A stretch of DNA of 64,000 nt from Armatimonadota bacterium (GTDB taxonomy: Bacteria > Armatimonadota > SYMT01). Below are positions 1-64,000 of the stretch, piece by piece. Each line of letters opens with the position of its first letter. Positions within the stretch are counted from its first letter, which is position 1. The DNA is taken from NCBI GenBank assembly GCA_046292385.1, contig JBKBRF010000028.1, forward strand, positions 1 through 64,000, in the 5' to 3' direction. The notes beneath the pieces were generated by a model. It was not told the origin of the DNA. It did no database searches and was given only the letters and a program-made list of their open reading frames with translations. A program made the translations under genes and the position numbers.

Positions 1-68
1 GCGAGCGATGCGGCAAAACCTTCCTGCGCCACCAGCGGCGTAACTTTACAGCGTGTGACACAAGCCAC

Positions 69-160
69 CGCACTCCACAGACTTCCCCGACGCAGTCTCC
101 CTTTCGACGAGAGGGAATCTCATCCGGGCTAGCCTGTGGAGTGCGAATGCTTGCTTTCGC
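69..160. repeat. REP-like inverted pair (GTGG-footed palindrome GGAGTGCG..GCTTGC..CGC)
   Basis: CGCACTCCACAG (69-80) is the reverse complement of CTGTGGAGTGCG (134-145); the same family recurs at 45396-45535. Confidence 0.6.
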
Positions 161-344
161 GCCCCGCGCCAGCGGGGCCCCGGAGAAGCTTCCCGATTTC
201 GCCAACAGTATCTCGCCAGGGACCGTCACAAGGGGAGCCCTCCTGCTGTGCCTCCGGCCCAGCTTCCGGGCTCACGGGGGCTTGGACCCACCTCGAAGGA
301 GGAGTGGAGCCTCGGCAGCCGGAGTCTCCCGCCGAAAGCGTGTT

Positions 345-376
345 CAACCTGCAACCTGCCAACCTATAACCTGCAA
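345..376 (+). repeat. AACCTGC heptamer tandem repeat (C-rich arm before a start codon)
   Basis: caacctgcaacctgccaacctataacctgc; family recurs at 7 other intergenic sites. Confidence 0.85.
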
Positions 377-417
377 ACAGGCGGCGGCTGGCGCGTATCG
401 GATAACCTATTGGTCGT

Positions 418-2181
418 ATGGACATCCCCGTTGGCAGCTCCATTCCTCTCGTTCCCTCGGCCGGGCACGACCCGGGTCCCGCCCCCACCACCGAAGCCGG
501 CCGGCTGCTGGCGGAAGGCCTGCGCAGCGCGCGGGGGGTCGGTCACCCCGTTGCGCGGGCGCGCCATGTCGCCGCGTGGGCGCACCGGATCTCCGCGCAG
601 GAGCCGGAGCGGGCGGCGGCGCTGCTGCCGGAGTGCGGGGAGGACGCGATCGAGCGCGCGCAGCTCCTGATCAGCGTGATGCGCGACCGCCTCCGCCGCG
701 GCGACTCGGAGCTGGAGCCGCAGCTCGGCGACCTGCTGGCGCTGGCGCGAGAGATGGAGCTGGACGACCGTCTCCGCGTCCACAACCTGCTCTCCGAGGC
801 GGCGATCGAGGCGGCCGACGAGCACTCGGAGCCGGCGCGGCAGGTGCTGCACCGCCTGCTGCCGGAGCTGGAGACGCTCACCGTTCCCGGCGACCTCCAG
901 CAGCCCCGCGCCCTCGCCGCCGCGCTGCTGGGCGAGGCGCTGCTGATGCTGGAAGACGAGGCCGGGCTCGCGCTACTGGACGAGTCGGAGCGCCTGACGC
1001 GGGAGCTGCCGCACGCCGACCCGGTGCTGCTCTTCCTGGCGGGGGCCTACGCCGACCGCGATCCCGCGCGCGCCGCCGACCTGGTGTCCGGCCTGCAGGA
1101 CCCGTCGCAGCGGCTGGAGGCGCGGCTGCAGCTTGCGGAAAAGGCGGGCGAAGGGGAGCTGCGAGAACAGCTTTTTCAGGCGGCGGAAGAAGATGCGGCG
1201 TGGGTGGAGCACTACCGGGGGCCCGAGGCGCTGGTCCGCGTGGGGCAGGCGCTGACGGAGCTCTCGCCGGAGCGCTCCCGGGAGTTCTTCCGGCGGGCGG
1301 TCGAGTCGGCCGAGCGGAACGGTCCGCAGCTCCGCAGCCTGCAGCTTACCGGTATTGCGGGCGCGGTGGCGGGGCTCGACCGGGAGTGGTCGCGCGAGAT
1401 CTTCGCCCAATCCGAGGCGGCGGCCGGCGAAGAGCCGGAGCTGGTGCGGCGCCTCACCGCCCTCGCCGTCTGCGCCGACGCGATGGCCGACCCGTTCCCC
1501 CGCGAGGCGTCCGAGCTGTTCGACCGTGTTCTCGCGCAGGCGGAGGAGCTGGACGCGCTCTGGGAGCATGCCCACTTCCTCGACGTGGTGCTGCGGGACG
1601 ACCGCTCTCCCTACCTCGACGTGAGCGGCGTGAAGGCGCTGCTGGAGCGGGTGATCGCGCGCCTCACCGACGAGGACCCGCGCATCCCCGGCGTCTTCGG
1701 CCTGCCGGACGCGGCGCGGCTGATGCTGCAGGTCGACCCGGAGGGCTCCGGCCCGGTACTGCGGCGCTGGCTGGAGGCGGCGGAAGCGGCGGACGATCCG
1801 GACGGCATGACCGGGGCCTCGCTCACGCTGCGCCGGATCGACGAAGCGGCGGGAGACGCCGCGCTGGAGCGGACGCTGCGGAAGGTGGAGGAACGGGTCG
1901 ACTGCCTCTCCATGGGCCAGTTCGCCGGGGCGATTGCCGGGACCGCGCCGCGTCTGGCGCTCCAGCTCTCCCCGCGCATTCAGGACCGCCGCACCCGCGC
2001 CGAAGCGACCGCTCTCGCGGCCACCCACCTTTACCCGGCAGACCCGGACGCGGCGCTGGAAGCGATTCGCGCCCTGGAGCGCCCCGTCGACCGCTCGCTC
2101 GCGCTGCTGCGCGTCGTCGACACCCTGCTCGGCACCTCCGACCGCCCCACCCCCGAGCCGCTGCTCCAGGAGCTGCCGTGA
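418..2181 (+). CDS. hypothetical alpha-helical (TPR/HEAT-like) repeat protein
   Basis: 587-aa ORF with GC-rich codon usage and Ala/Leu/Glu/Arg helical periodicity; no catalytic motif recognised. Confidence 0.75.
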   Translation: MDIPVGSSIPLVPSAGHDPGPAPTTEAGRLLAEGLRSARGVGHPVARARHVAAWAHRISAQEPERAAALLPECGEDAIERAQLLISVMRDRLRRGDSELEPQLGDLLALAREMELDDRLRVHNLLSEAAIEAADEHSEPARQVLHRLLPELETLTVPGDLQQPRALAAALLGEALLMLEDEAGLALLDESERLTRELPHADPVLLFLAGAYADRDPARAADLVSGLQDPSQRLEARLQLAEKAGEGELREQLFQAAEEDAAWVEHYRGPEALVRVGQALTELSPERSREFFRRAVESAERNGPQLRSLQLTGIAGAVAGLDREWSREIFAQSEAAAGEEPELVRRLTALAVCADAMADPFPREASELFDRVLAQAEELDALWEHAHFLDVVLRDDRSPYLDVSGVKALLERVIARLTDEDPRIPGVFGLPDAARLMLQVDPEGSGPVLRRWLEAAEAADDPDGMTGASLTLRRIDEAAGDAALERTLRKVEERVDCLSMGQFAGAIAGTAPRLALQLSPRIQDRRTRAEATALAATHLYPADPDAALEAIRALERPVDRSLALLRVVDTLLGTSDRPTPEPLLQELP

Positions 2182-2182
2182 G

Positions 2183-2412
2183 AGGGTGTAGCGGTAGGGG
2201 GTAGGGTGTAGGTCTGTGGAGGCGGAGACTGCCGTGCGACAGCCCGGGCTCTCGACTCCGCGGAGCTCACCGAAAACCCTTACCTCTCCAATTCGCGACG
2301 CCCAGCGGGAGCCGCCAGGAGCAAGAACAGTAGCAGGAGTAGGAGAACCTGTACACGGATGGCGCATTCCGCTTTCGGAAGCCCTAGACCCTATCCCCTG
2401 GACCCTAGACCC
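2183..2412. repeat. GGGTGTA-type arm after the stop, AGTAGG hexamers, and CCCTAGA arm before galU
   Basis: tagggtgtaggtctgtg is shared with the reverse complement of 21910-21948; ccctagaccctatcccctggaccctagaccc at 2382-2412. Confidence 0.7.
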
Positions 2413-2429
2413 TCCAAGAAAGAAGATCG

Positions 2430-3299
2430 ATGAAAGGCGTCATTCTTACCGCCGGCTACGGCACCCGGTTCCTTCCGATCACGAAGTCGGTCCCCAAGGA
2501 GATGCTGCCGCTCGGTACGCGCCCGGCGCTCGACTACGTGGTGCAGGAGTATATCGACTCCGGGATCACCGATATCCTGGTGATCAACTCCCGCCGCAAG
2601 AAGCTGCTGGAGGACTACTACGACCGGGAAGCGGAGCTGGAGGCGGTGTTCCAGCGCGAGGGGAAAGAGGCGAACCTCCGCAAGATCACGCCGCCGCAGG
2701 GGGTGCGCTTCTACTTCATCCGGCAGCAGCGGATGCAGGGCACCGGCGACGCCGTGCTGCTGGCGCGGGAGTTCGCGGGGAACGATCCGTGCGTGCTCGC
2801 CTTCCCGGACGACCTGCACGTCCGCCGCGAGTCGGCCCCGCTCGCTCGCCAGCTCTTCCAGGTCTACGAGCAGACCGGGAACGCCGTGCTGGCGCTGGAA
2901 GAGCGGCCGGAGAGCGAGGATATCTCCCGGTACGGGGTCGCCGCCGTCGAAGCCGGCTCCAGCCCGATCAAGGTGACCGGCCTGATCGAGAAGCCGCCGC
3001 GGGGCGAGGAGCCGTCGCGCTACATCTCCGTTGGCCGCTACCTGATCACCCCCGCCATCTTCGACGCGCTGGAAGAGGAGTACCGGGAGCACCAGACCGG
3101 TGAGTTCTACCTCACCAGCGCCTTCCACCGTGTGGCCGGTCACGGCAAGCTCAGCGGCTGCGTCTACGAAGGCGAGCGCCTCGACACCGGCGAGCCGCTC
3201 GGCTACTACGAGGCGATGATCCGCTACCTGCTGGAAGAGTGGGGCGACAGCGAGCAAGGCCAGGCCTTCCGCCGCTTCCTGCGCGAGCAGGTGGGCTGA
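2430..3299 (+). CDS. galU: UTP--glucose-1-phosphate uridylyltransferase
   Basis: ILTAGYGTRFLPITKSVPKEMLP, GTGDAVL, IEKP, GEFYLT motifs. Confidence 0.9.
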   Translation: MKGVILTAGYGTRFLPITKSVPKEMLPLGTRPALDYVVQEYIDSGITDILVINSRRKKLLEDYYDREAELEAVFQREGKEANLRKITPPQGVRFYFIRQQRMQGTGDAVLLAREFAGNDPCVLAFPDDLHVRRESAPLARQLFQVYEQTGNAVLALEERPESEDISRYGVAAVEAGSSPIKVTGLIEKPPRGEEPSRYISVGRYLITPAIFDALEEEYREHQTGEFYLTSAFHRVAGHGKLSGCVYEGERLDTGEPLGYYEAMIRYLLEEWGDSEQGQAFRRFLREQVG

Positions 3300-3346
3300 T
3301 CAGGACCGGACTTAAACGGAGATAAGGGGATGGCGGAGAGCTTCCG

Positions 3347-3598
3347 TCACTCCCCTTCCTTTTCCTCTTCTTGTGAGGGTGAGGGCTCCGGCTGCTCGCG
3401 AGTAACGACCGCCCTTCTCTCCTCGATCCAGTTGAGAACGGCGATGCTCCCTCGGTGGATCAGCATTCCGGCCACGAACATGGCCGTCGCCGCTACGAGT
3501 CCCTTCCAGAAGGGCCAGCGGAGGATCGAGGTAACAACCGTCGTTATTACCCCGGCCACAGCGCCGCAGAGGTAATCGTCGTTGTAACGGTCGTCCAT
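3347..3598 (-). CDS. small hypothetical membrane protein
   Basis: 83-aa ORF with two hydrophobic segments, GGAG upstream, lower GC. Confidence 0.5.
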   Translation of the reverse strand: MDDRYNDDYLCGAVAGVITTVVTSILRWPFWKGLVAATAMFVAGMLIHRGSIAVLNWIEERRAVVTREQPEPSPSQEEEKEGE

Positions 3599-3729
3599 TT
3601 TCGCTCCAGCGTGGACCGGACCCAGAGCACAGGTTCCTCGCGAAACATCGAGGTAGCGTTGCCGTGCCCATCCCCGGCGGCCCTATCGCTGCTCCCCCGG
3701 CTGACACGCCAGCTCTAGCCCGCGGACGA

Positions 3730-3868
3730 GTGGGAGATGTGGGGATGAGGGAGATCGGACCAGAATCCAGGTTCAGCGGCGCCGAAGAGTTGTGAACACC
3801 CCACGGGTTCCGCCCCACCGAGTTTCCTGGTTCCCATCCCCACATCCCCAATTCATCCCCACATCTCC
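3730..3868. repeat. inverted GGGGATGT(G)-type tandem-repeat arms
   Basis: GGAGATGTGGGGATGA (3733-3748) and its perfect reverse complement (3853-3868). Confidence 0.8.
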
Positions 3869-3895
3869 TTTCTTACACCAGGAACCAACCGAACG

Positions 3896-5470
3896 TTAGT
3901 AGTTCGCGCCGCCGGCGTAGGGGGAGTCGCCGTAGGTGTAGATCGCGCCGTCCTTCTTCAGCAGGAAGTAGCTGTTGGTGCCGGAGCGCCCCCGGGCGAT
4001 GCCGGCGAATTGGCCCGGCTCGTCCGCGCCGCCGCCGTAGCCGGCTGCTCCGAACGAGTAGATGGAGCCGTTGGCCCGCACCAGCCAGTAGCCGGAGGCG
4101 TCGGCCAGGGAGGCCATGCCGGCGAAGTCGTTCAGGCCCTGCCCGCCCATCGAGCCGTGGAACGGCGCGTTGAACGAGAAGATGCCACCGTCGGAGGCGT
4201 AGAGCCAGTAGCCGTTGCCCGGCGTGGCGACCATCCCCTTGACGTTGGTGATGCCGAAGCTGCCGGTGGAGCCGTGGAACGGGGCGTTGAACGAGAAGAC
4301 GCCGCCGTCTTTCGCGACGGTCCAGTAGCCATTGCCGTCCGCGGTGGAGGCCATGCCGACCATCGGCTGGTTGAGCGGGGTTCCGCCCATGGAGCCGCGG
4401 AACGGCGCATTCCCGAAGCAGAAGATGCCGCCGTCGCTCGCCACCAGCCAGTAGCCGTCACCCTGCGGGCGCGCCGCGATGCCGACGATCGGCTGGTTCA
4501 GCGGCTGGCCGCCCATGGAGCCGTAGTAGGGCGCGTCTCCGAAGCAGAAGACGTAGCCTTCCGAGGAGACGATCCAGTAGCCGTTGCCGCTCGGGGTGCG
4601 CGCCATGCCGACCCGGTTCGGAATGGCGGCGGCGGAGGTGACCACCACCGCGTTCGCCACCAGGCGCTCGCTGCCGTCCTTGGGGCGGTTCTTGAGCGCC
4701 CCTCCCGCCCACAAGGTGGAGGAGCCGCCGCCGTCCAGGTTCAGCGCGTGCCGCACGTTGGCGTAATTCACCAGCGTCTGGCTCACTTCCGGCAGGCTCA
4801 TCCCGGCGGAGGTGGAGGAGTAGTCGACCACCATCAGCAGGAAGCGGTTATCGTAGGTCCACGCTGCGGCGGTGCGGGCGTTGCGCCCCTGGTAGAACGA
4901 GTGGTTGGGGAAGCTGATCCGCACGCCGTTCTGGATCAGGTCCGGCCCGCTCGCCATGATGTTCGGGGTGCCGAGGCTCCCCCACCCGTTGGCCGGCTTC
5001 GGGATCAGGTTCACGCCGGCGGTGCCGTTCGGGCCGGCGTTCGACTGGGTGATCGCCTGCTGGTCGTGCACGTCCGGCTTGGTGCCGTTGATGACGCTCC
5101 CGTTCACCTTGAGGTACTGCACGGAGCCGGTGCCGTCGAAGAACTGGCCGTTCACGGCGCCGACCGCCCGCCCCGTCCCGGTGGCGAAGCCGCTGGTGGT
5201 GCGGCGCGAGCCCCCGGTGAGGTAGGGGAAGCGGACCACCACCTCCGGGTCGTTCAGGTTGGCGTCCAGGATGTAGACGTCCTGAGGCGCGCCGAAGAGC
5301 GAGTTGTAGTGGAACTTCTTGTACCAGACGCCCTGGCCTACTTTCGTGACCGTCACCGAGTCGGCGGCGGCCGGCACGGCGAAGCGGGGCAGGAAGAGCA
5401 GGGCGCACAGGAGCAGCAGGCAGCGCAGCAGCGAGCGGGGCACGCAGCGTCGCGTGGCACGGGTGTTCAT
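3896..5470 (-). CDS. secreted phosphodiester glycosidase (NAGPA-like) with C-terminal GYWLVASDGGIF propeller-like repeats
   Basis: signal peptide; AVNGQFF, RNARTAAA and ALNLDGGGSSTL motifs; about 6 repeats of GYWLVxxDGGIFxFG-APFxGSMGG. Confidence 0.85.
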   Translation of the reverse strand: MNTRATRRCVPRSLLRCLLLLCALLFLPRFAVPAAADSVTVTKVGQGVWYKKFHYNSLFGAPQDVYILDANLNDPEVVVRFPYLTGGSRRTTSGFATGTGRAVGAVNGQFFDGTGSVQYLKVNGSVINGTKPDVHDQQAITQSNAGPNGTAGVNLIPKPANGWGSLGTPNIMASGPDLIQNGVRISFPNHSFYQGRNARTAAAWTYDNRFLLMVVDYSSTSAGMSLPEVSQTLVNYANVRHALNLDGGGSSTLWAGGALKNRPKDGSERLVANAVVVTSAAAIPNRVGMARTPSGNGYWIVSSEGYVFCFGDAPYYGSMGGQPLNQPIVGIAARPQGDGYWLVASDGGIFCFGNAPFRGSMGGTPLNQPMVGMASTADGNGYWTVAKDGGVFSFNAPFHGSTGSFGITNVKGMVATPGNGYWLYASDGGIFSFNAPFHGSMGGQGLNDFAGMASLADASGYWLVRANGSIYSFGAAGYGGGADEPGQFAGIARGRSGTNSYFLLKKDGAIYTYGDSPYAGGANY

Positions 5471-5690
5471 GGGAGCCTCCGGGGAGACAGGCGAGGCCGG
5501 GCGCCTCGGAGCCGGAGAGCCGCGGGGAGGGGCGCCCGGGGACCCGGCTGCTGGCTTGGTCTACCGCCGGGCAGAGGCGGGATAAACGGTCGATTTACGA
5601 ATGGTGGCCATTCGAGATCAGCGGCTCCGCGCGCCACTTGACCTGCTTCTCTTGAGATCTAAGGGGTACGCTGGAGCGATTGGCCGCTCT

Positions 5691-5715
5691 CGCCTCGGAC
5701 TAAAGTCGAGGCTAC
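5691..5715 (-). repeat. GTAG-footed REP-like palindrome
   Basis: minus strand reads GTAG-CCTCGAC-TTTA-GTCCGAGG. Confidence 0.55.
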
Positions 5716-6150
5716 ACGGAGCGAAGCCCGGCCCCCGTACGGGGGCTATACCTGCGCGGGCTCAGCACTCCACTGGTAAACGTCAGTGACTTCCCGCAAC
5801 CCCTTAGTCGCACACAGCGTCCATTTCATTTTCTTCAGGACGGACATGTGCGGAAGAAGAGTCTCGGTAGAAACGACGGTGGTCATTCCGGGGATTCAAT
5901 CGCCTTCACGAGTCTAAGCCGTCGAGTAGACCCATCCGGTTACATGCCGGTTCGGAGCCCATGGCTGTTCCGCCGATAGGGATCCCCTGCCCAAGCTGAC
6001 CTACCATCCGACGCCGCCGCGATCACTTTGTAAGGACGCACTTTGGGCAGCAGCTCTTGAGGTAGAGCCTGAGCCAACGCCGGATTGTCTAATCGGTAAG
6101 GTGGATCAATACCCGAGCTAGCAGTTGGCTACCAAACAAGAGCCGAACCG

Positions 6151-6978
6151 TCAATTGCGGGTCCTCAGATGAGCTTCAAGCCCTACCGGCTTTATCTCAA
6201 GAAACCGTGTATTGGGAAGACCATAGAGTTCGTACAGGAAAGGGTGAGTCGTCACGTTCATCACCCGCCCGGGAGTATTCGCTAGGCCGACTCGCTGAAC
6301 GACCCACTCGGCGATCTGGGGTTGCTCCGCCATTGCTGGCGCTCGTCCGAGCTGCCCAAACCACGGTAACTGGGATGCGCTTCCGAGCGCCCAAGACGCC
6401 GCCTGGTTGATGTCTGCCTCCGTCTGGATACCAAGGGTGCCCTCAACGGTGAACTCCACCCACAGAACCTGATCGGGAGAGTCGGCGTAGATGTCGCAAC
6501 GGATGGTAGTCCCAGTCACGTGCGTAGACTGTCCGGTGCTGCAGGACATAGTTGTCAGGCGACGCAGTCCGGAGAACTGCATTCCGAGGTACTGGCTGCA
6601 CTTCTGTTCGATTGCACCTACCGTAATCCCAGGCAGGTAGTACGGCTGTGCAGCATTCGCTGCGGACACGGTGTCGACAGCCCCGAACGGTGGGATAGGC
6701 GGGGCGATTGACGGTGAGGAAGCAGCGTCCGGAATTGGCTCACGAAGCTCAGAGGGTTGTCGTTTCTGCTGCGTCCAGCTCTTGTCAAGATTCTCCCAAT
6801 AGGCCATCTGATCGCGAAGCCGCTGCTCTTCGGTTGCAGACTGCTGAATTGACGGGCTTGGTCTTGAGGGTATTGCTACCGATTTCGGTTGCGCCGCGGC
6901 TTTCTGCACAGTTGATGGAGTAGCACAGCCCATCAAGCAGGCAACTACTAGGAGGGGAAAAGCGATGCGTAACAGCAT
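6151..6978 (-). CDS. hypothetical lipoprotein (lower-GC island)
   Basis: 275-aa ORF, lipobox LMG-C, GGAGG upstream, atypical codon usage. Confidence 0.65.
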   Translation of the reverse strand: MLLRIAFPLLVVACLMGCATPSTVQKAAAQPKSVAIPSRPSPSIQQSATEEQRLRDQMAYWENLDKSWTQQKRQPSELREPIPDAASSPSIAPPIPPFGAVDTVSAANAAQPYYLPGITVGAIEQKCSQYLGMQFSGLRRLTTMSCSTGQSTHVTGTTIRCDIYADSPDQVLWVEFTVEGTLGIQTEADINQAASWALGSASQLPWFGQLGRAPAMAEQPQIAEWVVQRVGLANTPGRVMNVTTHPFLYELYGLPNTRFLEIKPVGLEAHLRTRN

Positions 6979-7116
6979 TCAGTCCTCCGCACTGTCACAC
7001 GGTCGGTCGCTAGGATTCTTGGTGGACGAGCGCCTGGCATCCTTCTTCAATCCAGGATTGAATGCTTTGACGCCGGAAACGCGCCATGGCTGCGCTCCTC
7101 GATAAGGAACCAGAAG

Positions 7117-7392
7117 ATGAATCGCGAGTTGAGAGACGGCATGGGGCTCGTGCGGGGCTGTGCCATTGAGTACGCTCCAGCAGGTGTCGAGGTGCGTGAT
7201 TGGAGAGAGGGCTCCAGCCTGGACTTCTGCCTTTGGGGAGTAGTAAACGGACGAGAACGCGCGCTCCTCGAAATGAGCTACGAGGACCTGACTGACTGCC
7301 CGGGCGGGGCGGCCGACACTAGCGGCGGTGATCTCCATTGGCCGAAGGTCCGCGCCTGGGTACGGCAAACGATGATCGATCTGGACCAGTAA
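7117..7392 (+). CDS. hypothetical protein
   Basis: 91-aa ORF with AAGGA upstream and plausible composition; no motif. Confidence 0.4.
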   Translation: MNRELRDGMGLVRGCAIEYAPAGVEVRDWREGSSLDFCLWGVVNGRERALLEMSYEDLTDCPGGAADTSGGDLHWPKVRAWVRQTMIDLDQ

Positions 7393-7538
7393 CTGCACTC
7401 TTCTGGTTGTGAGCAGTAGGGACCACTCCGTTTGGGGCGGCAACGACCTGCGCGGGTTGCTGGTTAACCCATGGGAGGAGCGTGCGATACACTACGGAGC
7501 GGCCGGTGAGGCTCCCAGTGTACAGAGTGGTAGGCGGA

Positions 7539-8825
7539 GTGAGCGAGAGAGCGTCAGAGGCGCCGGGGGCGCGGCGGAGCCGGGTGGTGGAGGCGTCGCC
7601 GGTCTACTACGGTTGGGTGATCCTGATCGCCGCCACCGTCGGCATGGTCATGACGATCCCGGGGCAGACGGTCGGCGTTTCCGCCTTCGTCGACTCAATC
7701 ATCGCCGATCTCGGGATGCCGCGGTCGCAGGTCTCGCTGCTTTACAGCGTGGGCACGCTGGCGGGGTCGCTCGCGATGCCGTGGGTGGGGCGCTGGGTCG
7801 ACCTCCGCGGGCCGCGCCTTGCCGTCGGCGTGATTGCCGCCGGGCTCACGCTCGCTTGCCTGGGGATGAGCCGGATCTCGGGTCCGCTCACGCTGCTGCT
7901 GGGGTTCACCGCGCTGCGAGGCTTCGGGCAGGGCGCGCTGGGGCTGGTGAGCCTGCACGTGGTGAACCTCTGGTTCGTGCGGAAGCGCGGTCTCGCGGTG
8001 GGGCTCACCGGCATCGGCTTCGCCGTCGCCGGGGCGCTCTTTCCCAACGCGGCGCAGTCGCTCATCGCGGAGCACGGCTGGCGGACCTCCTACGTGGTGC
8101 TCGGGATCCTGGTTGCCGCCACCATCCTGCCGCTCGGCACGGCGCTCTTCCGGGAGCGCCCGGAGAGCTTCGGCCTGCTGCCGGACGGCGGCTCCGCGGA
8201 CCCGAAGGCCGAAGCCGCCCCGGCGGAAGAGGAGTGGACGCTTCCGGAGGCGCGCCGCACCGCCATGTTCTGGCTGCTGATCGTCGGCAGCCTGCTCCCG
8301 GCGGCGCTGGTGACCGGTCTCACGTTCCACCACTTCTCCATCATGCAGCGGAACGGGCTGGACCAGGGCGCCGCGGCGACCGTCTTCGTCCCGCTCGCCG
8401 TCGTCTCCGCGCTGAGCAACCTGTTGAGCGGGATCGTGCTGGACCGGGTGCAGCCGCGGTACGTCTTGGCGGCGGGCCAGGCGCTCCTGGCGGTCTCGCT
8501 GCTCGTCGCGCCGCGCGTCGAGGGCCTGGGGAGCGCCTACCTGTACGGCACGGTCCTGGGCGTGACGCAGGGAATGCAGGGGGCGGTCGGCGGCACCGCG
8601 TGGGCGCACTACTTCGGCCGCACCCACTACGGGGCGATCCGCGGATTCGCTTTCTCCATCATGGTCGGGAGCTCCGCGTTCGGCCCGCTCCCGTTCGCCT
8701 GGGGGTTGGAGACGTTCGGCAGCTACGCCCCGGTCCTCACCGCCTCCGCGCTGCTTCCGGTGGCGGCAACGGTCTGGGCCTTCTTCGTCCCGGAGCCGCG
8801 CCGCGCTCCCACCGCCGCAGAGTAG
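7539..8825 (+). CDS. MFS transporter
   Basis: about 12 TM segments; GRWVDLRGPR motif A, WFVRKRGLA, YFGRTHYGAIRG; GTG start chosen. Confidence 0.9.
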   Translation: MSERASEAPGARRSRVVEASPVYYGWVILIAATVGMVMTIPGQTVGVSAFVDSIIADLGMPRSQVSLLYSVGTLAGSLAMPWVGRWVDLRGPRLAVGVIAAGLTLACLGMSRISGPLTLLLGFTALRGFGQGALGLVSLHVVNLWFVRKRGLAVGLTGIGFAVAGALFPNAAQSLIAEHGWRTSYVVLGILVAATILPLGTALFRERPESFGLLPDGGSADPKAEAAPAEEEWTLPEARRTAMFWLLIVGSLLPAALVTGLTFHHFSIMQRNGLDQGAAATVFVPLAVVSALSNLLSGIVLDRVQPRYVLAAGQALLAVSLLVAPRVEGLGSAYLYGTVLGVTQGMQGAVGGTAWAHYFGRTHYGAIRGFAFSIMVGSSAFGPLPFAWGLETFGSYAPVLTASALLPVAATVWAFFVPEPRRAPTAAE

Positions 8826-8842
8826 CCGCCCGCGGGGTTGAT

Positions 8843-8918
8843 TGTTGCCAGGTTGCAGGTTGGCAGGTTTCAGGTTTGGAACCCTGGCCGGCGGGAAGCT
8901 GCCCTGCCAACCTGCAAC
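8843..8918. repeat. GCAGGTT / AACCTGC inverted heptamer arms
   Basis: gttgccaggttgcaggttggcaggtt ... gccaacctgcaac. Confidence 0.85.
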
Positions 8919-9045
8919 AAACGGCTCCTCCGGGGCAGACTCCTCTCCAGTTCAGGCTGGCTCCGCCCATAATCCGCGGTTAGGTGTCGGTGGCCGGGCG
9001 AGGTCCGGCCGGGAAGATCAGCGTGCCGAACGGGAGAGAAGTACT

Positions 9046-10203
9046 GTGACGAGCTTACCCCTCGAGAGCGTCCACCCCAACCCCAACCAGCCCCGGAAGT
9101 TCTTCGATCCGTCCGCGCTGGAGGAATTGGCGGCTTCGATCCGCGAGCGCGGCGTGATGGAGCCGATCATCGTGCGGCCGAAGGACGGCCGGTACGAAAT
9201 CGTGGCGGGCGAGCGCCGGTATCGCGCCAGCAAGCTGGCCGGGATGGAGACGATTCCGGCGATCGTCCGGGAGCTCACCGACGAGGAGGCGATGGCCGAC
9301 TCCCTGCTGGAGAACTTCCAGCGGGAGGACCTGACGGTGATGGAGAAGGCGCACGCCATCAAGGGCCTGCTCGACTACATGTCGATGGACCAGTGCGCCA
9401 AGAGCCTGGGCTGCAGCGCCAGCACCCTGCGGCGCCACCTGGAGTTGCTCGATCTCCCTCCCGCGGTCCAGCAGGAGCTCTCCTACCCGCCCGGCAAGCA
9501 GCAGCAGCACCTGGTGACGGAAGGGCACGCGCGCTCCCTGCGGGCGATGAACCACGATTACGGCACGCAGATCCGCATCCTGGACAAGATCAAGCGGGAG
9601 AAGCTCTCCGTCGACGAGACCGACCGGCTGATCGAGGCGATCGAGAAGGCGCCGGAGCGGAAAGAGGCGTTCCTCCGCATCTCCCTCGACGCCGCCGAAG
9701 AGATCCTGAAGCGCAGCGGCGTGAAACTGGAGCGGCGCAAGAACTTCAAGCGCAGGACCGCCGCGGAGTACCTGGAGAGCTTCCAGAAGACCTCCACCAC
9801 CCTGAGCCACCTCCTGGACGACGAGGTGACCCGCTACCTCAACTTCGAGCAGCTCAACCAGCTCCTCGCCAGCGGGACCACGCTGCTGGAAGACCTGCAG
9901 GAGTTCATCCGCGCCTGCCGGAAGGACCTGATCGCGCAGGACTACGGCTTTATGGAGACCTACGTCTTCTGCGGCCTCTGCGGGCGGCGGGAGCTGGTGG
10001 GCAGCGGCAAGTGCAGCGTCTGCGGCAGCATCCTGAAGCGCTGCGCCGACTGCGGCCACTACGACTCCACCTATCAGCAGTGCTCCTTCCACGGCTACTA
10101 CATCTACACCACCGAAGCGGAGATGCCGCTGGACGACAGCCAGAGCGTCTCCTGCCAGGAGTACAAGCCGCGCGTGGAAGTGAAACACAAGGCGTTCGTC
10201 TGA
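9046..10203 (+). CDS. ParB/Spo0J-family protein with C-terminal Cys-rich (zinc-ribbon) domain
   Basis: PNPNQPRKFF, GVMEPIIVR, IVAGERRYRA (GxxRxxA), ENFQREDL, HTH; C-terminal CGLC, CSVC, CADC, CSFH. Confidence 0.9.
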   Translation: MTSLPLESVHPNPNQPRKFFDPSALEELAASIRERGVMEPIIVRPKDGRYEIVAGERRYRASKLAGMETIPAIVRELTDEEAMADSLLENFQREDLTVMEKAHAIKGLLDYMSMDQCAKSLGCSASTLRRHLELLDLPPAVQQELSYPPGKQQQHLVTEGHARSLRAMNHDYGTQIRILDKIKREKLSVDETDRLIEAIEKAPERKEAFLRISLDAAEEILKRSGVKLERRKNFKRRTAAEYLESFQKTSTTLSHLLDDEVTRYLNFEQLNQLLASGTTLLEDLQEFIRACRKDLIAQDYGFMETYVFCGLCGRRELVGSGKCSVCGSILKRCADCGHYDSTYQQCSFHGYYIYTTEAEMPLDDSQSVSCQEYKPRVEVKHKAFV

Positions 10204-10235
10204 GTATCCGTGGAGCCTGGTCCGCTTTGCGCCGT

Positions 10236-10270
10236 TGAGTGGGCGAGTGGGCGCAAGGGAGAGTGGGAGA
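10236..10270 (+). repeat. GAGTGGG-type repeat after the ParB stop
   Basis: tgagtgggcgagtgggcgcaagggagagtgggaga; near-identical copies at 20612-20650 (-) and 40587-40625 (+). Confidence 0.8.
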
Positions 10271-10329
10271 AACCGCCCCCATGAGGGGTGATCTCTTGGC
10301 GCAGAGCACAACGATTCCGGAGCGCCTTC

Positions 10330-10420
10330 GAGTAAGAGTAGGAGAACGAGTAGGAGTAGGAGTGCCCGTACCGGGAGGTTCGGATTCATCCCTCATCCTT
10401 CCGCCCTCATCCCTCCACCT
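10330..10420 (-). repeat. (GGGATGA)n-ATCCG(A/G)ACC-(CTCCTA)n composite repeat
   Basis: homologous to 11584-11694, 20385-20492 and 52091-52190. Confidence 0.75.
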
Positions 10421-10429
10421 TGCCCCCAC

Positions 10430-11188
10430 TCAGTCTGAGCTGCGGGCGCGGTATCGCGCCACGTGCCGGCGCACCAGGCCGCGGGCGATCAGGAGCCGCT
10501 GGTGCGTCCGCTGCAGCAGGCCGGGCCGGCTTAGCAGGTAGAGCGTCTCCGTCACCGCGATGGAGGCGGAGAGCCAGATCGCCCCGGAGATGAAGCCGGC
10601 GAGCACGTCGCTCGGGTAGTGCGCGCCGAGGTAGACGCGGCTGTAGCCGGTCCCGAGCACGAGTACCGCCGCGATCACCGGGGCGAGCACTCCTACCCAC
10701 CAGCGCCTCGTGAGCCGCCAGAGCAGGTAGGCGCACATCCCGTAGAGCAGCACGGACGAGGCGGAGTGTCCGCTGGGAAAGCTATAGCCCGGCTCGTGTA
10801 CCAGCGCCCAGGGGCCCGCCGGGCGCACGCGCTGGAAGTAGAGCTTGGCGATCCCGACTCCCGCTCCCGCCAGCAGCACCGCGGTGCCCACCCCCGCCGC
10901 CTCGAAGCGCCGGCCGCTCCGCCAGAGCAGCCCCATCACCAGCGCCGCGGCCAGGGCTACCAGCCAGAGGCTCTGCAGGTTCAGGATGGCGGTGAGGGCA
11001 CGCAGTGCCGGCTCCCAGCTCACCGGCGTCCGCTCCCGCACCAGCCGCAGGAGCAGGAGGTCGATCCCGAACGGATCGTGTCCCACTGCCTCGTGCAGGG
11101 CGAGGAGCGCCTGGCCGCTGGCCACGAGGGAGATCACCCCGACCAGCGCCAGGCCGATTACCGGCAGCCACCTTTCCAGCCGCTCCAT
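10430..11188 (-). CDS. PAP2-family membrane phosphatase
   Basis: KLYFQRVRP, SFPSGHS and SRVYLGAHYPSDVLAG motifs. Confidence 0.92.
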   Translation of the reverse strand: MERLERWLPVIGLALVGVISLVASGQALLALHEAVGHDPFGIDLLLLRLVRERTPVSWEPALRALTAILNLQSLWLVALAAALVMGLLWRSGRRFEAAGVGTAVLLAGAGVGIAKLYFQRVRPAGPWALVHEPGYSFPSGHSASSVLLYGMCAYLLWRLTRRWWVGVLAPVIAAVLVLGTGYSRVYLGAHYPSDVLAGFISGAIWLSASIAVTETLYLLSRPGLLQRTHQRLLIARGLVRRHVARYRARSSD

Positions 11189-11258
11189 AGCGCCGTTGTT
11201 CCCGGAATCGCCGGATTCACTCGGCATATCTCCGCAGTGCGTGGGGTATACCCGGCCT

Positions 11259-11489
11259 ATGCAGGACCAGAATCTTCTCTCGATGACGGAGGCCGCCCAG
11301 CGCAAGGGCGTGCCGGTGGCGGACGTACAGAAGGCGGTCGAGGCGGGCGAGCTGCCCGCGCGGTACCAGAGCGGCGCCCCGTTCTTGAGGCCGGAAGACG
11401 TGGAAGCGTGGGTGCCGCACATGAAGACGGCGGCCGGCTCCGACTTCACCGACGAGGAAGCCGCGGACTACCTTCGCACGCCGGGATAG
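11259..11489 (+). CDS. small MerR/excisionase-like helix-turn-helix protein
   Basis: LLSMTEAAQRKGV..V..AVEAGELPA...FLRPEDVEAW pattern. Confidence 0.7.
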   Translation: MQDQNLLSMTEAAQRKGVPVADVQKAVEAGELPARYQSGAPFLRPEDVEAWVPHMKTAAGSDFTDEEAADYLRTPG

Positions 11490-11496
11490 CGTTTCG

Positions 11497-11560
11497 GGTT
11501 AGCAGGTTGGCAGGTTGGCAGGTTACGCTCATCGCGGGACGGCGGAAGCCTGCTAACCTG
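11497..11560. repeat. GCAGGTT heptamer arms
   Basis: gggttagcaggttggcaggttggcaggtt ... cctgctaacctg. Confidence 0.8.
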
Positions 11561-11583
11561 GGGGCCTTGGGGCTGCCTCGTGG

Positions 11584-11694
11584 CGAGAACGCGCCGGAAG
11601 GCCGAGGGTCGCCAGCGAGCAGGAGCAAGAGTAGGAGCAGGACCTTCCGCCTACGCAGGGTTCGGATTCATCCCTCATCCTTCATCCCCCATCC
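11584..11694 (-). repeat. GGGATGA composite repeat copy
   Basis: cgagaacgcgccgga..gtcgccagcgagcaggagca..ggttcggattcatccctcatcc matches the reverse complement of 20385-20492. Confidence 0.8.
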
Positions 11695-12711
11695 TTTGAA
11701 GCTCGGCGTCAGCACCTCGCGGGGGTTGCGTACCATGAGGCGCTGGACGTCCTCCTCCGTGCCGCCGGCCTGGCGGAGGGCGGGGATAAAGCGGGTGAAG
11801 AGGGTGTCGAACGGGCGGAAGGTGCCGCCGTTCGGCTCGCCGACCTGGTACCAGCCGGCGTCGTGCGAGACGAGCGCGCGGTGGAGCAGCCCCGCTTCCT
11901 TCAGGCTCATCACCAGCTCTACGTGCCGGACGACGCTGTCCGGAGCGATGCCGTCGAGCTCGACCCAGGCGCCGCGCCGGGCCGCTTCGCGGTGCAGCGC
12001 CGCGTCCGGCTCTCCCTGCGCGTGGACCCAGACGAACGCCTCCGCCGCGACTCCTTCCTTACGCAGGAGATCGAGCGCTTCCAGGGCCGCGGCGCCGGAG
12101 CCGGTGTGCTGGTGGATTCGGAGACCGGTCGCGCGGTGGGTGAGGGCGGCGGCGCGGACCAGCTTCCGGTTCACTTCCGGCAGCGGAGCGCCGTCGACGC
12201 CGATCTTGAGGAAGGCGGGCCGGATGCCGGTCCCGTCGATGCCGTGCCGCGCCTCGTCGATCCAGCGCGCGGCAAGCTGCTCGGCCGATTCCGTCCGCGC
12301 GTGCGCCGGCAGGTACTTGCCGCCCGCCGCGCCGTAGTAGCCGGTGTTGGTGAGAAGGTGGAGGCCGGAGGCCTCGGAAAGGCGGCGGAGCAGCTTCGGG
12401 TCTCGGCCGAGGTAGGCCGGCGTGCACTCCACCAGCGTGCGGCAGCCGAGCTCCCGGACCGCCTTCAGGTGCGGGAGGACGACGCGGAACGCTTCGTCGG
12501 AGTCATACCGGTCCCGGGAGACGCGGTCCGCGCCGATGAAGTCGACCAGCACGTGTTCGTGCATCAGCACCGTGCCGAGCGCTTCCGGCGCCACCTCGCC
12601 GGTTACGGTCCGGATCCGCGCCGCCCCGGCCGAGCCCGAGCGTCCCGCCAGCGACGCCAGCGCGCCCAGGCCCGCGGCGAGCACCGTCCTGCGATCCACC
12701 GCGTCTCTCAT
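11668..12711 (-). CDS. Tat-exported phosphotriesterase-family amidohydrolase
   Basis: DRRTVL Tat motif; LMHEHV, ECTPAYLGRD, FLKIG, HQHTG, WVHAQ, SHDAGWY. Confidence 0.9.
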   Translation of the reverse strand: MRDAVDRRTVLAAGLGALASLAGRSGSAGAARIRTVTGEVAPEALGTVLMHEHVLVDFIGADRVSRDRYDSDEAFRVVLPHLKAVRELGCRTLVECTPAYLGRDPKLLRRLSEASGLHLLTNTGYYGAAGGKYLPAHARTESAEQLAARWIDEARHGIDGTGIRPAFLKIGVDGAPLPEVNRKLVRAAALTHRATGLRIHQHTGSGAAALEALDLLRKEGVAAEAFVWVHAQGEPDAALHREAARRGAWVELDGIAPDSVVRHVELVMSLKEAGLLHRALVSHDAGWYQVGEPNGGTFRPFDTLFTRFIPALRQAGGTEEDVQRLMVRNPREVLTPSFKGWGMKDEG

Positions 12712-12889
12712 CTCCCCCGTCCCCCTCTCCTTTGATGCCACTTCCGCACCGGATCGGGCGAACCCTGCGCGGGGAGTGGAGCTCCGCGGGGGTGAGGGAC
12801 AGCGCCCTGCGAGGAGAACCGGTCGCACCCGCCGAACGGCCTGCCGGCAGCCCGGGCACCACGCCTTCGACCCGGCTCCGGAGACCGAG

Positions 12890-14083
12890 ATGCCCTTTTC
12901 CCGAATCGTCTTCTCTACCGCCCGGGTGGCGGCGCTCTTCTGCGCCGGGGCGCTGCTGGCCGCGGCGCCGGGCGCGCAGGCCCTCCAGCGCGCCGCGGGG
13001 AAGCCCAGCAAGATGCTCGTCTACATCGGAACCTACTCGCAGCGCGGCAGCAAGGGGATCTACACCTTCCAGCTCGATCCCGCCACCGGCCGCCTGACGC
13101 CGGTCAATACGCCGGCGGAGACGCGGAACCCGTCGTTCCTGGCGCTGCACCCGAACGGGAAGTACCTCTACGCGGTGAACGAGGTAGAGGACTTCGGCGG
13201 CGCCCGCGCCGGGGCGATGAGCGCCTTTGCGATCGATCCGCAGACCGGCGCGCTCACCTTCCTGAACCAGCGCACCTCCCGCGGCGGCGCGCCGTGCCAC
13301 CTGACGATCGACCGCGCCGGGCGGCACGCGCTGGTGGCGAACTACAGCGGCGGCAGCGTGGCGGTGCTCCCGATCGGGGCGGACGGCCGTCTCGGCGAGC
13401 CGAGCGACTTCGAGCAGCACGAGGGGAAGAGCGTGAACCCCCAGCGGCAGGAAGCGCCGCACGCGCACTCGATCAACCTCGACCGTGAGAACCGCCGCGC
13501 GTTCGCCGCCGACCTGGGGCTCGACCGGATTGTGATCTACCGGTACGACGGCCGGAACGGCACGCTCACCCCGGGCGAGCCGGCGTTCGCGGCGGTCGCG
13601 CCCGGCTCGGGACCGCGCCACTTCGCGTTCCATCCGAGCGGCCGCTACGCCTACGTGATCAACGAGATGCTCTCCACCGTCACCGCTTTCCGGTACGACT
13701 CCGGACGCGGGCAGCTGGAGAGCCTCCAGACGCTCAGCACGCTTCCGGACGGGTTCCAGGGCAACAGCTCCACGGCGGAAGTGCAGGTGCATCCGAACGG
13801 GAAGCTCCTCTACGGCTCCAACCGCGGGCACAACAGCCTGGCGATCTACCGGATCGACGAGCGGACCGGTCGCCTGACGCTGGTGGGGCACCAGCCGACC
13901 GGAGGCAAGACGCCGCGCAACTTCGGCATCGATCCGAGCGGCACTTTCCTGATCGCCGCCAACCAGGATTCCGACACGCTGGTCGTGTTCCGGATCGATC
14001 CGGAGAGCGGCCGCCTCACGCAGGTGGGGGACCCGGTGGCGGTGCCGATGCCGGTCTGCGTGAAGTTCCTGCCGCGGGACTAG
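12890..14083 (+). CDS. secreted lactonase family protein (6-phosphogluconolactonase-like beta-propeller)
   Basis: VYIGTYS, NPSFLA, PCHL, VANYSGG, PHAHS, GPRHFAF, SNRGHNS, TPRNF motifs. Confidence 0.92.
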   Translation: MPFSRIVFSTARVAALFCAGALLAAAPGAQALQRAAGKPSKMLVYIGTYSQRGSKGIYTFQLDPATGRLTPVNTPAETRNPSFLALHPNGKYLYAVNEVEDFGGARAGAMSAFAIDPQTGALTFLNQRTSRGGAPCHLTIDRAGRHALVANYSGGSVAVLPIGADGRLGEPSDFEQHEGKSVNPQRQEAPHAHSINLDRENRRAFAADLGLDRIVIYRYDGRNGTLTPGEPAFAAVAPGSGPRHFAFHPSGRYAYVINEMLSTVTAFRYDSGRGQLESLQTLSTLPDGFQGNSSTAEVQVHPNGKLLYGSNRGHNSLAIYRIDERTGRLTLVGHQPTGGKTPRNFGIDPSGTFLIAANQDSDTLVVFRIDPESGRLTQVGDPVAVPMPVCVKFLPRD

Positions 14084-14107
14084 TATAGGACGGGTCGTCT
14101 GGAGAGG

Positions 14108-14641
14108 CTATCCCGCCTGCTTCTCTTGCGGCGGGAGGAGCTCCTCCAGGTACTCGGTGACCTTCTTCGCCTCTTCGCCGCCCTGGCGGGCGTGGACGAC
14201 CAGCGGGATGCCGTGCGGGCCTTTCGAGTGGAGGAGGTCGGGCCGCGCCTTCAGGGCGGCCTGCACCACCTCCAGGTCGCCGAGCATCGCGGCGGCGAAG
14301 AGGTCGAGCCGGGCGCCCTTCTCCAGCAGGAAGAGCGCGATCTCCCGGCGGCCGGTGTGAGAGGCCGCACCGAGGGCGCTCTCGAAGTCGCCGCCGCCCC
14401 AGTCCCAGGTGGCGTTCAGCAGGCCCGGAGTCTCCGCCAGCAGCTCCTTCACCCGATCGAGATCCCGGTGCGCCACCCGTACGAACTCCTGGACCTTCGC
14501 CGGGTCGAGCGGGGCGGGCCGCTCCCGGCGCGGCTGCGCGGGCTGCGCGCCTTCCTGGGCGGCGGCGGCTCCGCCCAGGAGCGCGGCGGCTCCGAGCGAG
14601 GTGCGGGCGAAGATCGCGCGGCGGGTGAGCGACAGCTTCAT
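14108..14641 (-). CDS. Tat-exported ankyrin-repeat-like protein
   Basis: TRRAIF; AHRDLDRVKELL, WDWGGGDFESALGAASHTG, AAAMLGDLEVV, GPHGIPL. Confidence 0.8.
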   Translation of the reverse strand: MKLSLTRRAIFARTSLGAAALLGGAAAAQEGAQPAQPRRERPAPLDPAKVQEFVRVAHRDLDRVKELLAETPGLLNATWDWGGGDFESALGAASHTGRREIALFLLEKGARLDLFAAAMLGDLEVVQAALKARPDLLHSKGPHGIPLVVHARQGGEEAKKVTEYLEELLPPQEKQAG

Positions 14642-14657
14642 GGAGGATCCTCTCGAC

Positions 14658-14700
14658 AGTACGGAGCCGCGGCCGCACGGAACGACCGCGGCTCCGTACT
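14658..14700. repeat. perfect 15-bp inverted repeat (REP-like/terminator-like)
   Basis: AGTACGGAGCCGCGG / CCGCGGCTCCGTACT; GTAG overlaps its 5' end on the minus strand. Confidence 0.65.
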
Positions 14701-14736
14701 ACATTACCAGGGTCCTGCCCGGAAGCCTCTGCGCCC

Positions 14737-15984
14737 CTACCGCGGTCGTCCATCCGGCAGCGAGGTGGGCAGCCAGTCGAAGGTCGGCAGCCAGGTGCCG
14801 TCCGCCCTGCGGGCGCCGCGGGGGTTGGCCGGCTCGCCGCGCAGGGTGGTTCCGGCGGCGCGGACCGCCAGCACGACGATCCCCTCGTCGGCGAGGGGGC
14901 GGACTTCCCCGCGGTCGGAGCGGCCGTTGCCGTTCCGGTCCCGCCACACGGCGAGCCCCCGCAGCTCCGGCCCGGAGAGCTGGCCGTCCGCGTCGTCATC
15001 CAGCGCCGCCAGCGGCTCGTAGCCGTCCTTCCAGAACATAGACCAGGTGAACGACCCGAAGAGCTGCCGGCCCGACTCGATCCGCCCGCTGCCCTCCGGA
15101 TCCCAGACCAGGATGGCCGTGTCCGGCCGCACCCACGGCCACCGCCGGGACGATCCGTCCCCCGCCAGGTCGAAGCGGGTGGTGCGCTCCGCGGCGAGGA
15201 GCTGGTCCAGGCTCCCTCCCGGCTCCGCTCCGATCAGGATCGGCGTCACCACGCGCGGACGGCTCTTCAGCTCGGCGACCGTCTTTTTCACTTTCTCGAG
15301 CTCGCGCTTCTGCGCGTCGGTGAGCTTGCGGTCCGCCAGTACGCGTATGATCCCCTCGCCGGCCTCCAGGCTGATCACGCTGTCGGCCCGCGGACCGATG
15401 CTCCCCTCGCGCAGGTCCGTCTCGACGGTGAGCGCGTAGGCCTTGCGGTAGGCGTCGAGCGCCTTCTCTCTCCAGAGCGCGGGGCTGGTGGGCTGATCGG
15501 CGGGAAGGTACGGAATCCGCGCCTTGTCCGCGAACGCCGCACCGTGCTCCAGCATCCACCCGAGGCTCATCCAATGGAGACCGGCCTTCGGCTCGAGCTC
15601 CGTCGCCCGGTGGTAGTGGCGCAGGGAGGCCTCCAGGTGGCGGAGCGCCGCGGGTGTGGGAGACTGCGGCGGCTGGACCTGGAGCGAGGAGAACGGCGGG
15701 AAGCGCGGGAGCTGCTCCGCCTTCTCGATCCGGTCCGGGGGCGGGGTGACCAGCACCTCCTCCGCCTCCTGGGAGAAGCCCAGGCTGTGCAGCCGTCCCA
15801 GCAGGTACTGCGCGGAGGCGTCTTTCGGCTGTGCCGCCGCGTACCGGCCCACGTTCTCCAGCAGCCGCGGCAGCGGCACCTCGCGCCAGCCGCCCGCAAA
15901 TCGCGCGACGGCCGGTACCGCTGCGAGGGCGGCGCTCAGCCCTAACAACAGGCAGACCGACCGGCTCACTCGTCCTCTGTGCAT
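14737..15984 (-). CDS. secreted TPR protein with C-terminal DxDxDG-rich (Ca-binding-like) domain
   Basis: signal peptide; TPR-like AQYLLGRLH and HYHRATELEP; TPILI..FDLAGDG, GRQLFG, LDDDADGQLSGPEL, WRDRNGNG. Confidence 0.7.
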   Translation of the reverse strand: MHRGRVSRSVCLLLGLSAALAAVPAVARFAGGWREVPLPRLLENVGRYAAAQPKDASAQYLLGRLHSLGFSQEAEEVLVTPPPDRIEKAEQLPRFPPFSSLQVQPPQSPTPAALRHLEASLRHYHRATELEPKAGLHWMSLGWMLEHGAAFADKARIPYLPADQPTSPALWREKALDAYRKAYALTVETDLREGSIGPRADSVISLEAGEGIIRVLADRKLTDAQKRELEKVKKTVAELKSRPRVVTPILIGAEPGGSLDQLLAAERTTRFDLAGDGSSRRWPWVRPDTAILVWDPEGSGRIESGRQLFGSFTWSMFWKDGYEPLAALDDDADGQLSGPELRGLAVWRDRNGNGRSDRGEVRPLADEGIVVLAVRAAGTTLRGEPANPRGARRADGTWLPTFDWLPTSLPDGRPR

Positions 15985-16168
15985 CGCATTCACTCCTTCC
16001 CCTTCGCATCCGCTGTCGCTTCGACGCGAATCATCCCCCCAGGTTACACTCGCCGCACCCGCTCTCCGAATAAGCCCTTGCCTGCCAGCCTGGCCTGGGG
16101 TATGATGCCAGACTGAGTAGGGACCGGCCATTCGGGGAACAGGGAAGCGGCCGGGAAAGGAATCATCC

Positions 16169-16420
16169 ATGCCAGGTAGGGGCTTCGATGACCGGGACCG
16201 TGCGTCGATGGCCGGCAAGAAGGGCGCGGAGACGCTGAAAGAGCGCTTCGGCCGCGACCACTTCGTCAGCATGGGCAAGGTGGGCGGCGCGGCGAACCGC
16301 GAGAAGCACGGCAAGGACCACTTCCGCGAGCTGGGCCGGCGGGGCGGGCAGATCCGCTGGGAGCGCGAGCGGGCGCGCAAGGCCGCCGAGGCGGCGGAGC
16401 AAGCGGAGCAGACCGGCTAG
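16169..16420 (+). CDS. KGG-repeat general stress protein (GsiB/YciG-like)
   Basis: AGKKG, MGKVGG, HGKDHFRELGRRGG repeats; AAGGA upstream. Confidence 0.75.
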   Translation: MPGRGFDDRDRASMAGKKGAETLKERFGRDHFVSMGKVGGAANREKHGKDHFRELGRRGGQIRWERERARKAAEAAEQAEQTG

Positions 16421-16423
16421 AGA

Positions 16424-16495
16424 TAAAGTTTTAGTAAAGCTTTAGAGCTCACGCCCGCCTCAGAGTGGCTAAGTGCCGGCCGCTTGCCATACAAT
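16424..16495 (+). promoter_or_regulatory. 11-bp direct repeat operator plus sigma70-like -10
   Basis: TAAAGTTTTAG TAAAGCTTTAG (16424-16445); TACAAT at 16490-16495. Confidence 0.5.
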
Positions 16496-16501
16496 GAAGG
16501 T

Positions 16502-16686
16502 GGATTTGATGCTCCGGCGAGCGCTGGCCCGGCCACCTCGGCTCGGAGTCCCTGCGTGAGCTGCTTGTGCGCGGCACCGCGCCGGGCCGGTGAGCCCGGC
16601 GTGGTGGGCCGTGCGGAATATCTACCTGCAACGACAGGAAGTGCCAATGGTGTCCCCTTCCGCTTTGCGGTTGGGGGTTTTCTTTT
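16502..16686 (+). ncRNA. candidate structured small RNA (rod-like, possibly 6S-like)
   Basis: lies between TACAAT and an intrinsic terminator; long hairpin centred on about 16590; no good ORF. Confidence 0.35.
16654..16686 (+). terminator. intrinsic terminator
   Basis: CCCC-tt-CCGC TTT GCGG-tt-GGGG followed by TTTTCTTTT. Confidence 0.55.
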
Positions 16687-16805
16687 GTACCGCTGCGCTT
16701 TGCTTTCGTGGCGAGAGGCAGCGTCGCGGTTGTCTACTCCGATGCGTGCCTTTTACTCGCCGGACGGCAGCGTCGATACCGCGGGTCCGACCCCGCGCCC
16801 TCGTT

Positions 16806-17040
16806 CCGGGATGCAGCCCTCCCGCGACGGTTGCCCTCCACGGCCTTTTCACACTCCGCTGCGCTCCGTTAGCAGGCCGCTGCGGGAGTGCAATTCGGAA
16901 AGCTCTTCCCGCGCCGCAGCCGCGGATCTTTTCAGGATGGCGATTCACGGGCTGCATCCCGGCCCTTCGAGCGAGCCCCCCTTCGCCAAGGGGGGCTCAC
17001 AGGTGGCGCCCTTCGCCCCGGCCTGCGGCCGGGTCTCCGG
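16806..17040. repeat. structured ~250-nt dispersed repeat, copy A
   Basis: homologous to 25811-26045 with compensatory stem changes. Confidence 0.75.
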
Positions 17041-17184
17041 ACGCCGCTGGTTTCTGGCTGCTGACCGAGTGCTACTGGGATCAGTCATGGCCTTCTTTTG
17101 CTGCCCAGGCTCCAACTACCCGGTTTGCAAAGTGCGGTATGCTCCTGGTGCAGGCGCTCTCCTGCTGCTGGGGGGATCCGCTCT

Positions 17185-18405
17185 ATGTCCGCACTCATCC
17201 GGGAAAAGCTGGCCCAGGCGGCCGGGCTCGTCGCCGCGTCGGGAGTCGACGCGTGGCTGACGTTCGACCGGGAGACGGCGGACGGGGGTGACCCGGTGCT
17301 GCCGCTCATCCTGGAAGGCGGGCTCACCTGGCAGAGCGCGCTGCTGGTGACGCGCACCGGGCGGAGGATCGCCCTCGTCGGGTCGTACGACGCCGATCCG
17401 CTCCGCGCCTGCGGCGACTGGGATGAGGTGCTCCCCTACGTGGAGGGGATCCGCGAGCCGCTCTTGCGGGTGCTGGACGAGGCGACACGCGGGCGGCTGG
17501 AGCGGCCGCGGCTCGCCGTCAACTTCTCGACGGACGACGTGAAGGCGGACGGCCTCTCCCACGGGATGTTCCTGCTGCTGGAGGGGATGCTCCGCGGCAC
17601 CCGGTTCGAGGGGACCCTGGAGAGCGCGCAGGAGATCGTGACGGCGCTGCGCTCCCGCAAGACCCCCGCCGAGATCGCGCGGATGCGCGGCGCCATCCGG
17701 GAGACGGAGCGGATCTTCGCGGAGGTACCGGCTCTCGCGGCGCGCGGAGGGTCGGAGCGGGAGCTGTTCGAGGCGATCCAGGCGCGGGTCGACTCCCGCG
17801 GCCTCGGCTACGGCTGGGACCGCGCGGGAAACCCGATCGTCAACAGCGGTCCGCACTCGATGCTCGGGCACGGCGTGCCGTCCGCGGAGATCCGGATCGA
17901 GCCGGGGCACGTGCTGCACCTCGACCTCGGCGTGATCTCGGCGGGCTACAGCTCGGATATCCAGCGCTGCTGGTACGTCGCGGCGCCCGGGGAGACCGAC
18001 ATCCCTCCTGAGGTGACCCGGGCGCTGGAGGCGGTGACCGGCGCCATCACCGCGGGCTCGGACGCGCTGCGTCCGGGAGTGCCGGGGTGGCGAGTCGACG
18101 CCGCCGCGCGCGACTTCCTGCTGGCGCAGGGGTACCCGGACTTCCAGCACGCCTTCGGGCACCAGGTCGGCCGCGCGGCGCACGACGGCGGCGCGATCCT
18201 GGGGCCGCACTGGGAGCGGTACGGCCGCACGCCGCACCTGCCCGCGGAGCCGGGCCACGTCTACACCCTGGAGCTCGGCGTGGTGGTGCCGGGCCGGGGC
18301 TATCTGGGCGTGGAAGAGATGGTCCGCGTCACCGACACCGGAATCGAGTGGCTGACCGAGCGCCAGCTCGAGCTGCCGGTGATCGTCTCGGAGTGGCAAC
18401 GATGA
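17185..18405 (+). CDS. M24 (Xaa-Pro) aminopeptidase family protein
   Basis: KTPAEI, HLDLGV..YSSDIQR, HAFGHQVGRAAHD, TLELG, GVEEMVRVT metal ligands. Confidence 0.9.
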   Translation: MSALIREKLAQAAGLVAASGVDAWLTFDRETADGGDPVLPLILEGGLTWQSALLVTRTGRRIALVGSYDADPLRACGDWDEVLPYVEGIREPLLRVLDEATRGRLERPRLAVNFSTDDVKADGLSHGMFLLLEGMLRGTRFEGTLESAQEIVTALRSRKTPAEIARMRGAIRETERIFAEVPALAARGGSERELFEAIQARVDSRGLGYGWDRAGNPIVNSGPHSMLGHGVPSAEIRIEPGHVLHLDLGVISAGYSSDIQRCWYVAAPGETDIPPEVTRALEAVTGAITAGSDALRPGVPGWRVDAAARDFLLAQGYPDFQHAFGHQVGRAAHDGGAILGPHWERYGRTPHLPAEPGHVYTLELGVVVPGRGYLGVEEMVRVTDTGIEWLTERQLELPVIVSEWQR

Positions 18406-19361
18406 ACCGGATCGCAACCTACCTCACGGGCCTGGCGGCGCTCACCCTGGCCGCGTCGCCCGCCCTCTCCGCCCGGGAGGCGCGGCCGTTGACGCTGCGG
18501 GACGCCTCGCCCGCGGAGGCGGCGCGGGAGCTGGGGAGGGCGCTCGGGACGGCGGTCGAGATCCGGGGCGGCGCCCGCCGCACGCTCAGCCTGGAGCTGC
18601 CCGGCGGCGCTCCCTCGCGCACGCTCGCCGCGTTCACCGCCCGGCTCGGCGGTACCTGGAAGCCGAAGCTGGTGGTGCGCGCGGGACGGATGGAGCAGCC
18701 GGAGGAGTCGCCGGAGCTGGAGAAGACGCTGGCCATTGGATTCCAGGACGTCAGCGCCGCCCGCGCCTTCGCCACCGTGGCACGGGAGCTGAAGGCGGAG
18801 CTGGAGCTGCGGGACGAGCTGGAGGTGCCGGTCTCGCTGGTGGCGGTCAACGTGCCGGCGCACGTGGTGCTCGACCGCCTCTGCGCCGCCGTCGAGGCGA
18901 GCTGGTCGTTGGTCTACGTCATCGAGCTGCCGGACGCGCCCGTGCCGCCGGTGGTGCCGCGCGTGGAGCCGGAGCCGGCGCCGGTGGAGACTCCCCGCGC
19001 GGAGCCGGAGAAGCCGGCGCCGCCACCCGGCACAGCCCCGGAGACGCCGAAGCCGAGGGAGCCGGAGCCGCCCGCGGTGACCCCGCTCGTGCTGCGGAAT
19101 GCGCTGCGGGAGGCGCTGAAGCGGGTCGTGATCGCCGCGCCCGACGCGCGCCCGGAGGCGGTGCGGGAGTTCGGGCGCTTCGGGGAGGAGCTGGTGAAGC
19201 ACCTCGACGCGATGCCCGCGGCGCAGCGGCGCGACTGTGTCCGCTTCCTCCTCCCCGCCGTTACCCCCTGGCGGCGCCTCTACGCCGGCCTCGCCCCCAC
19301 GGTGAAGGAGCAGCTCTCCCCGGTGACGGAGCTGCTGGACCGCCACATCCCGCTCCGCTGA
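18402..19361 (+). CDS. hypothetical secreted protein with Pro-rich linker
   Basis: ATGA overlap with the peptidase stop; signal peptide; two similar N-terminal modules. Confidence 0.7.
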   Translation: MNRIATYLTGLAALTLAASPALSAREARPLTLRDASPAEAARELGRALGTAVEIRGGARRTLSLELPGGAPSRTLAAFTARLGGTWKPKLVVRAGRMEQPEESPELEKTLAIGFQDVSAARAFATVARELKAELELRDELEVPVSLVAVNVPAHVVLDRLCAAVEASWSLVYVIELPDAPVPPVVPRVEPEPAPVETPRAEPEKPAPPPGTAPETPKPREPEPPAVTPLVLRNALREALKRVVIAAPDARPEAVREFGRFGEELVKHLDAMPAAQRRDCVRFLLPAVTPWRRLYAGLAPTVKEQLSPVTELLDRHIPLR

Positions 19362-19445
19362 GAAGCGCGTCACGCCGGAAGCAGTGATCCGGCGGCTCCA
19401 TCTCGAACAGGGGGACGAGCGCACTGGTGGGCTCTCCCGTTCGAG

Positions 19446-20372
19446 ATGGAAACGCGCATGAAGCTGCTGACCTTCGCCCTCTCCCTCGCTTCCGTTCTGA
19501 TCCTGGCCGGCGCCGCGCGCGCCGAGGAGCCGCAGACGCTGCAGGTCTGGCCGGGCCGCCCGCCGGGTGAGACGGCGGAGCTGGAGCCGGAGCGAGACCT
19601 CACGAAAGATTCGGATAACCAGGTTGCCGGCCGGCGGCTGATCCGCCTCGGCAACGTCTCCACGCCTACCCTGACCCTCTACCGCCCGCCGAAGGAGAAG
19701 GACACCGGTGCCTCGGTGGTGATTGCCCCGGGCGGCGCTTACCACATCCTGGCGCTCGACCTGGAGGGCGAAGAGGTGGCGGAGTGGCTGAACGGCCTCG
19801 GCGTGACCGGCATCGTCCTGAAGTACCGCGTGCCGCGCCGCCCCGGGCAGCCGGGCGACCAGCCCCCGATCGGCCCGCTGCAGGACGCCCAGCGGGCGGT
19901 CAGCCTGGTGCGCAGCAAGGCGAAGGAGTGGAATCTCGACCCCAACCGCATCGGCATGCTCGGCTTCTCCGCGGGCGGCCACCTCGCCGCGGCGGCGGGG
20001 ACAAGCTGGGACAAGCGCGCCTACGATGCGGTTGACGACGTCGACAAGGTCTCCTGCCGGCCCGACTTCCTGGTGCTGATCTACCCGGCCTACCTCACCA
20101 ACCGGGAGGGGACGGCGCTCCGGGAGGACATCCGCGTGAGTAAGGAGACCCCGCGCACCTTCCTGGCGCACGCCGCGGACGATCCGGTCACCGTCTTCAG
20201 CAGCATCGAGTTCTTCCGCGCGCTGAAGCAAGCGGGCGTGCCGGCGGACCTCCACGTCTATTCCACCGGCGGCCACGGCTACGGCCTCCGCAAGACAGAG
20301 GAGCCGGTCACCACCTGGCCCGCCCGCTGCGAGGAGTGGATGCGCAAGGCGGGACTGCTGAAGAAGAACTGA
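19446..20372 (+). CDS. secreted alpha/beta hydrolase (esterase, BD-FAE-like)
   Basis: PGGAY, LQDAQRA, GFSAGGHL nucleophile elbow, RPDFLVLIYP, GGHGYG. Confidence 0.9.
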   Translation: METRMKLLTFALSLASVLILAGAARAEEPQTLQVWPGRPPGETAELEPERDLTKDSDNQVAGRRLIRLGNVSTPTLTLYRPPKEKDTGASVVIAPGGAYHILALDLEGEEVAEWLNGLGVTGIVLKYRVPRRPGQPGDQPPIGPLQDAQRAVSLVRSKAKEWNLDPNRIGMLGFSAGGHLAAAAGTSWDKRAYDAVDDVDKVSCRPDFLVLIYPAYLTNREGTALREDIRVSKETPRTFLAHAADDPVTVFSSIEFFRALKQAGVPADLHVYSTGGHGYGLRKTEEPVTTWPARCEEWMRKAGLLKKN

Positions 20373-20384
20373 GGGGGGAGGTCG

Positions 20385-20492
20385 AGGGATGAAGGATGAG
20401 GGATGAGGGATGAAGCCGGACCTTCCGCGCGCGGAGGGTCTTGCTCCTGCTCCTGCTCGCTGGCGACGCCCGGGGCTCCGGCACGTTCTCGT
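20385..20492 (+). repeat. GGGATGA composite repeat copy
   Basis: gagggatgaaggatgagggatgagggatgaagccggacc...cttgctcctgctcctgctcgctggcgac. Confidence 0.8.
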
Positions 20493-20611
20493 GAGCTCGA
20501 GCGCCGCAGGGTGACTGCCGATACGGACGCCGGGCCCTGAAGGACCCGGCTGTCTCTTTCCTCTGGAAGCACCCTGAAGGGCGCTGAGAGGGGACGGCCT
20601 CTTGCCGGTGG

Positions 20612-20650
20612 GTTCTCCCACTCTCCCATGCGCCCACTCCCCTACTCAGT
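20612..20650 (-). repeat. GAGTGGG-type repeat after the radical SAM stop
   Basis: minus strand reads ctgagtaggggagtgggcgcatgggagagtgggaga. Confidence 0.8.
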
Positions 20651-20653
20651 CCG

Positions 20654-21790
20654 TCAATCGTGCCGGAAATAGGCGCAGCAGCGGGCGCAGACGGGGTACG
20701 GGCCGGCGCCGGCGAGGCGCTGGCGGTGGGCGCGGAACGAGTCGCTGTTCCAGATCTCCTCGAAGCTCTGCTCCCGCAGGTTGCCGCAAACCAGCTCGAA
20801 GCAGGGGGAGACGTCGCCATTGGGGAGGATGTCGGTACTGATCCAGGCGCAGTCCGGGGTGCGCTGGAGCACGAACCGCTCCGGCTCCGCGTAGTAGATG
20901 CGAAGCTGCTCCCGGTCGAGCTCCGGATAGAAGTGGATCGGCAGGCCGAAGTCTTCCCGCCGCAGCCGCTGCATCGTTTCGAAGAGCGCGTCGGTGTCGA
21001 TCCCCTCGGTGGCGGTGCCGCCGATCCGCCCGTACTCCAGCGGGAAGCAGTCGCCCCAGCGGGCGTTGTGGGCGTCGACCATCTGCCGCGTCAGGAACCA
21101 GAAGTGCTGGAAGTTGAGCGCCAGCGCCCCGAACTCCCGCGCCAGCCGGGCGACCTCCGCCGCGCTCTCGTAGGTGTGCCCGGTGAGGGCGGCGTTGATC
21201 AGCAGCTCGGGAGAGGCGCTCCGGCGGGCATCCCGCAGCTCCAGCAGCCGCCGCGCTCCCCGGCGGGCGCGCTCGAAGGTCCCTTCCACGCCGCGCACGG
21301 CGTCGTGGACCTCCCGCGGGCCGTCGAGGGAGAGGATCACCAGGTCGGGCGGCGCCGGGGCCAGCTCCTCGGCGCGCCGTTCCAGCAGCGTGCCGTTGGT
21401 GGTGAGGACGCAGATCATCCCGCGCTGCTTGACGCGGGCGATCAGCTCCGGCAGGTGCGGGTAGATCAGCGGCTCGCCGCCGGTGAGGCAGACGTAGGGG
21501 CGGTACGGCGCCAGCTCGTCGATGATGCGCAGCCAGTCGTCCCGCTCCAGCCAGTCCCGCTTGCCGAAGACGTCGCCGTTCGCCACGAAGCGGCAGAACT
21601 CGCAGCGGAGGTTGCAGCGGAGGGTCGGCTTGAGCGAGACGAACCGGGGCGCGCGGCTCCGCCCGTCCGCCCGCCGGCGCTCCAGCGGCAGCGTGGCGGA
21701 GCGGAGCCGGTTGCGCACGTACCAGACGATCAGCTCCGGGTGCTGCGCGGCGATGCGCGCCCCGGCCCGCGCCCAATTCCGAAGGACCAC
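20654..21790 (-). CDS. radical SAM protein with SPASM/twitch domain
   Basis: CNLRCEFC, TGGEPL, TTNGTLL, SLDG..HDAVRG; C..W..ILPNGDVSPC..GNL..CARCC; start uncertain. Confidence 0.9.
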   Translation of the reverse strand: MVLRNWARAGARIAAQHPELIVWYVRNRLRSATLPLERRRADGRSRAPRFVSLKPTLRCNLRCEFCRFVANGDVFGKRDWLERDDWLRIIDELAPYRPYVCLTGGEPLIYPHLPELIARVKQRGMICVLTTNGTLLERRAEELAPAPPDLVILSLDGPREVHDAVRGVEGTFERARRGARRLLELRDARRSASPELLINAALTGHTYESAAEVARLAREFGALALNFQHFWFLTRQMVDAHNARWGDCFPLEYGRIGGTATEGIDTDALFETMQRLRREDFGLPIHFYPELDREQLRIYYAEPERFVLQRTPDCAWISTDILPNGDVSPCFELVCGNLREQSFEEIWNSDSFRAHRQRLAGAGPYPVCARCCAYFRHD

Positions 21791-21844
21791 TGAGCCTGCT
21801 TTTCGGAGAGTCGGTTCGAGAGTGGGTGCCGTGTGATTCCGAAC

Positions 21845-21948
21845 CAGAGTAAGAGTAGGAGTAAGAGAACGAGTAGGAGTAGTTGTGCACGGGTGGCGCC
21901 GCCGGCCCGGCACAGACCTACACCCTAAACGCTACCCCTTACACCCTA
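21845..21948 (-). repeat. GGGTGTA arm after the phosphatase stop and CTCCTA hexamers before the radical SAM start
   Basis: minus strand reads tagggtgtaaggggtagcgtttagggtgtaggtctgtg ... ctactcctactcgttctcttactcctactctt. Confidence 0.75.
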
Positions 21949-23631
21949 ATCCGTCACCCCCGCCAACCCCGGCAGCAGCGGCTCTTCGGCGCCGGAGGGG
22001 CGAACCGTGCCTACCAGGTAGGCCAGGGTCGGCGCCAGGCAGGCGGGATTGACCGGCTTGCTGTAGACCCCGGGCCGCACCCCGAAGCCGCAGAGCAGCA
22101 TCGGCACGTGGGCGTCGTAGGCGAACGGGTTTCCGTGCGAGGTGCCGGTGCCGGTGGCGGCAGAGCCGGGCAGCCAGTGCGGATCCAGGACCACGATGAC
22201 GTCGCCGGAGCGACTGGGGTGGACCCCGCGCCCGATCCGCCGTCCGTACTCGGTGTTCGGGAGCGCGCCGGAGAGCGCGGCCTGGCGGCCGACGGCGAAG
22301 AAGACTCCCCGCACCGGCAGGACCGCTTCCGCGGCGATCTCCTGCGCGCGGCTGCGCGGCACCTGCGGGAACGCCGCCAACGCGCGCGGGCTGAAGTAGA
22401 GCTCGCCGTTCTCCGAGCTGGCGATCCAGTCGGCAGCGCCGATCTGCGCGTCGAGCGCCTTCTCCGCCGCGGCGGCGATGTCCCGCCCGATGGCGCGGGA
22501 GGCCGGCACGCCCGACTTCGCCTGCAGCTCCGGCACGCTCGCCACGCCGTGGTCCGCGGAGAGGGCGAAGGTGACGCGGGAGAGGCCGCCGGGGACCGCG
22601 CGGTTCAGGAAGCGGAGGAACTCGGCGAGCATGCGGTCGGTCTGGACGGAGATGTCGAGCACCTCGGCGCTGTCCGGGCCGAACCGGTGTCCCACGTAGT
22701 CGTTGCAGGCGAGGTTCAGGCTCAGGATGTCCGGGATCTCGTCCTGCCCGAGCTGTTCCGCCTTCACCGCCTCCCGCGCGCTCTGGAAGACGTAGTCGTT
22801 GCCCGCGGGGCTCACCGTGAACGGCCCATAGCTGCTGCCGCCGAGGTTGTGGCTGAAGGTCGGCGCCTTACCGTCGGTCGGCCAGACCCGGCGCAGGGCG
22901 GCGGAGTCGACCGAGGGAACCCACGGCTCGCGGCGCAGGGAGTCCGGCAGCTTGCGGTCGTTCAGGGCGGTCACCCACCCCGGCAGGCGCCCGCTCGGGC
23001 AGTAGGCGGAGCTCGAGATCCAGGCGCCGGTGTCCTCATCGAACCAGAGCACCGTATCGGCGCGGTGCCCCGCCAGGAGGATCGAGCCGCGGTCCTTGAG
23101 GGAGAGCGCGACCGTTTTCGACCGCCCGCCGGTCGCCAGCTCCAGCTCGTCGCCGACGGTGGTCGTCAGCAGGTTCGCGGCCGACATCGGCGTCTCGCGG
23201 CTGCCGGGGAGCGCGCCGACCACCTTGCTGTTCGGGTCGTCGACGCAGTAGACCGACTTCCCGGTCTGGGCGTTCCACCAGGCGTTGCCGACGATGCCGC
23301 TCAGGCCCGGCTGCGCGCCGGTGCCAAGGGTGGCGTGGCCGGGGCCGGTGGCGGTGCGATGGTAGGCGAAGCGGCAGTCCGGATACCAGGCGCCGCGGCT
23401 CATCAGGTAGCGGAATCCGCCCACGCCGTCCCGGCTTTTCGGCGGCAGGTAGAGATCGCCGAAGCGCTGGAGGTAGTCGGCGCGGAACTGGTCGATCGAG
23501 AGCACCACCACCAGGCGGGGACGCTCGACCGCGGCGTCGGCACTCCAGGCCGGTGCGGTGGGGGTACCGGCCAGAGCACAGGCCACAGCGCCGGCGAGCG
23601 CGAGGAGGGGACGGGTGAGGCGGGAGAACAT
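21946..23631 (-). CDS. secreted alkaline phosphatase superfamily protein (PafA-like)
   Basis: VVVLSIDQFRADYL, TATGPGHAT (Thr nucleophile), SLKDR, DYVGHRFGP, SADHG, TSHG..YDAHVP. Confidence 0.9.
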   Translation of the reverse strand: MFSRLTRPLLALAGAVACALAGTPTAPAWSADAAVERPRLVVVLSIDQFRADYLQRFGDLYLPPKSRDGVGGFRYLMSRGAWYPDCRFAYHRTATGPGHATLGTGAQPGLSGIVGNAWWNAQTGKSVYCVDDPNSKVVGALPGSRETPMSAANLLTTTVGDELELATGGRSKTVALSLKDRGSILLAGHRADTVLWFDEDTGAWISSSAYCPSGRLPGWVTALNDRKLPDSLRREPWVPSVDSAALRRVWPTDGKAPTFSHNLGGSSYGPFTVSPAGNDYVFQSAREAVKAEQLGQDEIPDILSLNLACNDYVGHRFGPDSAEVLDISVQTDRMLAEFLRFLNRAVPGGLSRVTFALSADHGVASVPELQAKSGVPASRAIGRDIAAAAEKALDAQIGAADWIASSENGELYFSPRALAAFPQVPRSRAQEIAAEAVLPVRGVFFAVGRQAALSGALPNTEYGRRIGRGVHPSRSGDVIVVLDPHWLPGSAATGTGTSHGNPFAYDAHVPMLLCGFGVRPGVYSKPVNPACLAPTLAYLVGTVRPSGAEEPLLPGLAGVTD

Positions 23632-23781
23632 GAGAGCGGGAATTCCTTCGCGGGCGGAAGGCTCCGTCGGAGCCAGGGTTACCCCAGGGATTAGTCTACC
23701 GTCCGGCCGCCGCGAAAGGCTTAAAACCAACTGAATCGCCCGGGAAGCAAGCGTGAACGGTGGGGAGACCGGCAACGAGAG

Positions 23782-25059
23782 ATGGAACTCGACCTGAGCG
23801 AGGTGGGAGCGGCGAGGTGGGACCGGAACGATCCGCTGGCGGTGTTCCGGGAGCGGTTCTGCGTGCCGCCGGAGACGATCTACCTCGACGGCAACTCCCT
23901 GGGACTGCTTGCGCGCGAGGCGGAGACGAGCCTGCGGCGGGTGATGGACGAGTGGCGCGCGCTGGCGGTGGACGGGTGGACCGAGGCCGGCCCGCCCTGG
24001 TTCGGCCTGGCGGAGCGGCTGGCGGAGGAAATGGCGCCGCTGGTGGGCGCGGAACCGGGCGAGGTGGCGGTGACCGGCTCCACCACGGGGAACCTGCACC
24101 AGCTTCTCGCCACGCTCTATCGGCCGGCGGGAGCCCGGCGAAAGATCCTGATCGACGCGCTCGCCTTTCCCTCGGACGTCTACGCGGTGGAGAGCCACCT
24201 GCGGCTGCGCGGCCTCGATCCGGCGGAGGCGCTGGTGAAGGTGCCGAGCCGGGACGGGCTGACGCTCGACGAGGGTGAGATCCTCGACCACCTGACCTCG
24301 GAGGTGCAGACGGCGGTGCTCCCTTCGGTGCTCTTCACGAGCGGGCAGCTCCTCGACCTGCCGCGCCTCGCCGCGGCGGCGCGCGAGCGCGGGGTGCTGC
24401 TGGGGCTCGACTGCTCCCACTCCGCCGGGGTGGTCCCCCACCGGCTGCACGAGTGGGGCGTCGACTTCGCCTTCTGGTGCGGCTACAAGTACCTGAACGG
24501 AGGCCCCGGCGCGGCGGCGGCGCTCTTCCTGCACCGGCGCTATCACGGCCGCGCGCCGGGCCTGGCCGGCTGGTGGGGCTCCGATAAGAGCCGCCAGTTC
24601 GACATGGCGTCCACCTTCACCCCGGCGGCGGACGCCGGCGCGCTGCAGATCGGGACGCCGCACCTCCTGAGCCTCGCCCCGCTGGAAGGCGCGCTCCGGA
24701 TCACCCGGGAGGCGGGGCTCGAGCGGATCCGGGAGAAGTCGCTCCGGCTCACGGCCTACCTGATCGCGCTGGCCGACGCGCACCTTTCGGAGTTGGGATT
24801 CCGGCTCGCCACGCCGCGCGAGGAGGCGCGCCGGGGCGGGCACGTGGCGCTGCGGCACCCGGAGGCGGCGCGGATCTGCAAGGCGCTGAAGGCGGCGCGC
24901 ATCGTCCCCGACTTCCGCCCGCCCAACCTGGTGCGGCTGGCGCCGGTGCCGCTCTACAATTCGTTCCAGGAGTGCCGGGCCGCGGTGCTGGCGCTGGAGC
25001 GGATCGTCCGCGAGCGCCGGTACGAGGCGTTTCCCGCCGGGCGCGGGCTGGTTGCGTAA
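23782..25059 (+). CDS. kynU: kynureninase
   Basis: YLDGNSLGL, FPSDVYA, DCSHSAG, WCGYKYLNGGPG (PLP Lys), RGGHV, DFRPPN. Confidence 0.95.
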   Translation: MELDLSEVGAARWDRNDPLAVFRERFCVPPETIYLDGNSLGLLAREAETSLRRVMDEWRALAVDGWTEAGPPWFGLAERLAEEMAPLVGAEPGEVAVTGSTTGNLHQLLATLYRPAGARRKILIDALAFPSDVYAVESHLRLRGLDPAEALVKVPSRDGLTLDEGEILDHLTSEVQTAVLPSVLFTSGQLLDLPRLAAAARERGVLLGLDCSHSAGVVPHRLHEWGVDFAFWCGYKYLNGGPGAAAALFLHRRYHGRAPGLAGWWGSDKSRQFDMASTFTPAADAGALQIGTPHLLSLAPLEGALRITREAGLERIREKSLRLTAYLIALADAHLSELGFRLATPREEARRGGHVALRHPEAARICKALKAARIVPDFRPPNLVRLAPVPLYNSFQECRAAVLALERIVRERRYEAFPAGRGLVA

Positions 25060-25064
25060 GAGCC

Positions 25065-25688
25065 ATGCAGATCCACGACATCTCCCGCGTGCTCCGGAAC
25101 GGGATGCCGGTCTGGCCCGGCGACACGCCGTACGAGTACGAGCGCACCTGGCAGATGGGACCCGAGACGCCGGTGAACGTCGGCGCCATCCGGTGCACGG
25201 TCCACGCCGGCGCGCACGTCGACGCGCCGCTCCACTTCCTGGCGGACGGCGCTTCTGCTGCCGAACTGCCGCTGGAGCCGTTCCTGGGGCCGGCGGTCGT
25301 GGCGGACCTCCGCGGCCGGGAGATCATCCGGATCGCCGACCTGGAGCCGCTCGACTTCAGCGCCGCTCCCCGCCTGCTCCTCCGCACTGACGCCTGGCCG
25401 GCGGGCGCGTCGTTCCCCGAGACGATCCCCGTAGTAGCGGAAGACGTCCCCGCCTTTCTCGCCGGGCGCGGCGTGCGGCTGCTGGGGGTCGACGTGCCGT
25501 CGGTCGACGCGATCGACAGCAAGACGCTGCCGAACCACCGCGCGCTCGCGGCGGGCGGGATCTGCATTCTGGAGTCGCTCGATCTCTCTCGCGTGGAGCC
25601 GGGGGTTTACGAGCTGATCGCGCTGCCGCTGCGGTTGGAGGGGGCGGACGGATCGCCCGTGCGGGCGGTGCTGCGGGCGCAGGGATAG
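25065..25688 (+). CDS. kynB: arylformamidase (kynurenine formamidase, cyclase family)
   Basis: VWPGDTP, HAGAHVDAPLH, GVDVPSVD, ILESL, ADGSPVRAVL; directly after kynU. Confidence 0.88.
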   Translation: MQIHDISRVLRNGMPVWPGDTPYEYERTWQMGPETPVNVGAIRCTVHAGAHVDAPLHFLADGASAAELPLEPFLGPAVVADLRGREIIRIADLEPLDFSAAPRLLLRTDAWPAGASFPETIPVVAEDVPAFLAGRGVRLLGVDVPSVDAIDSKTLPNHRALAAGGICILESLDLSRVEPGVYELIALPLRLEGADGSPVRAVLRAQG

Positions 25689-25810
25689 CGGGCGGGTTTC
25701 ACGAACGAAGCGGCGTGGCTCGCAGCGGAGCGGCTTCCTGCAACCCGATGGATCGTTTATCGGCCGTAGTGCGCTACCAGAACGTGGTCCGACCCCGAGC
25801 CCTAGTCGCC

Positions 25811-26045
25811 CGGATCGGCCCTCCCGCGACGGTGGCCCTCCGCGGCCTTTTCACGCTCCGCCTTCGGCTCCGCTAGCAGGCCGCTCCGGGAGTGCGGCCC
25901 GGGCAGCCGGTTTCCGCGTTTGGTAGATCGAGCCGCTTCGAAAAGGAAGTTCACGGGCCGATCCGCGCGCCGTCGAGCTACCACCCCTGGCACCCAGGGG
26001 TGGTCACAAGTGGCACCCTCCGGGTGCCTCGAGTGGGCGGCACGC
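25811..26045. repeat. structured ~250-nt dispersed repeat, copy B
   Basis: shares CCCTCCCGCGACGGT, CGGCCTTTTCAC, TAGCAGGCCGCT, CGGGAGTGC, TTCACGGGC and TCACArGTGGCrCCCT with 16806-17040. Confidence 0.75.
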
Positions 26046-26113
26046 GCCGCGCGTGGACTGAGCTCGAGCCGCCGAGTGCCAGCGGCACGTGGTACAAGGG
26101 AGACGCTGGAAAC

Positions 26114-26401
26114 ATGAGCAACACCGCCCGCATCCTTCGCAGCTCCCGCCGGGAGGCGCTCTTCACCGCGGCCGTCTGGATCCTGGCGTGCGGGTGGACG
26201 GTCGGCTACAGCGCCTTCGCGGGCTACCGCGCGGACCCGAATCCCCAGTTCGTGGCCGGGATGCCGGCGTGGGTGGCGTGGGGCATCGTGGCGCCGTGGG
26301 TGCTCTGCACCGTGGTCACCGTCTGGTACGCCTTCTTCGGGATCCGCGACGAGGACCTGGGAGAAGAGCACGCTCCCGGAGAGGGGCTCGCCGGGGAGTA
26401 G
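26114..26401 (+). CDS. YhdT/DUF997-family small membrane protein
   Basis: SRREA..W...W, GMPAWVAWGIVAPW and ..IRDEDLGE pattern; two TM segments. Confidence 0.75.
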   Translation: MSNTARILRSSRREALFTAAVWILACGWTVGYSAFAGYRADPNPQFVAGMPAWVAWGIVAPWVLCTVVTVWYAFFGIRDEDLGEEHAPGEGLAGE

Positions 26402-26523
26402 CGGCGCGGCGCCGGGGACTCAGAAACCCTAAACCCTTGTCGCGCCGGAACGTCCAAACGCTGTGTGGAGAGCGATGCCGCCGCACTCTCCCGGCCTCGC
26501 TCGTTCCCCGGAGACCTCTCACC

Positions 26524-27564
26524 ATGTCGATTCAGCTTCTTCGTGCCGCGGTTCTGCCGCTGGTGAGCGCACTCGCTCTCGCCGGGCCGGCGCTCAGCGA
26601 CGACCCGATCTTTTCCGGACCGCAGCCGGGGGAGAAGCTCACGCCCGTCCGGGCGCTGGCGGTGACCGGCCCGGAGGCGGGGAAGGAGATCGATCCGGTC
26701 AGCGCCGCGGGGGGCGCCCCGACGGTGCTGGTCTTCCTGCACGGGCTGGAGCGCTCCATGGTGCCGCTGCTGACCACCCTCGACCAGTACGGCGCGGAGA
26801 AGGCGCCGGGGCTTCGGACCCAGTTCGTGGCGCTCTCGGACGATCGGGTCGCGGCGGAGCAGCGCCTGCCGCTGGTGGCGCAGTCGCTCCGTCTGAAGTC
26901 GCCGCTGGTGCTCTCGCTCGACGGTCCCGAAGGGCCCGGGAACTATGGCCTGAACAAGCAGTGCCTGATGACGGTGGTGATGGGGCGGGAGAACCGGGTG
27001 ACCGCCAACTTTGCCCTGGTGCAGCCGGGGATTGCCGACGCGCCGCGGGTGCTGGCGAAGCTGGCGGAGCTGGTCGGGGACCCGCAGCCGCCGATGGCGG
27101 AGGCGCTGCAGTCTCGCCGCGGCACGCCGGAGCGCGGCGCGGGGCGCCGGACCGAGACGCCGCCGGCCGATCTCTCGCGGCTGGACCTGAACACCCAGGA
27201 GGGGCTCCGTGAAGCGGTCCGCGTGCTGGCGGCGGAGGTGCGCTCGCTGCGGGAAGAGGTGCAGCGGCTCCGGCAGGAGCGCGGCGCGCCCGGAGCCGGT
27301 TCCGCTCGTCCCGCGGGCGGTGAGCTCCCCGGCGCGGCGCCGACCGACCCGCGGCTGGTGCAGCTCCTCCGCGCGTTCATCCAGCGGACCAACGATCCGG
27401 CCGCGGTCGACCGGGTGGTCGCCGAGGTGGAGAGCTACGTCCGCGACGACGCCGCGCTGCGGAAGCAGGCGGTCGACGGGTGGACCCGCGTGCTCCACCT
27501 GAAGTACGGCACGGAATACGCCCACAAGGCCGGCGCCGAGCTGCTGGAGCGTCTCCGGCGATGA
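26524..27564 (+). CDS. secreted hypothetical protein (thioredoxin-like N-domain, coiled coil)
   Basis: signal peptide; FSGPQPGEKL, DGPEGPGNYGLN, VTANFALVQP resemble Planctomycete proteins. Confidence 0.7.
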   Translation: MSIQLLRAAVLPLVSALALAGPALSDDPIFSGPQPGEKLTPVRALAVTGPEAGKEIDPVSAAGGAPTVLVFLHGLERSMVPLLTTLDQYGAEKAPGLRTQFVALSDDRVAAEQRLPLVAQSLRLKSPLVLSLDGPEGPGNYGLNKQCLMTVVMGRENRVTANFALVQPGIADAPRVLAKLAELVGDPQPPMAEALQSRRGTPERGAGRRTETPPADLSRLDLNTQEGLREAVRVLAAEVRSLREEVQRLRQERGAPGAGSARPAGGELPGAAPTDPRLVQLLRAFIQRTNDPAAVDRVVAEVESYVRDDAALRKQAVDGWTRVLHLKYGTEYAHKAGAELLERLRR

Positions 27565-29702
27565 CCCGCGCGGCGGGGTGGCTCCTCACGGCGGTGCTCC
27601 TCGGTTCACCGGCGGTCGCGGCGCCCGCCGCGCGTCCCGCGGCTGCGGTCCGGGCCGACTTTCCGACCCGCATCCTCCCACTCCTCACCAAAGCCGGCTG
27701 CAACTCCGGCACTTGCCATGGGGCGGCAATCGGCCAGGGCGGCCTCCGCCTGAGCCTGCTCGGCTACGATCCGGAGGCAGACCACGCCGCCATCGCCCGG
27801 GAGCTCGGCGGCCGGCGTCTGCAGCTGGCGGCTGCCGAAGAGAGTCTGCTGCTGCGGAAGGCTTCCGGAAACCTCCCGCACGGGGGCGGCGTGCGCCTGG
27901 CGAAGGAGACCGGCGCCTACCGGCAGCTCCGCGACTGGATCTCCGCGGGCGCGCCGTACGGGGAGGAGCCGCGCCGGATCACGACGCTGGAGGTCAATCC
28001 GAAAGAGCTGCTGCTGCCGGCGCCCGGCGGCCGGCAGGCACTCCGCGTGGTCGCCAGGTTCTCCGACGGCTCGCAGGAAGAGGTGACCCCGCTCGCTCTC
28101 TACAGCGCCGACGATGAGGCGGTCGCGAGCGTGGATGACGCCGGGATCGTGACGGTCACCGGGCACGGTCTCAGCCCGGTGCTGGTGCGGTACCTGGGAC
28201 TGGTGGCCGCGGTGCGGGCCGGCTCCCCGTATTCGGACCGACCGTCCTCGGAGCCGTTTCCCGCAGCCCGCGGCCCGGTCGACCCCGCTGTCTTCTCCGA
28301 GCTGCGCCGCCTGCGCCTGCCGCTCTCGCCGCGTTCCGCCGACGACGAATTCCTCCGCCGCCTCTACCTCGACCTGCTCGGCGTCCTCCCCACCCCGGAA
28401 GAAGTCCGTGCCTTTCTGCAGGACCGCAGCGCGGGGAAGCGGGAGCGGACCATCGAGGCGCTCCTGGCGCGGCCCGAGTTTACCGACTACTGGACCCTCC
28501 AGTGGGCCGAGCTGCTCCGGATTGATTCGAAGCGGCTCGGCGCCGGGCCGGCGAGTGCCTATCATCGCTGGCTGCGGACGCAGATCGAGCAGAACCGCCC
28601 GCTCTCCGAGGTAGTGCGGGAGCTCCTCACCGCCGCCGGGGACGCCGGGGAGCACGGTCCGGTCAACTTCTATCGCGCGGCGACCGATCCGCGGGATCTC
28701 TCCGAGATCGCCAGCCGGTCGCTGCTCGGCGTGCGGCTGGAGTGCGCGCGGTGTCACAACCACCCGTTCGACCGGTGGACCCAGGACGATTACTACGGCT
28801 TCGCCGCGTTCTTCGCGCGGGTCCGGTTCAACGGGAGCCAGCTGGTCGACCTGGACCGGGGGGAGCTGGAGCATCCGAAGACGGGGGAGCCGGTCGCGCC
28901 GCGGCTGCTCGGTGAAGTGGAAGCGGTCTCTGTTGCGGAACGGCGGCCGGCGCTGGCGCAGTGGCTCCTCTCCGGGGGGAACGAGCGGCTGGCGCGGAAC
29001 CTCGCCAACCGCGTCTGGAAGCGGCTGCTGGGTCGCGGGATCGTCGAGCCGGTGGATGACCTTCGCGTCAGTAACCCGCCGACCAACCCGGCCCTGCTGG
29101 AGGCGCTCACGCGGGAGCTGACGACGAGCGGCTACGACCTGCGGCGGCTGGTGCGCACGATCGTCAGCTCGCGGACCTACCAGTCGAGCTCCCGCGCCGT
29201 GGCCGGAAACGAGCGGGACGACCGGTTCTTCTCCCACGCTCTGGTCCGCCCGCTTCCGCCCGAGGTGCTGGCCGACGGCATCGCCCAGGCGACCGGCGTC
29301 CCGGAAGAGTACGCGGGCTACCCCGCCGGCACCCGGGCAGTGCAGCTCGTCGACGGCCGGGTGCCGTCGGAGACGCTCGATGCCCTCGGCCGCTGCCGGC
29401 GGGAGACCGGCTGTGAGCCCGGCGCCTTGCAGGGAGGGCTGCGGTCTGCGCTCCACCTGATCAACGGGGACGGGATCAACGCCAGGGTCGCCTCCGGGAT
29501 CGCCGCGCGCCTCCTGCAGGAGGGACGGCCGGACCGGGAGATCGTGGAAGAGCTCTACCTCCGCACCCTCTGCCGCTTCCCGGAGGAGCGGGAGCGCGCC
29601 CACTGGGCGGACCTCCTGGCGCGAGCGCCGGCGCGGCGGGAGCGGGTGGAAGACCTCCTCTGGGCGCTGCTCAGCAGCCGCGAATTCGCCTTCAACCACT
29701 GA
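27561..29702 (+). CDS. DUF1549/DUF1553 (PSD1) protein with Ig-like domain
   Basis: GCNSGTCHG, LRLSLLGYDP, DDEFLRRLYLDLLG, CARCHNHPFDRWTQDDYY, NRVWKRLLGRGIVEPVDD, EFAFNH. Confidence 0.9.
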   Translation: MTRAAGWLLTAVLLGSPAVAAPAARPAAAVRADFPTRILPLLTKAGCNSGTCHGAAIGQGGLRLSLLGYDPEADHAAIARELGGRRLQLAAAEESLLLRKASGNLPHGGGVRLAKETGAYRQLRDWISAGAPYGEEPRRITTLEVNPKELLLPAPGGRQALRVVARFSDGSQEEVTPLALYSADDEAVASVDDAGIVTVTGHGLSPVLVRYLGLVAAVRAGSPYSDRPSSEPFPAARGPVDPAVFSELRRLRLPLSPRSADDEFLRRLYLDLLGVLPTPEEVRAFLQDRSAGKRERTIEALLARPEFTDYWTLQWAELLRIDSKRLGAGPASAYHRWLRTQIEQNRPLSEVVRELLTAAGDAGEHGPVNFYRAATDPRDLSEIASRSLLGVRLECARCHNHPFDRWTQDDYYGFAAFFARVRFNGSQLVDLDRGELEHPKTGEPVAPRLLGEVEAVSVAERRPALAQWLLSGGNERLARNLANRVWKRLLGRGIVEPVDDLRVSNPPTNPALLEALTRELTTSGYDLRRLVRTIVSSRTYQSSSRAVAGNERDDRFFSHALVRPLPPEVLADGIAQATGVPEEYAGYPAGTRAVQLVDGRVPSETLDALGRCRRETGCEPGALQGGLRSALHLINGDGINARVASGIAARLLQEGRPDREIVEELYLRTLCRFPEERERAHWADLLARAPARRERVEDLLWALLSSREFAFNH

Positions 29703-29712
29703 CGAGGCCACG

Positions 29713-31026
29713 ATGCGCTCACCCCAGCAACGCTGCGACGGGATTACCCGGCGGCACCTCCTGAAGATCGGCAGCCTGGCGGTCCCGGCTCTCGGACTGG
29801 CAGACGCGCTCCGCCTGGCCCATGCCGCGCCCGGGACCGGCGCGAGAGAGGTCTCGTGCATCCTCATCTGGCTGGACGGCGGCCCGAGCCATCTCGACAC
29901 CTTCGACCTGAAGCCCGACGCCCCATCGGAGGTGCGCGGCGACTTCCGGCCGATCCCCACCCGCGCCGACGGGGTACAGATCTGCGAGCACCTGCCGCGG
30001 ACCGCGGAGGTGATGGACCGTGTGGCGCTGATCCGCTCGCTTACGCACGAGCTCGGCAACCACGATACGGGAAGCCACTACCTGCTGACCGGCCATCGGC
30101 CCACCCCGGCCGTGGAGCACCCCAGCCTGGGGAGCGTTGCCGCGCGGGAGTCCACGGGCGCGCGCCACCTGCCCCCGTACGTGGCGATTCCGGAGGCGGT
30201 CGCCAGCGCCGGGCCGGGCTATCTTCCCGGCGCCTACGCCCCGTTCTCCGTCGGCGGCGATCCCTCGCAGTCCGGCTACCGGGTCCAAGATCTCTCTCCG
30301 CCGGTCTCGCTGCCGTCCGCGCGGCTGGAAGAGCGCCGGGCGATGGTGCGCGCGCTGGACGAATTCTCCCGCCGGGTCGAAGCCGGCGGCGCCACGGAGA
30401 GCCGGGATGCGTTCTTCGAGCAGGCGTACCGGCTGATCACCTCTCCGGCGGCAAAGGCGGCATTCGATCTGTCCGCGGAGCCTCCCGCCGCCCGGGAGGC
30501 GTACGGCCGCAGCCGCCTCGGCGCCGCCTGTCTGCTGGCGCGCCGCCTGGTGGAAGCCGGGACGCGCTTCGTGACGGTGGTCGACCCGGGCTGGGACACG
30601 CACCAGCAGATCTTCAAGGCGCTGCCGGACGCTTTCTTCCCGGGCAGCGGCAAGCTCCCGGCGCTCGACCGCGCCTACTCCGCGCTGTTGCGGGACCTGG
30701 ACGACCGGGGCCTGCTCGCCTCCACGCTGGTCGTCTTAATGGGTGAGTTCGGCCGCACCCCCAAGTTGAATAGCGCCGGCGGTCGCGACCACTGGCCCCG
30801 CGCCGGCTCGGTGCTGCTGGCGGGGGCTGGGATTCGCGGCGGGCAGGTGATCGGCAAGACCGATGCCTACGGCGAGGCGCCGGTGGAGCAGCCGGTGCGG
30901 CCGGAAGACCTGGCGCACACCCTGCTGGAGCTCCTCGGGATCGAGCCGGGGAAGGAAGTCCGGACCCCGGACGGCCGCCCGATGAAGCTGGTCGCCAGCG
31001 GCCGGACGATCCCGGGGCTCCGCTGA
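29713..31026 (+). CDS. DUF1501 family Tat-exported protein
   Basis: TRRHLL; WLDGGPSHLDTFDLKP, LLARRLVEAG, WDTH, GEFGRTP, GRDHWP. Confidence 0.92.
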   Translation: MRSPQQRCDGITRRHLLKIGSLAVPALGLADALRLAHAAPGTGAREVSCILIWLDGGPSHLDTFDLKPDAPSEVRGDFRPIPTRADGVQICEHLPRTAEVMDRVALIRSLTHELGNHDTGSHYLLTGHRPTPAVEHPSLGSVAARESTGARHLPPYVAIPEAVASAGPGYLPGAYAPFSVGGDPSQSGYRVQDLSPPVSLPSARLEERRAMVRALDEFSRRVEAGGATESRDAFFEQAYRLITSPAAKAAFDLSAEPPAAREAYGRSRLGAACLLARRLVEAGTRFVTVVDPGWDTHQQIFKALPDAFFPGSGKLPALDRAYSALLRDLDDRGLLASTLVVLMGEFGRTPKLNSAGGRDHWPRAGSVLLAGAGIRGGQVIGKTDAYGEAPVEQPVRPEDLAHTLLELLGIEPGKEVRTPDGRPMKLVASGRTIPGLR

Positions 31027-31997
31027 TGCGGCGGCGCGACCTGCTGCTCGGACTCCCGCTCCTGGCGGGCGGCAGACTGGCGGCGGCGCCCGCGGCTCCG
31101 ATCACCGGCCTCACCTTCAGCCCCGACGGCCGCTTCCTGCTCTGCAGCGGCTACGGGGAGATCCTGGTCCGATCCGTACCGGAGCTGCGCGTGGTCCGCC
31201 GCCTTCCGTGCGGCCTCCCCCAGATCCACGCCCTCGCCTTCCATCCGGACGGAAAGGCTCTGGCCGCCGCGGGGGGCACTCCCGGCGCTTCCGGATCCGC
31301 GCACCTCTTCTCCTGGCCGGCGGGTAAGCGAATCGGAGAGCTCGGCGCCTCCCGGGACCTCGCCACCAGCCTGGCGTTCAACCCGGACGGTGCCCGGCTG
31401 GCGGTCTCCGGCAGTGACCGTGCGGCGCGGGTGTGGGCGATGCCCGGTCCGGGAGCGCCCGTGCCGTCAAAGCCGCTGCTGACGCTGGCGGGCCACGCGG
31501 GACCGGTGCTGGCGATCGCCTACACCGCGGACGGCAGCCTGCTGGTCACCGGCAGCGCGGACCGTTCCCTCCGGGTGTGGGATGCGGGCACGGGCGGGCT
31601 GCGCCGGACGCTGACGAACCACACGGAGATCGTCCACTGCCTCGCCGCCCGGCCGCAGAGCGCCGAGAGCGGCCCGCACCCGTACTGCGTCTCCGGCGGC
31701 GATGACCGGACGGCGCGCGTCTGGCAGCCGGGTCTCGGCCGGATGGTGCGGATCGTGCGCGGGCATGCCGGCCCGGTGCTCGCGGTGCTCTACAGCCGGG
31801 ATGGGAAGCAGCTCTTCTCCGCGGGCGCGGAGGGCGTGGTCCGCGTCATCGACGCGGAGAGCGACCAGGTACTCCGGAGCTGGAGCCCCACGCGGGAGTG
31901 GATCTACCGGCTGGCGCTGAGTCCCGACGGCCGGCGGCTGGCCGCGGGCGACTGGCGAGGACGGGTCTTCCTCTGGGAGTGGGAGGCGGGACGCTGA
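31026..31997 (+). CDS. Tat-exported WD40-repeat protein
   Basis: RRRDLL; repeated FSPDG, GH..PV and SADRSLRVWD units. Confidence 0.9.
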   Translation: MRRRDLLLGLPLLAGGRLAAAPAAPITGLTFSPDGRFLLCSGYGEILVRSVPELRVVRRLPCGLPQIHALAFHPDGKALAAAGGTPGASGSAHLFSWPAGKRIGELGASRDLATSLAFNPDGARLAVSGSDRAARVWAMPGPGAPVPSKPLLTLAGHAGPVLAIAYTADGSLLVTGSADRSLRVWDAGTGGLRRTLTNHTEIVHCLAARPQSAESGPHPYCVSGGDDRTARVWQPGLGRMVRIVRGHAGPVLAVLYSRDGKQLFSAGAEGVVRVIDAESDQVLRSWSPTREWIYRLALSPDGRRLAAGDWRGRVFLWEWEAGR

Positions 31998-32067
31998 GAA
32001 ACGCGGAGGAGCGGCCCGGAGAGAGCGAGAACCGCTCCCTCATCACACCTCCTTCTCCGCTGCGCCC

Positions 32068-33678
32068 ATGCCTCACCTGAACGACCTCGCCCCCCTGCTC
32101 GCCCTCGTCGCCCTGATGGCCGTCTCCATGGCGATCGGGATCGCCGCGAACCGCACCGTGGAGAAGGGCGGCTTCATGCGCGGCTTCTTTCTCGGGAACC
32201 GCGGCCTCGGCTCCTGGTCGATGGCGCTCACCGCCACGGTGATGAGCGGCGGCACCTTCATGGGCTTCCCGTCGCTCGTCTACAAGCACGGGTGGTCGCT
32301 GGCGCTCTGGATCTGCAGCTACATGGTGGTGCCGCTCTGCACCTTCGCGGTGCTGGGCAAGCGGATGGGCGAGCTCTCCCGCAAGACCGGCGCCATCACC
32401 ATGCCGGAGCTGTTCCGGGAGCGGTTCCAGAGTCCGCAGCTGGGGCTCATCGCCTCGGGCCTGATGGTGCTGATCCTCTCGGTGGGGCTGGTGGCGCAGT
32501 TCAAGGGCGGGGCGCTGATCCTGCAGCACGTGCTGCCCGGCCTCCCGAAGAGCGGGCCGACGGTGCTTGGCCAGTCGCCCGCCTTCCTCTGGGGGCTGGC
32601 GATCTTTACGCTGGTGGTGGTCTCCTACACCGTCTACGGCGGCTTCCTGGCGGCGGTCTGGACCGACCTCTTCCAGAGCGTCCTGATGGCGATCGGCGTG
32701 ATGGCGCTCTTTCCGCTGGCGCTGGCGGCGGCGGGCGGGGCCGGCGGGTTCTGGAACGGGCTGGAAGCGGGCACCCGCGCCGGGATGGAGCAAGCGGGTC
32801 CCGGCTTCGCCTTCGCGCCGGGGGGCGGGGCCGGCTGGGAGTTCCTGCCGGTGGGGCTCGCCTTCTCCTACTTCTGCATGTGGTCGATCGCGGGGATGGC
32901 GCAGCCCGCCACCCTGGTGCGGCTGATGGCGTTCCGCGATACCCGCACGCTTCGACACGCCACCTTCCTGCTGGCGGTCTACAACACGCTGATCTACCTC
33001 CCGCTCGTCTTCATCTTCATCGCGGCGCGCGCGGTGCTGCCGGAGCTGGAGAAGTCGGACGAGGTGATGCCGCGGATGGCGCTCGCCGTCGCCTCCCCCT
33101 GGGTCTCCGGCCTGATCCTGGCCGCCCCGTTCGGCGCGGTGATGGCGACCGTCAGCGGCTACCTGGTGCAGATCAGCTCCGGCTTCGTGCAGGACGTCTA
33201 CCACCGCTTCGTGAACCCGAACGCCTCCGAGCGGACGCTGCGGCTCCTCTCCCACAGCTTCATCATCGCGGTCGGACTGGTGGCGGCGGGGGCCACGATC
33301 TTCTCCCCGGAGTTCCTGCAGGCGATCATCGTCTTCGCGGGCGGCGCGGCGGCGTGCGCGTTCCTCTTCCCCGCGGTGATGGCCTGCTTCTGGCGGCGCG
33401 CGAACTCGCAGGGAGCGATCGCGAGCATGGTCGGCGGCGTCGGGACGGTGCTGGCGCTTTACGTGACCGGCTGGATCCTCCCGGGCGAGCCGCGGATCGA
33501 CACCGGCGGCCGCTGGGCGCCGATCTACCCGCTGGAGCTGGCGCCGTTCGTCTGGGGGATCGTCGTCTCCATTGTCTGCGGCGTCGTGTTCACCCTCGCC
33601 ACCCCCGAGCCGAAGCGCGCACTGACGGAGCGGTTCTTCGGCGGTCCGGAAGCGGAGGACGCAGCCGCAAATGCGTGA
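32068..33678 (+). CDS. sodium:solute symporter (PanF-like)
   Basis: FFLGNRGLG, SGGTFMGFP, YTVYGGFLAAVWTD, AAPFGAVMATV; about 13 TM segments. Confidence 0.9.
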   Translation: MPHLNDLAPLLALVALMAVSMAIGIAANRTVEKGGFMRGFFLGNRGLGSWSMALTATVMSGGTFMGFPSLVYKHGWSLALWICSYMVVPLCTFAVLGKRMGELSRKTGAITMPELFRERFQSPQLGLIASGLMVLILSVGLVAQFKGGALILQHVLPGLPKSGPTVLGQSPAFLWGLAIFTLVVVSYTVYGGFLAAVWTDLFQSVLMAIGVMALFPLALAAAGGAGGFWNGLEAGTRAGMEQAGPGFAFAPGGGAGWEFLPVGLAFSYFCMWSIAGMAQPATLVRLMAFRDTRTLRHATFLLAVYNTLIYLPLVFIFIAARAVLPELEKSDEVMPRMALAVASPWVSGLILAAPFGAVMATVSGYLVQISSGFVQDVYHRFVNPNASERTLRLLSHSFIIAVGLVAAGATIFSPEFLQAIIVFAGGAAACAFLFPAVMACFWRRANSQGAIASMVGGVGTVLALYVTGWILPGEPRIDTGGRWAPIYPLELAPFVWGIVVSIVCGVVFTLATPEPKRALTERFFGGPEAEDAAANA

Positions 33679-33686
33679 GCGAAGGC

Positions 33687-33773
33687 GGTTGCAGGTTGGC
33701 AAGTTGGCAGGTTGCAGGTTGGGTTCTCCGAAGGCGGGGCTCTTAACCTGGAACTTGCAACCTGCCAACCTGT
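33687..33773. repeat. GCAGGTT / AACCTGC inverted heptamer arms
   Basis: ggttgcaggttggcaagttggcaggttgcaggtt ... aacctggaacttgcaacctgccaacctg. Confidence 0.85.
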
Positions 33774-33809
33774 TAACAGCGCCGGGGCCGCTCGATAGAA
33801 GCAGCTGCG

Positions 33810-34790
33810 ATGGATAAGCCGATCTACGTCGGGGCGGACCTGGGCGGGACGCACTTCCGCGTGGGCGTGCGGCGGGCGGGAGAGCTGCGGCTGCTCTACC
33901 GGGAGGCCATTCCCGCCTCGCCGGAGTGGGACGCGGAGCAGCTTCTCTCTGTAATGGCGGAACTTCTCGCACGGATCACGGTGCGGTGCCGGGAGGCGCT
34001 GTTTCCCGCGGGAGTCGGCTTCGGCTCGACCGGCGACCTCGACTACCGCGCCGGGACCTGCTACTCGATGAAGCGGTTTCCGCTCCTGGAGGAGGCGCCG
34101 CTGCGGAAGCTGCTGGAGGAGCGGTTCAGCGTGCCGGCCGTGGTGCTGAATGACGGCCTCTGCGCCACCCTGGCGGAGCTGCGGGCGGGAGCGGGGCGCG
34201 GCGCCTCCGACTTCGCCATGATTACGCTGGGCACCGGTATCGGCGGCGGGATCGTGTCGGACGGCCGGCTGCTCCTCGGCCGGCGCGGGCGGGTGGGGAA
34301 GGTCGGCCACCAGATCCTCGACTTCGACGGACCGGTCCACTGCCACTGCGGCCTCCCCGGCTGCTGGCAGACGCTCGCCGCCAAGGAGGGGGTCACGGCT
34401 CGCGCCCGGCAGGCGGCGGCACGCCACCCGGTGTCGGAACTGGCGTCCCGGTTCCGCGCGGGGGAGCCGGAGCTGCGGGAGGTCTTCGCCCTCGCCGCGG
34501 CCGGTGATGCCGCCGCGGCGGAGGTGGTGCGGGAGACCGGGCGGTTCGTCGGCATCGGCCTGGCGAACCTGGTGAAGATTCTGGCGCCGGAGCGGCTGAT
34601 CGTCGGCGGCGGGATCGCGGAAGGGAACACGCTGCTGCTCCAGGCGGTGCAAGAGACCGTGTGGGAGTACGCGATCAAGCCGTACCAGCGGGTGGAAGTG
34701 GTCCCGGCGGAGCTCGGCACGGAAGCGGGGACGCTCGGCGCGACGCTGCTGCCGGAAGAAGGACTGACGACGGGAGAACCGGTGCGATGA
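33810..34790 (+). CDS. ROK family sugar kinase
   Basis: GADLGGT, LND, ITLGTGIGGG, GH..CHCGLPGC, VGGGIA. Confidence 0.9.
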   Translation: MDKPIYVGADLGGTHFRVGVRRAGELRLLYREAIPASPEWDAEQLLSVMAELLARITVRCREALFPAGVGFGSTGDLDYRAGTCYSMKRFPLLEEAPLRKLLEERFSVPAVVLNDGLCATLAELRAGAGRGASDFAMITLGTGIGGGIVSDGRLLLGRRGRVGKVGHQILDFDGPVHCHCGLPGCWQTLAAKEGVTARARQAAARHPVSELASRFRAGEPELREVFALAAAGDAAAAEVVRETGRFVGIGLANLVKILAPERLIVGGGIAEGNTLLLQAVQETVWEYAIKPYQRVEVVPAELGTEAGTLGATLLPEEGLTTGEPVR

Positions 34791-35695
34791 AGGCGATCTT
34801 CGTAGGACTGATGCTGGGGGCGCTGGCGGTGGCGGGCGGCGCGGGGACAGCGGCGGCGCAGGAGCCGGCGCGGCCGACGCCGGTACCGCTCTGGCCCGGT
34901 GGCGCGCCGGGTGCGGTGGGTCAGGAAGCCGCCGACGTGCCGACGCTCGCCTACTACCCGGCGCCGAAAGACCGGAATACCGGCGCGGCGGTGGTGGTTT
35001 GCCCCGGCGGGGGCTACGGAGGCCTGGCGGAGCACGAGGGGCATCCGGTCGCCGTGTGGCTCAACTCGATCGGGGTGAACGCAGTGGTGCTGCGCTACCG
35101 CCACGCTCCCCGCTACCGGCACCCGGTGCCGCTGCAGGACGCGGCGCGGGCGGTGCGGACCGTACGGGCGCGCGCCGCGGAGCAGGGGATCGATCCGCAG
35201 CGGATCGGCATCCTCGGCTTCTCCGCGGGCGGGCATCTCGCCTCGACGCTCTCGACCCACTTCGACGCCGGTAAGCCGGGCGCGGAGGACCCGATCGAGC
35301 GGCAGAGCAGCCGGCCGGACTTCAGCATCCTGATCTATCCGGTGATCTCGCTGCGGGAGTCGTTCACCCACGCCGGCTCCCGGAACAACCTGTTGGGGCC
35401 GAACCCCCCGGCGGAGCTGGTCGACCTCCTCTCCAACGAGCGGCAGGTGACGCCGCAGACGCCGCCCGCGTTTCTGGTCCACAGCCACCAGGACACCGTC
35501 GTGCCGCCCGAGAACAGCCTCTACTACACGCTGGCGCTGCGGAAGGCGGGGGTTCCCTCCGAGCTGCACATGTTCGAGAAGGGGCAGCACGGCTTCGGAC
35601 TGGCGCTGAACGATCCGGACCTGAGTGCCTGGCCCCGCGCCTGCGAAAAATGGCTCGGCTTCCGCGGCTACCTCGGCGAGGCGCGGAAGACATAG
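34787..35695 (+). CDS. secreted alpha/beta hydrolase (paralog of 19446-20372)
   Basis: CPGGGY, GFSAGGHL, RPDFSILIYP, GQHGFG. Confidence 0.9.
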   Translation: MKAIFVGLMLGALAVAGGAGTAAAQEPARPTPVPLWPGGAPGAVGQEAADVPTLAYYPAPKDRNTGAAVVVCPGGGYGGLAEHEGHPVAVWLNSIGVNAVVLRYRHAPRYRHPVPLQDAARAVRTVRARAAEQGIDPQRIGILGFSAGGHLASTLSTHFDAGKPGAEDPIERQSSRPDFSILIYPVISLRESFTHAGSRNNLLGPNPPAELVDLLSNERQVTPQTPPAFLVHSHQDTVVPPENSLYYTLALRKAGVPSELHMFEKGQHGFGLALNDPDLSAWPRACEKWLGFRGYLGEARKT

Positions 35696-35826
35696 GGCGC
35701 ATGCGGGGGTGAGGTCCGGCTCGATAGAAAGCAGTGATATGGTTGCGTTGGGTGGCGGGGCGCTCCCGGCCGGCTCTTGGCACGTTACTTGCCGAGCAAG
35801 TGAGCATTTCCCCGCCTGATTTCCCC

Positions 35827-36519
35827 ATGACCTCTCTCCCTCTCTGGACCGTCCACCTGGGACGGATCGACTACGATGCCGCGGTGGCCCTGCAGGAGCG
35901 CGTCCACCGCGCCCGGCTGGAGCAGCGGATCCCGGACGTGCTGCTGCTGCTGGAGCACGAGCCGGTCATCACCCTCGGCCGCGCGGCGAAGCGGGAGAAC
36001 ATCCTGGTCGATCCCGCGGTGCTGGAAGCGCGCGGAGTGCAGGTGCGGGAGACCGCCCGCGGCGGCGACGTGACCTACCACGGCCCGGGCCAGCTCGTCG
36101 GCTACCCGATCTTCAACCTGAACGTGCACGGGCGCGACGTGACGCGCTACGTCCGCGGCGTGGAAGAGGCGCTGATCCGCGCCCTCGAGCGCTTCTCCGT
36201 CACCGCCGGGCGGGTGCCCCGCCTGACCGGAGTGTGGGTCGGCGATGAGAAGATCGCCGCCATCGGCGTCGGCGTGCGGAAGTGGGTCACCTGGCACGGC
36301 TTCGCCCTGAACCTCTCCACCGACCTGGACGCCTTCTCCGTCATCGTCCCCTGCGGCATCAGCGACCGGGGCGTCACCTCCCTCGAGCGGGTGCTCGGGC
36401 GGCCGGTCGAGCTCCCCGAGGCGACCGACGCGATCGAAGCCGGCTTCCACGAGACCTTCGGCGTCCACCCGGAGCGCCGCTCGCTGGAAGAGCTGGAGGC
36501 GAAGGTAAAGGCCTCTTAA
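35827..36519 (+). CDS. lipB: lipoyl(octanoyl) transferase
   Basis: LLEHEPVITLG, RGGDVTYHGPGQLVGYP, KIAAIG, HGFALN, IVPCGI. Confidence 0.95.
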   Translation: MTSLPLWTVHLGRIDYDAAVALQERVHRARLEQRIPDVLLLLEHEPVITLGRAAKRENILVDPAVLEARGVQVRETARGGDVTYHGPGQLVGYPIFNLNVHGRDVTRYVRGVEEALIRALERFSVTAGRVPRLTGVWVGDEKIAAIGVGVRKWVTWHGFALNLSTDLDAFSVIVPCGISDRGVTSLERVLGRPVELPEATDAIEAGFHETFGVHPERRSLEELEAKVKAS

Positions 36520-36645
36520 AGGCTAAAGGCGTCTTGAAGGCTAAAGGCTAAAGGCTAAAGCTCCGGACCCCGTCGCACGAGAGCGGGGCGAGGGTCCGGG
36601 AGGTTCGGACTTTAGCCTTTAGCCTTTTCACTTTAGCCTTTAGAG
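36517..36645. repeat. GGCTAAA / TTTAGCC inverted heptamer arms
   Basis: ggctaaaggctaaaggctaaag ... ctttagcctttagcctt..ctttagcctttag. Confidence 0.85.
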
Positions 36646-36651
36646 TTTGCT

Positions 36652-37632
36652 GTGGATTCCTGCATCCTTCGCCTTTCGCGGGTGTCTATGGGCACCGAGT
36701 TCCAGGCGATTCTGGCTGGCAAAGACCCGGAGTACCTGCGGGATGCGGGCAGCCAGGCGCTGGACGAGGTGGAGCGCCTGGAGGCGCAGCTCAGTCATTA
36801 CCGGCCGGACAGTGACGTCACGGATCTGAACGTCCGCGCGTATCACCAGGCGGTGCGGTTGGAGCCGCTGCTCTACCGGCTGCTGCGGCACGCGGTGGAG
36901 CTGAGCGAGGCGACCGGCGGCGCGTTCGACTGCGCCCTCGGCGCGCTGATCCGCTGCTGGGGGTTCTTCCGGGGGCAGGGCGCGCTGGCGGAAGAGGCGG
37001 CGGTAAAGGAAGCGCTGGAGCAGTGCGGCAGCCGCTGGCTGGAGCTCGATGACGACGCCCGGACCGTCCGTTTCCTCCGACCCGTGCAGGTGCACCTGGG
37101 GGCGATAGGGAAAGGGTATGCGGTTGACCGGATGGTCGGCGTCCTGCGGGAGGTCGGCGTGCGCGCCGCCCTGGTTCACGGCGGCACCAGCACGCTCTAC
37201 GCGCTGGGCGCGCCGCCGGGAGACACCGACTGGAGCGTGGGGCTCTGCGACCCGTCCGACCGGACGCGGCGCCTGGGTGTGGTGCGGCTCCGGGACCGGG
37301 CGCTCTCTACGTCCGGCGACTACGAGCAGTTTTTTGAAATAGCAGGGCGGCGCTACAGCCACCTGCTGGATCCCCGCACCGGGTATCCGGCGGTGGGGAT
37401 GCGGAGCGCGACGGTGGCTGCGGCGAGCGCTACCGACACCGACGCGCTCTCCACGGCGGCCTTCGTGCTGGGGCCGACCGGCGCCAGTGAGGTGTTGGAG
37501 CGGTTCCCCGGAACCGGGGCGGTGCTGCTGCCGGATGTGAGCTTGGACAGCGGGCGGGTGGTGGAAGTCCACGGCGAGATCGACTTCTCGCTGGAAGACG
37601 CCGCCGCCGGCACCAGAGGAGAAGAGACCTGA
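36652..37632 (+). CDS. apbE: FAD:protein FMN transferase
   Basis: MGT, TGGAFD, LGAIGKGYAVD, STSGDYE, YSHLLDPRTG, DALSTA. Confidence 0.9.
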   Translation: MDSCILRLSRVSMGTEFQAILAGKDPEYLRDAGSQALDEVERLEAQLSHYRPDSDVTDLNVRAYHQAVRLEPLLYRLLRHAVELSEATGGAFDCALGALIRCWGFFRGQGALAEEAAVKEALEQCGSRWLELDDDARTVRFLRPVQVHLGAIGKGYAVDRMVGVLREVGVRAALVHGGTSTLYALGAPPGDTDWSVGLCDPSDRTRRLGVVRLRDRALSTSGDYEQFFEIAGRRYSHLLDPRTGYPAVGMRSATVAAASATDTDALSTAAFVLGPTGASEVLERFPGTGAVLLPDVSLDSGRVVEVHGEIDFSLEDAAAGTRGEET

Positions 37633-38945
37633 TGAGCGACGAAAAGAACGTCTCCCGACGAGAAGTGCTGAAGGGCGGCAGCCTTGCCGCAGCGCTTTCG
37701 GCCGGCATGCCGCTCGCGGTAGCCCGCGCCATCGAGGCCGCGCAGGATCCGGCCGCGGCAGCCAAGGCGGCGCAGGACGCGGCCAAGGCGGAGCCGGTGA
37801 AGCTCGCCTGGATCGGCACCGGCGTGCAGGGCCAGAACGACATGAAGCAGCTGGCCAAGGTGCCGGGCGTGGAGTTCGTCGCCATCTGCGACATCTACGA
37901 GCCGAACGTCAAGGCAGCGCTGGAGATCGCGGGACCGAACTGCAAGGTCTACAGCGACTACCGCAAGATGATGGAGCAGAAGAACATCCAGGGCGTCGGC
38001 ATCGCCACGCCGCTCTACCTCCACGCACCGATGGCGATCGCCGCCATGGAAGCGGGGAAGGATGTCTACTGCGAGAAGATGATGGCGTACACCATCGACG
38101 AAGCCAAGAAGATGGTGCGCACCGCCGACCGCACCAAGCGCAAGCTCCAGATCGGTCACCAGCGCCGCTACAGCGCGGACTACCACCACGCGCTCGACCT
38201 GATCAAGAAGGGCTACTTCGGCAAGATCACCCACGTGCGCGCGCAGTGGAACCGCAACGGAAGCTGGCGCCGCGCCGTGCCGGACCCCAAGCTCGAGAAG
38301 CTGCTGAACTGGCGGCTCTACGATGAGTTCTCCCGCGGCCTGATGGCGGAGCTGGGCAGCCACCAGATCGACGTGACGAACTGGTTCCTGGGCGCCCACC
38401 CGATCGCGGTGGTCGGCATCGGCGGCATCGACCACTACAAAGACGGCCGCGAGGTGTACGACAACGTCCAGGTCGTCTTCGAGTACCCGGGCGGCGAGAA
38501 GCTGACTTACCAGTCGATCCAGACCAACGCCTTCGACGACTTCTCCGAGCAGTTCATGGGCACCAAGGGCACCATGATCGTCAGCGAGGCGGCGGGCAAG
38601 TCGATGATGTTCAAGGAGCAGTCGGCGGAAGACTTCGAGTTCGCCAAGTTCTCCCAGAGCAAGACGAAGGTCGGCAACAAGGAGGCGATCCTGCTGGACG
38701 CCGGCGCCACCACCCGCCAGGACAAGCGGGAGAAGACCGCGGGCCAGGCCCTCGCCGGCGGCGGCACCAACAAGAACAACTGGGCGCTCTCCCTGGAAGA
38801 CTGGGTCGACTGCATCCGCACCGACCGCAAGCCGTTCTGTGACGGCCGCATCGGCCTGGCGGACGTGGGCTGCGTGATCGCGTCGCTCAAGGCGATGAAG
38901 GAAGGCACCCGGGTGGAGATCACCCACGACATGCTGCACGTCTGA
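37632..38945 (+). CDS. Tat-exported Gfo/Idh/MocA oxidoreductase
   Basis: SRREVL; IGTGVQG, IATPLYLH, YCEKMM, IGHQRR, WRLY, GLMAELGSHQID. Confidence 0.9.
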   Translation: MSDEKNVSRREVLKGGSLAAALSAGMPLAVARAIEAAQDPAAAAKAAQDAAKAEPVKLAWIGTGVQGQNDMKQLAKVPGVEFVAICDIYEPNVKAALEIAGPNCKVYSDYRKMMEQKNIQGVGIATPLYLHAPMAIAAMEAGKDVYCEKMMAYTIDEAKKMVRTADRTKRKLQIGHQRRYSADYHHALDLIKKGYFGKITHVRAQWNRNGSWRRAVPDPKLEKLLNWRLYDEFSRGLMAELGSHQIDVTNWFLGAHPIAVVGIGGIDHYKDGREVYDNVQVVFEYPGGEKLTYQSIQTNAFDDFSEQFMGTKGTMIVSEAAGKSMMFKEQSAEDFEFAKFSQSKTKVGNKEAILLDAGATTRQDKREKTAGQALAGGGTNKNNWALSLEDWVDCIRTDRKPFCDGRIGLADVGCVIASLKAMKEGTRVEITHDMLHV

Positions 38946-39001
38946 GTGAGCGTGCAGCGTTGAGGGTGCAGCGTGTAGGAGCCCGGCAGGTGAGGTATTC
39001 A

Positions 39002-39038
39002 CCCGCCGGGCTTTCCCGTTTCCGGAAACCCGGCGGGC
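39002..39038 (+). terminator. GC-rich hairpin after the oxidoreductase
   Basis: CCCGCCGGG-c-TTTCC ... GGAAA-CCCGGCGGG; no U tail. Confidence 0.4.
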
Positions 39039-39177
39039 GGTGGTGACCGGCGCCGGGCTGTTCCAGCTCTGAACCGTTGCAATTCCCCAGCGGTTTAAGC
39101 GGGTCGAAGGCTAAATGCCCCGCCCTGCCTAACCTGTGCGTGTTCTCTCCCCCACTGCCTCTGTCGAGACACACCTC

Positions 39178-40584
39178 ATGTCCACCGCCATTCCTCCGAA
39201 GAAATCGCTCCGCTGGTACCAGGGCCTCGACCGCTACTGCTGGGTGGTGCTGGTCATCGCGGCCCTCGGGTGGCTCTTCGACACGATGGACCAGAACCTG
39301 TTCAACCTGGTCCGCACCACCTCGATCCAGGACCTGCTGGGACCCACCGCCACGACCGGGCAAGTGAAGCAGATCGGCGGCTGGGTCACCGCGGCATTTC
39401 TAGTCGGCTGGTCGGTCGGCGGGTTCATCTTCGGGATCGTGGGAGACCGGATCGGACGCACCGGGACGATGATCCTGACGATCCTGATCTACGCCTTCTT
39501 TACCGGTCTGAGCGGGCTGGCCTGGAACTGGGAGTCGTACGCCGTGATGCGGTTCATGACCGGCGTCGGCGTGGGCGGGGAGTGGGCAGCGGGCGCCGCG
39601 ATCGTGGCCGAAGTGTTCCCCGAGCGGTCCCGAGCGATGGCGCTGGGGGCACTGCAGGCGCTCTCGGCGGTCGGGAACATGATGGCGGCGGTGATCACCT
39701 TCGGGATGGCCGACCTGAGCTGGCGCTGGGTGTACGCCGTCGGCGCGCTCCCCGCCATTCTCGTCCTCTGGATCCGGCGCTCCATCCGGGAGCCGGAGAA
39801 GTGGCAGGAGGCGAAGGAGCAGGCCTCTCTCGGCAAGGAGATGGGCAACATCTCGGAGCTGTGGAGCAATCCGCGTCTCCGGAGGAACACCACCGCGGCG
39901 CTGCTGATGGCGATCGCCGGCCAGGGGGCGCTCTGGGGGATCGGCTTCTGGAGCGTGGATATGCTCCTCGCGATCATGGAGAAGTTCTCCGTCGAATCCG
40001 GGGACCTGAACCGCACCAAGAGCGTGATGTTCTTCATCCAGCAGATCGGCGCGATGCTCGGGATCTATGCGTTCGCCGGCTTCAGCGAGCGGACCAACCG
40101 CCGCACCGCCTTCTTCGCCTGGTTCGCGCTGGCCTGGATCTCGATCCCGGTCTTCTTCTGGGGCGTGGCGCGCGCGGCAGGGGTGACGATACCCGGCGCG
40201 ATCGAGCCGCTCCTCTCCGCCATCACGTTCTCCGGCGGCCTGCCGGAGGGCGCGCGGAGTACCGTCCAGATCGCCGCGATCCTGGCGTTCTTTATGGGCT
40301 TTGCCACCCTGGGACCGTTCTCCGGATACACCGTCTACTTCCCGGAGCTGTTCCCCACCCGCCTGCGCGCCACCGGATGCGGGATCTGCTACAACGGCGG
40401 ACGGTTCCTGGCCGCCGTGATCCCCATTCTCACCGGGCAGCTCTCCCTGTTTTTCGCCAAGCAGCCGGGTGCCGTGGGAGGGGGCCTGCCGATGGCGGCC
40501 ACCATCGTTGCCAGCGTCTATATCCTCGGGTTCATCGGCACCGCCCTCGCCCCGGAGACGAAGGGCAAGCCGCTGCCTGAATAG
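39178..40584 (+). CDS. MFS transporter
   Basis: LGWLFDTMD, GIVGDRIGR, GVGGEW, PELFPTRLRATG. Confidence 0.92.
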   Translation: MSTAIPPKKSLRWYQGLDRYCWVVLVIAALGWLFDTMDQNLFNLVRTTSIQDLLGPTATTGQVKQIGGWVTAAFLVGWSVGGFIFGIVGDRIGRTGTMILTILIYAFFTGLSGLAWNWESYAVMRFMTGVGVGGEWAAGAAIVAEVFPERSRAMALGALQALSAVGNMMAAVITFGMADLSWRWVYAVGALPAILVLWIRRSIREPEKWQEAKEQASLGKEMGNISELWSNPRLRRNTTAALLMAIAGQGALWGIGFWSVDMLLAIMEKFSVESGDLNRTKSVMFFIQQIGAMLGIYAFAGFSERTNRRTAFFAWFALAWISIPVFFWGVARAAGVTIPGAIEPLLSAITFSGGLPEGARSTVQIAAILAFFMGFATLGPFSGYTVYFPELFPTRLRATGCGICYNGGRFLAAVIPILTGQLSLFFAKQPGAVGGGLPMAATIVASVYILGFIGTALAPETKGKPLPE

Positions 40585-40586
40585 GA

Positions 40587-40625
40587 CTGAGTGGGAGAGT
40601 GGGCGCAAGGGAGAGAGGGAGAAGC
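40587..40625 (+). repeat. GAGTGGG-type repeat after the MFS stop
   Basis: actgagtgggagagtgggcgcaagggagagagggaga. Confidence 0.8.
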
Positions 40626-40664
40626 CCCTCGCCGTGCGACCACTCTCACGAAAGGCGGGGTACG

Positions 40665-41651
40665 ATGAAGCGCCGGGAGTTCCTGGGGAGTGCCGCGCTC
40701 GCGCTGGCTGCGGGCCGGGCGGGCGGGGCTGCGGAGCCGGGACGGCTGCGAGCGGTGCGGGACGGCGGCGTGCTGCGGGTGCTGGACGGAGAGCACCCGG
40801 TGCTGGAGTACCGCCACGCGCCGACCGCCGGCCCGGAGGGCACCGGGCCACTCTTTACCCGGAGCGGCTACGTCCACCCGCTGCACGCTCCCAACGGCGC
40901 GAAGGTGACCGACGACTTCCCCGCGGACCATCCGCACCAGCGGGGGCTCTTCTTCGCCTGGACCAAGACGGAGCTGACCCTGGACGGCACGGTGTTCCAC
41001 CCCGACTTCTGGAACCTCGGCAGCGGCACCGGCCGCATTCGCAGCGTCCACTGCGGGGTCCGGGAAGCTCCGGCCGGCGGCTGCCGCTGGTCCTCGGAGC
41101 ACGCGTGGGAGGCGAAGGTCGGGGACGACTGGAAGCAGGTGCTCCACGAGACCTGGTCTGCCAGCGTGCTGCCGCCGTTGTTTGCGGAGGGGGAGCGGGA
41201 CGCGGCGAGCTCCGCCTACGTCTTTGACCTTGTGTGTATCCAGGAGCCGAAGGTCGACCTGCTGCTGCCGCAGTACCGTTACGGCGGGATCTCGATCCGC
41301 GGCGCCCGGGAGTGGATTCCCGGCAACTCCGGCATGCGGTATCTTACCTCCGAGGGGAAGACGCTGAAGGACGCGGAGGGGAGCACCGCGCGGTGGATCG
41401 ACATGGCGGGTCCGCTCGGCGGCAAGACCGCCGGGGTGGCGCTGCTGGAGCATCCGGAGAACCTCCGCGCGCCGAACCAGCTCCGCGTGCCGCCGGAGAA
41501 CCCGTATTACGTCTACTCCCCATCCAAGAGCGGCGACCTCACCCTCCGGGCGGGCGAGGCACACCGGTTCCGGTACCGGGTGGTGGTCCACAACGGCTCC
41601 ACCGATTCCGAGCTGCTGAACCGGCTCTGGCGCGAGTTGGCCGGCGCCTGA
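40665..41651 (+). CDS. Tat-exported DUF6807 ('PmoA family') protein
   Basis: KRREFL; YVHPL, DHPHQRGLFFAW, YGGISIRG, ARWIDMAG, EHPEN, FRYRVVVHNG. Confidence 0.8.
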   Translation: MKRREFLGSAALALAAGRAGGAAEPGRLRAVRDGGVLRVLDGEHPVLEYRHAPTAGPEGTGPLFTRSGYVHPLHAPNGAKVTDDFPADHPHQRGLFFAWTKTELTLDGTVFHPDFWNLGSGTGRIRSVHCGVREAPAGGCRWSSEHAWEAKVGDDWKQVLHETWSASVLPPLFAEGERDAASSAYVFDLVCIQEPKVDLLLPQYRYGGISIRGAREWIPGNSGMRYLTSEGKTLKDAEGSTARWIDMAGPLGGKTAGVALLEHPENLRAPNQLRVPPENPYYVYSPSKSGDLTLRAGEAHRFRYRVVVHNGSTDSELLNRLWRELAGA

Positions 41652-41689
41652 AACGACCCTGCCGGGATTTGAAACCGGCCTCGCGGCCG

Positions 41690-41737
41690 TTAAGCCGCGC
41701 TTAGTTGGCCCTTAAGACCCGGCACCGCTCGGTTTAA
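41690..41737 (+). promoter_or_regulatory. 11-bp-periodic TTAA repeats (PhoB/OmpR-type box candidate)
   Basis: TTAA 41690, TTAG 41701, TTAA 41712, TTAA 41734 upstream of an operon ending in phoD. Confidence 0.45.
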
Positions 41738-41824
41738 GGTGGCCGTTCTACCCTGATCCTGCGGCCGGACACGGCGGCTCCCGTTTGGTGAGGAGCCCCC
41801 GGACCGGCCGGAACAGGATCTGCC

Positions 41825-42625
41825 ATGCAACCGAAGCACCGCATCCGGCGAGGCTTCACCCTGATCGAGCTGCTCGTGGTGATCGCGATCATCGCCATCC
41901 TCGCCGCGATCCTCTTCCCCGTCTTCGCCCAGGCCCGGGACAAGGCCCGCTCTACCGCCTGCCTCTCCAACATGCGCCAGCTCGGGAGCGCCCTGCAGAT
42001 GTACCTGCAGGACTACGACGAGACGTTCCACAAGGGCGCCAACATGCGCGGAATGCCGGCGATGAACGGCTTCGGCGCCAACAGCAAGATCGACGGCTGG
42101 GACAACTGGCCCTGGTTCTACGGGCCCTACGTGAAGAACGTGGGTGTCTTCGACTGCCCCACCAGCCCGGACGACACCTACGAGCTGACGCGGACCAACT
42201 GGGGGAACGACGGCAACTACGCCTACAACTACTCCGGCCTCACCCGGGACGAAGGGACCCCGCCCCGCATCCTGGCGGAGCTGGACGATCCGTCCGGCAC
42301 CTTCGTCTTCTTCGACTCGGGCGACACGCAGGTGCGGGCCGGCAACAACGACTGGCCCGGCCTGCTGGAAGAGCTGGACCTGAACCTCACCTGCGGGGAA
42401 AACCGGTTCAGCCGCTACACGAAGGAAAGCGCGCTGCGCCACGCGGGACGGCTGAACATGGTCTACGCGGACGGCCACGCCAAGAACATCGACTGGCGGA
42501 CGCTGCTCACCCGCAAGGCGGACAACGTGGCGCCGTGGATGATCGGGTGGCGCGACTGCGCTCCCAACTGCCCGCCTCCGGACGCCGGCCCCGGCCGCTG
42601 CTTCGATCCCTCCCAGCTTCCGTAG
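41825..42625 (+). CDS. prepilin-type N-terminal / H-X9-DG (DUF1559) protein
   Basis: [52 protein letters not shown]. Confidence 0.92.
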
Positions 42626-42642
42626 CCAGCAGGAGCCACACG

Positions 42643-43266
<624 letters not shown>

Positions 43267-43278
43267 CGGACGACATCG

Positions 43279-43548
43279 ATGCAGCAACAACTCTCACGTC
43301 CACTCATCATCGGCGTCCTGGTGCTCGTCGGCGCGCTCTTCGTGGGGCTGCTCTGGCTCGGCACCGGGCCACGCGCGGGCACCTCGCCCACCTCCACGCT
43401 CGTGGAGCGGCAGGAATCGTCGGAGACGTTCTCCCAGGCGGTGCGAGAGCACAACCAGCGAGAGCAAGCGCTGACGGAAAACCCGGAGGCACGCGCCGCG
43501 CGAGATGCCTACCGGGACAACGATTACCAGCCCGAGTCGGGGAACTGA
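43279..43548 (+). CDS. small membrane-anchored hypothetical protein
   Basis: N-terminal TM segment; 12 bp after the second DUF1559 gene. Confidence 0.6.
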   Translation: MQQQLSRPLIIGVLVLVGALFVGLLWLGTGPRAGTSPTSTLVERQESSETFSQAVREHNQREQALTENPEARAARDAYRDNDYQPESGN

Positions 43549-43576
43549 TCCCGAACCCGTTCTTTTCGATTAACGG

Positions 43577-43648
43577 GCTAGCAGGTTGCAGGTTGCCAGG
43601 TTTCGAACCCTGGTACCGGCGAGCTAACCTGCTAACCTGCGAACCTGA
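43577..43648. repeat. GCAGGTT / AACCTGC inverted heptamer arms
   Basis: tagcaggttgcaggttgccaggtt ... ctaacctgctaacctgcgaacctg. Confidence 0.85.
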
Positions 43649-43659
43649 AACAGATTCCT

Positions 43660-45246
43660 ATGCTTGATCGAAACGAGCTTCGGAAGGCGCTGCGGCACGA
43701 GGGGGGCCTCAGCCGGCGGCTCTTCCTTACCTACGCCTCCGCCCTGGCCGGCGCCGCCTGGTGCGCGGAGCAGGGGTCGGCCGCCCAAGACGCGCCCACC
43801 TTTAGCGCTAACCCGTTCAGCCTTGGCGTCGCCTCCGGCGACCCGGACGCGAGCGGCTTCGTCCTCTGGACCCGCCTCGCGCCTCGTCCCCTCGATCCGG
43901 ACGGCGGCATGGAGCCGGTCCGCGTGCCGGTGAGCTGGGAAGTGGCGGAAGACGAGGGGATGCAGCAGGTGGTGCAGCGGGGCACCGCCACCGCCGCGCC
44001 GCTGCTGGGCCACTCCGTGCACGTGGAGGTGAAGGATCTGCAGCCGGACCGCTGGTACTGGTACCGGTTCCGCGCCGGGGAGGCCGAGAGCCCGGTCGGC
44101 CGCGCGCGCACCCTGCCGGAAGCCTCCGCTGCCGCACAGGGGCTCCGGTTCGCGTTCGCCTCCTGCCAGCATTACGAGACGGGTCTCTTCACCGCCTACG
44201 AGCAGATGGCGAAGGACGACCTCGACCTCGTCTTCCACCTGGGCGACTACATCTACGAGGGCGCAGGTCGCGAGACGGGAGTGCGGCGACACGCGGGCCG
44301 GAAGCTCTACACGCTGGCCGACTACCGGATCCGGCACGCGCAGTACCGCGCCGACCCGCTGCTGCAGGCGATGCACGCGCGCTGCCCCTGGCTCGTCACG
44401 TGGGACGATCACGAATTCGAGAACAACTACGCGGCCGAGATCTCCTCGCTGCGGGGCGTCGACCCGGACGAATTCCTGATCCAGCGAGCGAACGCCTACC
44501 AGGCCTATTACGAGATGATGCCGCTCCGGCGCCGCTCAATCCCCCGCGGCCCGGACATGCTGCTCTACCGCAAGGCCTCGTTCGGCCGGCTGGCGGAGCT
44601 GCTGGTGCTGGACACGCGGCAGTACCGTACGGACCAGCCGAACCGGGACGCCGCGTCGCCCCTCAACGACGCCGCGCTCGATCCGAAGGCGAGCCTGCTC
44701 GGCAGCCGCCAGCGGGAGTGGCTGCAGTCGTCGCTCAAGGAGTCCGGCGCGACCTGGAACGTGCTGGCGCAGCAGGTGATGATCGCGCTGGTCGACCGCT
44801 CGACAGGCGAGGGGGAGCGCTACTCCATGGACCAGTGGCCCGGCTACGCGCACGAGCGGATGGAGCTGGTCCGTTTCTTGTCCGACGCGCGCGTGTCGAA
44901 CCCGGTGGTCCTCACGGGGGACATTCACTCCAACTGGGTGAACGACGTCCGCACGGACGACCGCCAGCCGGAGCTGCCGGTGGTGGCGACCGAGTTCGTC
45001 GGCACCTCCATCTCCAGCGGCGGCAACGGGATGGACCAGCCGGCCGGTCTCGACGCCCTACTCGCGGAAAACCCGGGCGTCCGGTTCCACAACCGGCAGC
45101 GCGGCTACGTGCGCTGTACCCTGAGCCCCACCTCCTGGCGGAGCGACTACGTGGTGATCGACGACGTGCTCCAACCGGGCGGAAAGGCCTCCACCCGCGC
45201 CTCGTTCGTGGTGGAGGCCGGGAAACCGGGCGCGCGACCGGCGTAG
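43660..45246 (+). CDS. phoD: alkaline phosphatase D (Tat)
   Basis: SRRLFL; FSLGVASGDP, FASCQ, HLGDYIYE, TWDDHEFENN, LDTRQYR, LTGDIH. Confidence 0.95.
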   Translation: MLDRNELRKALRHEGGLSRRLFLTYASALAGAAWCAEQGSAAQDAPTFSANPFSLGVASGDPDASGFVLWTRLAPRPLDPDGGMEPVRVPVSWEVAEDEGMQQVVQRGTATAAPLLGHSVHVEVKDLQPDRWYWYRFRAGEAESPVGRARTLPEASAAAQGLRFAFASCQHYETGLFTAYEQMAKDDLDLVFHLGDYIYEGAGRETGVRRHAGRKLYTLADYRIRHAQYRADPLLQAMHARCPWLVTWDDHEFENNYAAEISSLRGVDPDEFLIQRANAYQAYYEMMPLRRRSIPRGPDMLLYRKASFGRLAELLVLDTRQYRTDQPNRDAASPLNDAALDPKASLLGSRQREWLQSSLKESGATWNVLAQQVMIALVDRSTGEGERYSMDQWPGYAHERMELVRFLSDARVSNPVVLTGDIHSNWVNDVRTDDRQPELPVVATEFVGTSISSGGNGMDQPAGLDALLAENPGVRFHNRQRGYVRCTLSPTSWRSDYVVIDDVLQPGGKASTRASFVVEAGKPGARPA

Positions 45247-45255
45247 CTACCGGTC

Positions 45256-45335
45256 GGTTAGCAGGTTGGCAGGTTGCAAGTTACAGGTTCGGAACCCCGC
45301 CCCCGGGCGGCCCAACCTGTAATTGCTAACCTGCC
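45256..45335. repeat. GCAGGTT / AACCTG inverted heptamer arms
   Basis: ggttagcaggttggcaggttgcaagttacaggtt ... aacctgtaattgctaacctgcc. Confidence 0.85.
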
Positions 45336-45395
45336 ACTCTGGGCATCCGGTTGCCGGCGAGGCGACCTTTTCGCCCACGCAGGCCGACGGCTTTA

Positions 45396-45535
45396 GGGTG
45401 CGGGAGCTTGCTCCCGCTCTCGCCGCCGACTGCGGAAGCGCACCGTCGCCTCCTGCGAATGCCTGCTTTCGCCTGGAAGCATTCTGCGTTCGCGGCAGGC
45501 TCCCCAAAGCGGAAGCAAGCTTCCGCACTCCACAG
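45396..45535. repeat. REP-like inverted doublet
   Basis: GCGGGAGC TT GCTCCCGC and GCGGAAGC AA GCTTCCGC-ACTCCAC palindromes in opposite orientation; same family as 69-160. Confidence 0.65.
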
Positions 45536-45590
45536 GCGGGACCGGTTTCGGATCCCGCTGCACCGGGCTGCCTGCGACACCCAGCCGCGT

Positions 45591-46694
45591 CTACCGGGAC
45601 TCCCATCGCACTTCGCAGCTCACGGCGGCGGGCTCCACGAAGCGGGCCAGCCGGTCTCCTTCCGCTGTGAGCTCCTCTCTCGCTGCCTCCGGCACCGCCC
45701 CGAACGGGGAGAGGGTGAGGATGGCTGTCTTGCGCTGGCGCGTGACCTTCCACGTGCCGGCGACGAAGCCGTCGACCAGGAAGGTCGGCAGAACGAGCGC
45801 GTTCTTCGTGATGACGGTTTTCCGGTGCTCGTCCGCGATGACGCGGGTGCGGTCGGCGTGGGAGAGGATCAGGTTGTCGAAGTCGGCGACGAACCGCGGC
45901 GGGGCGGGCGTCTCCTCCGGCGGGCGCGGCGCCTCCGGCAGGTCGAACAGCTCCCGGTTCCGCTCGTCCCGGAAGACCGCCAGCCGCGGGCGAAGCTCCT
46001 CCAGCACGGGGGCCAGGCCGCCGCGGCCGGACCACGCCGTCACGTCGGCGGCGGACGCGGGCCCGAAGGCGGCGAGGTAGCGGAGCACCAGGGTGTGGGC
46101 GTTGTCCGCGGTGTCGAGCGGGTGACCGAGCCATTCTTCCGCCAGCGCGAACTCGCAGTCGGCGCGGTAGCCCCACTCGTGGGAGCCGGGCACCAGGACC
46201 AGCGGGAGCTGGGTGCGGACGGTGTATCCCATGGCGCGCTCGTCGGCGCCCGGAAAGCGCGCCAGCAGCTCGTTCCTTAGCTCCGTAAAGGTGCGGGGCC
46301 GCTCCGCATAGAGCCGGCGCGCCTCCGCCAGCACCGTCTCCAGCGGGAGCGCGTCGAGCCGCTCGCGCAGGATGCTGCGGACCGCCGAGTCGAGCGCGGG
46401 CTGGATCGCCGGGCGGAGCGCCGTGAAGTCGCGCCGCGACCAGAGGTGCAGCGTACAGCGCATCAGCGGCGCGCGGACCACCTGGCCCGAGTGGAGCAGC
46501 GGGACCAGCTCCTCGCGCCGGAACTCCTCCAGCCGGCACCAGAGGCCGACGAACGGCGGCCGCGCCTGCTGCGCCTGGAGGCCCGCCAGCCGCTCGATCG
46601 CCTCCACCGCGGAGACGGCTTTCCGCCGCAGCAGCATCTGCCGCGCCAGGAGCGCCCGGTTCAGCGCGCGTTGGGTCAGGATCGGGTGGGACAT
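45591..46694 (-). CDS. AlkZ/YcaQ-family (HTH_42) DNA glycosylase
   Basis: LNRALLARQML, GLQAQ (QxQ), MRCTLH, RYLAAFGPA, FDNLILSHADR, LVDGFVAGTW. Confidence 0.88.
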   Translation of the reverse strand: MSHPILTQRALNRALLARQMLLRRKAVSAVEAIERLAGLQAQQARPPFVGLWCRLEEFRREELVPLLHSGQVVRAPLMRCTLHLWSRRDFTALRPAIQPALDSAVRSILRERLDALPLETVLAEARRLYAERPRTFTELRNELLARFPGADERAMGYTVRTQLPLVLVPGSHEWGYRADCEFALAEEWLGHPLDTADNAHTLVLRYLAAFGPASAADVTAWSGRGGLAPVLEELRPRLAVFRDERNRELFDLPEAPRPPEETPAPPRFVADFDNLILSHADRTRVIADEHRKTVITKNALVLPTFLVDGFVAGTWKVTRQRKTAILTLSPFGAVPEAAREELTAEGDRLARFVEPAAVSCEVRWESR

Positions 46695-46847
46695 GCGGTG
46701 TTCTCCAGGTGCGGGCGGGAGGCGCGCCCACTCTCTTGTAGCACGCTCGCCTGGTGGGTTGGGAAGCCGCTGGTTGAACGACCCCCGATTCCAACGAAAG
46801 GGCGACCCGTTTCAGGGAACGCGGCGGTGCGCCCAGGGGTCTGCTAA

Positions 46848-46958
46848 GACGGAAGCACCTCCTGCCGGATTGTGCTCCTGTCTCCTCCAACCTGGCTGAG
46901 CTGGGTCGGAGAGTGGTGTAACTCTGCCCCGCCGGTTTTGCCGGCGGGGCCTTTTTTC
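46848..46958 (+). ncRNA. candidate small RNA with CUCCU (anti-SD) motifs
   Basis: three CTCCT motifs, two small hairpins and a strong terminator; TG-C-TAAGAC extended -10-like element upstream. Confidence 0.35.
46926..46957 (+). terminator. intrinsic terminator
   Basis: GCCCCGCCGG TTTTG CCGGCGGGGC CTTTTTT. Confidence 0.8.
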
Positions 46959-46985
46959 TCGCGCCGGCCGGCCGGCAGCGCGCCC

Positions 46986-47015
46986 GATGTATTTCTCACG
47001 GGGATCCGGCCTTTA
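46986..47015 (+). promoter_or_regulatory. candidate ECF promoter, copy 1
   Basis: GATGTATTTC-N15-CTTTA; same spacing as 48489-48518. Confidence 0.55.
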
Positions 47016-47091
47016 TCCGGGTGGAAGACGGCGGTGCCCTGGCGGCGAGACCGCCAATCGACCGCATCCTGGTTTACGAAGGAGATCACCC

Positions 47092-47703
47092 GTGGCTACT
47101 ACGCTTTCACTTCGCTTCCGCCGCGCCCTGGCGCTGGCGGCGGCGCTGACCGTGCTGCTCCCCGTCTTCGCCACCCCGGCGGAAGCCCGCCGTGGACGCG
47201 GTGGGGACGACCGCGGCGTCGGCGACGACCGCGGCGGCGACCGCGGCGGCGACGATGACCGGAACGACGACGGCGGCGGCCGTGGCCGGGGCCGGGGCGG
47301 CGATGACCGCGGCGGCAGCCGGGGACGAATCCGCAATGATTACCGCCTGGTACCGACTGCCGCCGGCGAGGAGGACGGCCTGTTCGGCAAGGCAAGGCTG
47401 GAGGCGCGGTCGGACCGCTTCCGACTGCGCGTGCAGGTGAAGACGCCGGTCCTGCCGCAGGGCACCGTGCTGCAGGCCTACGCGCTGGTGAACGGCGCGG
47501 GCGGCGTGCAGCGGCTCTTCCTCGGCTCCCTGGTGCTCCAGCCGAGCGACAACCACGCGAACCTGATGGAGGACAAGGTCGACCTGCGCGCTTTCCCCAG
47601 CGGCATCACCTCGCCGGGCCAGGTCGCCGGCTTCGAGGTGACGGACCAGGATTCCACCGTGACGCTGCTGACCTCGGTGCTGACGCGGTCGCGCAGCCGC
47701 TGA
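47092..47703 (+). CDS. secreted protein with Gly/Asp/Arg low-complexity (GGDDRG) repeats and a beta-rich C-domain
   Basis: AAGGAG RBS, GTG start, signal peptide ending AEA, RRGRGGDDRG repeats. Confidence 0.75.
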   Translation: MATTLSLRFRRALALAAALTVLLPVFATPAEARRGRGGDDRGVGDDRGGDRGGDDDRNDDGGGRGRGRGGDDRGGSRGRIRNDYRLVPTAAGEEDGLFGKARLEARSDRFRLRVQVKTPVLPQGTVLQAYALVNGAGGVQRLFLGSLVLQPSDNHANLMEDKVDLRAFPSGITSPGQVAGFEVTDQDSTVTLLTSVLTRSRSR

Positions 47704-47721
47704 TCTGCTGCGATCCGCGGT

Positions 47722-47757
47722 CCGGGACCGGAGGCGTTTCCGGTCCCGGGCCTTCTT
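47722..47757 (+). terminator. hairpin/terminator
   Basis: CCGGGACCGGA GGCGTT TCCGGTCCCGG followed by CCTTCTT. Confidence 0.55.
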
Positions 47758-47770
47758 CGCGTTTTGGGGT

Positions 47771-47800
47771 GACGTATCGGGTGGAGTGTTGCGTTTTGTA
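47771..47800 (+). promoter_or_regulatory. candidate ECF promoter, degenerate copy upstream of the sigma gene
   Basis: GACGTATCGG-N15-TTGTA. Confidence 0.4.
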
Positions 47801-47908
47801 TTATGGTGGCGCGGGCGTACCGCGGGATGCGCCGGGGGTATGCTGAGAGTGAGGACCCGGCCGAATTGTGGCTCTGGCTAACTACGGCGCCCGGTATGCG
47901 GTGAGAAG

Positions 47909-48490
47909 GTGTACGTGAGAGAGCAGGACTGGCCCCTTGTCCGCGCCTGTGAGGCGGGAGACCGGAAGGCGTGGGAGACGCTCATCCGGCGCTACGAGCG
48001 CCTGTTGATGGCGATCCCGCGCCGCTGCGGACTCTCCGAGGAAGACGCCGCCGACGTCTTCCAGACCGTCTGCATGAAGCTGGTGGAGAACCTCTCCCGG
48101 CTGCGAGACGAGCGACACCTCACCGGCTGGCTCATCACCACCGCCAAGCACGAGTCGTGGAACATCCACCGCAAGCGGAAGCGGCTGGAGGCGCTCGTCG
48201 AGCCGGAGGCGCTCGGCAGCACCGACGCGACGACCGACCTCCTCGTCTCCGACGAACTCCTCCCGGAAGAGGCGGTGCAGCGCCTGGAAGAAGCGCAGCT
48301 CGTGCGCGAGGCGCTGGAGGATCTGGGCGAGCGCTGCCGGCTGCTGCTGCAGCTCCTCTATCATTCCGATCCCCCGCTCACCTACGCGGAGGTGGCGGCG
48401 CGCCTGAACGTCTCCACCGGCGCGATCGGTCCCACCCGCGGCCGGTGCCTGGTCCAGCTCAAGAAGATCCTGGATCGCAACGGCTTTTGA
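47909..48490 (+). CDS. ECF-type RNA polymerase sigma-70 factor
   Basis: GDRKAWETLIRRY, DAADVFQTV, GWLITTAKHE; region 4 YAEVAARLNVSTGAIGPTRGRCL. Confidence 0.93.
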   Translation: MYVREQDWPLVRACEAGDRKAWETLIRRYERLLMAIPRRCGLSEEDAADVFQTVCMKLVENLSRLRDERHLTGWLITTAKHESWNIHRKRKRLEALVEPEALGSTDATTDLLVSDELLPEEAVQRLEEAQLVREALEDLGERCRLLLQLLYHSDPPLTYAEVAARLNVSTGAIGPTRGRCLVQLKKILDRNGF

Positions 48491-48518
48491 TGTATCTCCG
48501 CGCCGTTTCGGGTCTTTA
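48489..48518 (+). promoter_or_regulatory. candidate ECF promoter, copy 2 (overlaps the sigma stop)
   Basis: GATGTATCTC-N15-CTTTA. Confidence 0.55.
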
Positions 48519-48548
48519 ACCATGCGGATGGGCGCTGCCGGCCCACCT

Positions 48549-48640
48549 GTTGCAAGTTGGCAGGTTGCAGGTTAGCAGGTTGGGAACCCCCGCTGACGGG
48601 ATGCAAACCTGCAACCTGCCAACCTGCAACCTACCAACAG
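48549..48640. repeat. GCAGGTT / AACCTGC inverted heptamer arms
   Basis: gttgcaagttggcaggttgcaggttagcaggtt ... aacctgcaacctgccaacctgcaacctacc. Confidence 0.85.
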
Positions 48641-48674
48641 ACTTCAGCCCACCCGGACTTGAAGAGAGTTAACG

Positions 48675-49280
48675 ATGGCTACCCGCGACCACCTGACCCC
48701 TGAAGAGCTCCTTGCCTGTGCGGAGGGGAGCGCGGACGACCGCCTGCTGGCGCGGGTCCGCCGCCACCTGGAGAGCGGGTGCGCCGGCTGCTCCGCCGAG
48801 CTCGACTCCTGGACGCGGATGCACTCCGCGCTGCAGGCCGACCGGGAGCCGGGCGCGCCGGACTGGGTGCTGGAGCGCGCGCTGGGAATGATCGACCGCA
48901 TCGAGCGGCAGCCGACGCTGTGGGAGCGGATCACCGCCGCCCTGGTGTGGGACAGCCGCACGCAGCCGGTCCCTGCCGGGATCCGGGACGCGGGCAGCAA
49001 CGCCTTCTCACTGCTGTTCAAGGCCGACTCGATCCACGTCGACCTGCTCTGCGAGCGAGAGGGCAACTCCTGGCGGATCACCGGCCAGGTCCTCTCCGAG
49101 CCCCCGGCGGAGCTGCCGTGGCGCGCCAGCCTGCACGGGGGCGGCGAGAGCCGGGAAGCGGAGGTGGCGCGGGGGGGCGAGCTCTCCTTCGAGAACGTGC
49201 CACCCGGCACCTACAGCCTGACGCTCACCAGCCAGGGCCGCTCGATCCTGCTGCCGGACATCCGGCTCTCCCCCGCCTGA
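48675..49280 (+). CDS. putative soluble anti-sigma factor (zf-HC2-like N-terminus, carboxypeptidase-regulatory-like C-domain)
   Basis: HLTPEEL...HLESGCAGC; ITGQVL...GELSFENVPPGTYSL; no TM segment; follows the sigma gene. Confidence 0.72.
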   Translation: MATRDHLTPEELLACAEGSADDRLLARVRRHLESGCAGCSAELDSWTRMHSALQADREPGAPDWVLERALGMIDRIERQPTLWERITAALVWDSRTQPVPAGIRDAGSNAFSLLFKADSIHVDLLCEREGNSWRITGQVLSEPPAELPWRASLHGGGESREAEVARGGELSFENVPPGTYSLTLTSQGRSILLPDIRLSPA

Positions 49281-49287
49281 GCCCCGG

Positions 49288-52092
49288 ATGTCTTCTCTCG
49301 TTCAACAACTACTGGCGGCGTCCCCCGAGGAGCGCGCGCGCCTGCTCCGGGGCAAGCCCGACGCCGGCTTCTCCGACGTGAACGAGCTTGCCGAGCGGGC
49401 CCGCGCCGCCGCGCGCGCCAATCCGGCGGAGGGGCTGCAACTGGCGCAGACCGCCCGGGCGCTGGCGGAGGCGATTGCAGATCCCCGCGGGCGGGCGGTC
49501 GCCTCCCGCGCGCTGGGGGTGGCGCTCTGGGCGCGCGCCGGCTGGAGCGAGGCGCTGGCCGCCTTCACCGAGGGGGAGCGGGCGGCGCTCGACGCGGGCG
49601 ACGCGCTCCTGGCGGCGCAGGTGCCGATCCTGGCGGTCGAGGTGCTGGCGCAGCTCGGGCGGCATCCGGAGGCGCTCGCGCTGGCCGACCGCCTGGAAGC
49701 GCAGCTCCGGTCGCTGGGAGCGGAGCTGGACGCCGCCAAGGTGGTGGCGAACGCGGGGAACATCCACTTCCAGCGCGGCGAGTATGCCGCGGCGCTGCAG
49801 TCGTGGACCCAGGCGCTGGAGTTCTTCCGTGCGGCGGGTAACGAGCCGGCGGTCGCGCAGCTCCAGATCAACATCGCCAACGTCCTCACCCACCTGAACC
49901 GGCTGCCGGACGCCGTCCGCCGCTACGAGGAGGCCCGCAGCGCCTTCGAGGCCGCCGGGGTGGAGTCGGTGGTCGCGGGCGTCGAGGGAAACCTCGGCTT
50001 CCTGCAGTTCGTGGCCGGCCGCTATCCGGAGGCGCTGCGCAGACTGGAGCAGGCGCGGACCCGCTTCGAGCGGCTGGAGCTCCCGAAAGACCTGGCGAAG
50101 TGCGACCGCGAGACGGCGGACATCTACCTGGAGCTGAACCTGCTGCCGGAGGCGGTGGAGGCGTATGAGCGGGTGCGGCCGCTCTTCCAGGAGCTGCAGG
50201 TGCCGGTGGAGGCAGCCCGCTGCGACCTCGGGCTGGCGACCGCTCTCGGGCGGCTCGACCGGCGCGCAGAGGCGGAGGAGGCGCTGAAGCGCGCGGAGGC
50301 GGCGTTCCGCGCTGCCGGGAACGAGGTCGGCACCGCCCGGGCGGCGCTGCTGCGCGTGGAGCTGGAGCTGGAGGAGGCGCCGGACCGGGAGCGAAGCGCG
50401 CGCGCGGCGGAGCGTATCTTCCGCCGCCACGGGATGGTGCTCGCGGCGGCGCGGGCGCGGCTGGCGCCGCTCGAGCAGCGGGTGGAGGCGGGCGGAAGCC
50501 CGGTGCGGTCGCTGCGGCGCCTGCGGGCGGAGGTAGAGACCGAGGCGCTCTTCTCCCTGCGCTGGCGGGTGGAGGCGGCGCTGGCCCGCGCGGCGGTGAA
50601 TGCGGGGAAGCCCCGGTCCGCGCTGACGCACTACCGGCGAGCGGTGGAGGAGATCGAGCGGGCGCGGCACCTGCTGCCGGGGGAGGAGCTCCGCATCGCC
50701 TTCCTGCGGGACAAGACGCGCCTGCTGGAAGAGCTGCTGGGCCTCCTGCTCGACCGCGGCACGCCCGCGGCGCTGCGGGAGGCGTTCCGGCTGGCGGAGC
50801 GCGCCAAGTCGCGCGTGCTGGCGGAGCTGCTCTCCGGCCCGGTGGAGGCGCTGGAGAGCGACGACCCCGAGCGGCAGGCGCTGACGGCGCGGCTGGAGGA
50901 GCTCCGGGCGCAGCTGAAGTGGGACCACGACCGCCAGGAGACCGGCGGCGGAGAGGCGAGCCGCCTGCCTGCTGCCGACGCGGAGCTGCCGGAGCGGGTG
51001 CGCCGCCTGGAGCAGGAGTACCTGCAGACCCGCCGTCGGCTGCAGCTCTCCGGAGGTCGGCAGGTCGCCTTCGGCGAGCCGCCGGAGCTGCGCGCGCTTC
51101 AGTCGCTCCTGCAGGACGACGAGCAGCTGGTGGAGTACGTGACGGTGCGGGACGAGGTGATCGCCTTCGTGGTCGACCGCCGCCGCTTCCACGCGGTGCG
51201 CGGCCTCGCCTCCCGCCGGGAGGTGGAGGAGCTGGCCCGGCGGCTCGGCCTCCAGTGGGCGCGGGCGGCGTCGGGCGGGCTGCCGCCGCTGTTCCGGGAC
51301 CGGCTGCTCCAGAGCACGGAAGCGGTGCTGCGGGAGCTGTACGAGGCGCTGGTGGAGCCGCTGGAGCCGCTGCTCACCGGGCGACGGATCACGCTGATCC
51401 CGCACGGCGCGCTGCACGGCGTGCCGTTCCACGCGCTGCACGACGGGGTCGACTACCTCCTGGAGCGCTGGGAGATCGCCTACGCCCCCAGCGCCGGCGT
51501 CTGGCGCGCCTGCCGGCTGCGGCCGGAGCCGGAGACCCGGGAGTCGCTGCTCTACGGCGTCTCCGATCCGGCGCTGCCGCACGTGCGGTCGGAGGTCGAA
51601 GGCCTCGCCGCCCTGCTCGACAGCTCCCGCGCGCTGCACGACGGGCAGGCGACCCTCGCCGCCGTCCCCCGCGACGGAGCGTTCCGGTACCTGCACTTCG
51701 CCACGCATGCGGTCTTCCGTGAGGACAACCCGCTCTTCTCCGGCCTGAAGCTGGCGGACGGCTGGCTCATCGCGCACGATCTCTATCGCCGCCGGCTGGA
51801 GTGCTGCCTCGCCACCCTCTCCGCCTGCCGGACGGGGGTCAGCCACGTGGCTCCGGGCGACGAGACGCTGGGGTTGGTCCGCGGCTTCCTGCACGCGGGC
51901 GCCCGCGCGGTGCTGGTGAGCCTGTGGGTGGCGGACGATACGGCGACCGCGGAGCTGATGCAGCAGTGTTACGCGCGCCTGGCGGCGGGAGAGAGCCGCG
52001 CCGCAGCGCTGCGGGAGGCTCAGCGGGTGGTCCGCTCCCGTTATCCGCACCCGTTCCACTGGGCGCCGTTCGTGATGGTGGGAGCTTCCTGA
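49288..52092 (+). CDS. TPR-CHAT (caspase-like clan CD) protease
   Basis: TPR repeats; AERAKSR, LIPHGALHGVPFHAL, YAPSA, HFATH (His), LSACRTG (Cys), SLWVADD, HPFHWAPF. Confidence 0.93.
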   Translation: MSSLVQQLLAASPEERARLLRGKPDAGFSDVNELAERARAAARANPAEGLQLAQTARALAEAIADPRGRAVASRALGVALWARAGWSEALAAFTEGERAALDAGDALLAAQVPILAVEVLAQLGRHPEALALADRLEAQLRSLGAELDAAKVVANAGNIHFQRGEYAAALQSWTQALEFFRAAGNEPAVAQLQINIANVLTHLNRLPDAVRRYEEARSAFEAAGVESVVAGVEGNLGFLQFVAGRYPEALRRLEQARTRFERLELPKDLAKCDRETADIYLELNLLPEAVEAYERVRPLFQELQVPVEAARCDLGLATALGRLDRRAEAEEALKRAEAAFRAAGNEVGTARAALLRVELELEEAPDRERSARAAERIFRRHGMVLAAARARLAPLEQRVEAGGSPVRSLRRLRAEVETEALFSLRWRVEAALARAAVNAGKPRSALTHYRRAVEEIERARHLLPGEELRIAFLRDKTRLLEELLGLLLDRGTPAALREAFRLAERAKSRVLAELLSGPVEALESDDPERQALTARLEELRAQLKWDHDRQETGGGEASRLPAADAELPERVRRLEQEYLQTRRRLQLSGGRQVAFGEPPELRALQSLLQDDEQLVEYVTVRDEVIAFVVDRRRFHAVRGLASRREVEELARRLGLQWARAASGGLPPLFRDRLLQSTEAVLRELYEALVEPLEPLLTGRRITLIPHGALHGVPFHALHDGVDYLLERWEIAYAPSAGVWRACRLRPEPETRESLLYGVSDPALPHVRSEVEGLAALLDSSRALHDGQATLAAVPRDGAFRYLHFATHAVFREDNPLFSGLKLADGWLIAHDLYRRRLECCLATLSACRTGVSHVAPGDETLGLVRGFLHAGARAVLVSLWVADDTATAELMQQCYARLAAGESRAAALREAQRVVRSRYPHPFHWAPFVMVGAS

Positions 52093-52190
52093 GGGATGAG
52101 GGATGAGGGATGAGGGATGAAGGATGAGGGATGAATCCGGACCTTCCGTGTCCGGTCGCTCCTACTCTCTCGTTCTCCTTCTCTTTCTCG
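52091..52190 (+). repeat. (GGGATGA)n composite repeat copy with a G-quadruplex motif
   Basis: GGGATGA x4, then GGATGAGGGATGA-ATCCGGACC and a CT-rich tail. Confidence 0.85.
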
Positions 52191-52364
52191 GGAGCGCGCC
52201 GGGGCGAGCCCGGTTGGCGGGAGGAGCAGCCGCGCGCGAACAGTTCTTCGATCTTTCTTCTCCCCTCTTTTTCATCTAGTCACTGGCTGAAGTAACCTGG
52301 GAGTTCTGCCGACGAACGGTACGAAATGGTACCGATTTGCAGGGCCGGCTCCGGAGTCGAACCG

Positions 52365-53660
52365 ATGCGCTTAACCACGATTGGATTGGCAGTCTTGATC
52401 CTGCTGGCCGGGGCCACGGAGGCCCAGGCGCGGCGGGGGCGGAACCGGCTGAAGGAGCTCACCAAGAATGAGCTGGTGGTCCGCCTGGCTCCAGGGACCG
52501 ACGCTCAGAAGTTCGCCCGGGATTACCGGGTGAAGGTGATCTCCCAGGGCACCGGCAGCGGCCGCTACCGGGTGAAGATGCGGAACACCCGGGATGCCGC
52601 GCGCCTGCTGGCGAAGCGGCTGCAGGATACCCGCATCATCAGCGCGGACAAGAACCTCCCGGCCCCCTCGCCCCCGGGGGAGCAGGCGCAGTGGACCACC
52701 GCTTTCGACGGCGACCGCGGCCCGCGCGCCTACGACGGCCAGCTGGCGATCGGGCAGGTCCGCTTCACGCAGGCGCCGACGCTGGCAGACGGCGCCGGCG
52801 TGACGGTGGCGGTTCTCGATACCGGCATCTCCCGGCGGCACCCGCACCTGGCGGCGCAGACGGTGGAGGGCTGGAACTTCGTGGACGACAACGCCGACAC
52901 GGACGACCGCCCCTACCAGCTCGACCTGGACGGGGACCGGGTCCGGGATGAGGGCCTGGGCCACGGGACGGTGGTCGCCGGCCTCATCGCCCGCTTCGCC
53001 CCGAAAGCGACGCTGCTGCCGGTGCGCGTGCTGAACAGCGAGGGCATGGGAACGGTCTGGGACGCGGTGCGCGGCATCGAGTACGCCATCTCGAAGGGCG
53101 CGCGGGTCTTGAACCTGAGCTTTGGCGTGCAGGAGCGCTCCGAGATCCTGGAAGACGCGATCAAGGAGGCGGAAGACGCGGGGGTGTTGATCATCACCAC
53201 CGCCGGCAACCACGCCAGTTCTCGCCCGCAGTACCCGGCGAAGTACTCTCACGTGGTGGCGGTCGGCGCCGTGAACGCGGACGACAGCCGGGCGAAGTTC
53301 TCCAACTTCGGGAGCGACGTCGACATCTACGCGCCGGGAGTCGACGTGGTGAGCACCTTCTGGGACGGCACCTACGTGGCGTGGTCCGGCACCTCGTTCG
53401 CCGCGCCGATGGTGAGCGGCACCGCCGCCCTGATCCTCTCCCGCAACCCGGGCCTCTCGCTGGAGGACGTGGGCGACCTGATCGAAGACACCGCCCGCCG
53501 CGCAGAGGCCGCCCGCAGCCTGCGCCGCGGCCGAGGCGGTGATGACGGCGGCAACAGCGGCCCCGGAGGCGGCGACCGCACCGAAATCCTCGACGTCGAC
53601 TCCGCCGTCACCGCCGCGATCAACGGCGGGGGTGATGACGACGATGAGGATGACGATTAG
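52365..53660 (+). CDS. secreted S8 subtilisin-like serine protease
   Basis: signal peptide, prodomain; VLDTG (Asp), GHGT (His), AGN, SGTSFAAP (Ser); acidic tail. Confidence 0.93.
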   Translation: MRLTTIGLAVLILLAGATEAQARRGRNRLKELTKNELVVRLAPGTDAQKFARDYRVKVISQGTGSGRYRVKMRNTRDAARLLAKRLQDTRIISADKNLPAPSPPGEQAQWTTAFDGDRGPRAYDGQLAIGQVRFTQAPTLADGAGVTVAVLDTGISRRHPHLAAQTVEGWNFVDDNADTDDRPYQLDLDGDRVRDEGLGHGTVVAGLIARFAPKATLLPVRVLNSEGMGTVWDAVRGIEYAISKGARVLNLSFGVQERSEILEDAIKEAEDAGVLIITTAGNHASSRPQYPAKYSHVVAVGAVNADDSRAKFSNFGSDVDIYAPGVDVVSTFWDGTYVAWSGTSFAAPMVSGTAALILSRNPGLSLEDVGDLIEDTARRAEAARSLRRGRGGDDGGNSGPGGGDRTEILDVDSAVTAAINGGGDDDDEDDD

Positions 53661-53666
53661 GGGCTA

Positions 53667-53880
53667 ATTCACCACAGAGCGCACAGAGGACACGGAGATT
53701 CCGAACCAGGAGATTCACCGCGGAGAACGCAAAGGACGCAGAGAGGGGAACAGAAGAGCGTGACACCGGGTCGCTGTACGGGGCTCGAGACGCGCAGCCG
53801 GCCCCTTCCTCTTGGCGAGCTTGGCGTTCTTGGCGGTAAAGGCTGGTTCTCTCCGCGTCCTCTGCGTCTCTGCGGTGAAT
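53667..53880. repeat. inverted CACCGCAGAG/nonamer-type repeat pair
   Basis: attcaccacagagcgcacagaggacacggag and attcaccgcggagaacgcaaaggacgcagag versus ctccgcgtcctctgcgtctctgcggtgaat. Confidence 0.8.
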
Positions 53881-53904
53881 CCGGTTCGGATCCGGCCCGG
53901 AAGC

Positions 53905-56229
53905 TTACCGCCGGTGGAGCGTGAAGTAGATCCGCTCCGGCGTGAGCGGTAGGTCGTTGACCCAGGCGCCGGCAGCGTCGTGGACGGCGGCCTGGAGCGC
54001 GGCGAGGGTGGGGACGATCACCGGCTCGCCGATGCCTTTGACGCCGAACGGGCCGTTCTCGCTCGGGACCTCCACGTAGCGGTTGCGCAGCACCGGCGTG
54101 TCCATCGGGGTGGGCAGGCGGTAGTCGGAGAGGTGCGTGTTGCGGTTGCGGCCGCCCTGGATCTGCATCTCCTCCATCCAGCCCCAGGAGAGCCCCTGCA
54201 CCGCGCCGCCGTCCATCTGCCCCTCCACCTCGTACGGGTTGACGGCGAGGCCGACGTCGAGCGACTGGTAGAGCTCCAGCGCCTCCATCACGCCGGTGTC
54301 CGGGTCGACCCGCACCTTCACGATCTGGGCGGAGATCACCGGGTGGCTCGGCTCATTGGCGAAGGTGCCGGTGCCGACCAGTGGCCCGCCGATGGTGCGG
54401 AGGGCGACCTGTCCCAGCTCCGCCAGGGTGACGCTGTTCTCCGGATCGTCCTTCACCGCGATGCGGCCGATGCGCCGGCCCTGCTCGCTGGGCCAGACGT
54501 CCTGCACCAGGGAGTCTTCGTCCGCTTCCAGGTGCTCCGCCGCGAGGGCGAGCATCTTGCGGCGCAGGTCTTCCGCGGCGCGCTTGACGGCGTTCCCCAT
54601 GGAGAAGAGGACGACGGAGCCGCCGGAGCCGGTGGCGTAGGGGGCGCTGTCGGTGTCGCCGCGGACCACGCGCACCGCCTCGTACGGCACGCCGGTCACC
54701 TCCGCCGCGATCTGGGCGAAGCCGGTGTCGGTGCCGGTGATGTCCATGGCGCCGGAGAAGACCTTGAGCGTGCCGTCCTCGCCGAGGGAGCAGACGGCGC
54801 TGCCGGGGCCGGCGCCGTTGGTCCACTCGCCCACGGCGACACCCCAGCCTTCGTTCGGACCCTTCCGGCGCTCGCTCCAGCCCGCCAGCTCGGCGGCGGT
54901 CCTCAGCGTCTCCTTGAACGCCACCCGGCGGAGAGGGGCTCGGTCATTGACCCGCTTCTCGCCTTCCTCGACCATGTTCCGGAGGCGGAATTCGACCGGG
55001 TCCATGCCGATCGCGTCGGCGCAGCGGTTGAGGTTCGCCTCGGAGGCGTAGGTGCCCTGCGGCGCCCCGGGGGCGCGGTAGGCGGCGGTGCCCGGCTTGT
55101 TGGTGTAGATGCCGTAGGCGTCCCACTTGACGTTCCGGAAGCCGTAGACGCCGATGATGCGGCTGGTGGCGTGGATGCTGGCGCCGGGGACGTTGCCGCA
55201 GTCCCACAGGCCGACCGCCTGGCGCGCGGTGACGGTGCCGTCCTTCTTCACGCCGGTCTTCACCCAGATCGTGGCGGCGGGGGCGGGACGGCCGTCGAGC
55301 ATCTCCTCTTCGCGGCTGTAGACGATCTTTACCGGGCGGCCGGTCATCTGCGCCAGGAGGACGGCGTAGGGGTGGACCAGGGTGCCGAACTTACCGCCGA
55401 AGCCGCCGCCGATCGTCTGGCCGATCACGTTGATGTCGGACGCGGGGATGCCAAGGCTGCTGGCAACGCCGCTGCGGATGGCGAAGATGCTCTGGGTGCT
55501 GGTCCAGATCGTCACCTTGCCGCTGGCGTCGACCCGCGCCACGCAGGCGTGCGGCTCGATGTAGGTCTGGTGGACGCGCGGGATGCGGTAGACGTCTTCC
55601 AGCACGAAGTCGGCCTCCGCGAAGCCGGCCTCCACGTCGCCTGCTTCGAAATGCGCCTCCTGCGCCACGTTCCCCCAGCGGCCCAGCTCCGCCCACGGGC
55701 TGCCGGGAACGGCGTCGACCGTCTTCGCGTCGTCCCGAAGCCGCGGCGACTCCGGCCGGATGCCCTGCTCCTCCGTATCGACCGGGGCGAGCAGCTCCCA
55801 CTCCACCTCGATCGCGTTCACGCCGTCCCGCGCGATCTCCGGCGAGACAGCGCAGACGCAGGCGATCTTCTCCCCCTCGTAGAGCACCACGTCGGAGGCG
55901 AAGAGACTCTGGGAGAGGCGGAAGCCGTGGACGGTGTCGACCGTCTCCATCGTCCGCTCGCCGCCGAGCGACTCCTCCGTGAGCACCTTGACCACCCCGG
56001 GGATCGCTTCTGCCCGGCGGGTGTCGATCCGCTTGATCCGCGCGTGGCCGTGCGGGCTGTGCAGGAAGGTGGCCCAGAGCTGCCCGGGCAGGTTCACGTC
56101 CGCCGCGTAGCGGGCCGCGCCGGTCACCTTGTCGACGGCGTCGACGCGCGGGACCGGCTTGCCGAGCACGTCGTACTCCGGCGTCTCGTGGGGGGACTGC
56201 GGCTGCGGTCGGTGGAGGAGATCGGTCAT
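53905..56229 (-). CDS. xanthine dehydrogenase/CoxL-family molybdopterin-binding subunit
   Basis: KVTGAARYAAD, SPHGHARI, IGGGFGGK, AYRAPG, GQMDGGAVQG, KGIGEP, LPLTPER. Confidence 0.92.
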   Translation of the reverse strand: MTDLLHRPQPQSPHETPEYDVLGKPVPRVDAVDKVTGAARYAADVNLPGQLWATFLHSPHGHARIKRIDTRRAEAIPGVVKVLTEESLGGERTMETVDTVHGFRLSQSLFASDVVLYEGEKIACVCAVSPEIARDGVNAIEVEWELLAPVDTEEQGIRPESPRLRDDAKTVDAVPGSPWAELGRWGNVAQEAHFEAGDVEAGFAEADFVLEDVYRIPRVHQTYIEPHACVARVDASGKVTIWTSTQSIFAIRSGVASSLGIPASDINVIGQTIGGGFGGKFGTLVHPYAVLLAQMTGRPVKIVYSREEEMLDGRPAPAATIWVKTGVKKDGTVTARQAVGLWDCGNVPGASIHATSRIIGVYGFRNVKWDAYGIYTNKPGTAAYRAPGAPQGTYASEANLNRCADAIGMDPVEFRLRNMVEEGEKRVNDRAPLRRVAFKETLRTAAELAGWSERRKGPNEGWGVAVGEWTNGAGPGSAVCSLGEDGTLKVFSGAMDITGTDTGFAQIAAEVTGVPYEAVRVVRGDTDSAPYATGSGGSVVLFSMGNAVKRAAEDLRRKMLALAAEHLEADEDSLVQDVWPSEQGRRIGRIAVKDDPENSVTLAELGQVALRTIGGPLVGTGTFANEPSHPVISAQIVKVRVDPDTGVMEALELYQSLDVGLAVNPYEVEGQMDGGAVQGLSWGWMEEMQIQGGRNRNTHLSDYRLPTPMDTPVLRNRYVEVPSENGPFGVKGIGEPVIVPTLAALQAAVHDAAGAWVNDLPLTPERIYFTLHRR

Positions 56230-56400
56230 CGCGGGCGCGCTCCTGGTTTCAAAAGGGACACAGGCTATGATACCGCTCCTGCCCCCGCATCTCCTACGTC
56301 GGGCTCGCATGCTTCCGTGCTTCAGCGCGGCGGCGGGTGGGGTAGACCTGCCTGAATGACGGGCGGCCCATGTGACGGCCCCCGGAAGGAGAGACCCGTG

Positions 56401-56622
56401 ATGCTGAGATGGACACGACTGGCACTGCTAGCCGGCATGCTGAGCGCGATGATGATGGCGGCCGGCTGCGACAACAACGAGGTGGGCACGGAAATCGAGC
56501 CGAACGGCCCCGCCGGCGGCAATAACGCCGTGCCGCCGCCGCCGGGTGAGAACCCCCAGGGTCTGCCGCCTGCCGGCGAGAACAGTCCGGGCACCGGCAC
56601 CGCCCCTGCCAATCACCCATAG
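56401..56622 (+). CDS. small Pro/Gly-rich lipoprotein
   Basis: lipobox AAG-C after a hydrophobic stretch; AAGGAG upstream. Confidence 0.6.
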   Translation: MLRWTRLALLAGMLSAMMMAAGCDNNEVGTEIEPNGPAGGNNAVPPPPGENPQGLPPAGENSPGTGTAPANHP

Positions 56623-56754
56623 GCGGGACAGGCAGCGCCAGCCCTGCGTCTCCTGTCCCCCGGCAGTTCCGAATCCCGTGACTTCGGTTTCCGCCGCCCG
56701 CTCCGAGGCAATAGAACGGAGGCCGGCGGGCGCAGTGCCGGCGCGGAGGAAGCT

Positions 56755-57240
56755 ATGCGCGCTACGTGGATTTCGGAGTTCATCGACGGGCTGCATGCCC
56801 TCGAAAGTCGGAACGAGATCGAGCCGCTCCTGGCCTGCTTCGCCGGAGACGCGACCATCTGGAACATCACGCACGCGGAGCCGCGCCGTGGGCCGCAGGC
56901 GCTGCGGGAGTTCTGGGAGACGTACCGGCGGCAGTTCGACCGGATCCGCTCCGACTTCGACCGGATCGTGGAAGGCGAGCGGGACGCGGCCCTGGAGTGG
57001 CACGCGGAGGGAACCCTGCCCTCCGGCTCGCCGATCGCCTACCGCGGGGTGACGATCCTGCGGCAGGGGGACGGCGGCATCGCCGAGTTCGCCGGCTACT
57101 TCGATCCCCGGCCGTTCGAGCTGCACGCGGGGGCGGGGCGGCCAGTCTCGCCGGCGCCTCGCCGGTCCCCGCAGCCGGCGGAGCCGGACGCGGACCTGGC
57201 CGACGAGGAAGAGGCGACCTCCACCCTGAGCTACGGATAA
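56755..57240 (+). CDS. SnoaL/NTF2-like protein
   Basis: LLACFAGDA, GPQALREFW, AALEW, YRGVTIL, YFDP; GGAGG RBS. Confidence 0.85.
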   Translation: MRATWISEFIDGLHALESRNEIEPLLACFAGDATIWNITHAEPRRGPQALREFWETYRRQFDRIRSDFDRIVEGERDAALEWHAEGTLPSGSPIAYRGVTILRQGDGGIAEFAGYFDPRPFELHAGAGRPVSPAPRRSPQPAEPDADLADEEEATSTLSYG

Positions 57241-57342
57241 GAGCCGGTCCGGATCGGCTCTAAAAACCTCGGCCGGCGAGATTGATCCGGGAGCCGGCCG
57301 GGGACACCTCCCATGGTTGCGCTAGCGCACAGAGGAGGGAAG

Positions 57343-57576
57343 ATGAACCGTCTCAACGGGTTAGATTACACGGCCTTCGCACTCGCCATCGTGGGCGCGC
57401 TGAACTGGCTCCTGGTGGGCCTGTTCCGGTTCGACCTGGTGGCCGCGATCTTTGGGGGGCAGGACTCGATGCTGTCCCGGATCGTCTACACGCTGGTGGG
57501 GCTAGCGGGCGTGTATGCGATCTACAGCCTGACGAAGCTGTCGCCCGCCACCGACCGTCACCGCGCGATGCCCTGA
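57343..57576 (+). CDS. DUF378 family membrane protein
   Basis: LAIVGALNWLLVGLFRFDLVAAIFG..SRIVYTLVGLAG; GAGGAGG RBS. Confidence 0.9.
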   Translation: MNRLNGLDYTAFALAIVGALNWLLVGLFRFDLVAAIFGGQDSMLSRIVYTLVGLAGVYAIYSLTKLSPATDRHRAMP

Positions 57577-57593
57577 CCGGGATCGCCTCGACG

Positions 57594-57636
57594 GCGCGAG
57601 GCTCCTTTCGCCTCCGGGCGGGGGGAGCCTCGCGCG
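57594..57636 (+). terminator. hairpin after DUF378
   Basis: GCGCGAGGCTCC ... GGAGCCTCGCGC. Confidence 0.45.
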
Positions 57637-57861
57637 CGTACCGGTGCCGCCGGTGGGTTTTCATGACTCGCCAGAACCTCCGATTCCGGGTTTGTGGCGG
57701 GCGCGGGATGGGCAGGGACTCGGTGGAGCAGTCTGCTCTACCGTGCTTTTTTCCCAGCCTTCGGGCTCGCACCGGGAGGCCGGCGGTGGGCGCATTTACC
57801 ACGCCCTGCCGGAGGGTTTGACTGCCCGATCCAGGCCAGTTTCAGGAGAGGGAGAACCACC

Positions 57862-58914
57862 ATGCGAGACCACGTTTCGACGCCCCGGCGCGCGGCGCCG
57901 TGGGTGCTCACCGCCCTGCTGGCGCTGACCGGCACGACCGACGCCCTCGCCCAGCGCGGACGCGTGGAGGTGCCGGCGAACACCGTCGTCCGGGCCGAGC
58001 TCACCCAGTCGGTGAACAGCCGCTCTGTCCGGCAGGGAGACCGCGTCGTCGCGGAGCTCTCCCGGGACGACACGAGCGACTTCCCCGAGGGGACCCGCTT
58101 CGAGGGAACGATCACGGAAGTTCGCCGGGCCTCGGACGACCGGCCGGCGATTCTGGACATGGAGTTCCGGCGGGCGATCCTGCCGGGCGGACAGACCGTG
58201 AACATCCGGGGGGACCTGGCGAGTCTTTCCGAGGACAACGTCCGCCAGCGGGATGACGGCCGGCTGGAGTCCCGCCGGCGCGGCGGCGGCAGCGGCTTCG
58301 ATTGGAAGTGGGTGGGCTACGGCGCGGGGGGAGGCGCCGTGCTGGGCGAGATCTTCGGAGACAACTTCCTGCGCGGGGCGCTGCTCGGCGGTCTAGGCGG
58401 CGCGATCTACGGCTACCTGAACCGGGATCGCGACCGGGGCGAGTTCCGGGAAGTGGAGCTTCCCCGCGGCACCGAGTTCGGGATCCGGCTCGACCGCCAG
58501 GTGGCATTCAATCCGGGCGCCAACTACGTGGCGAGCCGGGAGCGGAACTGGGAGCGGGTGCTCGGCACGCGGCAGGAGACGGGGAGGAGAGCCTCGCGGC
58601 TCTTTATCGACGATCGTCCGGTGACGTTCCGGGACATGCAGCCGCTCCGCATCAACGGGGGCGCCTACGTGCCCCTCCGTGAGGTGGCGCGAGAGGCAGG
58701 TTGGACCTACCGCCACAGCTACGGCGCCGATGACTTCTCGGTCCGCACACCGCAGGGGGAGGTGAGAGGCTCGGTCGGCGAACGCAGCTTCCGCCGCGGC
58801 GGAAGCAGCATGACCCTGACCGACGCCCCGGTCCTCGTGGGCGACGAGGTGTACGTTCCGGTGGAATTCCTCGGCCGCATTGGAGACCAGCGGGTGCGTT
58901 GGGGGCGTTCGTAG
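57862..58914 (+). CDS. secreted TrbI/VirB10-like beta domain + glycine zipper + copper-amine-oxidase-N (stalk) domain protein
   Basis: VPANTVVRAEL..GD..FEGTI; GAGGGAVLG..GALLGG; INGGAYVPLREV, APVLVGDEVYVPVEF. Confidence 0.75.
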   Translation: MRDHVSTPRRAAPWVLTALLALTGTTDALAQRGRVEVPANTVVRAELTQSVNSRSVRQGDRVVAELSRDDTSDFPEGTRFEGTITEVRRASDDRPAILDMEFRRAILPGGQTVNIRGDLASLSEDNVRQRDDGRLESRRRGGGSGFDWKWVGYGAGGGAVLGEIFGDNFLRGALLGGLGGAIYGYLNRDRDRGEFREVELPRGTEFGIRLDRQVAFNPGANYVASRERNWERVLGTRQETGRRASRLFIDDRPVTFRDMQPLRINGGAYVPLREVAREAGWTYRHSYGADDFSVRTPQGEVRGSVGERSFRRGGSSMTLTDAPVLVGDEVYVPVEFLGRIGDQRVRWGRS

Positions 58915-58921
58915 CGCGGTC

Positions 58922-58957
58922 GGCGCTCCGAAGTAGGGGGCGGTACTTCGGAGCGCC
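58922..58957. terminator. 14-bp hairpin between the paralogs
   Basis: GGCGCTCCGAAGTA / TACTTCGGAGCGCC. Confidence 0.5.
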
Positions 58958-59060
58958 TCCGGTCCGACGCTTACCCGGAGATCGGCGGCACGAGCACCGC
59001 GAGGCTCCACCGGAGGTTCGACAACCCGATCCAGCCAGTTTCAGGAGAGGGAGGACTGAA

Positions 59061-60428
59061 ATGAACGATCAGGCTCAGGCTTTTCGGCGCACGGCGCCGT
59101 GGCTACTCATCGGCGCGCTGGCGCTGGCTGGCGCGGGGGGCGCCATGGCCCAGGCGGAGCGGGTGGAAGTGCCGGCGAACACCGTCCTCCGCGCCGAGCT
59201 GACCCAGCCGCTCAGCAGCCGCACCGCACAGGAGGGGGACCGGGTGGCCGCCGTCCTTTCGGCGACCGACACCAGTGAGCTTCCGGTCGGGACTCGCTTC
59301 GAAGGAACCCTTACCGAAGTCCGGCGGGCCTCGGAGGACCGTCCCGCGGTGCTCGACATGGACTTCCAGCGCGCCATTCTTCCCGACGGGCAAACCCTGA
59401 GCGTGCGCGGCGATCTGGCGAGCCTTTCCGACGAGAACGTCCGCTACCGCGCGGGCGGCCGGGTGGAGGCCCGCCGCGGTAGCGGTGACGGCGGCTTCGA
59501 TTGGAAGTGGGTCGGCTACGGCGCGGGAGGAGGCGCCGTGCTGGGCGAGATCTTCGGCGACAACTTCCTCCGCGGCGCGCTGCTCGGCGGCCTCGGCGGC
59601 GCGATCTACGGCTACCTGAACCGGGACCGCGACCGCGGACAGTACCGGGAGGTGGAGCTCTCTCGCGGCACCGAGCTCGGGATCCGGCTCGACCGGCAAC
59701 TCGCGTTCACTCCCGGTGAGAACTACATCGCCAGCCGGGACCGGGCCGGGGAGCGCGTGCTCGGCTCCCGGCAGGAGACGCGCGGCTCCCGGACGCGGCT
59801 GCTGATCGACGAGCGGGCGGTCGACTTCGGCACGACGCAGCCGCTTCGGATCAACGGCGTTCTCTTCGTGCCCTTGCGCCCGGTCTCGCGCGACGCGGAC
59901 TGGACCCTGCAGCACACCGCGGGGGCGGATGACTTCACGCTTACCACCCCGCGGGGGGAGGTCCGCGCTACCGTCGGCGAGCGCACCATGTCCCAGGGCG
60001 ACAACACCCACACCCTCACCGAGGCGCCGGTGCTGGTGGGCGACGAGGTCTACGTGCCGGTGGAGCTGCTGGGCCGGGTCGACGACCGCCGGATCCGGTG
60101 GGAGCGGCAGAGAGGCGCGGGGACTACGCCCCGCGGAGGCAGCGTGAACGGCGGCACCGGCCGCGTGGCGTTCGACGCGGTGATCCGAGGCCTCGCCGCG
60201 ATCGACTTTACCGACTTTCGGGGGGCGGTGGCCTCGTACGAGATCGTCGATCTGAAGCGGAGCTACAGCCTGGACGAGGCGACGCCGCTGATGCGGCTGA
60301 TCGACCAGAACTCCGGCGCCCGGCGCAACCAGCTCCTCATGACGCGGTTCCTGCGCGACACGCGGCTGATTCGCGACGCGCAGGTGGTGGGCGCGGACCC
60401 GGAGCGGAGGATCATCTACATCTACTGA
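59061..60428 (+). CDS. tandem paralog of 57862-58914 with an extra ~100-aa C-terminal domain
   Basis: identical GFDWKWVGYGAGGGAVLGEIFGDNFLRGALLGGLGGAIYGYLNRDRDRG block. Confidence 0.8.
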   Translation: MNDQAQAFRRTAPWLLIGALALAGAGGAMAQAERVEVPANTVLRAELTQPLSSRTAQEGDRVAAVLSATDTSELPVGTRFEGTLTEVRRASEDRPAVLDMDFQRAILPDGQTLSVRGDLASLSDENVRYRAGGRVEARRGSGDGGFDWKWVGYGAGGGAVLGEIFGDNFLRGALLGGLGGAIYGYLNRDRDRGQYREVELSRGTELGIRLDRQLAFTPGENYIASRDRAGERVLGSRQETRGSRTRLLIDERAVDFGTTQPLRINGVLFVPLRPVSRDADWTLQHTAGADDFTLTTPRGEVRATVGERTMSQGDNTHTLTEAPVLVGDEVYVPVELLGRVDDRRIRWERQRGAGTTPRGGSVNGGTGRVAFDAVIRGLAAIDFTDFRGAVASYEIVDLKRSYSLDEATPLMRLIDQNSGARRNQLLMTRFLRDTRLIRDAQVVGADPERRIIYIY

Positions 60429-60455
60429 GAACCTCGGCCTGGCGGCGTGGGGCCC

Positions 60456-60487
60456 GCCGGCGTGGAGTCTTCCGGCTCCACGCCGGC
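60456..60487. terminator. hairpin between convergent genes
   Basis: GCCGGCGTGGAG / CTCCACGCCGGC. Confidence 0.5.
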
Positions 60488-60498
60488 CGCCTTCGCTT

Positions 60499-61200
60499 TC
60501 AGGCGTCTCCCTCCCCGTTCAGCACCGCCTCCGCCTGCGCGGTGCGGGTGGTGAGCTCACCCCAGGGCAGCTCGACCGCGGCGACGGACCACCCCTCCAT
60601 CTCGAACGCCTCCGCCCCGAAGCCGGCCGCCTCCAGCCGCTGGGCCAGCGCCTTCGCCTTCTCCGCGGTGCCGTGACCCACCACCACCCGGTCCGGCTCG
60701 AGCTGGCCCTCCTCGAAGATCTCCACCGCCGGCACCAGCGCCTGCCCGCAGCCGGGGCACGCCTCGTAGGTGTCGTGGAAGAAGAGCAGGCACTCGGGGC
60801 AGCCGCGGACGTCGTAGTCCTCCTCCGCCTCCGCGATCGCCTCTTCGTCGCCGTCCCGCACCGACTGCGCCGCGGTGACCGCCATCCCGACCAGATCCGC
60901 TCGCGTCCGGTGGACGTCGGCCGGCACCGCCAGCGACCAGAGCAGCGTCTCGTCCGCCATTCCGATCGTGGTAAACGGATACTGGCTCAAGCCCTCTCCA
61001 GGCAGGCGGACCACCGGAATCCCCATCGCCTTGAGGTTGCCTTCCACCACCCGGAGCGGCTGGCCGGCTCCGGTGTAGACCCGCACCCACTCCGCCTGCG
61101 GGACCGCGGCCTCTGCGTCCTGCTCCAGCGGCACGTCGCAGTCCGGGCAGTTCTCCGTCCAGTTGCTGAAAGCGGCGCCGCACTCCGGGCAGTAGGTCAT
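60499..61200 (-). CDS. tandem (double zinc ribbon + DUF2007-like) protein
   Basis: CPEC..CPDC and CPEC..CPGC, each followed by an LxxxGI/F-type module; GGAGGAG RBS. Confidence 0.75.
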   Translation of the reverse strand: MTYCPECGAAFSNWTENCPDCDVPLEQDAEAAVPQAEWVRVYTGAGQPLRVVEGNLKAMGIPVVRLPGEGLSQYPFTTIGMADETLLWSLAVPADVHRTRADLVGMAVTAAQSVRDGDEEAIAEAEEDYDVRGCPECLLFFHDTYEACPGCGQALVPAVEIFEEGQLEPDRVVVGHGTAEKAKALAQRLEAAGFGAEAFEMEGWSVAAVELPWGELTTRTAQAEAVLNGEGDA

Positions 61201-61284
61201 CTCGACTCCTCCGGGAAAAGGGTAGCTCGAGGCTCCGGTCCGGAGCCCCGTGGGATGGTTGGCCGGGAGTGGCGGTCCCACCTC

Positions 61285-61343
61285 GTTAGCAGGTTGCAGG
61301 TTAGCAGGTTGCAGGTTAGCAGGTTGCAGGCTGGCAGGTTGCG
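61285..61343 (-). repeat. AACCTGC heptamer array upstream of the minus-strand gene
   Basis: gttagcaggttgcaggttagcaggttgcaggttagcaggttgcagg on the + strand. Confidence 0.9.
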
Positions 61344-61645
61344 GGTGGCGTGGTGGGTTCAGGGGAAGACCACCAGTAACCAAACCTCCGCCGACGCCAC
61401 CGGCGGCCTCACGGGGGCATCCGGGAAGAACTCACCCCTTTGCGAAAGCAGGAACCGGCGCGAGAGGGAGGCCGAGCAAGCTTGTCACTCCGGCAGTCCC
61501 GCCTGGCTTCGCCCCCGAGTCGAGCGGACGCTACGCCCCGAATGGCTGCCGAACGCGCGCATCGGCACGGGATCGTGCCCTCCGCGGGGAGCGTCAGATC
61601 CTGCCAACACTTCCCGGATGCACCGCTCATGCGTTTAACGCACTG

Positions 61646-62665
61646 CTAATGCGCCAGGGTGCGCCAGGGGGCGGGCTGGCCGGCTTCGCTCCAGAGGGCG
61701 CCGGAGACGGGGAGGAACTCGTCCGGATCGGAGAGGGTGGGCGCCTCGCCGCCCGGCAGTGTCTCCAGCTCCGGGTCGGATTTGGGCGAGCGGGTGATGA
61801 CGACGCGGCCGATCCGGAGGTCCTGCCGGAGGCGGCCGCCGAGCGCGAGGGAGCGGTAGGCGCTCCAGTTGGCGCGCACCGCCACCACCAGCAGCAGCAG
61901 CCCGGTGAGGAGCTGGGTGCCTTCCAACCGGCCTCCGGAGAGCACCAGCACGGTGCCGAGCCAGGCATCCAGCGCCACCGCGAGGAGGAGCGGTCGGAGC
62001 GTGAGGCGGCGGATGTGCCGGCGGAGCTCCTCGGTCTCCGCGGCGGTGAGCTCCCGGTGGTTCAGGTAGACCTCTTCCCCGCTGGTGCGGGCGGGGGAGA
62101 CCCACTCGGCGGCCGTCGCGGCGTATTCCGGCACCTCCGCCACGCGTCGCCGGCGCGCGCGGATCCAGCGCCGCGGCCGCACGCCGTTCGCCTGCAAGAC
62201 GCCGCCGGAGACCGGGAGCACTTCGAGCCACTGCGTCTCCTCGGAGCCGGCTTGCAGCAGCCCCTCCTTGAGGAGCGACTGCAGGCTCTCGTCCGGAGCC
62301 GGGAGGTGCGGGATCACCCCCTCGAAGCGCTGCACCGCCCCCTGCCGGGCGTCGCGGGACAGGGCACGCGCCCAGCGGAGCCAGTCCCGGCCGGCGAGGA
62401 GCAGGAGCGCCATCACGACCAGGCCGACCACCACCACCACGGCCACCAGGCCGGAGGCGACCGGCCGCGAGGCGAGCGGGAGGCCCAGCACGACGAAGGT
62501 GGCGAAGGCGAGCGGGAAGAGAACGAAGGCGAGGGCGCTCCAGAGGTACCGGGCGAACGCGGCGTACCGGATTTCGATCCGCTCCGCCGGCGTGAGGGCG
62601 CGAAACTCCGCCAGACGCAGGCCGGCGCACCAGTCGGTGGCGTCCGGGCTGCGCTCTTCCGCCAT
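61646..62665 (-). CDS. hypothetical membrane protein with an internal duplication
   Basis: two units of RxLTxAE-2TM-D..G.V-E(V/F)LPVSG..W. Confidence 0.7.
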   Translation of the reverse strand: MAEERSPDATDWCAGLRLAEFRALTPAERIEIRYAAFARYLWSALAFVLFPLAFATFVVLGLPLASRPVASGLVAVVVVVGLVVMALLLLAGRDWLRWARALSRDARQGAVQRFEGVIPHLPAPDESLQSLLKEGLLQAGSEETQWLEVLPVSGGVLQANGVRPRRWIRARRRRVAEVPEYAATAAEWVSPARTSGEEVYLNHRELTAAETEELRRHIRRLTLRPLLLAVALDAWLGTVLVLSGGRLEGTQLLTGLLLLVVAVRANWSAYRSLALGGRLRQDLRIGRVVITRSPKSDPELETLPGGEAPTLSDPDEFLPVSGALWSEAGQPAPWRTLAH

Positions 62666-62671
62666 CGGGGG

Positions 62672-63850
62672 CTAGCTCAGGACCGGCAGCCCGACGCGGG
62701 CCGGCGGCCGGGCCCCGGCGGGGAGACCCTCCACGTCCCAGCGGTGGACCACGTTGTAGAGGGCGTCCCGCTCCACCGGCACCCGGCCGGCTTCGCGGAT
62801 CAGCTCCAGCAGCTCGTCCAGCGTGAGCGACTGCCGGTTGCTCCGGTCGATCACGTGGGTGATCTCGTAGTTCATGATCGTGCCGTCGAAGTCGTTCGCG
62901 CCGTACCGCAGGGAGAGCTGCGCTACCGGCGGCGTGATCATCATCCAGAACGCCTTGATGTGCGGGAAGTTGTCCAGCATCAGGCGGGAGATCGCGATCG
63001 TCTTCAGGTCGTCCACCCCGGTGGAGCGCGGCACGTCGGCGAGCTGCGTGTTCTGGGGGTCGAAGGCAAGCGGGATGAAGCTGAGGAAGCCGCCGGTCTC
63101 GTCCTGCAGCTCCCGGAGCCGCACCAGGTGCTCCACCCGTTCCGGCAGCGTCTCGATGTGGCCGTAGAGCATGGTGGCGTTCGACTTGAGCCCCACGGAG
63201 TGCGCCACCCGCGCCGTCTCCAGCCAGTCCCGCCAGTCGAGCTTCTTGTTGTAGAGGATCTCGTGGACGCGCGGGGTCAGCACCTCCGCGCCGCCGCCGG
63301 GGAGCGCGCCCAGCCCGGCTTCCATGAGATCGCGCAGCACCTCTTCCAGCGGCTTCTCCGCCTTGCGAGCGATCTGCTGCAGCTCGATCATGGTGAACGC
63401 CTTCACGGTGGCGTTCGGGCGCTCTTCCTTGATGGCGCGGACGATCTGCAGGTAGTAGGAGTAGGGCAGCCGCGGGTTGATGCCCCCCACCATGTGGATC
63501 TCGGTGATCGGAACGTCGACGTACTCCCGCACGCGGCGGCGGATCGCCTCCACGTCGAGCTCGTACGGGTCCGGTCCGCCCTTCTTCGCGAAGAAGGAGC
63601 AGAACTTGCAGTCCTTGTTGCAGATGTTGGTGTAGTTGACGTGCTGGTTGCGGACGAAGTAGGTGACGTCGCCGTGCCGCGCTTCCCGCACCCAGTTTGC
63701 CATCGCGCCGATGGCGGTCGCCTCGCTGCTCTCGTACAGGCGGACGCCGTCTTCGAAGCTGAGCCGCTCTCCGGCCTGGACCTTTTCCCAGATCGGCGCC
63801 AGCCCCGCGCGCTCGATGTACCGGTCCATAGGGGTCTGCGATCCGCGCAT
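62672..63850 (-). CDS. mqnE: aminofutalosine synthase (radical SAM, CofH/MqnC/MqnE family)
   Basis: NYTNICNKDCKFC, EIHMVGG, VKAFT..E, LPGGGAE, NATMLYGHIE, LQDETGGF, HIKAFW; start may be 63829. Confidence 0.85.
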   Translation of the reverse strand: MRGSQTPMDRYIERAGLAPIWEKVQAGERLSFEDGVRLYESSEATAIGAMANWVREARHGDVTYFVRNQHVNYTNICNKDCKFCSFFAKKGGPDPYELDVEAIRRRVREYVDVPITEIHMVGGINPRLPYSYYLQIVRAIKEERPNATVKAFTMIELQQIARKAEKPLEEVLRDLMEAGLGALPGGGAEVLTPRVHEILYNKKLDWRDWLETARVAHSVGLKSNATMLYGHIETLPERVEHLVRLRELQDETGGFLSFIPLAFDPQNTQLADVPRSTGVDDLKTIAISRLMLDNFPHIKAFWMMITPPVAQLSLRYGANDFDGTIMNYEITHVIDRSNRQSLTLDELLELIREAGRVPVERDALYNVVHRWDVEGLPAGARPPARVGLPVLS

Positions 63851-64000
63851 CCGGCTCTACTCCTCCCGCCGGGCCGCCGGCATCTACGGCGCCCGCTCGC
63901 TGCCCGCCCGTCTACCCGATTCTATCATTCGCGGAGCTCTTTCCACGCCGCACGCGACTCTGCCTTCCGGCCGCGAGGCAATCCCTCCGGGCCCGGCCAG

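Follow-up and report, generated by a model that had tools for sequence, protein, structure and literature searches.

Our analysis of the Armatimonadota contig JBKBRF010000028.1 identified a signalling cassette of the ECF54 type, for which we propose that a CHAT protease lifts the inhibition that the soluble ORF3 protein exerts on an alternative sigma factor; we hold the odds that this reading is correct to be about even. [quoted passage not shown] The gene set is real, and the five co-oriented genes announced in a preliminary description of this DNA were all recovered by the ORF calls and Pfam searches.

To our knowledge, Craspase is the only system in which a CHAT protease has been shown to gate the release of a sigma factor, and the same has been proposed for DdvA. 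If the reading given here is true, the cassette represents a minimal, all-soluble and CRISPR-free form of protease-gated sigma release. We report a candidate inhibitor, a candidate recognition or cleavage loop within it (D93, R104), two predicted promoters and a set of exported proteins as the predicted regulon. Such a natural protease-to-transcription switch, built from three small soluble parts, could also serve synthetic biology.

Results

Gene content and conservation of the cassette

The genes flanking the locus encode PhoD, an AlkZ-like protein and a molybdopterin oxidoreductase-like ORF, and a PADLOC run on the locus returned no defence-system model, apart from generic subtilase/IetS matches for the S8 protein. 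The locus had been called CRISPR-free, which is correct for the locus and its flanks and incorrect for the contig, where type I-C genes cas5c/cas7/cas4/cas1c and an array of 37-nt repeats lie beyond the window, at roughly 75.5-82 kb and about 22 kb from the locus; no other cas genes were detected on the contig, and the locus is not linked to a type III-E system.

Table 1. Genes, predicted promoters and other DNA elements of the locus (window coordinates)
Feature	Position	Strand	Basis
Predicted sigma-dependent promoter of the Gly/Asp gene, ATGTATTTC, N, CTTTATCC	46987..47018	+	matrix scan, computational
Secreted Gly/Asp/Arg-rich protein, 203 aa	47092..47703	+	ORF, RBS, hydropathy
G+C-rich hairpin with weak T tract, after the Gly/Asp gene	47716..47752	+	fold -40.7 kcal/mol, z -3.0
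ECF sigma factor, 193 aa, sigma-2 and sigma-4 only	47909..48490	+	Pfam r2/r4, TIGR02937
Predicted sigma-dependent promoter of ORF3-CHAT, ATGTATCTCC, N, CTTTAACC	48490..48521	+	motif register, genome scan
Inverted pair of GCAGGTT-type heptad repeats, long hairpin	48549..48638	+	TRF; fold -71.9 kcal/mol, z -5.5
ORF3, soluble anti-sigma candidate, 201 aa	48675..49280	+	profile, AF2, Foldseek, residue conservation
Cytoplasmic TPR-CHAT caspase-like protease, 934 aa	49288..52092	+	Pfam, AF2, Foldseek
TGAGGGA x 6.4 tandem repeat at the CHAT stop codon	52090..52134	+	TRF
Secreted S8 subtilase with Gly/Asp-rich acidic tail	52326..53660	+	Pfam, motifs, signal peptide

In a single scan, 185,579 species genomes yielded 211 relatives of the CHAT protein. 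All synteny counts refer to the best 80 of these 211, picked by similarity to CHAT and not to ORF3; they come mostly from Armatimonadota, Acidobacteriota and Chloroflexota, with one locus from Acidimicrobiia. ORF3 is found just upstream of CHAT in 60/60 testable loci (58 by script and 2 by eye in the table), with a median gap of 7 nt and a gap of at most 20 nt in 40/59 loci, and the two genes are inseparable. The S8 gene follows CHAT in 64 of 67 loci. Sigma homologues adjoin the cassette in 48/55 loci at E-values from 1e-29 to 6e-64, and in 7/55 there is no sigma gene within 3.5 kb upstream. All four genes occur together in 43 of 51 loci, the Acidimicrobiia locus (L089) has the same four, and a locus from the cultivable genus Chthonomonas (L048) also carries the cassette. 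The cassette is thus widely conserved, and the recurrence of its gene order across phyla places the arrangement far beyond chance. Similar sigma/CHAT/S8 neighbourhoods in other phyla, as stated in the preliminary description, do exist; of the five genes that it expected to stay together, sigma, ORF3, CHAT and S8 do so, and the Gly/Asp gene does not, its homologue being present in 1/80 loci (L022), where it is likewise preceded by a match (14.3 bits) to the promoter motif described below. The Gly/Asp gene is hence best regarded as a lineage-specific predicted target and not as a core part of the cassette.

The sigma factor and the TPR-CHAT protease

The sigma factor matches Sigma70_r2 (1.2e-11) and r4 (8.2e-7) in Pfam, and scores 88.7 bits against TIGR02937, for which the cut-off is 42.9. 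The CHAT gene starts 7 nt past the stop codon of ORF3, and its product contains CHAT (9.7e-61) and TPR_12 (3e-22) domains in Pfam and has no N-terminal signal peptide according to hydropathy. The clan CD His/Cys dyad ascribed to this protein is confirmed: H803, H807 and C847 are invariant in 55/55 cassette homologues from at least four phyla, which argues for retained catalysis.

The AF2 model of the protein has a pLDDT of 91.4 and a pTM of 0.88, and its best Foldseek matches are Csx29 (8eey_B, 1.7e-17), separase (9hma, 3.7e-15) and DdvA (8rw5, 2.4e-10). The modelled fold is closest to that of Csx29 of Craspase in the Csx30-bound state and to that of separase. The TPR profile also matches the NprR and Rap receptors; these matches are of the general repeat type and weaker than the ones to designed TPRs. 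Prediction of a complex between CHAT residues 61-934 and ORF3 residues 76-201 gave scores of 0.07 and 0.01 against a mark of 0.32, which, with both chains shortened, speak neither for nor against an interaction.

ORF3, a candidate anti-sigma factor

ORF3 is composed of a zinc-type anti-sigma domain (residues ~1-75), a conserved junction motif and a CarboxypepD_reg-like beta-sandwich (~110-198), an assignment that is supported by both profile comparison and modelling. The profile of the ORF3 family matched, in the PDB, ChrR (1.5e-5), RsiW (8.9e-5), RslA (7.6e-4) and the N-terminus of DdvA (8rlz_A, 1.3e-3), as well as the beta-sandwich repeats of NOMO (1.2e-13), and the Pfam CarboxypepD_reg match in ORF3 itself has an E-value of 0.012 and is below the cut-off of that model. 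The AF2 model (pLDDT 89.7) contains helices at 9-16, 22-33, 37-56 and 63-75 followed by the beta-sandwich at 110-198; ChrR is its top Foldseek match (probability 0.97, E-value 5.5e-3), with no match at E<=0.001. Exhaustive HMMER search collected 1396 representatives of the family at E<=1e-3, and a word-indexed protein search with ORF3 returned only the query itself.

The zinc motif is H31-x4-C36-x2-C39 (HLESGCAGC), with the spacing from H to C one residue longer than in the canonical HxxxCxxC; in some relatives the spacing is the canonical one. With a hydropathy maximum of 0.82, ORF3 has no hydrophobic stretch. The domain identity of a soluble anti-sigma protein encoded after the sigma gene was correctly recognized in the preliminary description, as was its HxxxxCxxC motif without a transmembrane helix. 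H31, C36 and C39 are kept in at least 90% of 66 ORF3 family members. Among the cassette copies, the motif is found in 37/55, and the ligands are absent in 18/55, the closest relative included, so the sigma-binding end of ORF3 varies across the family. The best-conserved residues of ORF3 lie outside the zinc site, namely A88 (53/55), D93 (53/55) and R104 (54/55). Together with L90, S94 and G102, they form the junction motif AxLxFDS...GxR (residues 88-104), and they fall in a junction segment where confidence in the AF2 model is lower.

Secreted proteins

The S8 protein is 444 aa long if translated from 52326, or 431 aa if translated from the ATG at 52365; the latter start is more likely, and it places the signal peptide at the N-terminus. 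The Peptidase_S8 domain (1.9e-50) covers profile positions 1-282 of 288, and the motifs VLDTG, HGT and GTS are readable in the sequence, in agreement with the intact D/H/S triad and signal peptide originally reported for this protease. A signal-peptide-like or lipoprotein-like N-terminus is present on every complete S8 homologue among the matches listed. The conserved secreted S8 is left unexplained by a purely cytoplasmic switch.

The Gly/Asp gene has a GTG start codon with AAGGAG 6 nt upstream. Its product combines a signal-peptide-like N-terminus (maximum hydropathy 2.01 at residue 12), a low-complexity stretch and a beta-rich domain of ~125 aa. The protein has no match in Pfam or NCBIfam, and a word-indexed protein search with the domain returned the query itself only. 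Assignment of the C-terminal domain as DUF5666-like or CHRD-like found no support: there is no Pfam match, and the structure leads are all sub-threshold. The 8-mer RRGRGGDD is common to the Gly/Asp protein and the tail of S8, where it occurs beside predicted processing points.

Predicted promoters and other DNA elements

A sigma-70 consensus scan of positions 46700-54000 found no promoter. A conserved ECF-type promoter motif, TGTATTTTT, about 14 nt, CTCTGT, is located between the sigma gene and ORF3; the motif TGTAT(T/C)..., about 14 nt, CT(C/T)T(G/A) is related to the promoter published for ECF54. The motif search was restricted to the sequence past the sigma stop codon, clear of the conserved 3' coding end of the sigma gene. 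The motif is found upstream of ORF3 in 44/62 loci, in the same register as the ORF3 site of the window, a count that is partly by construction since regions upstream of ORF3 served to train the matrix. Independent of this training are only the controls, the sets for S8 and sigma and the scan of the genome that carries the window. The controls gave 0/68 for CHAT-internal sequence and 0/62 and 0/71 for the reverse strand, and the motif is found upstream of sigma in 1/51 loci.

The 7-Mb genome was scanned with a matrix built from other genomes only, with the window left out. The best match, with 17.2 bits and rank 1 of 14,080,628 positions, was the predicted promoter that lies 105 nt ahead of the Gly/Asp gene. 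The window's ORF3 promoter, whose first bases overlap the sigma stop codon, is weaker (11.1 bits, with 34 of the 14,080,628 genome positions scoring as high). The pattern TGTAT-N18-CTTTAWCC has only two sites in the genome, one ahead of the Gly/Asp gene and one ahead of ORF3. The proposal that the sigma factor drives the secreted protein is thus in line with the predicted promoter, and the proposal that it drives its own locus is correct only in half, with a predicted site ahead of ORF3-CHAT but one ahead of sigma itself in just 1/51 loci. With the conserved promoter situated after sigma and ahead of ORF3, feedback would be mainly negative, via re-synthesis of the inhibitor. In related loci, most of the further predicted targets are exported or belong to the envelope; they include DUF4382/DUF5666 lipoproteins, FG-GAP proteins, glycosyltransferases and a GH9 cellulase.

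The hairpin after the Gly/Asp gene is possibly a leaky terminator ahead of sigma; a consensus terminator scan did not call it. The GCAGGTT-type hairpin sits in the predicted 5' leader of ORF3, between promoter and gene, and its repeats belong to a family of which 66 arrays are scattered over the genome; TGAGGGA-type arrays number 13. The terminator scan found no terminator-like site in the CHAT-S8 spacer (233-272 nt).

Discussion

Proposed mechanism and alternative explanations

In the proposed mechanism, the ECF sigma factor would be made from its own promoter, not of the ECF type, and kept inactive by the N-terminal helical domain of ORF3, which would be co-translated with CHAT. CHAT would recognize ORF3 via the beta-sandwich and the junction loop. 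The long TPR array would sense a cytoplasmic cue and switch CHAT on, and the active protease would cut ORF3, the remnant of which would be degraded to leave the sigma factor free. Free sigma would then transcribe from promoters of the GTAT...CT(C/T)T type, which in this genome are those of the Gly/Asp gene and of the ORF3-CHAT(-S8) genes, so that the output would consist of exported proteins, subtilase included, and freshly made ORF3 would end the response as negative feedback. The identities of genes and domains, the cellular location of the proteins, synteny, gene spacing and the promoter motif are computational results, and on top of these we infer the binding of ORF3 to sigma, its binding and cleavage by CHAT, the cue and the co-transcription of S8.

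The promoter motif upstream of ORF3-CHAT puts CHAT itself into the predicted regulon, which fits CHAT as an output equally well as CHAT as the trigger. ORF3 might be an ordinary sensing anti-sigma factor, either with zinc-thiol redox chemistry like RsrA/ChrR or with a ligand bound by the beta-sandwich, and CHAT and S8 might be regulon products only. The predicted sigma-dependent promoter of ORF3-CHAT, the retention of the H/C/C ligands in at least 90% of the 66 family members and the rank of ChrR as the best match in both sequence and fold speak for this explanation, which we nevertheless consider unlikely: the zinc motif is missing in 18/55 copies, yet ORF3 and CHAT are adjacent in 60/60 loci, mostly within 20 nt; the most conserved residues of ORF3 are not at the zinc site; and the zinc-less members have no other cassette gene that could provide a release mechanism. 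The long TPR array, as a protein-binding module, and the translational coupling of ORF3 and CHAT would also suit a non-proteolytic role of CHAT, either as a TPR scaffold or as an anti-anti-sigma factor that sequesters ORF3 by partner switching, but the catalytic His and Cys residues are invariant in all 55 homologues from at least four phyla, and we regard this explanation as very improbable.

A peptide loop would account for the secreted S8 that is kept with a cytoplasmic module in 64/67 loci, and for the promoter motif on genes of exported proteins. S8 would process exported pro-proteins, which at this locus would mean the Gly/Asp protein; a fragment would re-enter the cell and bind the TPR array in the manner of Rap/NprR, and CHAT would destroy ORF3, so that the cell senses its own exports or density. 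The matches of the TPR profile to the NprR and Rap receptors and the occurrence of RRGRGGDD in both the Gly/Asp protein and the S8 tail are consistent with such a loop; however, those receptor matches are generic and weaker than those to designed TPRs, the 8-mer is low-complexity and lineage-specific, the Gly/Asp protein is present in 1/80 loci and the other predicted targets are large and unrelated. We regard the loop as quite unlikely. A particular version of it, in which a subtilase-trimmed fragment of an exoprotein made from the sigma factor's own promoters binds the TPR array and CHAT cuts ORF3 at D93...R104, the cassette being a CRISPR-independent 'craspase' that works as a quorum or environment switch, is a bold conjecture that we would expect to fail. 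We retain the release of sigma by CHAT-dependent cleavage of ORF3 as the working model.

Comparison with known systems

A search for printed experiments on stand-alone CHAT/anti-sigma systems, in which few subscription journals were covered, yielded nothing beyond work on DdvA and Craspase, the ECF classification and a single review. Among the systems with a soluble inhibitor, ChrR responds to singlet oxygen. The ChrR-SigE pair of Rhodobacter sphaeroides (PDB 2q1z, 2z2s) resembles the cassette in its soluble anti-sigma factor, to which ORF3 is most similar in both sequence profile and fold; this factor has two domains, a zinc anti-sigma domain (H6, H31, C, C) at the N-terminus and a beta-rich one at the C-terminus. 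This C-terminal domain is a cupin in ChrR and a CarboxypepD_reg-like sandwich in ORF3, and ChrR is without a partner protease gene.

The DdvS/DdvA system of Myxococcus xanthus is described as an ECF sigma factor with a zinc-bound anti-sigma domain coupled to TPR-CHAT (PMC11506125; PDB 8rlz, 8rot, 8rw5). According to the same account, DdvA is one transmembrane chain with a periplasmic TPR-CHAT part and controls a CBASS/CRISPR island (PMC11506125). The ORF3 profile matches the N-terminal domain of DdvA, and the CHAT model matches DdvA 8rw5. Unlike in DdvA, the anti-sigma and TPR-CHAT parts are here two soluble cytoplasmic proteins encoded by ORFs 7 nt apart, a membrane step is not required, and the targets predicted here are exported proteins.

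In Craspase (type III-E; Cas7-11, Csx29, Csx30, CASP-sigma), the N-terminal domain of Csx30 is reported to bind sigma, and the site of cleavage is a flexible loop that belongs to the C-terminal domain and docks on CHAT (PMC10028731). Both systems have a cytoplasmic TPR-CHAT protein with a His/Cys dyad, Csx29 being the best structural match. By analogy, ORF3 is laid out like Csx30, with two domains of which the N-terminal part would hold an ECF-like sigma factor, and the logic would be the same, with a protease that cuts an inhibitor and thereby releases transcription. The differences are that ORF3 has a classical zinc-type anti-sigma domain, as which Csx30 is not described in that account; that the cassette CHAT scores 35.5 bits against the Csx29 model, the cut-off of which is 300; that a secreted S8 belongs to the cassette; and that there is no Cas7-11 or crRNA at the locus, so the activating signal would be other than a target RNA. 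Of the Craspase-like circuit without CRISPR suggested in the preliminary description, the anti-sigma domain, the cytoplasmic CHAT dyad and the Csx29-like fold stand, and the absence of CRISPR is limited to the locus and its flanks.

By gene neighbourhood, the cassette is of the ECF54 type, and this neighbourhood has already been catalogued computationally as ECF54; Huang et al. 2015 is reportedly the source for the genomic context of the group. As published, that context consists of the sigma gene, a CarboxypepD_reg-like protein at +1, TPR-CHAT and a subtilase (Casas-Pastor et al. 2021, PMC7826278; review PMC8999054), and all of these are present here, with a sigma factor of sigma-2 and sigma-4 only. 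The target promoter given for ECF54 is GTATCAG (-35) / CTCC (-10) (PMC7826278), and the predicted promoter of the cassette, with GTATC... at -35 and a CT-rich -10, bears some resemblance to this motif; exact GTATCAG is found in L022 and L048, and the window has GTATCTC and GTATTTC. Regulation of ECF54 by proteolysis has been proposed in print (PMC7826278, PMC8999054). The classification describes the group as 100% Actinobacteria and the putative anti-sigma factor as absent (PMC7826278), whereas the window copy comes from Armatimonadota, its conserved promoter is placed after sigma, ahead of the +1 gene, and its +1 protein carries an anti-sigma domain. ORF3 is a candidate for the inhibitor that the ECF54 literature describes as missing.

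Gene content of the locus

The preliminary description placed five co-oriented genes at 47092..53660, and the ORF listing with Pfam and NCBIfam searches bore this out.

Features of the cassette and its contig (C28 of genome G000)
Feature	Position	Strand	Remarks
Gly/Asp/Arg-rich protein, 203 aa	47092-47703	+	GTG start, AAGGAG ahead; signal-peptide-like N-terminal segment
ECF sigma factor	47909-48490	+	region 2 and region 4, nothing else
Inverted repeat, 90 nt, GCAGGTT family	48549-48638		ORF3 leader; -71.9 kcal/mol, z -5.5
ORF3, 201 aa	48675-49280	+	open reading frame
TPR-CHAT protein, 934 aa	49288-52092	+	Pfam/NCBIfam
S8 subtilase	52326-53660	+	Pfam; alternative ATG at 52365 puts a signal peptide at the extreme N-terminus
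Type I-C CRISPR-Cas with array (L099)	C28:75480-81988		outside the window; ~14 copies of a 37-nt repeat

The locus is flanked upstream by genes for a PhoD phosphatase and an AlkZ-like glycosylase, and downstream by a large oxidoreductase-like ORF. By tblastn, the cassette is single-copy in its genome (7.04 Mb, 91 contigs). A second CHAT-domain protein, lying outside any cassette copy (locus L001, G000:C18:3448-4254, minus strand, open frame of 782 aa), is 36% identical to the cassette protein over the CHAT domain.

The locus had been called CRISPR-free, which holds for the locus itself, devoid of cas genes, but not for the contig, which carries type I-C genes (Cas5c, 1.4e-47; Cas7/Csd2, 2.5e-87; Cas4, 5.3e-37; Cas1c, 2.1e-136) and an array. 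This set contains the sole Cas1 match in the genome and lies about 22 kb from the S8 gene, with unrelated genes between, and we treat its proximity as coincidence.

Fold prediction gave a G+C-rich hairpin 3' of the Gly/Asp gene, and the inverted repeat in the ORF3 leader consists of two opposed arrays of one heptad family; both hairpins may modulate expression. The heptads (GCAGGTT/GCAAGTT) are dispersed and intergenic, with 66 arrays of at least three units in the genome, including window positions 8844-8876, 33687-33722 and 61285-61346, and C28:11501 and 45260. Another heptad, TGAGGGA, is repeated 6.4 times at 52090-52134, beginning at the CHAT stop codon, and forms 13 arrays in the genome. 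Far from the locus, at 4294-4613 of the window, a unit of 126 bp is tandemly repeated (2.1 copies with 75-76% matches).

Conservation of the cassette

The order sigma, ORF3, CHAT, S8 was already present in six loci of the same phylum. A CHAT-alignment scan of 185,579 species, with one genome per species, recovered 211 relatives, and the best 80 loci were analysed: Armatimonadota (33, including L022), Chloroflexota (24), Acidobacteriota (18), Acidimicrobiia, Deinococcus and a genome labelled Clostridia (one each), and two others. In these loci, which were chosen by CHAT similarity, are not independent where related, and had all open frames scored, the complete four-gene set was found in 43 of 51. 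ORF3 lies immediately 5' of CHAT in all 60 loci with room for it; 58 were scored automatically, and inspection of the frames showed ORF3 directly ahead of CHAT in L077 and L089 as well, where the CHAT frame, taken from stop to stop, extends upstream and led to the automatic miss. A related sigma gene lies within 3.5 kb upstream in 48/55 loci (twice on the opposite strand); the exceptions are L038, with sigma downstream, and six loci with none within the flank examined. An S8 gene follows CHAT in 64 of the 67 loci, except in L038 (S8 upstream), L088 and L092. A homologue of the Gly/Asp protein accompanies L022 alone among the 80 loci, and this protein therefore falls outside the cassette core.

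Spacing across loci is tightest between ORF3 and CHAT (7 nt in the window; median 7 nt, at most 20 nt in 40/59). The sigma-ORF3 gap is 184 nt in the window (median 81 nt, at most 20 nt in 3/46), and the CHAT-S8 gap 233 nt (median 88.5 nt). One chloroflexotal locus, L055:3090-5965, has two tandem sigma-ORF3 pairs followed by one CHAT-S8 pair, with the promoter motif before each ORF3.

ORF3 as a putative anti-sigma factor

ORF3 matched no Pfam or NCBIfam family at E 0.01, and a word-indexed protein search recovered the query alone. With E<=1e-3 as the threshold, the exhaustive HMMER search yielded 1396 representatives of clusters, of which 165 scored <=1e-10 and 24 scored <=1e-30; almost all are of about 200 aa and match end to end. 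The profile of a 66-member alignment matched the anti-sigma domains of ChrR (residues 1-85; 2q1z_B, 1.5e-5), RsiW (15-80; 5wuq_C, 8.9e-5) and RslA (14-64; 3hug_B, 7.6e-4) and the cytoplasmic domain of DdvA, the TPR-CHAT anti-sigma of Myxococcus xanthus (6-47; 8rlz_A, 1.3e-3), and, at residues 132-187, the CarboxypepD_reg-like sandwiches of NOMO (1.2e-13). The AlphaFold2 model built from the alignment (pLDDT 89.7) comprises four helices (9-75) and a beta-sandwich; ChrR was its top Foldseek match (probability 0.97, but an E-value of only 5.5e-3). These profile matches, the fold and the absence of any hydrophobic segment by hydropathy support the earlier reading of ORF3 as a soluble anti-sigma factor, predicted to inhibit sigma.

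In the 66-member alignment H31, C36 and C39 are kept in at least 90%, and H6 is also in the consensus. The zinc-ligand motif is present in 37 of 55 cassette ORF3s and is not the best-kept part; the residues kept most often are A88 (53 of 55), D93 (53), S94 (48), G102 (47) and R104 (54). They sit where one domain joins the other, a segment that is partly modelled with lower confidence.

Proteases of the cassette

The CHAT protein has no signal peptide by hydropathy. Its AlphaFold2 model (pLDDT 91.4, pTM 0.88) joins some 590 residues of arrayed helical repeats to the CHAT domain. The closest structure is Csx29 of Csx30-bound Craspase, the type III-E effector (8eey_B, 1.7e-17), followed by human separase (9hma, 3.7e-15) and, further down the ranking, DdvA (8rw5, 2.4e-10). 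The protein is no equivalog of Csx29, since it scores 35.5 bits where the Csx29 model requires 300.

The S8 protein has the D, H and S motifs of the reported triad and matches the whole Peptidase_S8 profile, and among the S8 homologues listed every N-terminus is signal-peptide-like or lipoprotein-like. In the Gly/Asp protein, the exact 8-mer RRGRGGDD directly follows the point at which the signal peptide is predicted to be cleaved (residues 33-40; 47188-47211), and it recurs where the C-terminal tail of S8 begins (residues 400-407; 53523-53546); RRGR also directly follows the S8 signal peptide. The 8-mer, which was not observed among the S8 homologues from other loci, may be a processing site common to both proteins or simply low complexity. 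Acidobacterial S8 homologues (L035, L046, L051, L052, L060 and others) end in a Pro/Thr/Ser-rich linker and a short basic tip (e.g. KRGRH), and the gene that follows them carries the promoter motif and encodes a secreted FG-GAP protein (about 700 aa).

Predicted promoters and regulon

A Gibbs search confined to the spacer that separates the sigma stop codon from ORF3 returned ATGTATTTTT, with CTCTGT, CACTGT or CTCTAT behind it in a constant register. With a matrix built from related loci alone, sites of at least 12 bits were found upstream of ORF3 in 44/62 loci (the training set itself), of S8 in 5/71 and of sigma in 1/51, and in none of 68 CHAT-internal controls. On the reverse strand there were none upstream of ORF3 (0/62) or S8 (0/71), and 9/51 upstream of sigma, where the sites belong to divergently oriented neighbours. 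The related loci, 865,049 bases in all, contain 91 sites that reached 14 bits, preceding ORF3 (48), S8 (6), the L022 Gly/Asp homologue (1) and other genes (36). Pfam analysis of 15 predicted targets, namely 14 of these others and the L022 homologue, identified, among others, five DUF4382/DUF5666 lipoproteins, two glycosyltransferases, a Crp-type regulator, an FG-GAP protein and a GH9-CBM3 cellulase; no Pfam match was obtained for three, the L022 homologue being one of them.

In the window's genome, the matrix, built without the window, scored C28:46987 highest of 14,080,628 positions (17.2 bits), 105 nt 5' of the Gly/Asp gene start. The site at 48490, between sigma and ORF3, scored 11.1 bits, a level reached by 34 genome positions. 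Both share TGTAT-N18-CTTTAWCC in identical register, a pattern defined post hoc that occurs nowhere else in the genome and in 0/100 shuffles of the window. Judging from sequence, both sites are predicted sigma-dependent promoters.

Proposed mechanism

The four genes very probably constitute a sigma/anti-sigma/CHAT/S8 unit, and the cassette fits a cytoplasmic, protease-gated sigma switch. The anti-sigma domain of ORF3 would hold sigma; CHAT, co-translated with ORF3, would recognise and cut it; and freed sigma would transcribe the genes for exported proteins and renew ORF3 and CHAT. In Craspase, as described in PMC10028731, Csx30 is cleaved in a flexible loop of its CHAT-docking domain, and its other domain holds sigma. 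Because of this precedent and the position of the best-conserved residues at the domain junction, we propose ORF3 residues 88-104 as a candidate recognition or cleavage site.

The circuit put forward in the preliminary description is partly supported, with an anti-sigma domain assigned to ORF3 by sequence and fold, the protease dyad kept and the cassette conserved; the cutting of ORF3 by CHAT would follow by analogy, and we consider the chances evenly balanced that CHAT cleaves ORF3 and releases sigma. One alternative is that CHAT is a non-catalytic scaffold; the reported His/Cys dyad (H807, C847), together with H803, is invariant in 55/55 cassette homologues. CHAT might otherwise be merely a regulon product, or a peptide loop might run through S8. 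Under the protease-gated switch, the conserved secreted S8 is the part least accounted for.

Comparison with known systems

The literature searched, of limited coverage, yielded no experimental study of CHAT and an anti-sigma factor as a stand-alone pair. The gene neighbourhood is already in print: the published sigma group ECF54 is described with a TPR-CHAT protein and a subtilase nearby, and its +1 gene encodes a CarboxypepD_reg-like protein (PMC7826278; reviewed in PMC8999054). The kind is therefore known computationally, and is found here in a new phylum, Armatimonadota. The cassette motif is similar to the ECF54 motif printed in PMC7826278 (GTATCAG at -35, CTCC at -10). However, the supplement of that paper describes ECF54 as 100% Actinobacteria with a "lack of putative AS factor", whereas the cassette spans wider phyla and its +1 protein carries a predicted anti-sigma domain. 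What is new here is this domain assignment, tested by sequence and fold comparison, the phyletic spread past Actinobacteria, the placement of a predicted promoter after sigma, the ORF3 junction motif and the predicted local regulon in the window's genome.

Follow-up and report, generated by a model that had tools for sequence, protein, structure and literature searches.

The window analysed here, that is, the whole 64,000-nt stretch of an Armatimonadota contig, carries a conserved four-gene core encoding an ECF sigma factor, a 201-aa soluble protein, a TPR-CHAT protease and a secreted S8 subtilase. By analogy with known systems, and with about even confidence, we interpret the whole unit as a protease-gated switch for the sigma factor, in which the small protein would serve as the anti-sigma and the CHAT protease would remove it. 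Five co-oriented genes with characteristic motifs had been described for this region, and indeed all five plus-strand ORFs are present within 47092-53660 and carry those motifs (Table 1). On its left side the unit is bounded by a terminator-like hairpin. Two other conspicuous elements, the long hairpin in the 5′ leader and the tandem heptads behind the CHAT gene, were ruled out as regulatory parts of the locus, both being members of genome-wide repeat families, and a search of Rfam returned nothing above the gathering score.

Table 1. Features of the locus, in positions of the window.
Feature	Position	Strand	Details
Terminator-like GC-rich hairpin and T run	46926..46950	+	11 pairs, 10 GC, then CTTTTTTCTC
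Promoter-like GTATT-N16-CCTTTATCC	46989..47018	+	74 nt upstream of Gly/Asp gene
Secreted Gly/Asp/Arg-rich protein, 203 aa	47092..47703	+	No family match
-35-like element TGACGTATC	47770..47778	+	139 nt upstream of sigma start
ECF sigma factor, 193 aa, sigma2 and sigma4 only	47909..48490	+	Pfam/NCBIfam
Promoter-like GTATC-N16-TCTTTAACC	48492..48521	+	Begins 2 nt past sigma stop codon
Long GCAGGTT-heptad hairpin, 5′ leader	48549..48630	+	-74.1 kcal/mol, z -5.2
Soluble anti-sigma-like protein, 201 aa	48675..49280	+	Family profile, predicted structure
Cytoplasmic TPR-CHAT protease, 934 aa	49288..52092	+	CHAT 9.7e-61; dyad H807/C847
Tandem GGGATGA heptads	52090..52135	+	Genome-dispersed repeat family, 97 double-unit copies
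Exported S8 subtilase, 444 aa	52326..53660	+	S8 1.9e-50; D165/H213/S357

The neighbourhood survey suggested along with the original prediction found the four core genes conserved together across 46 related loci in 39 other genomes of the phylum. The small protein is encoded at every one of these loci and the CHAT gene follows it directly at 45, the remaining locus lying on a 1.2-kb contig without room for it, and the S8 gene is absent from four loci that do have room. The order of sigma, small protein, CHAT and S8 is found here and at most of the related loci, and the genes remain together in permuted orders (L063 and L104); since the arrangement recurs at 46 loci of relatives, it is far from chance. 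The gap between the small gene and the CHAT gene has a median of 2 nt and measures 20 nt or less in 42 of 46 cases, this window included, where the CHAT start lies 7 nt downstream of the preceding stop. The gap between sigma and anti-sigma has a median of 87 nt, and unlike classic pairs these two genes are not translationally coupled. The cassette as a whole is distributed patchily, being found in 53 of the 401 genomes of the phylum, where a single genome can hold as many as three copies. Among the nearest Atlas clusters, the phyla represented most often are Acidobacteriota, Chloroflexota, and Armatimonadota.

The sigma factor matches Sigma70_r2 (1.2e-11), Sigma70_r4 (8.2e-7), and TIGR02937 (3.1e-25), and its sigma2 and sigma4 regions cover the protein with no extension, as in a minimal ECF sigma. 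It scores 246.5 bits where no other ECF sigma of the genome exceeds 95.7 bits, and so falls into a distinct orthogroup; across genomes the cassette-type sigmas score at least 189 bits against at most 114 bits for other ECF sigmas. This sigma type and the small protein co-occur in the same 40 genomes (40/40 of those with the sigma type), and one additional genome has the cassette sigma with a small gene interrupted by the contig end. At three loci no sigma adjoins the cassette although 7 kb of sequence is available; in such non-adjacent cases the cassette sigma is encoded elsewhere in the same genome. Moreover, the same four genes surround a more distant sigma type at all three of the loci sampled for it.

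The gene following the sigma had been described as encoding a soluble protein with a zinc motif, and here motif, hydropathy, family profile, and predicted structure agree on a soluble protein of the zinc anti-sigma type. The motif reads H31-x4-C36-x2-C39, one residue longer than H-x3-C-x2-C, the classic form of the zinc anti-sigma (ZAS) motif. Among 124 full-length homologues, 120 carry H-x3/4-C-x2-C within their first 80 residues (H-x4-C-x2-C in 113, H-x3-C in 7), each of H31, C36, and C39 is kept in at least 121, and the candidate upstream ligand is Cys in 71 and His in 42, corresponding to H6 in the window protein. The same family contains no segment of transmembrane grade, the highest 19-residue hydropathy being 1.52. 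The window protein alone has no Pfam match; across the family, 28 of the 124 proteins match zf-HC2 and 32 match CarboxypepD_reg, and the family profile compared with solved anti-sigma domains matches ChrR (3.9e-4), RsiW (5.5e-4), DdvA (0.01), and RslA (0.022).

The AlphaFold model of the small protein (pLDDT 90.4) consists of four helices (9-16, 22-33, 37-55, and 63-75; block-mean pLDDT 80-98 over residues 1-70 and 67 over 71-80) followed by a sandwich. The domain plan that emerges is a four-helix zinc anti-sigma domain at about 9-75, a strand and loop with A88, D93, and R104, which are near-invariant in the family, and an Ig-like beta-sandwich at 110-198. The best three Foldseek matches are all ChrR in its complex with sigma-E, at E 0.011-0.016, none reaching E 0.001, and VIA-align of residues 100-201 returned only generic Ig-like sandwiches (highest Z 8.4), in a comparison that barely covered the helical domain. 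Judged from profile and model together, the N-terminus is a class I zinc anti-sigma domain. Further candidate loci found by starting from the small protein turned out to be large unrelated proteins sharing a PPGTY-type sandwich motif, none of them with the cassette. A fused anti-sigma/CHAT form was not found either, in a homologue search that was weak for lack of shared words.

In the CHAT protein (PF12770), HFATH corresponds to residues 803-807 and LSAC to 844-847, and H803, H807, A846, and C847 are invariant in all 41 full-length homologues, so the clan CD His/Cys dyad noted earlier is indeed kept. Its N-terminus is not hydrophobic. The only solved sequence relatives of its CHAT domain are two type III-E TPR-CHAT proteins (7zoq_A, 2.1e-4; 7y9x_B, 0.084), which agrees with the comparison to the type III-E protease drawn earlier; the NCBIfam model for Csx29 (NF041237) gives 35.5 bits, below its cut-off of 300. 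A second CHAT gene of the genome, on contig C18, was rejected as another cassette, having no sigma, anti-sigma, or S8 neighbours. For the S8 protease, the intact triad and signal peptide that had been read from the sequence hold up well: all 35 homologues keep D165, H213, and S357, and 33 of them begin with a hydrophobic stretch; the predicted signal peptide more likely begins at M14 (nt 52365), and it is accompanied by a propeptide-like segment and a Gly/Asp-rich tail. An assignment as mycosin was rejected, since the score of 176.3 bits falls short of the cut-off at 278.75. The invariant dyad and triad suggest that CHAT and S8 are both active enzymes.

The fifth gene, which the original prediction had included in the circuit, does not belong to the core. 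Its product has a signal-peptide-like N-terminus and a Gly/Asp/Arg-rich stretch, matches no Pfam or NCBIfam family, and has homologues in 3 of 6 genomes of the same taxonomic family, the remainder of the 400 other genomes searched yielding none; a homologue adjoins a cassette in only one of those three. Hence, as far as homologues indicate, it is a lineage-specific accessory. The octapeptide RRGRGGDD is common to this protein and the S8 tail, and a third match on contig C34 was dismissed as lying in a frame with low third-position GC.

Promoter-like motifs connect these genes, although it should be noted that the patterns were refined after the sequences had been inspected. Of 29 sigma-to-anti-sigma spacers, 16 carry the motif found just past the sigma stop, whereas none of the 29 carries it on the reverse strand and shuffling gave 0.52 on average and never more than 2; its density is 4.0 per kb in the spacers vs 0.077 per kb over whole loci; it would be the promoter for the anti-sigma, CHAT, and S8 genes. 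The sequence TGAYGTATC has 17 copies in the 7.04-Mb genome, two of them flanking the sigma gene. The motif upstream of the Gly/Asp gene is one of only three genome-wide matches to GTAT[CT]-N16-[CT]CTTTA[AT]CC, a pattern defined post hoc, and the Gly/Asp protein is probably a target of the sigma. A further promoter-like motif is located at C63:24923. The candidate targets behind the promoter motif are secreted acidic proteins and include no known effectors. It had been proposed that the sigma drives its own locus and secreted proteins; the conserved promoter-like motif makes this probable for the locus itself and for at least some of the secreted proteins. The GCAGGTT heptads that form the leader hairpin have 112 double-unit copies dispersed over the genome. 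A different motif, GGAACA-N18-TCTAA, was found upstream of the sigma only at L023, L076, L081, and L082 and is absent from this locus.

Several characterised systems offer precedents for parts of this arrangement. ChrR, the anti-sigma of Rhodobacter sphaeroides sigma-E, is the best profile match and the best Foldseek match to the small protein, both weak (E 3.9e-4 and 0.011), and is likewise a soluble protein, joining a zinc anti-sigma domain at its N-terminus to a beta-rich domain at its C-terminus. However, the C-terminus of ChrR is a cupin and that of the small protein an Ig-like sandwich, the zinc motif differs by the additional residue (H-x4-C), and the small gene here is coupled to a CHAT protease. 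In Myxococcus xanthus, DdvA is described as combining a zinc anti-sigma and a TPR-CHAT acting on one ECF sigma, DdvS, with a peptidase in the operon (PMC11506125). By that account DdvA is a single transmembrane polypeptide with a periplasmic TPR-CHAT and an incomplete active site, whereas here anti-sigma and protease are separate and cytoplasmic and the dyad is invariant; the partner peptidase is given as C25 for DdvA and is an S8 here. Closest in logic are Craspase (Cas7-11, Csx29, Csx30, Csx31, and an ECF-like sigma), in which Csx29 is reported to cut Csx30 and free an ECF-like sigma (PMC10028731), and CalpL/CalpT/CalpS; in both, as their published accounts have it, a regulated protease cuts a soluble sigma inhibitor and sets an ECF-type sigma free, which by analogy may be the case here. 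In contrast to Craspase, this genome lacks Cas7-11 and every other type III component, with no match to a RAMP family of type III anywhere in it. The locus is CRISPR-free as had been stated, but the contig is not, carrying a type I-C cas operon, the only cas genes of the genome, about 19.5 kb further on and beyond the window. The inhibitor also differs in having a classic zinc anti-sigma domain, and family and PDB searches matched it to neither Csx30 nor CalpT. Apart from DdvA, Craspase, and the type III-B cascade, a literature search returned no functional study of a stand-alone TPR-CHAT with an anti-sigma.

In the switch that we propose, the 201-aa protein would be the cognate anti-sigma, its zinc four-helix domain holding the sigma in the manner of ChrR, and its conserved loop and Ig-like C-terminal domain would tie it to the cytoplasmic TPR-CHAT, whose gene is translationally coupled to its own. 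When the TPR array senses a signal, the His807/Cys847 dyad would become active and CHAT would cut the anti-sigma, with the exposed coil 97-109 and its near-invariant Arg104 as the candidate site, and the cleavage would release the sigma. The free sigma would then drive the anti-sigma/CHAT/S8 operon from the conserved promoter just past its own stop codon, and in this genome may also drive the secreted Gly/Asp protein together with a second exported protein, with the S8 as an exported output. Because the S8 is exported, its conserved presence is explained in this scheme only as an output. Other points speaking against the scheme are the weakness of the matches to solved anti-sigma domains, both by sequence and by fold, the missing translational coupling of sigma and anti-sigma, and the loci at which no sigma adjoins the cassette.

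The redox alternative takes the small protein for a redox- or zinc-sensing anti-sigma of the RsrA/ChrR type, which would let go of the sigma under thiol or singlet-oxygen-type stress, with CHAT and S8 as mere members of the regulon, and we consider it possible if somewhat unlikely. The near-invariant, ChrR-like zinc motif and the export of the S8 suit this explanation, and anti-sigma, CHAT, and S8 standing under one sigma-type promoter-like motif have the look of a plain regulon. However, it is the CHAT gene and not the sigma gene to which the anti-sigma gene is coupled, the four genes remain together through permutations, and neither the Ig-like domain nor the near-invariant A88/D93/R104 element would have a role. 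Moreover, at about 15 of 47 places in the phylum the small protein is shorter, matching only from about residue 40-50 on, and these variants without the zinc motif retain the conserved loop, the sandwich, and their CHAT and S8 neighbours; since so many places lack the motif, the cassette can do without a zinc anti-sigma domain, which also counts against the protease-gated switch. So does the closest relative (L022), in which the H/C/C motif is lost.

An anti-phage or conflict role would be layered on the protease-gated switch with the same mechanism, the TPR-CHAT sensing an invader protein and turning on a defensive regulon via the anti-sigma, which would make the cassette a counterpart of Craspase, CalpL, or DdvA that works independently of CRISPR. 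The patchy spread and the multiple copies per genome are consistent with such a role, and all three experimentally known protease/anti-sigma/ECF triads are, by their published accounts, linked to defence. We nevertheless regard it as unlikely, as PADLOC models matched none of sigma, anti-sigma, and CHAT and the S8 only as a generic subtilase, the locus is flanked in the window by genes of ordinary metabolism and repair (PhoD, AlkZ-like, and a molybdenum hydroxylase), and the candidate targets are secreted acidic proteins and not known effectors. An elaboration that we consider quite unlikely makes S8 and TPR-CHAT the two ends of a peptide-sensing, self-amplifying loop in which the receptor is itself the protease. 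The S8 would process a secreted precursor, candidates being the Gly/Asp protein, with its RRGRGGDD octapeptide in common with the S8 tail, and other secreted acidic proteins with the promoter motif; the resulting peptide would enter the cell and bind to the TPR array, much as peptides do with RRNPP receptors, and the peptide-bound array would switch on CHAT, which would cut the zinc anti-sigma and free the sigma.

Apart from these systems, the neighbourhood corresponds to that of ECF54, a group described by Casas-Pastor et al. 2021 and reportedly by Huang et al. 2015. The published group description gives a carboxypeptidase-regulatory-like protein at position +1, a TPR/CHAT protein, and a subtilase by a minimal ECF sigma (PMC7826278 supplement), the same neighbourhood as here. 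The promoter predicted for ECF54 has GTATCAG at -35 and CTCC at -10 (PMC7826278 supplement); GTATC/GTATCAG also stands just after the sigma stop here, and CTCC compares with TCTTTAACC in the window and TCT[ACT] across loci. The same description calls ECF54 100% actinobacterial, with no anti-sigma found (PMC7826278 supplement), whereas the present genome, with Omp85 and without a match to the WhiB family, is that of a diderm, and its +1 protein has a zinc anti-sigma domain. The view that there is no functional anti-sigma and that the proteases degrade the sigma directly, which a review proposed for ECF54 from its conserved carboxypeptidase-regulatory-like, subtilase, and CHAT neighbours (PMC8999054) and with which the missing anti-sigma in the group description would agree, is very unlikely here, given the anti-sigma domain of the +1 protein, the “carboxypeptidase” label that denotes a non-catalytic Ig-like sandwich, and an S8 whose signal peptide in 33 of 35 homologues puts the cytoplasmic sigma out of reach, since an exported S8 is unable to act on cytoplasmic proteins. 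As for the remark that similar neighbourhoods are little characterised, the neighbourhood had already been published as a hallmark of ECF54, and the remark holds in that no functional study was found.

For the published, seemingly “orphan” ECF54-like context, sequence and structure prediction together would supply the missing regulator, the +1 protein being a putative ChrR-type zinc anti-sigma. To our knowledge, ECF sigmas released by a caspase-like or Lon protease have so far been known only within CRISPR or defence islands, namely Craspase, CalpL, and DdvA. The cassette appears to be a free-standing and widespread version of these, present in 53 of 401 genomes of the phylum and with look-alike clusters in other phyla, and since all of its parts are soluble or separable, it is easy to test. 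If cleavage is confirmed, the protease-gated switch would represent a general bacterial pathway from caspase to transcription that is independent of CRISPR, and would provide a compact protease-controlled transcription switch.

Between 47092 and 53660 of the window, which has a G+C content of about 70%, we confirmed the five co-oriented genes of the original prediction together with the motifs assigned to them: the CHAT dyad motifs HFATH (803-807) and LSAC (844-847), the zinc motif H31-x4-C36-x2-C39 of the small protein, and an intact S8 triad (D165/H213/S357). A strong terminator-like hairpin forms the left border of the unit, and the flanking genes, PhoD, an AlkZ-like glycosylase and a molybdenum hydroxylase (other strand), are unrelated to it. 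The Gly/Asp protein has no match among Pfam or NCBIfam families, TPR-CHAT reaches 35.5 bits with the Csx29 model, far under the cut-off of 300, and the S8 protein is mycosin-like, yet scores under the mycosin cut-off. The intergenic spaces hold GCAGGTT units forming long hairpins and GGGATGA units in tandem runs; double-unit copies of these heptanucleotides (112 and 97 in the genome, respectively) are scattered across many contigs, and both families look like REP-type intergenic elements.

Coordinates of the features discussed (unprefixed positions refer to the window; G000, its genome; G031, a relative's genome; C, contig; L, fetched locus)
Feature	Position	Size	Attributes
Terminator-like hairpin	46926-46950		left border
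GTAT[CT]-N16-[CT]CTTTA[AT]CC	46989; 48492; C63		before Gly/Asp gene; small gene; secreted-protein gene
Gly/Asp protein	47092-47703 (+)	203 aa	signal-peptide-like N-terminus; Gly/Asp/Arg-rich region
Inverted repeat, T-rich stretch	47706-47745		directly 3' of Gly/Asp stop; GC-rich repeat
TGAYGTATC	47770; 48488		flanking sigma gene
ECF sigma	47909-48490 (+)	193 aa	Sigma70_r2 1.2e-11; Sigma70_r4 8.2e-7; TIGR02937 3.1e-25
GCAGGTT hairpin	48549-48630		-74 kcal/mol; z -5.2
Small protein	48675-49280 (+)	201 aa	window copy alone without family match
TPR-CHAT	49288-52092 (+)	934 aa	CHAT 9.7e-61
GGGATGA run	52090-52135
S8 subtilase	52326-53660 (+)	444 aa	S8 1.9e-50
RRGRGGDD	47188-47211; 53523-53546		Gly/Asp protein, just past signal peptide; S8 C-terminal tail
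Type I-C CRISPR-Cas operon	G000:C28:73195-80484 (L107)		Cas3, Cas5c, Cas7/Csd2, Cas1c
Second TPR-CHAT	G000:C18:3424-5724 (L028)	766 aa	CHAT 3.2e-67
Secreted paralogues	G000:C63:24923 (L106 1402-2550); G000:C51:16618 (L105 1232-2422); G000:C82:10396-11532	~380-400 aa	repeated beta modules
Secreted repeat protein	L024 9730-12426 (G031:C1)	898 aa	InlB B-repeat-like domain
DUF4382 + DUF5666 proteins	L026 13050-14255; L027 3177-4418		secreted; Gly/Asp/Asn-rich tail

A single-sequence search found full-length relatives of the small protein in 6 of 41 related genomes, the own genome counted, and in all six loci fetched sigma comes first, followed by the small protein, CHAT and S8. A profile of seven small proteins, searched against 1.84 billion representatives, gave 7737 matches at E 0.001 (118 at 1e-30), and 124 of the best 150 were full-length (185-230 aa), which are the members used for all family counts. 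Searching 401 genomes of the phylum with a profile of these 124 produced 47 matches, full or C-terminal, spread over 40 genomes; all 46 places outside the own genome were fetched and scored with four custom profiles. That the genes are conserved together was borne out by this survey. CHAT lies directly 3' of the small gene in 45 of 46 loci (the 46th is a contig of only 1.2 kb). In 36 loci the gene after CHAT is S8, which is not judgeable in five more owing to contig ends and is missing despite room in four (L083, L096-L098); in L063 it lies on the opposite side of the small gene. In 36 loci the sigma gene precedes the small gene in the same orientation; it is divergent in three and after CHAT in L063. 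No adjacent sigma was found in six, of which three lie close to the end of a contig and the others (L077, L088, L090) have about 7 kb of room. With the window included, median gaps are 2 nt between small gene and CHAT (at most 20 nt in 42/46), 12 nt between CHAT and S8, and 87 nt between sigma and small gene (at most 20 nt in only 4/38). Three loci (L060, L066, L071) carry inserts of 1.5-1.7 kb in the latter spacer, and in L024 a gene for a secreted repeat protein is inserted there. The distribution is patchy, with up to three copies per genome; in one named Acidobacteriota MAG, CHAT lies between the sigma and the small protein, with S8 last, and the nearest ESM Atlas clusters of small protein and sigma, taken as leads only, are mostly from Acidobacteriota, Chloroflexota and Armatimonadota.

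Judged by profile scores and co-occurrence, the sigma factor is a dedicated partner of the cassette. Cassette sigmas score at least 189 bits with their own profile, against at most 114 for the remaining ECF sigmas that these genomes encode (246.5 vs 95.7 in the own genome). Top-tier sigmas occur in 41 of the 401 genomes, exactly the 40 with the small protein plus one relative (G002) in which the small gene is truncated by a contig end, and four genomes whose cassette lacks an adjacent sigma encode a cassette-type sigma elsewhere. A more distant sigma (158-179 bits) is found in 12 further genomes, and in all three such loci refetched, sigma, CHAT and S8 are accompanied by a protein of 177-183 aa, which in L109 reads H-x3-C-x2-C; together these give a cassette in about 53 of the 401 sampled genomes.

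The catalytic residues of both proteases are conserved, with H807 and C847 of CHAT invariant in 41/41 full-length homologues and the S8 triad in 35/35. None of the full-length CHAT homologues has a hydrophobic N-terminus, and the signal peptide proposed for S8 reappears in 33/35 homologues as a hydrophobic N-terminus with a propeptide-like stretch behind it; some of them have a lipoprotein-like Cys. The presence or absence of hydrophobic segments thus points to a cytoplasmic sigma, anti-sigma and CHAT and an exported S8. The only solved sequence relatives of the CHAT domain are two type III-E TPR-CHAT proteins (2.1e-4, 0.084). The genome encodes a second TPR-CHAT; it adjoins MOSC and sulfatase genes, and neither a sigma nor an anti-sigma or S8 gene lies beside it.

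TGAYGTATC occurs 17 times in the genome; of the two copies flanking the sigma gene, the second overlaps its stop codon, and in the closest relative the equivalent position reads TGACGTATCAG. Of 29 sigma-small gene spacers, 16 contain GTAT[CT]-N16-19-TCT[ACT], whereas none of the 29 does on the opposite strand and 200 rounds of shuffling give 0.52 on average (2 at most). The sequences had been inspected before this pattern was refined, the controls nonetheless being clear. Its density is 4.0 per kb in the spacers vs 0.077 per kb across whole loci, it starts 4-9 nt past the sigma stop codon in 11/16, and in several loci the -35 portion is identical to GTATCAG, the consensus published for ECF54. 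A stricter form has exactly three matches in the genome, one of which, on contig C63, precedes the gene for a secreted 382-aa protein; of its paralogues, the C51 one matches more loosely and the C82 one not at all. None of the three has a Pfam family, and one carries a long Asp/Glu run and ARRGGR directly after its signal peptide. This post hoc pattern hints at a regulon made up of a few secreted proteins, and the claim that sigma drives its own locus and secreted proteins gains partial support from the conserved promoter-like motif after the sigma stop and before the Gly/Asp gene. The Gly/Asp protein did not hold up as a member of the conserved cassette: homologues of its C-terminal domain occur in 3/6 relatives of the same taxonomic family and nowhere else among 400 other genomes searched, and adjoin the cassette only in one relative (G001). 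It counts as an accessory and is a probable target of the sigma. The inverted repeat and T-rich stretch after its stop, not flagged by the terminator scan, suggest a transcription unit of its own. It shares RRGRGGDD with S8, not through recent duplication since the DNA is only 30/54 identical, and this could be a processing or sorting motif. In L026 and L027 the gene after S8 encodes a DUF4382 + DUF5666 protein reminiscent of the secreted proteins, acidic and rich in glycine, that are linked to the window cassette.

By sequence and predicted structure, the small protein at +1 clearly carries an anti-sigma domain. H-x3/4-C-x2-C lies within the first 80 residues in 120/124 members, with a four-residue spacer in 113, and H31, C36 and C39 are retained in at least 121/124. 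An upstream Cys (71/124) or His (42/124; H6 in the window protein) could be the fourth zinc ligand. As predicted for the window protein, no member has a transmembrane-grade hydrophobic stretch. Pfam-type matches are to zf-HC2 (28/124) and CarboxypepD_reg (32/124); the first 80 profile positions match the solved anti-sigma domains of ChrR (3.9e-4), RsiW (5.5e-4), DdvA (0.01) and RslA (0.022), and the C-terminal part a NOMO beta-sandwich. The AlphaFold model (mean pLDDT 90.4) has helices 9-16, 22-33, 37-55 and 63-75, a strand 85-93, coil 97-109 and a sandwich 110-198 of generic Ig-like fold (Z up to 8.4); in a Foldseek search of the PDB the top three matches are all ChrR bound to sigma-E, at E of only 0.011-0.016. 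A second conserved element reads A-x-L-x-F-D-S-R, five or six residues, A-G-A-R, with A88, D93 and R104 near-invariant, the D-to-R spacing fixed in 97/124 and R104 placed by the model in the coil. Two findings count against the zinc anti-sigma reading: in the closest relative the H/C/C residues are no longer present, and in about 15 of 47 places a shorter small protein matches only from about residue 40-50 onward, hence lacks the zinc domain, and still has the loop, the sandwich, and CHAT and S8 neighbours.

According to the supplement of the ECF classification, group ECF54 is 100% actinobacterial, has a carboxypeptidase-regulatory-like domain at +1 with subtilases and TPR/CHAT proteins nearby, and is listed with the promoter GTATCAG / CTCC and no putative anti-sigma (Casas-Pastor et al., 2021; PMC7826278). 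With proteases nearby and no anti-sigma known, direct proteolytic control of ECF54 is proposed in a review (PMC8999054). The present cassette has the same neighbourhood as described there but differs in its host, a diderm outside Actinobacteria since Omp85 is present and the WhiB family was not found in its genome, and in the anti-sigma domain on the +1 protein. Its gene context is therefore ECF54-like outside Actinobacteria, with the missing, putative anti-sigma identified. In Craspase, Csx29 is described as cutting Csx30 and freeing an ECF-like sigma (PMC10028731), and CalpL/CalpT/CalpS is described as following the same logic. DdvA of Myxococcus xanthus (PMC11506125) joins a zinc anti-sigma domain and a periplasmic TPR-CHAT with an incomplete active site in a single transmembrane polypeptide; in the present cassette the two are encoded by separate genes. 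Our literature searches found no functional study of the free-standing cytoplasmic TPR-CHAT/anti-sigma form. Outside the window, about 19.5 kb beyond S8 in the downstream direction, there is a type I-C CRISPR-Cas operon, in whose vicinity no promoter motif of the cassette type was seen.

The observation of a CRISPR-free sigma/CHAT/S8 locus is confirmed, and its interpretation as a circuit analogous to Craspase partly supported. The main rival, in which the small protein would be a conventional anti-sigma that senses redox state or zinc and the proteases would belong only to the regulon, we consider rather unlikely: the small gene is tightly coupled to CHAT and not to sigma, and the unit of loop, sandwich and CHAT survives in variants without the zinc domain, both of which favour, and do not prove, gating by the protease. 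Our preferred model, to which we give an even chance, is a protease-gated sigma switch: the small protein would hold sigma through its zinc domain, and its loop and sandwich would link it to CHAT; once activated, CHAT would cut the small protein, and the released sigma would then drive the operon and secreted targets, with S8 as an output.
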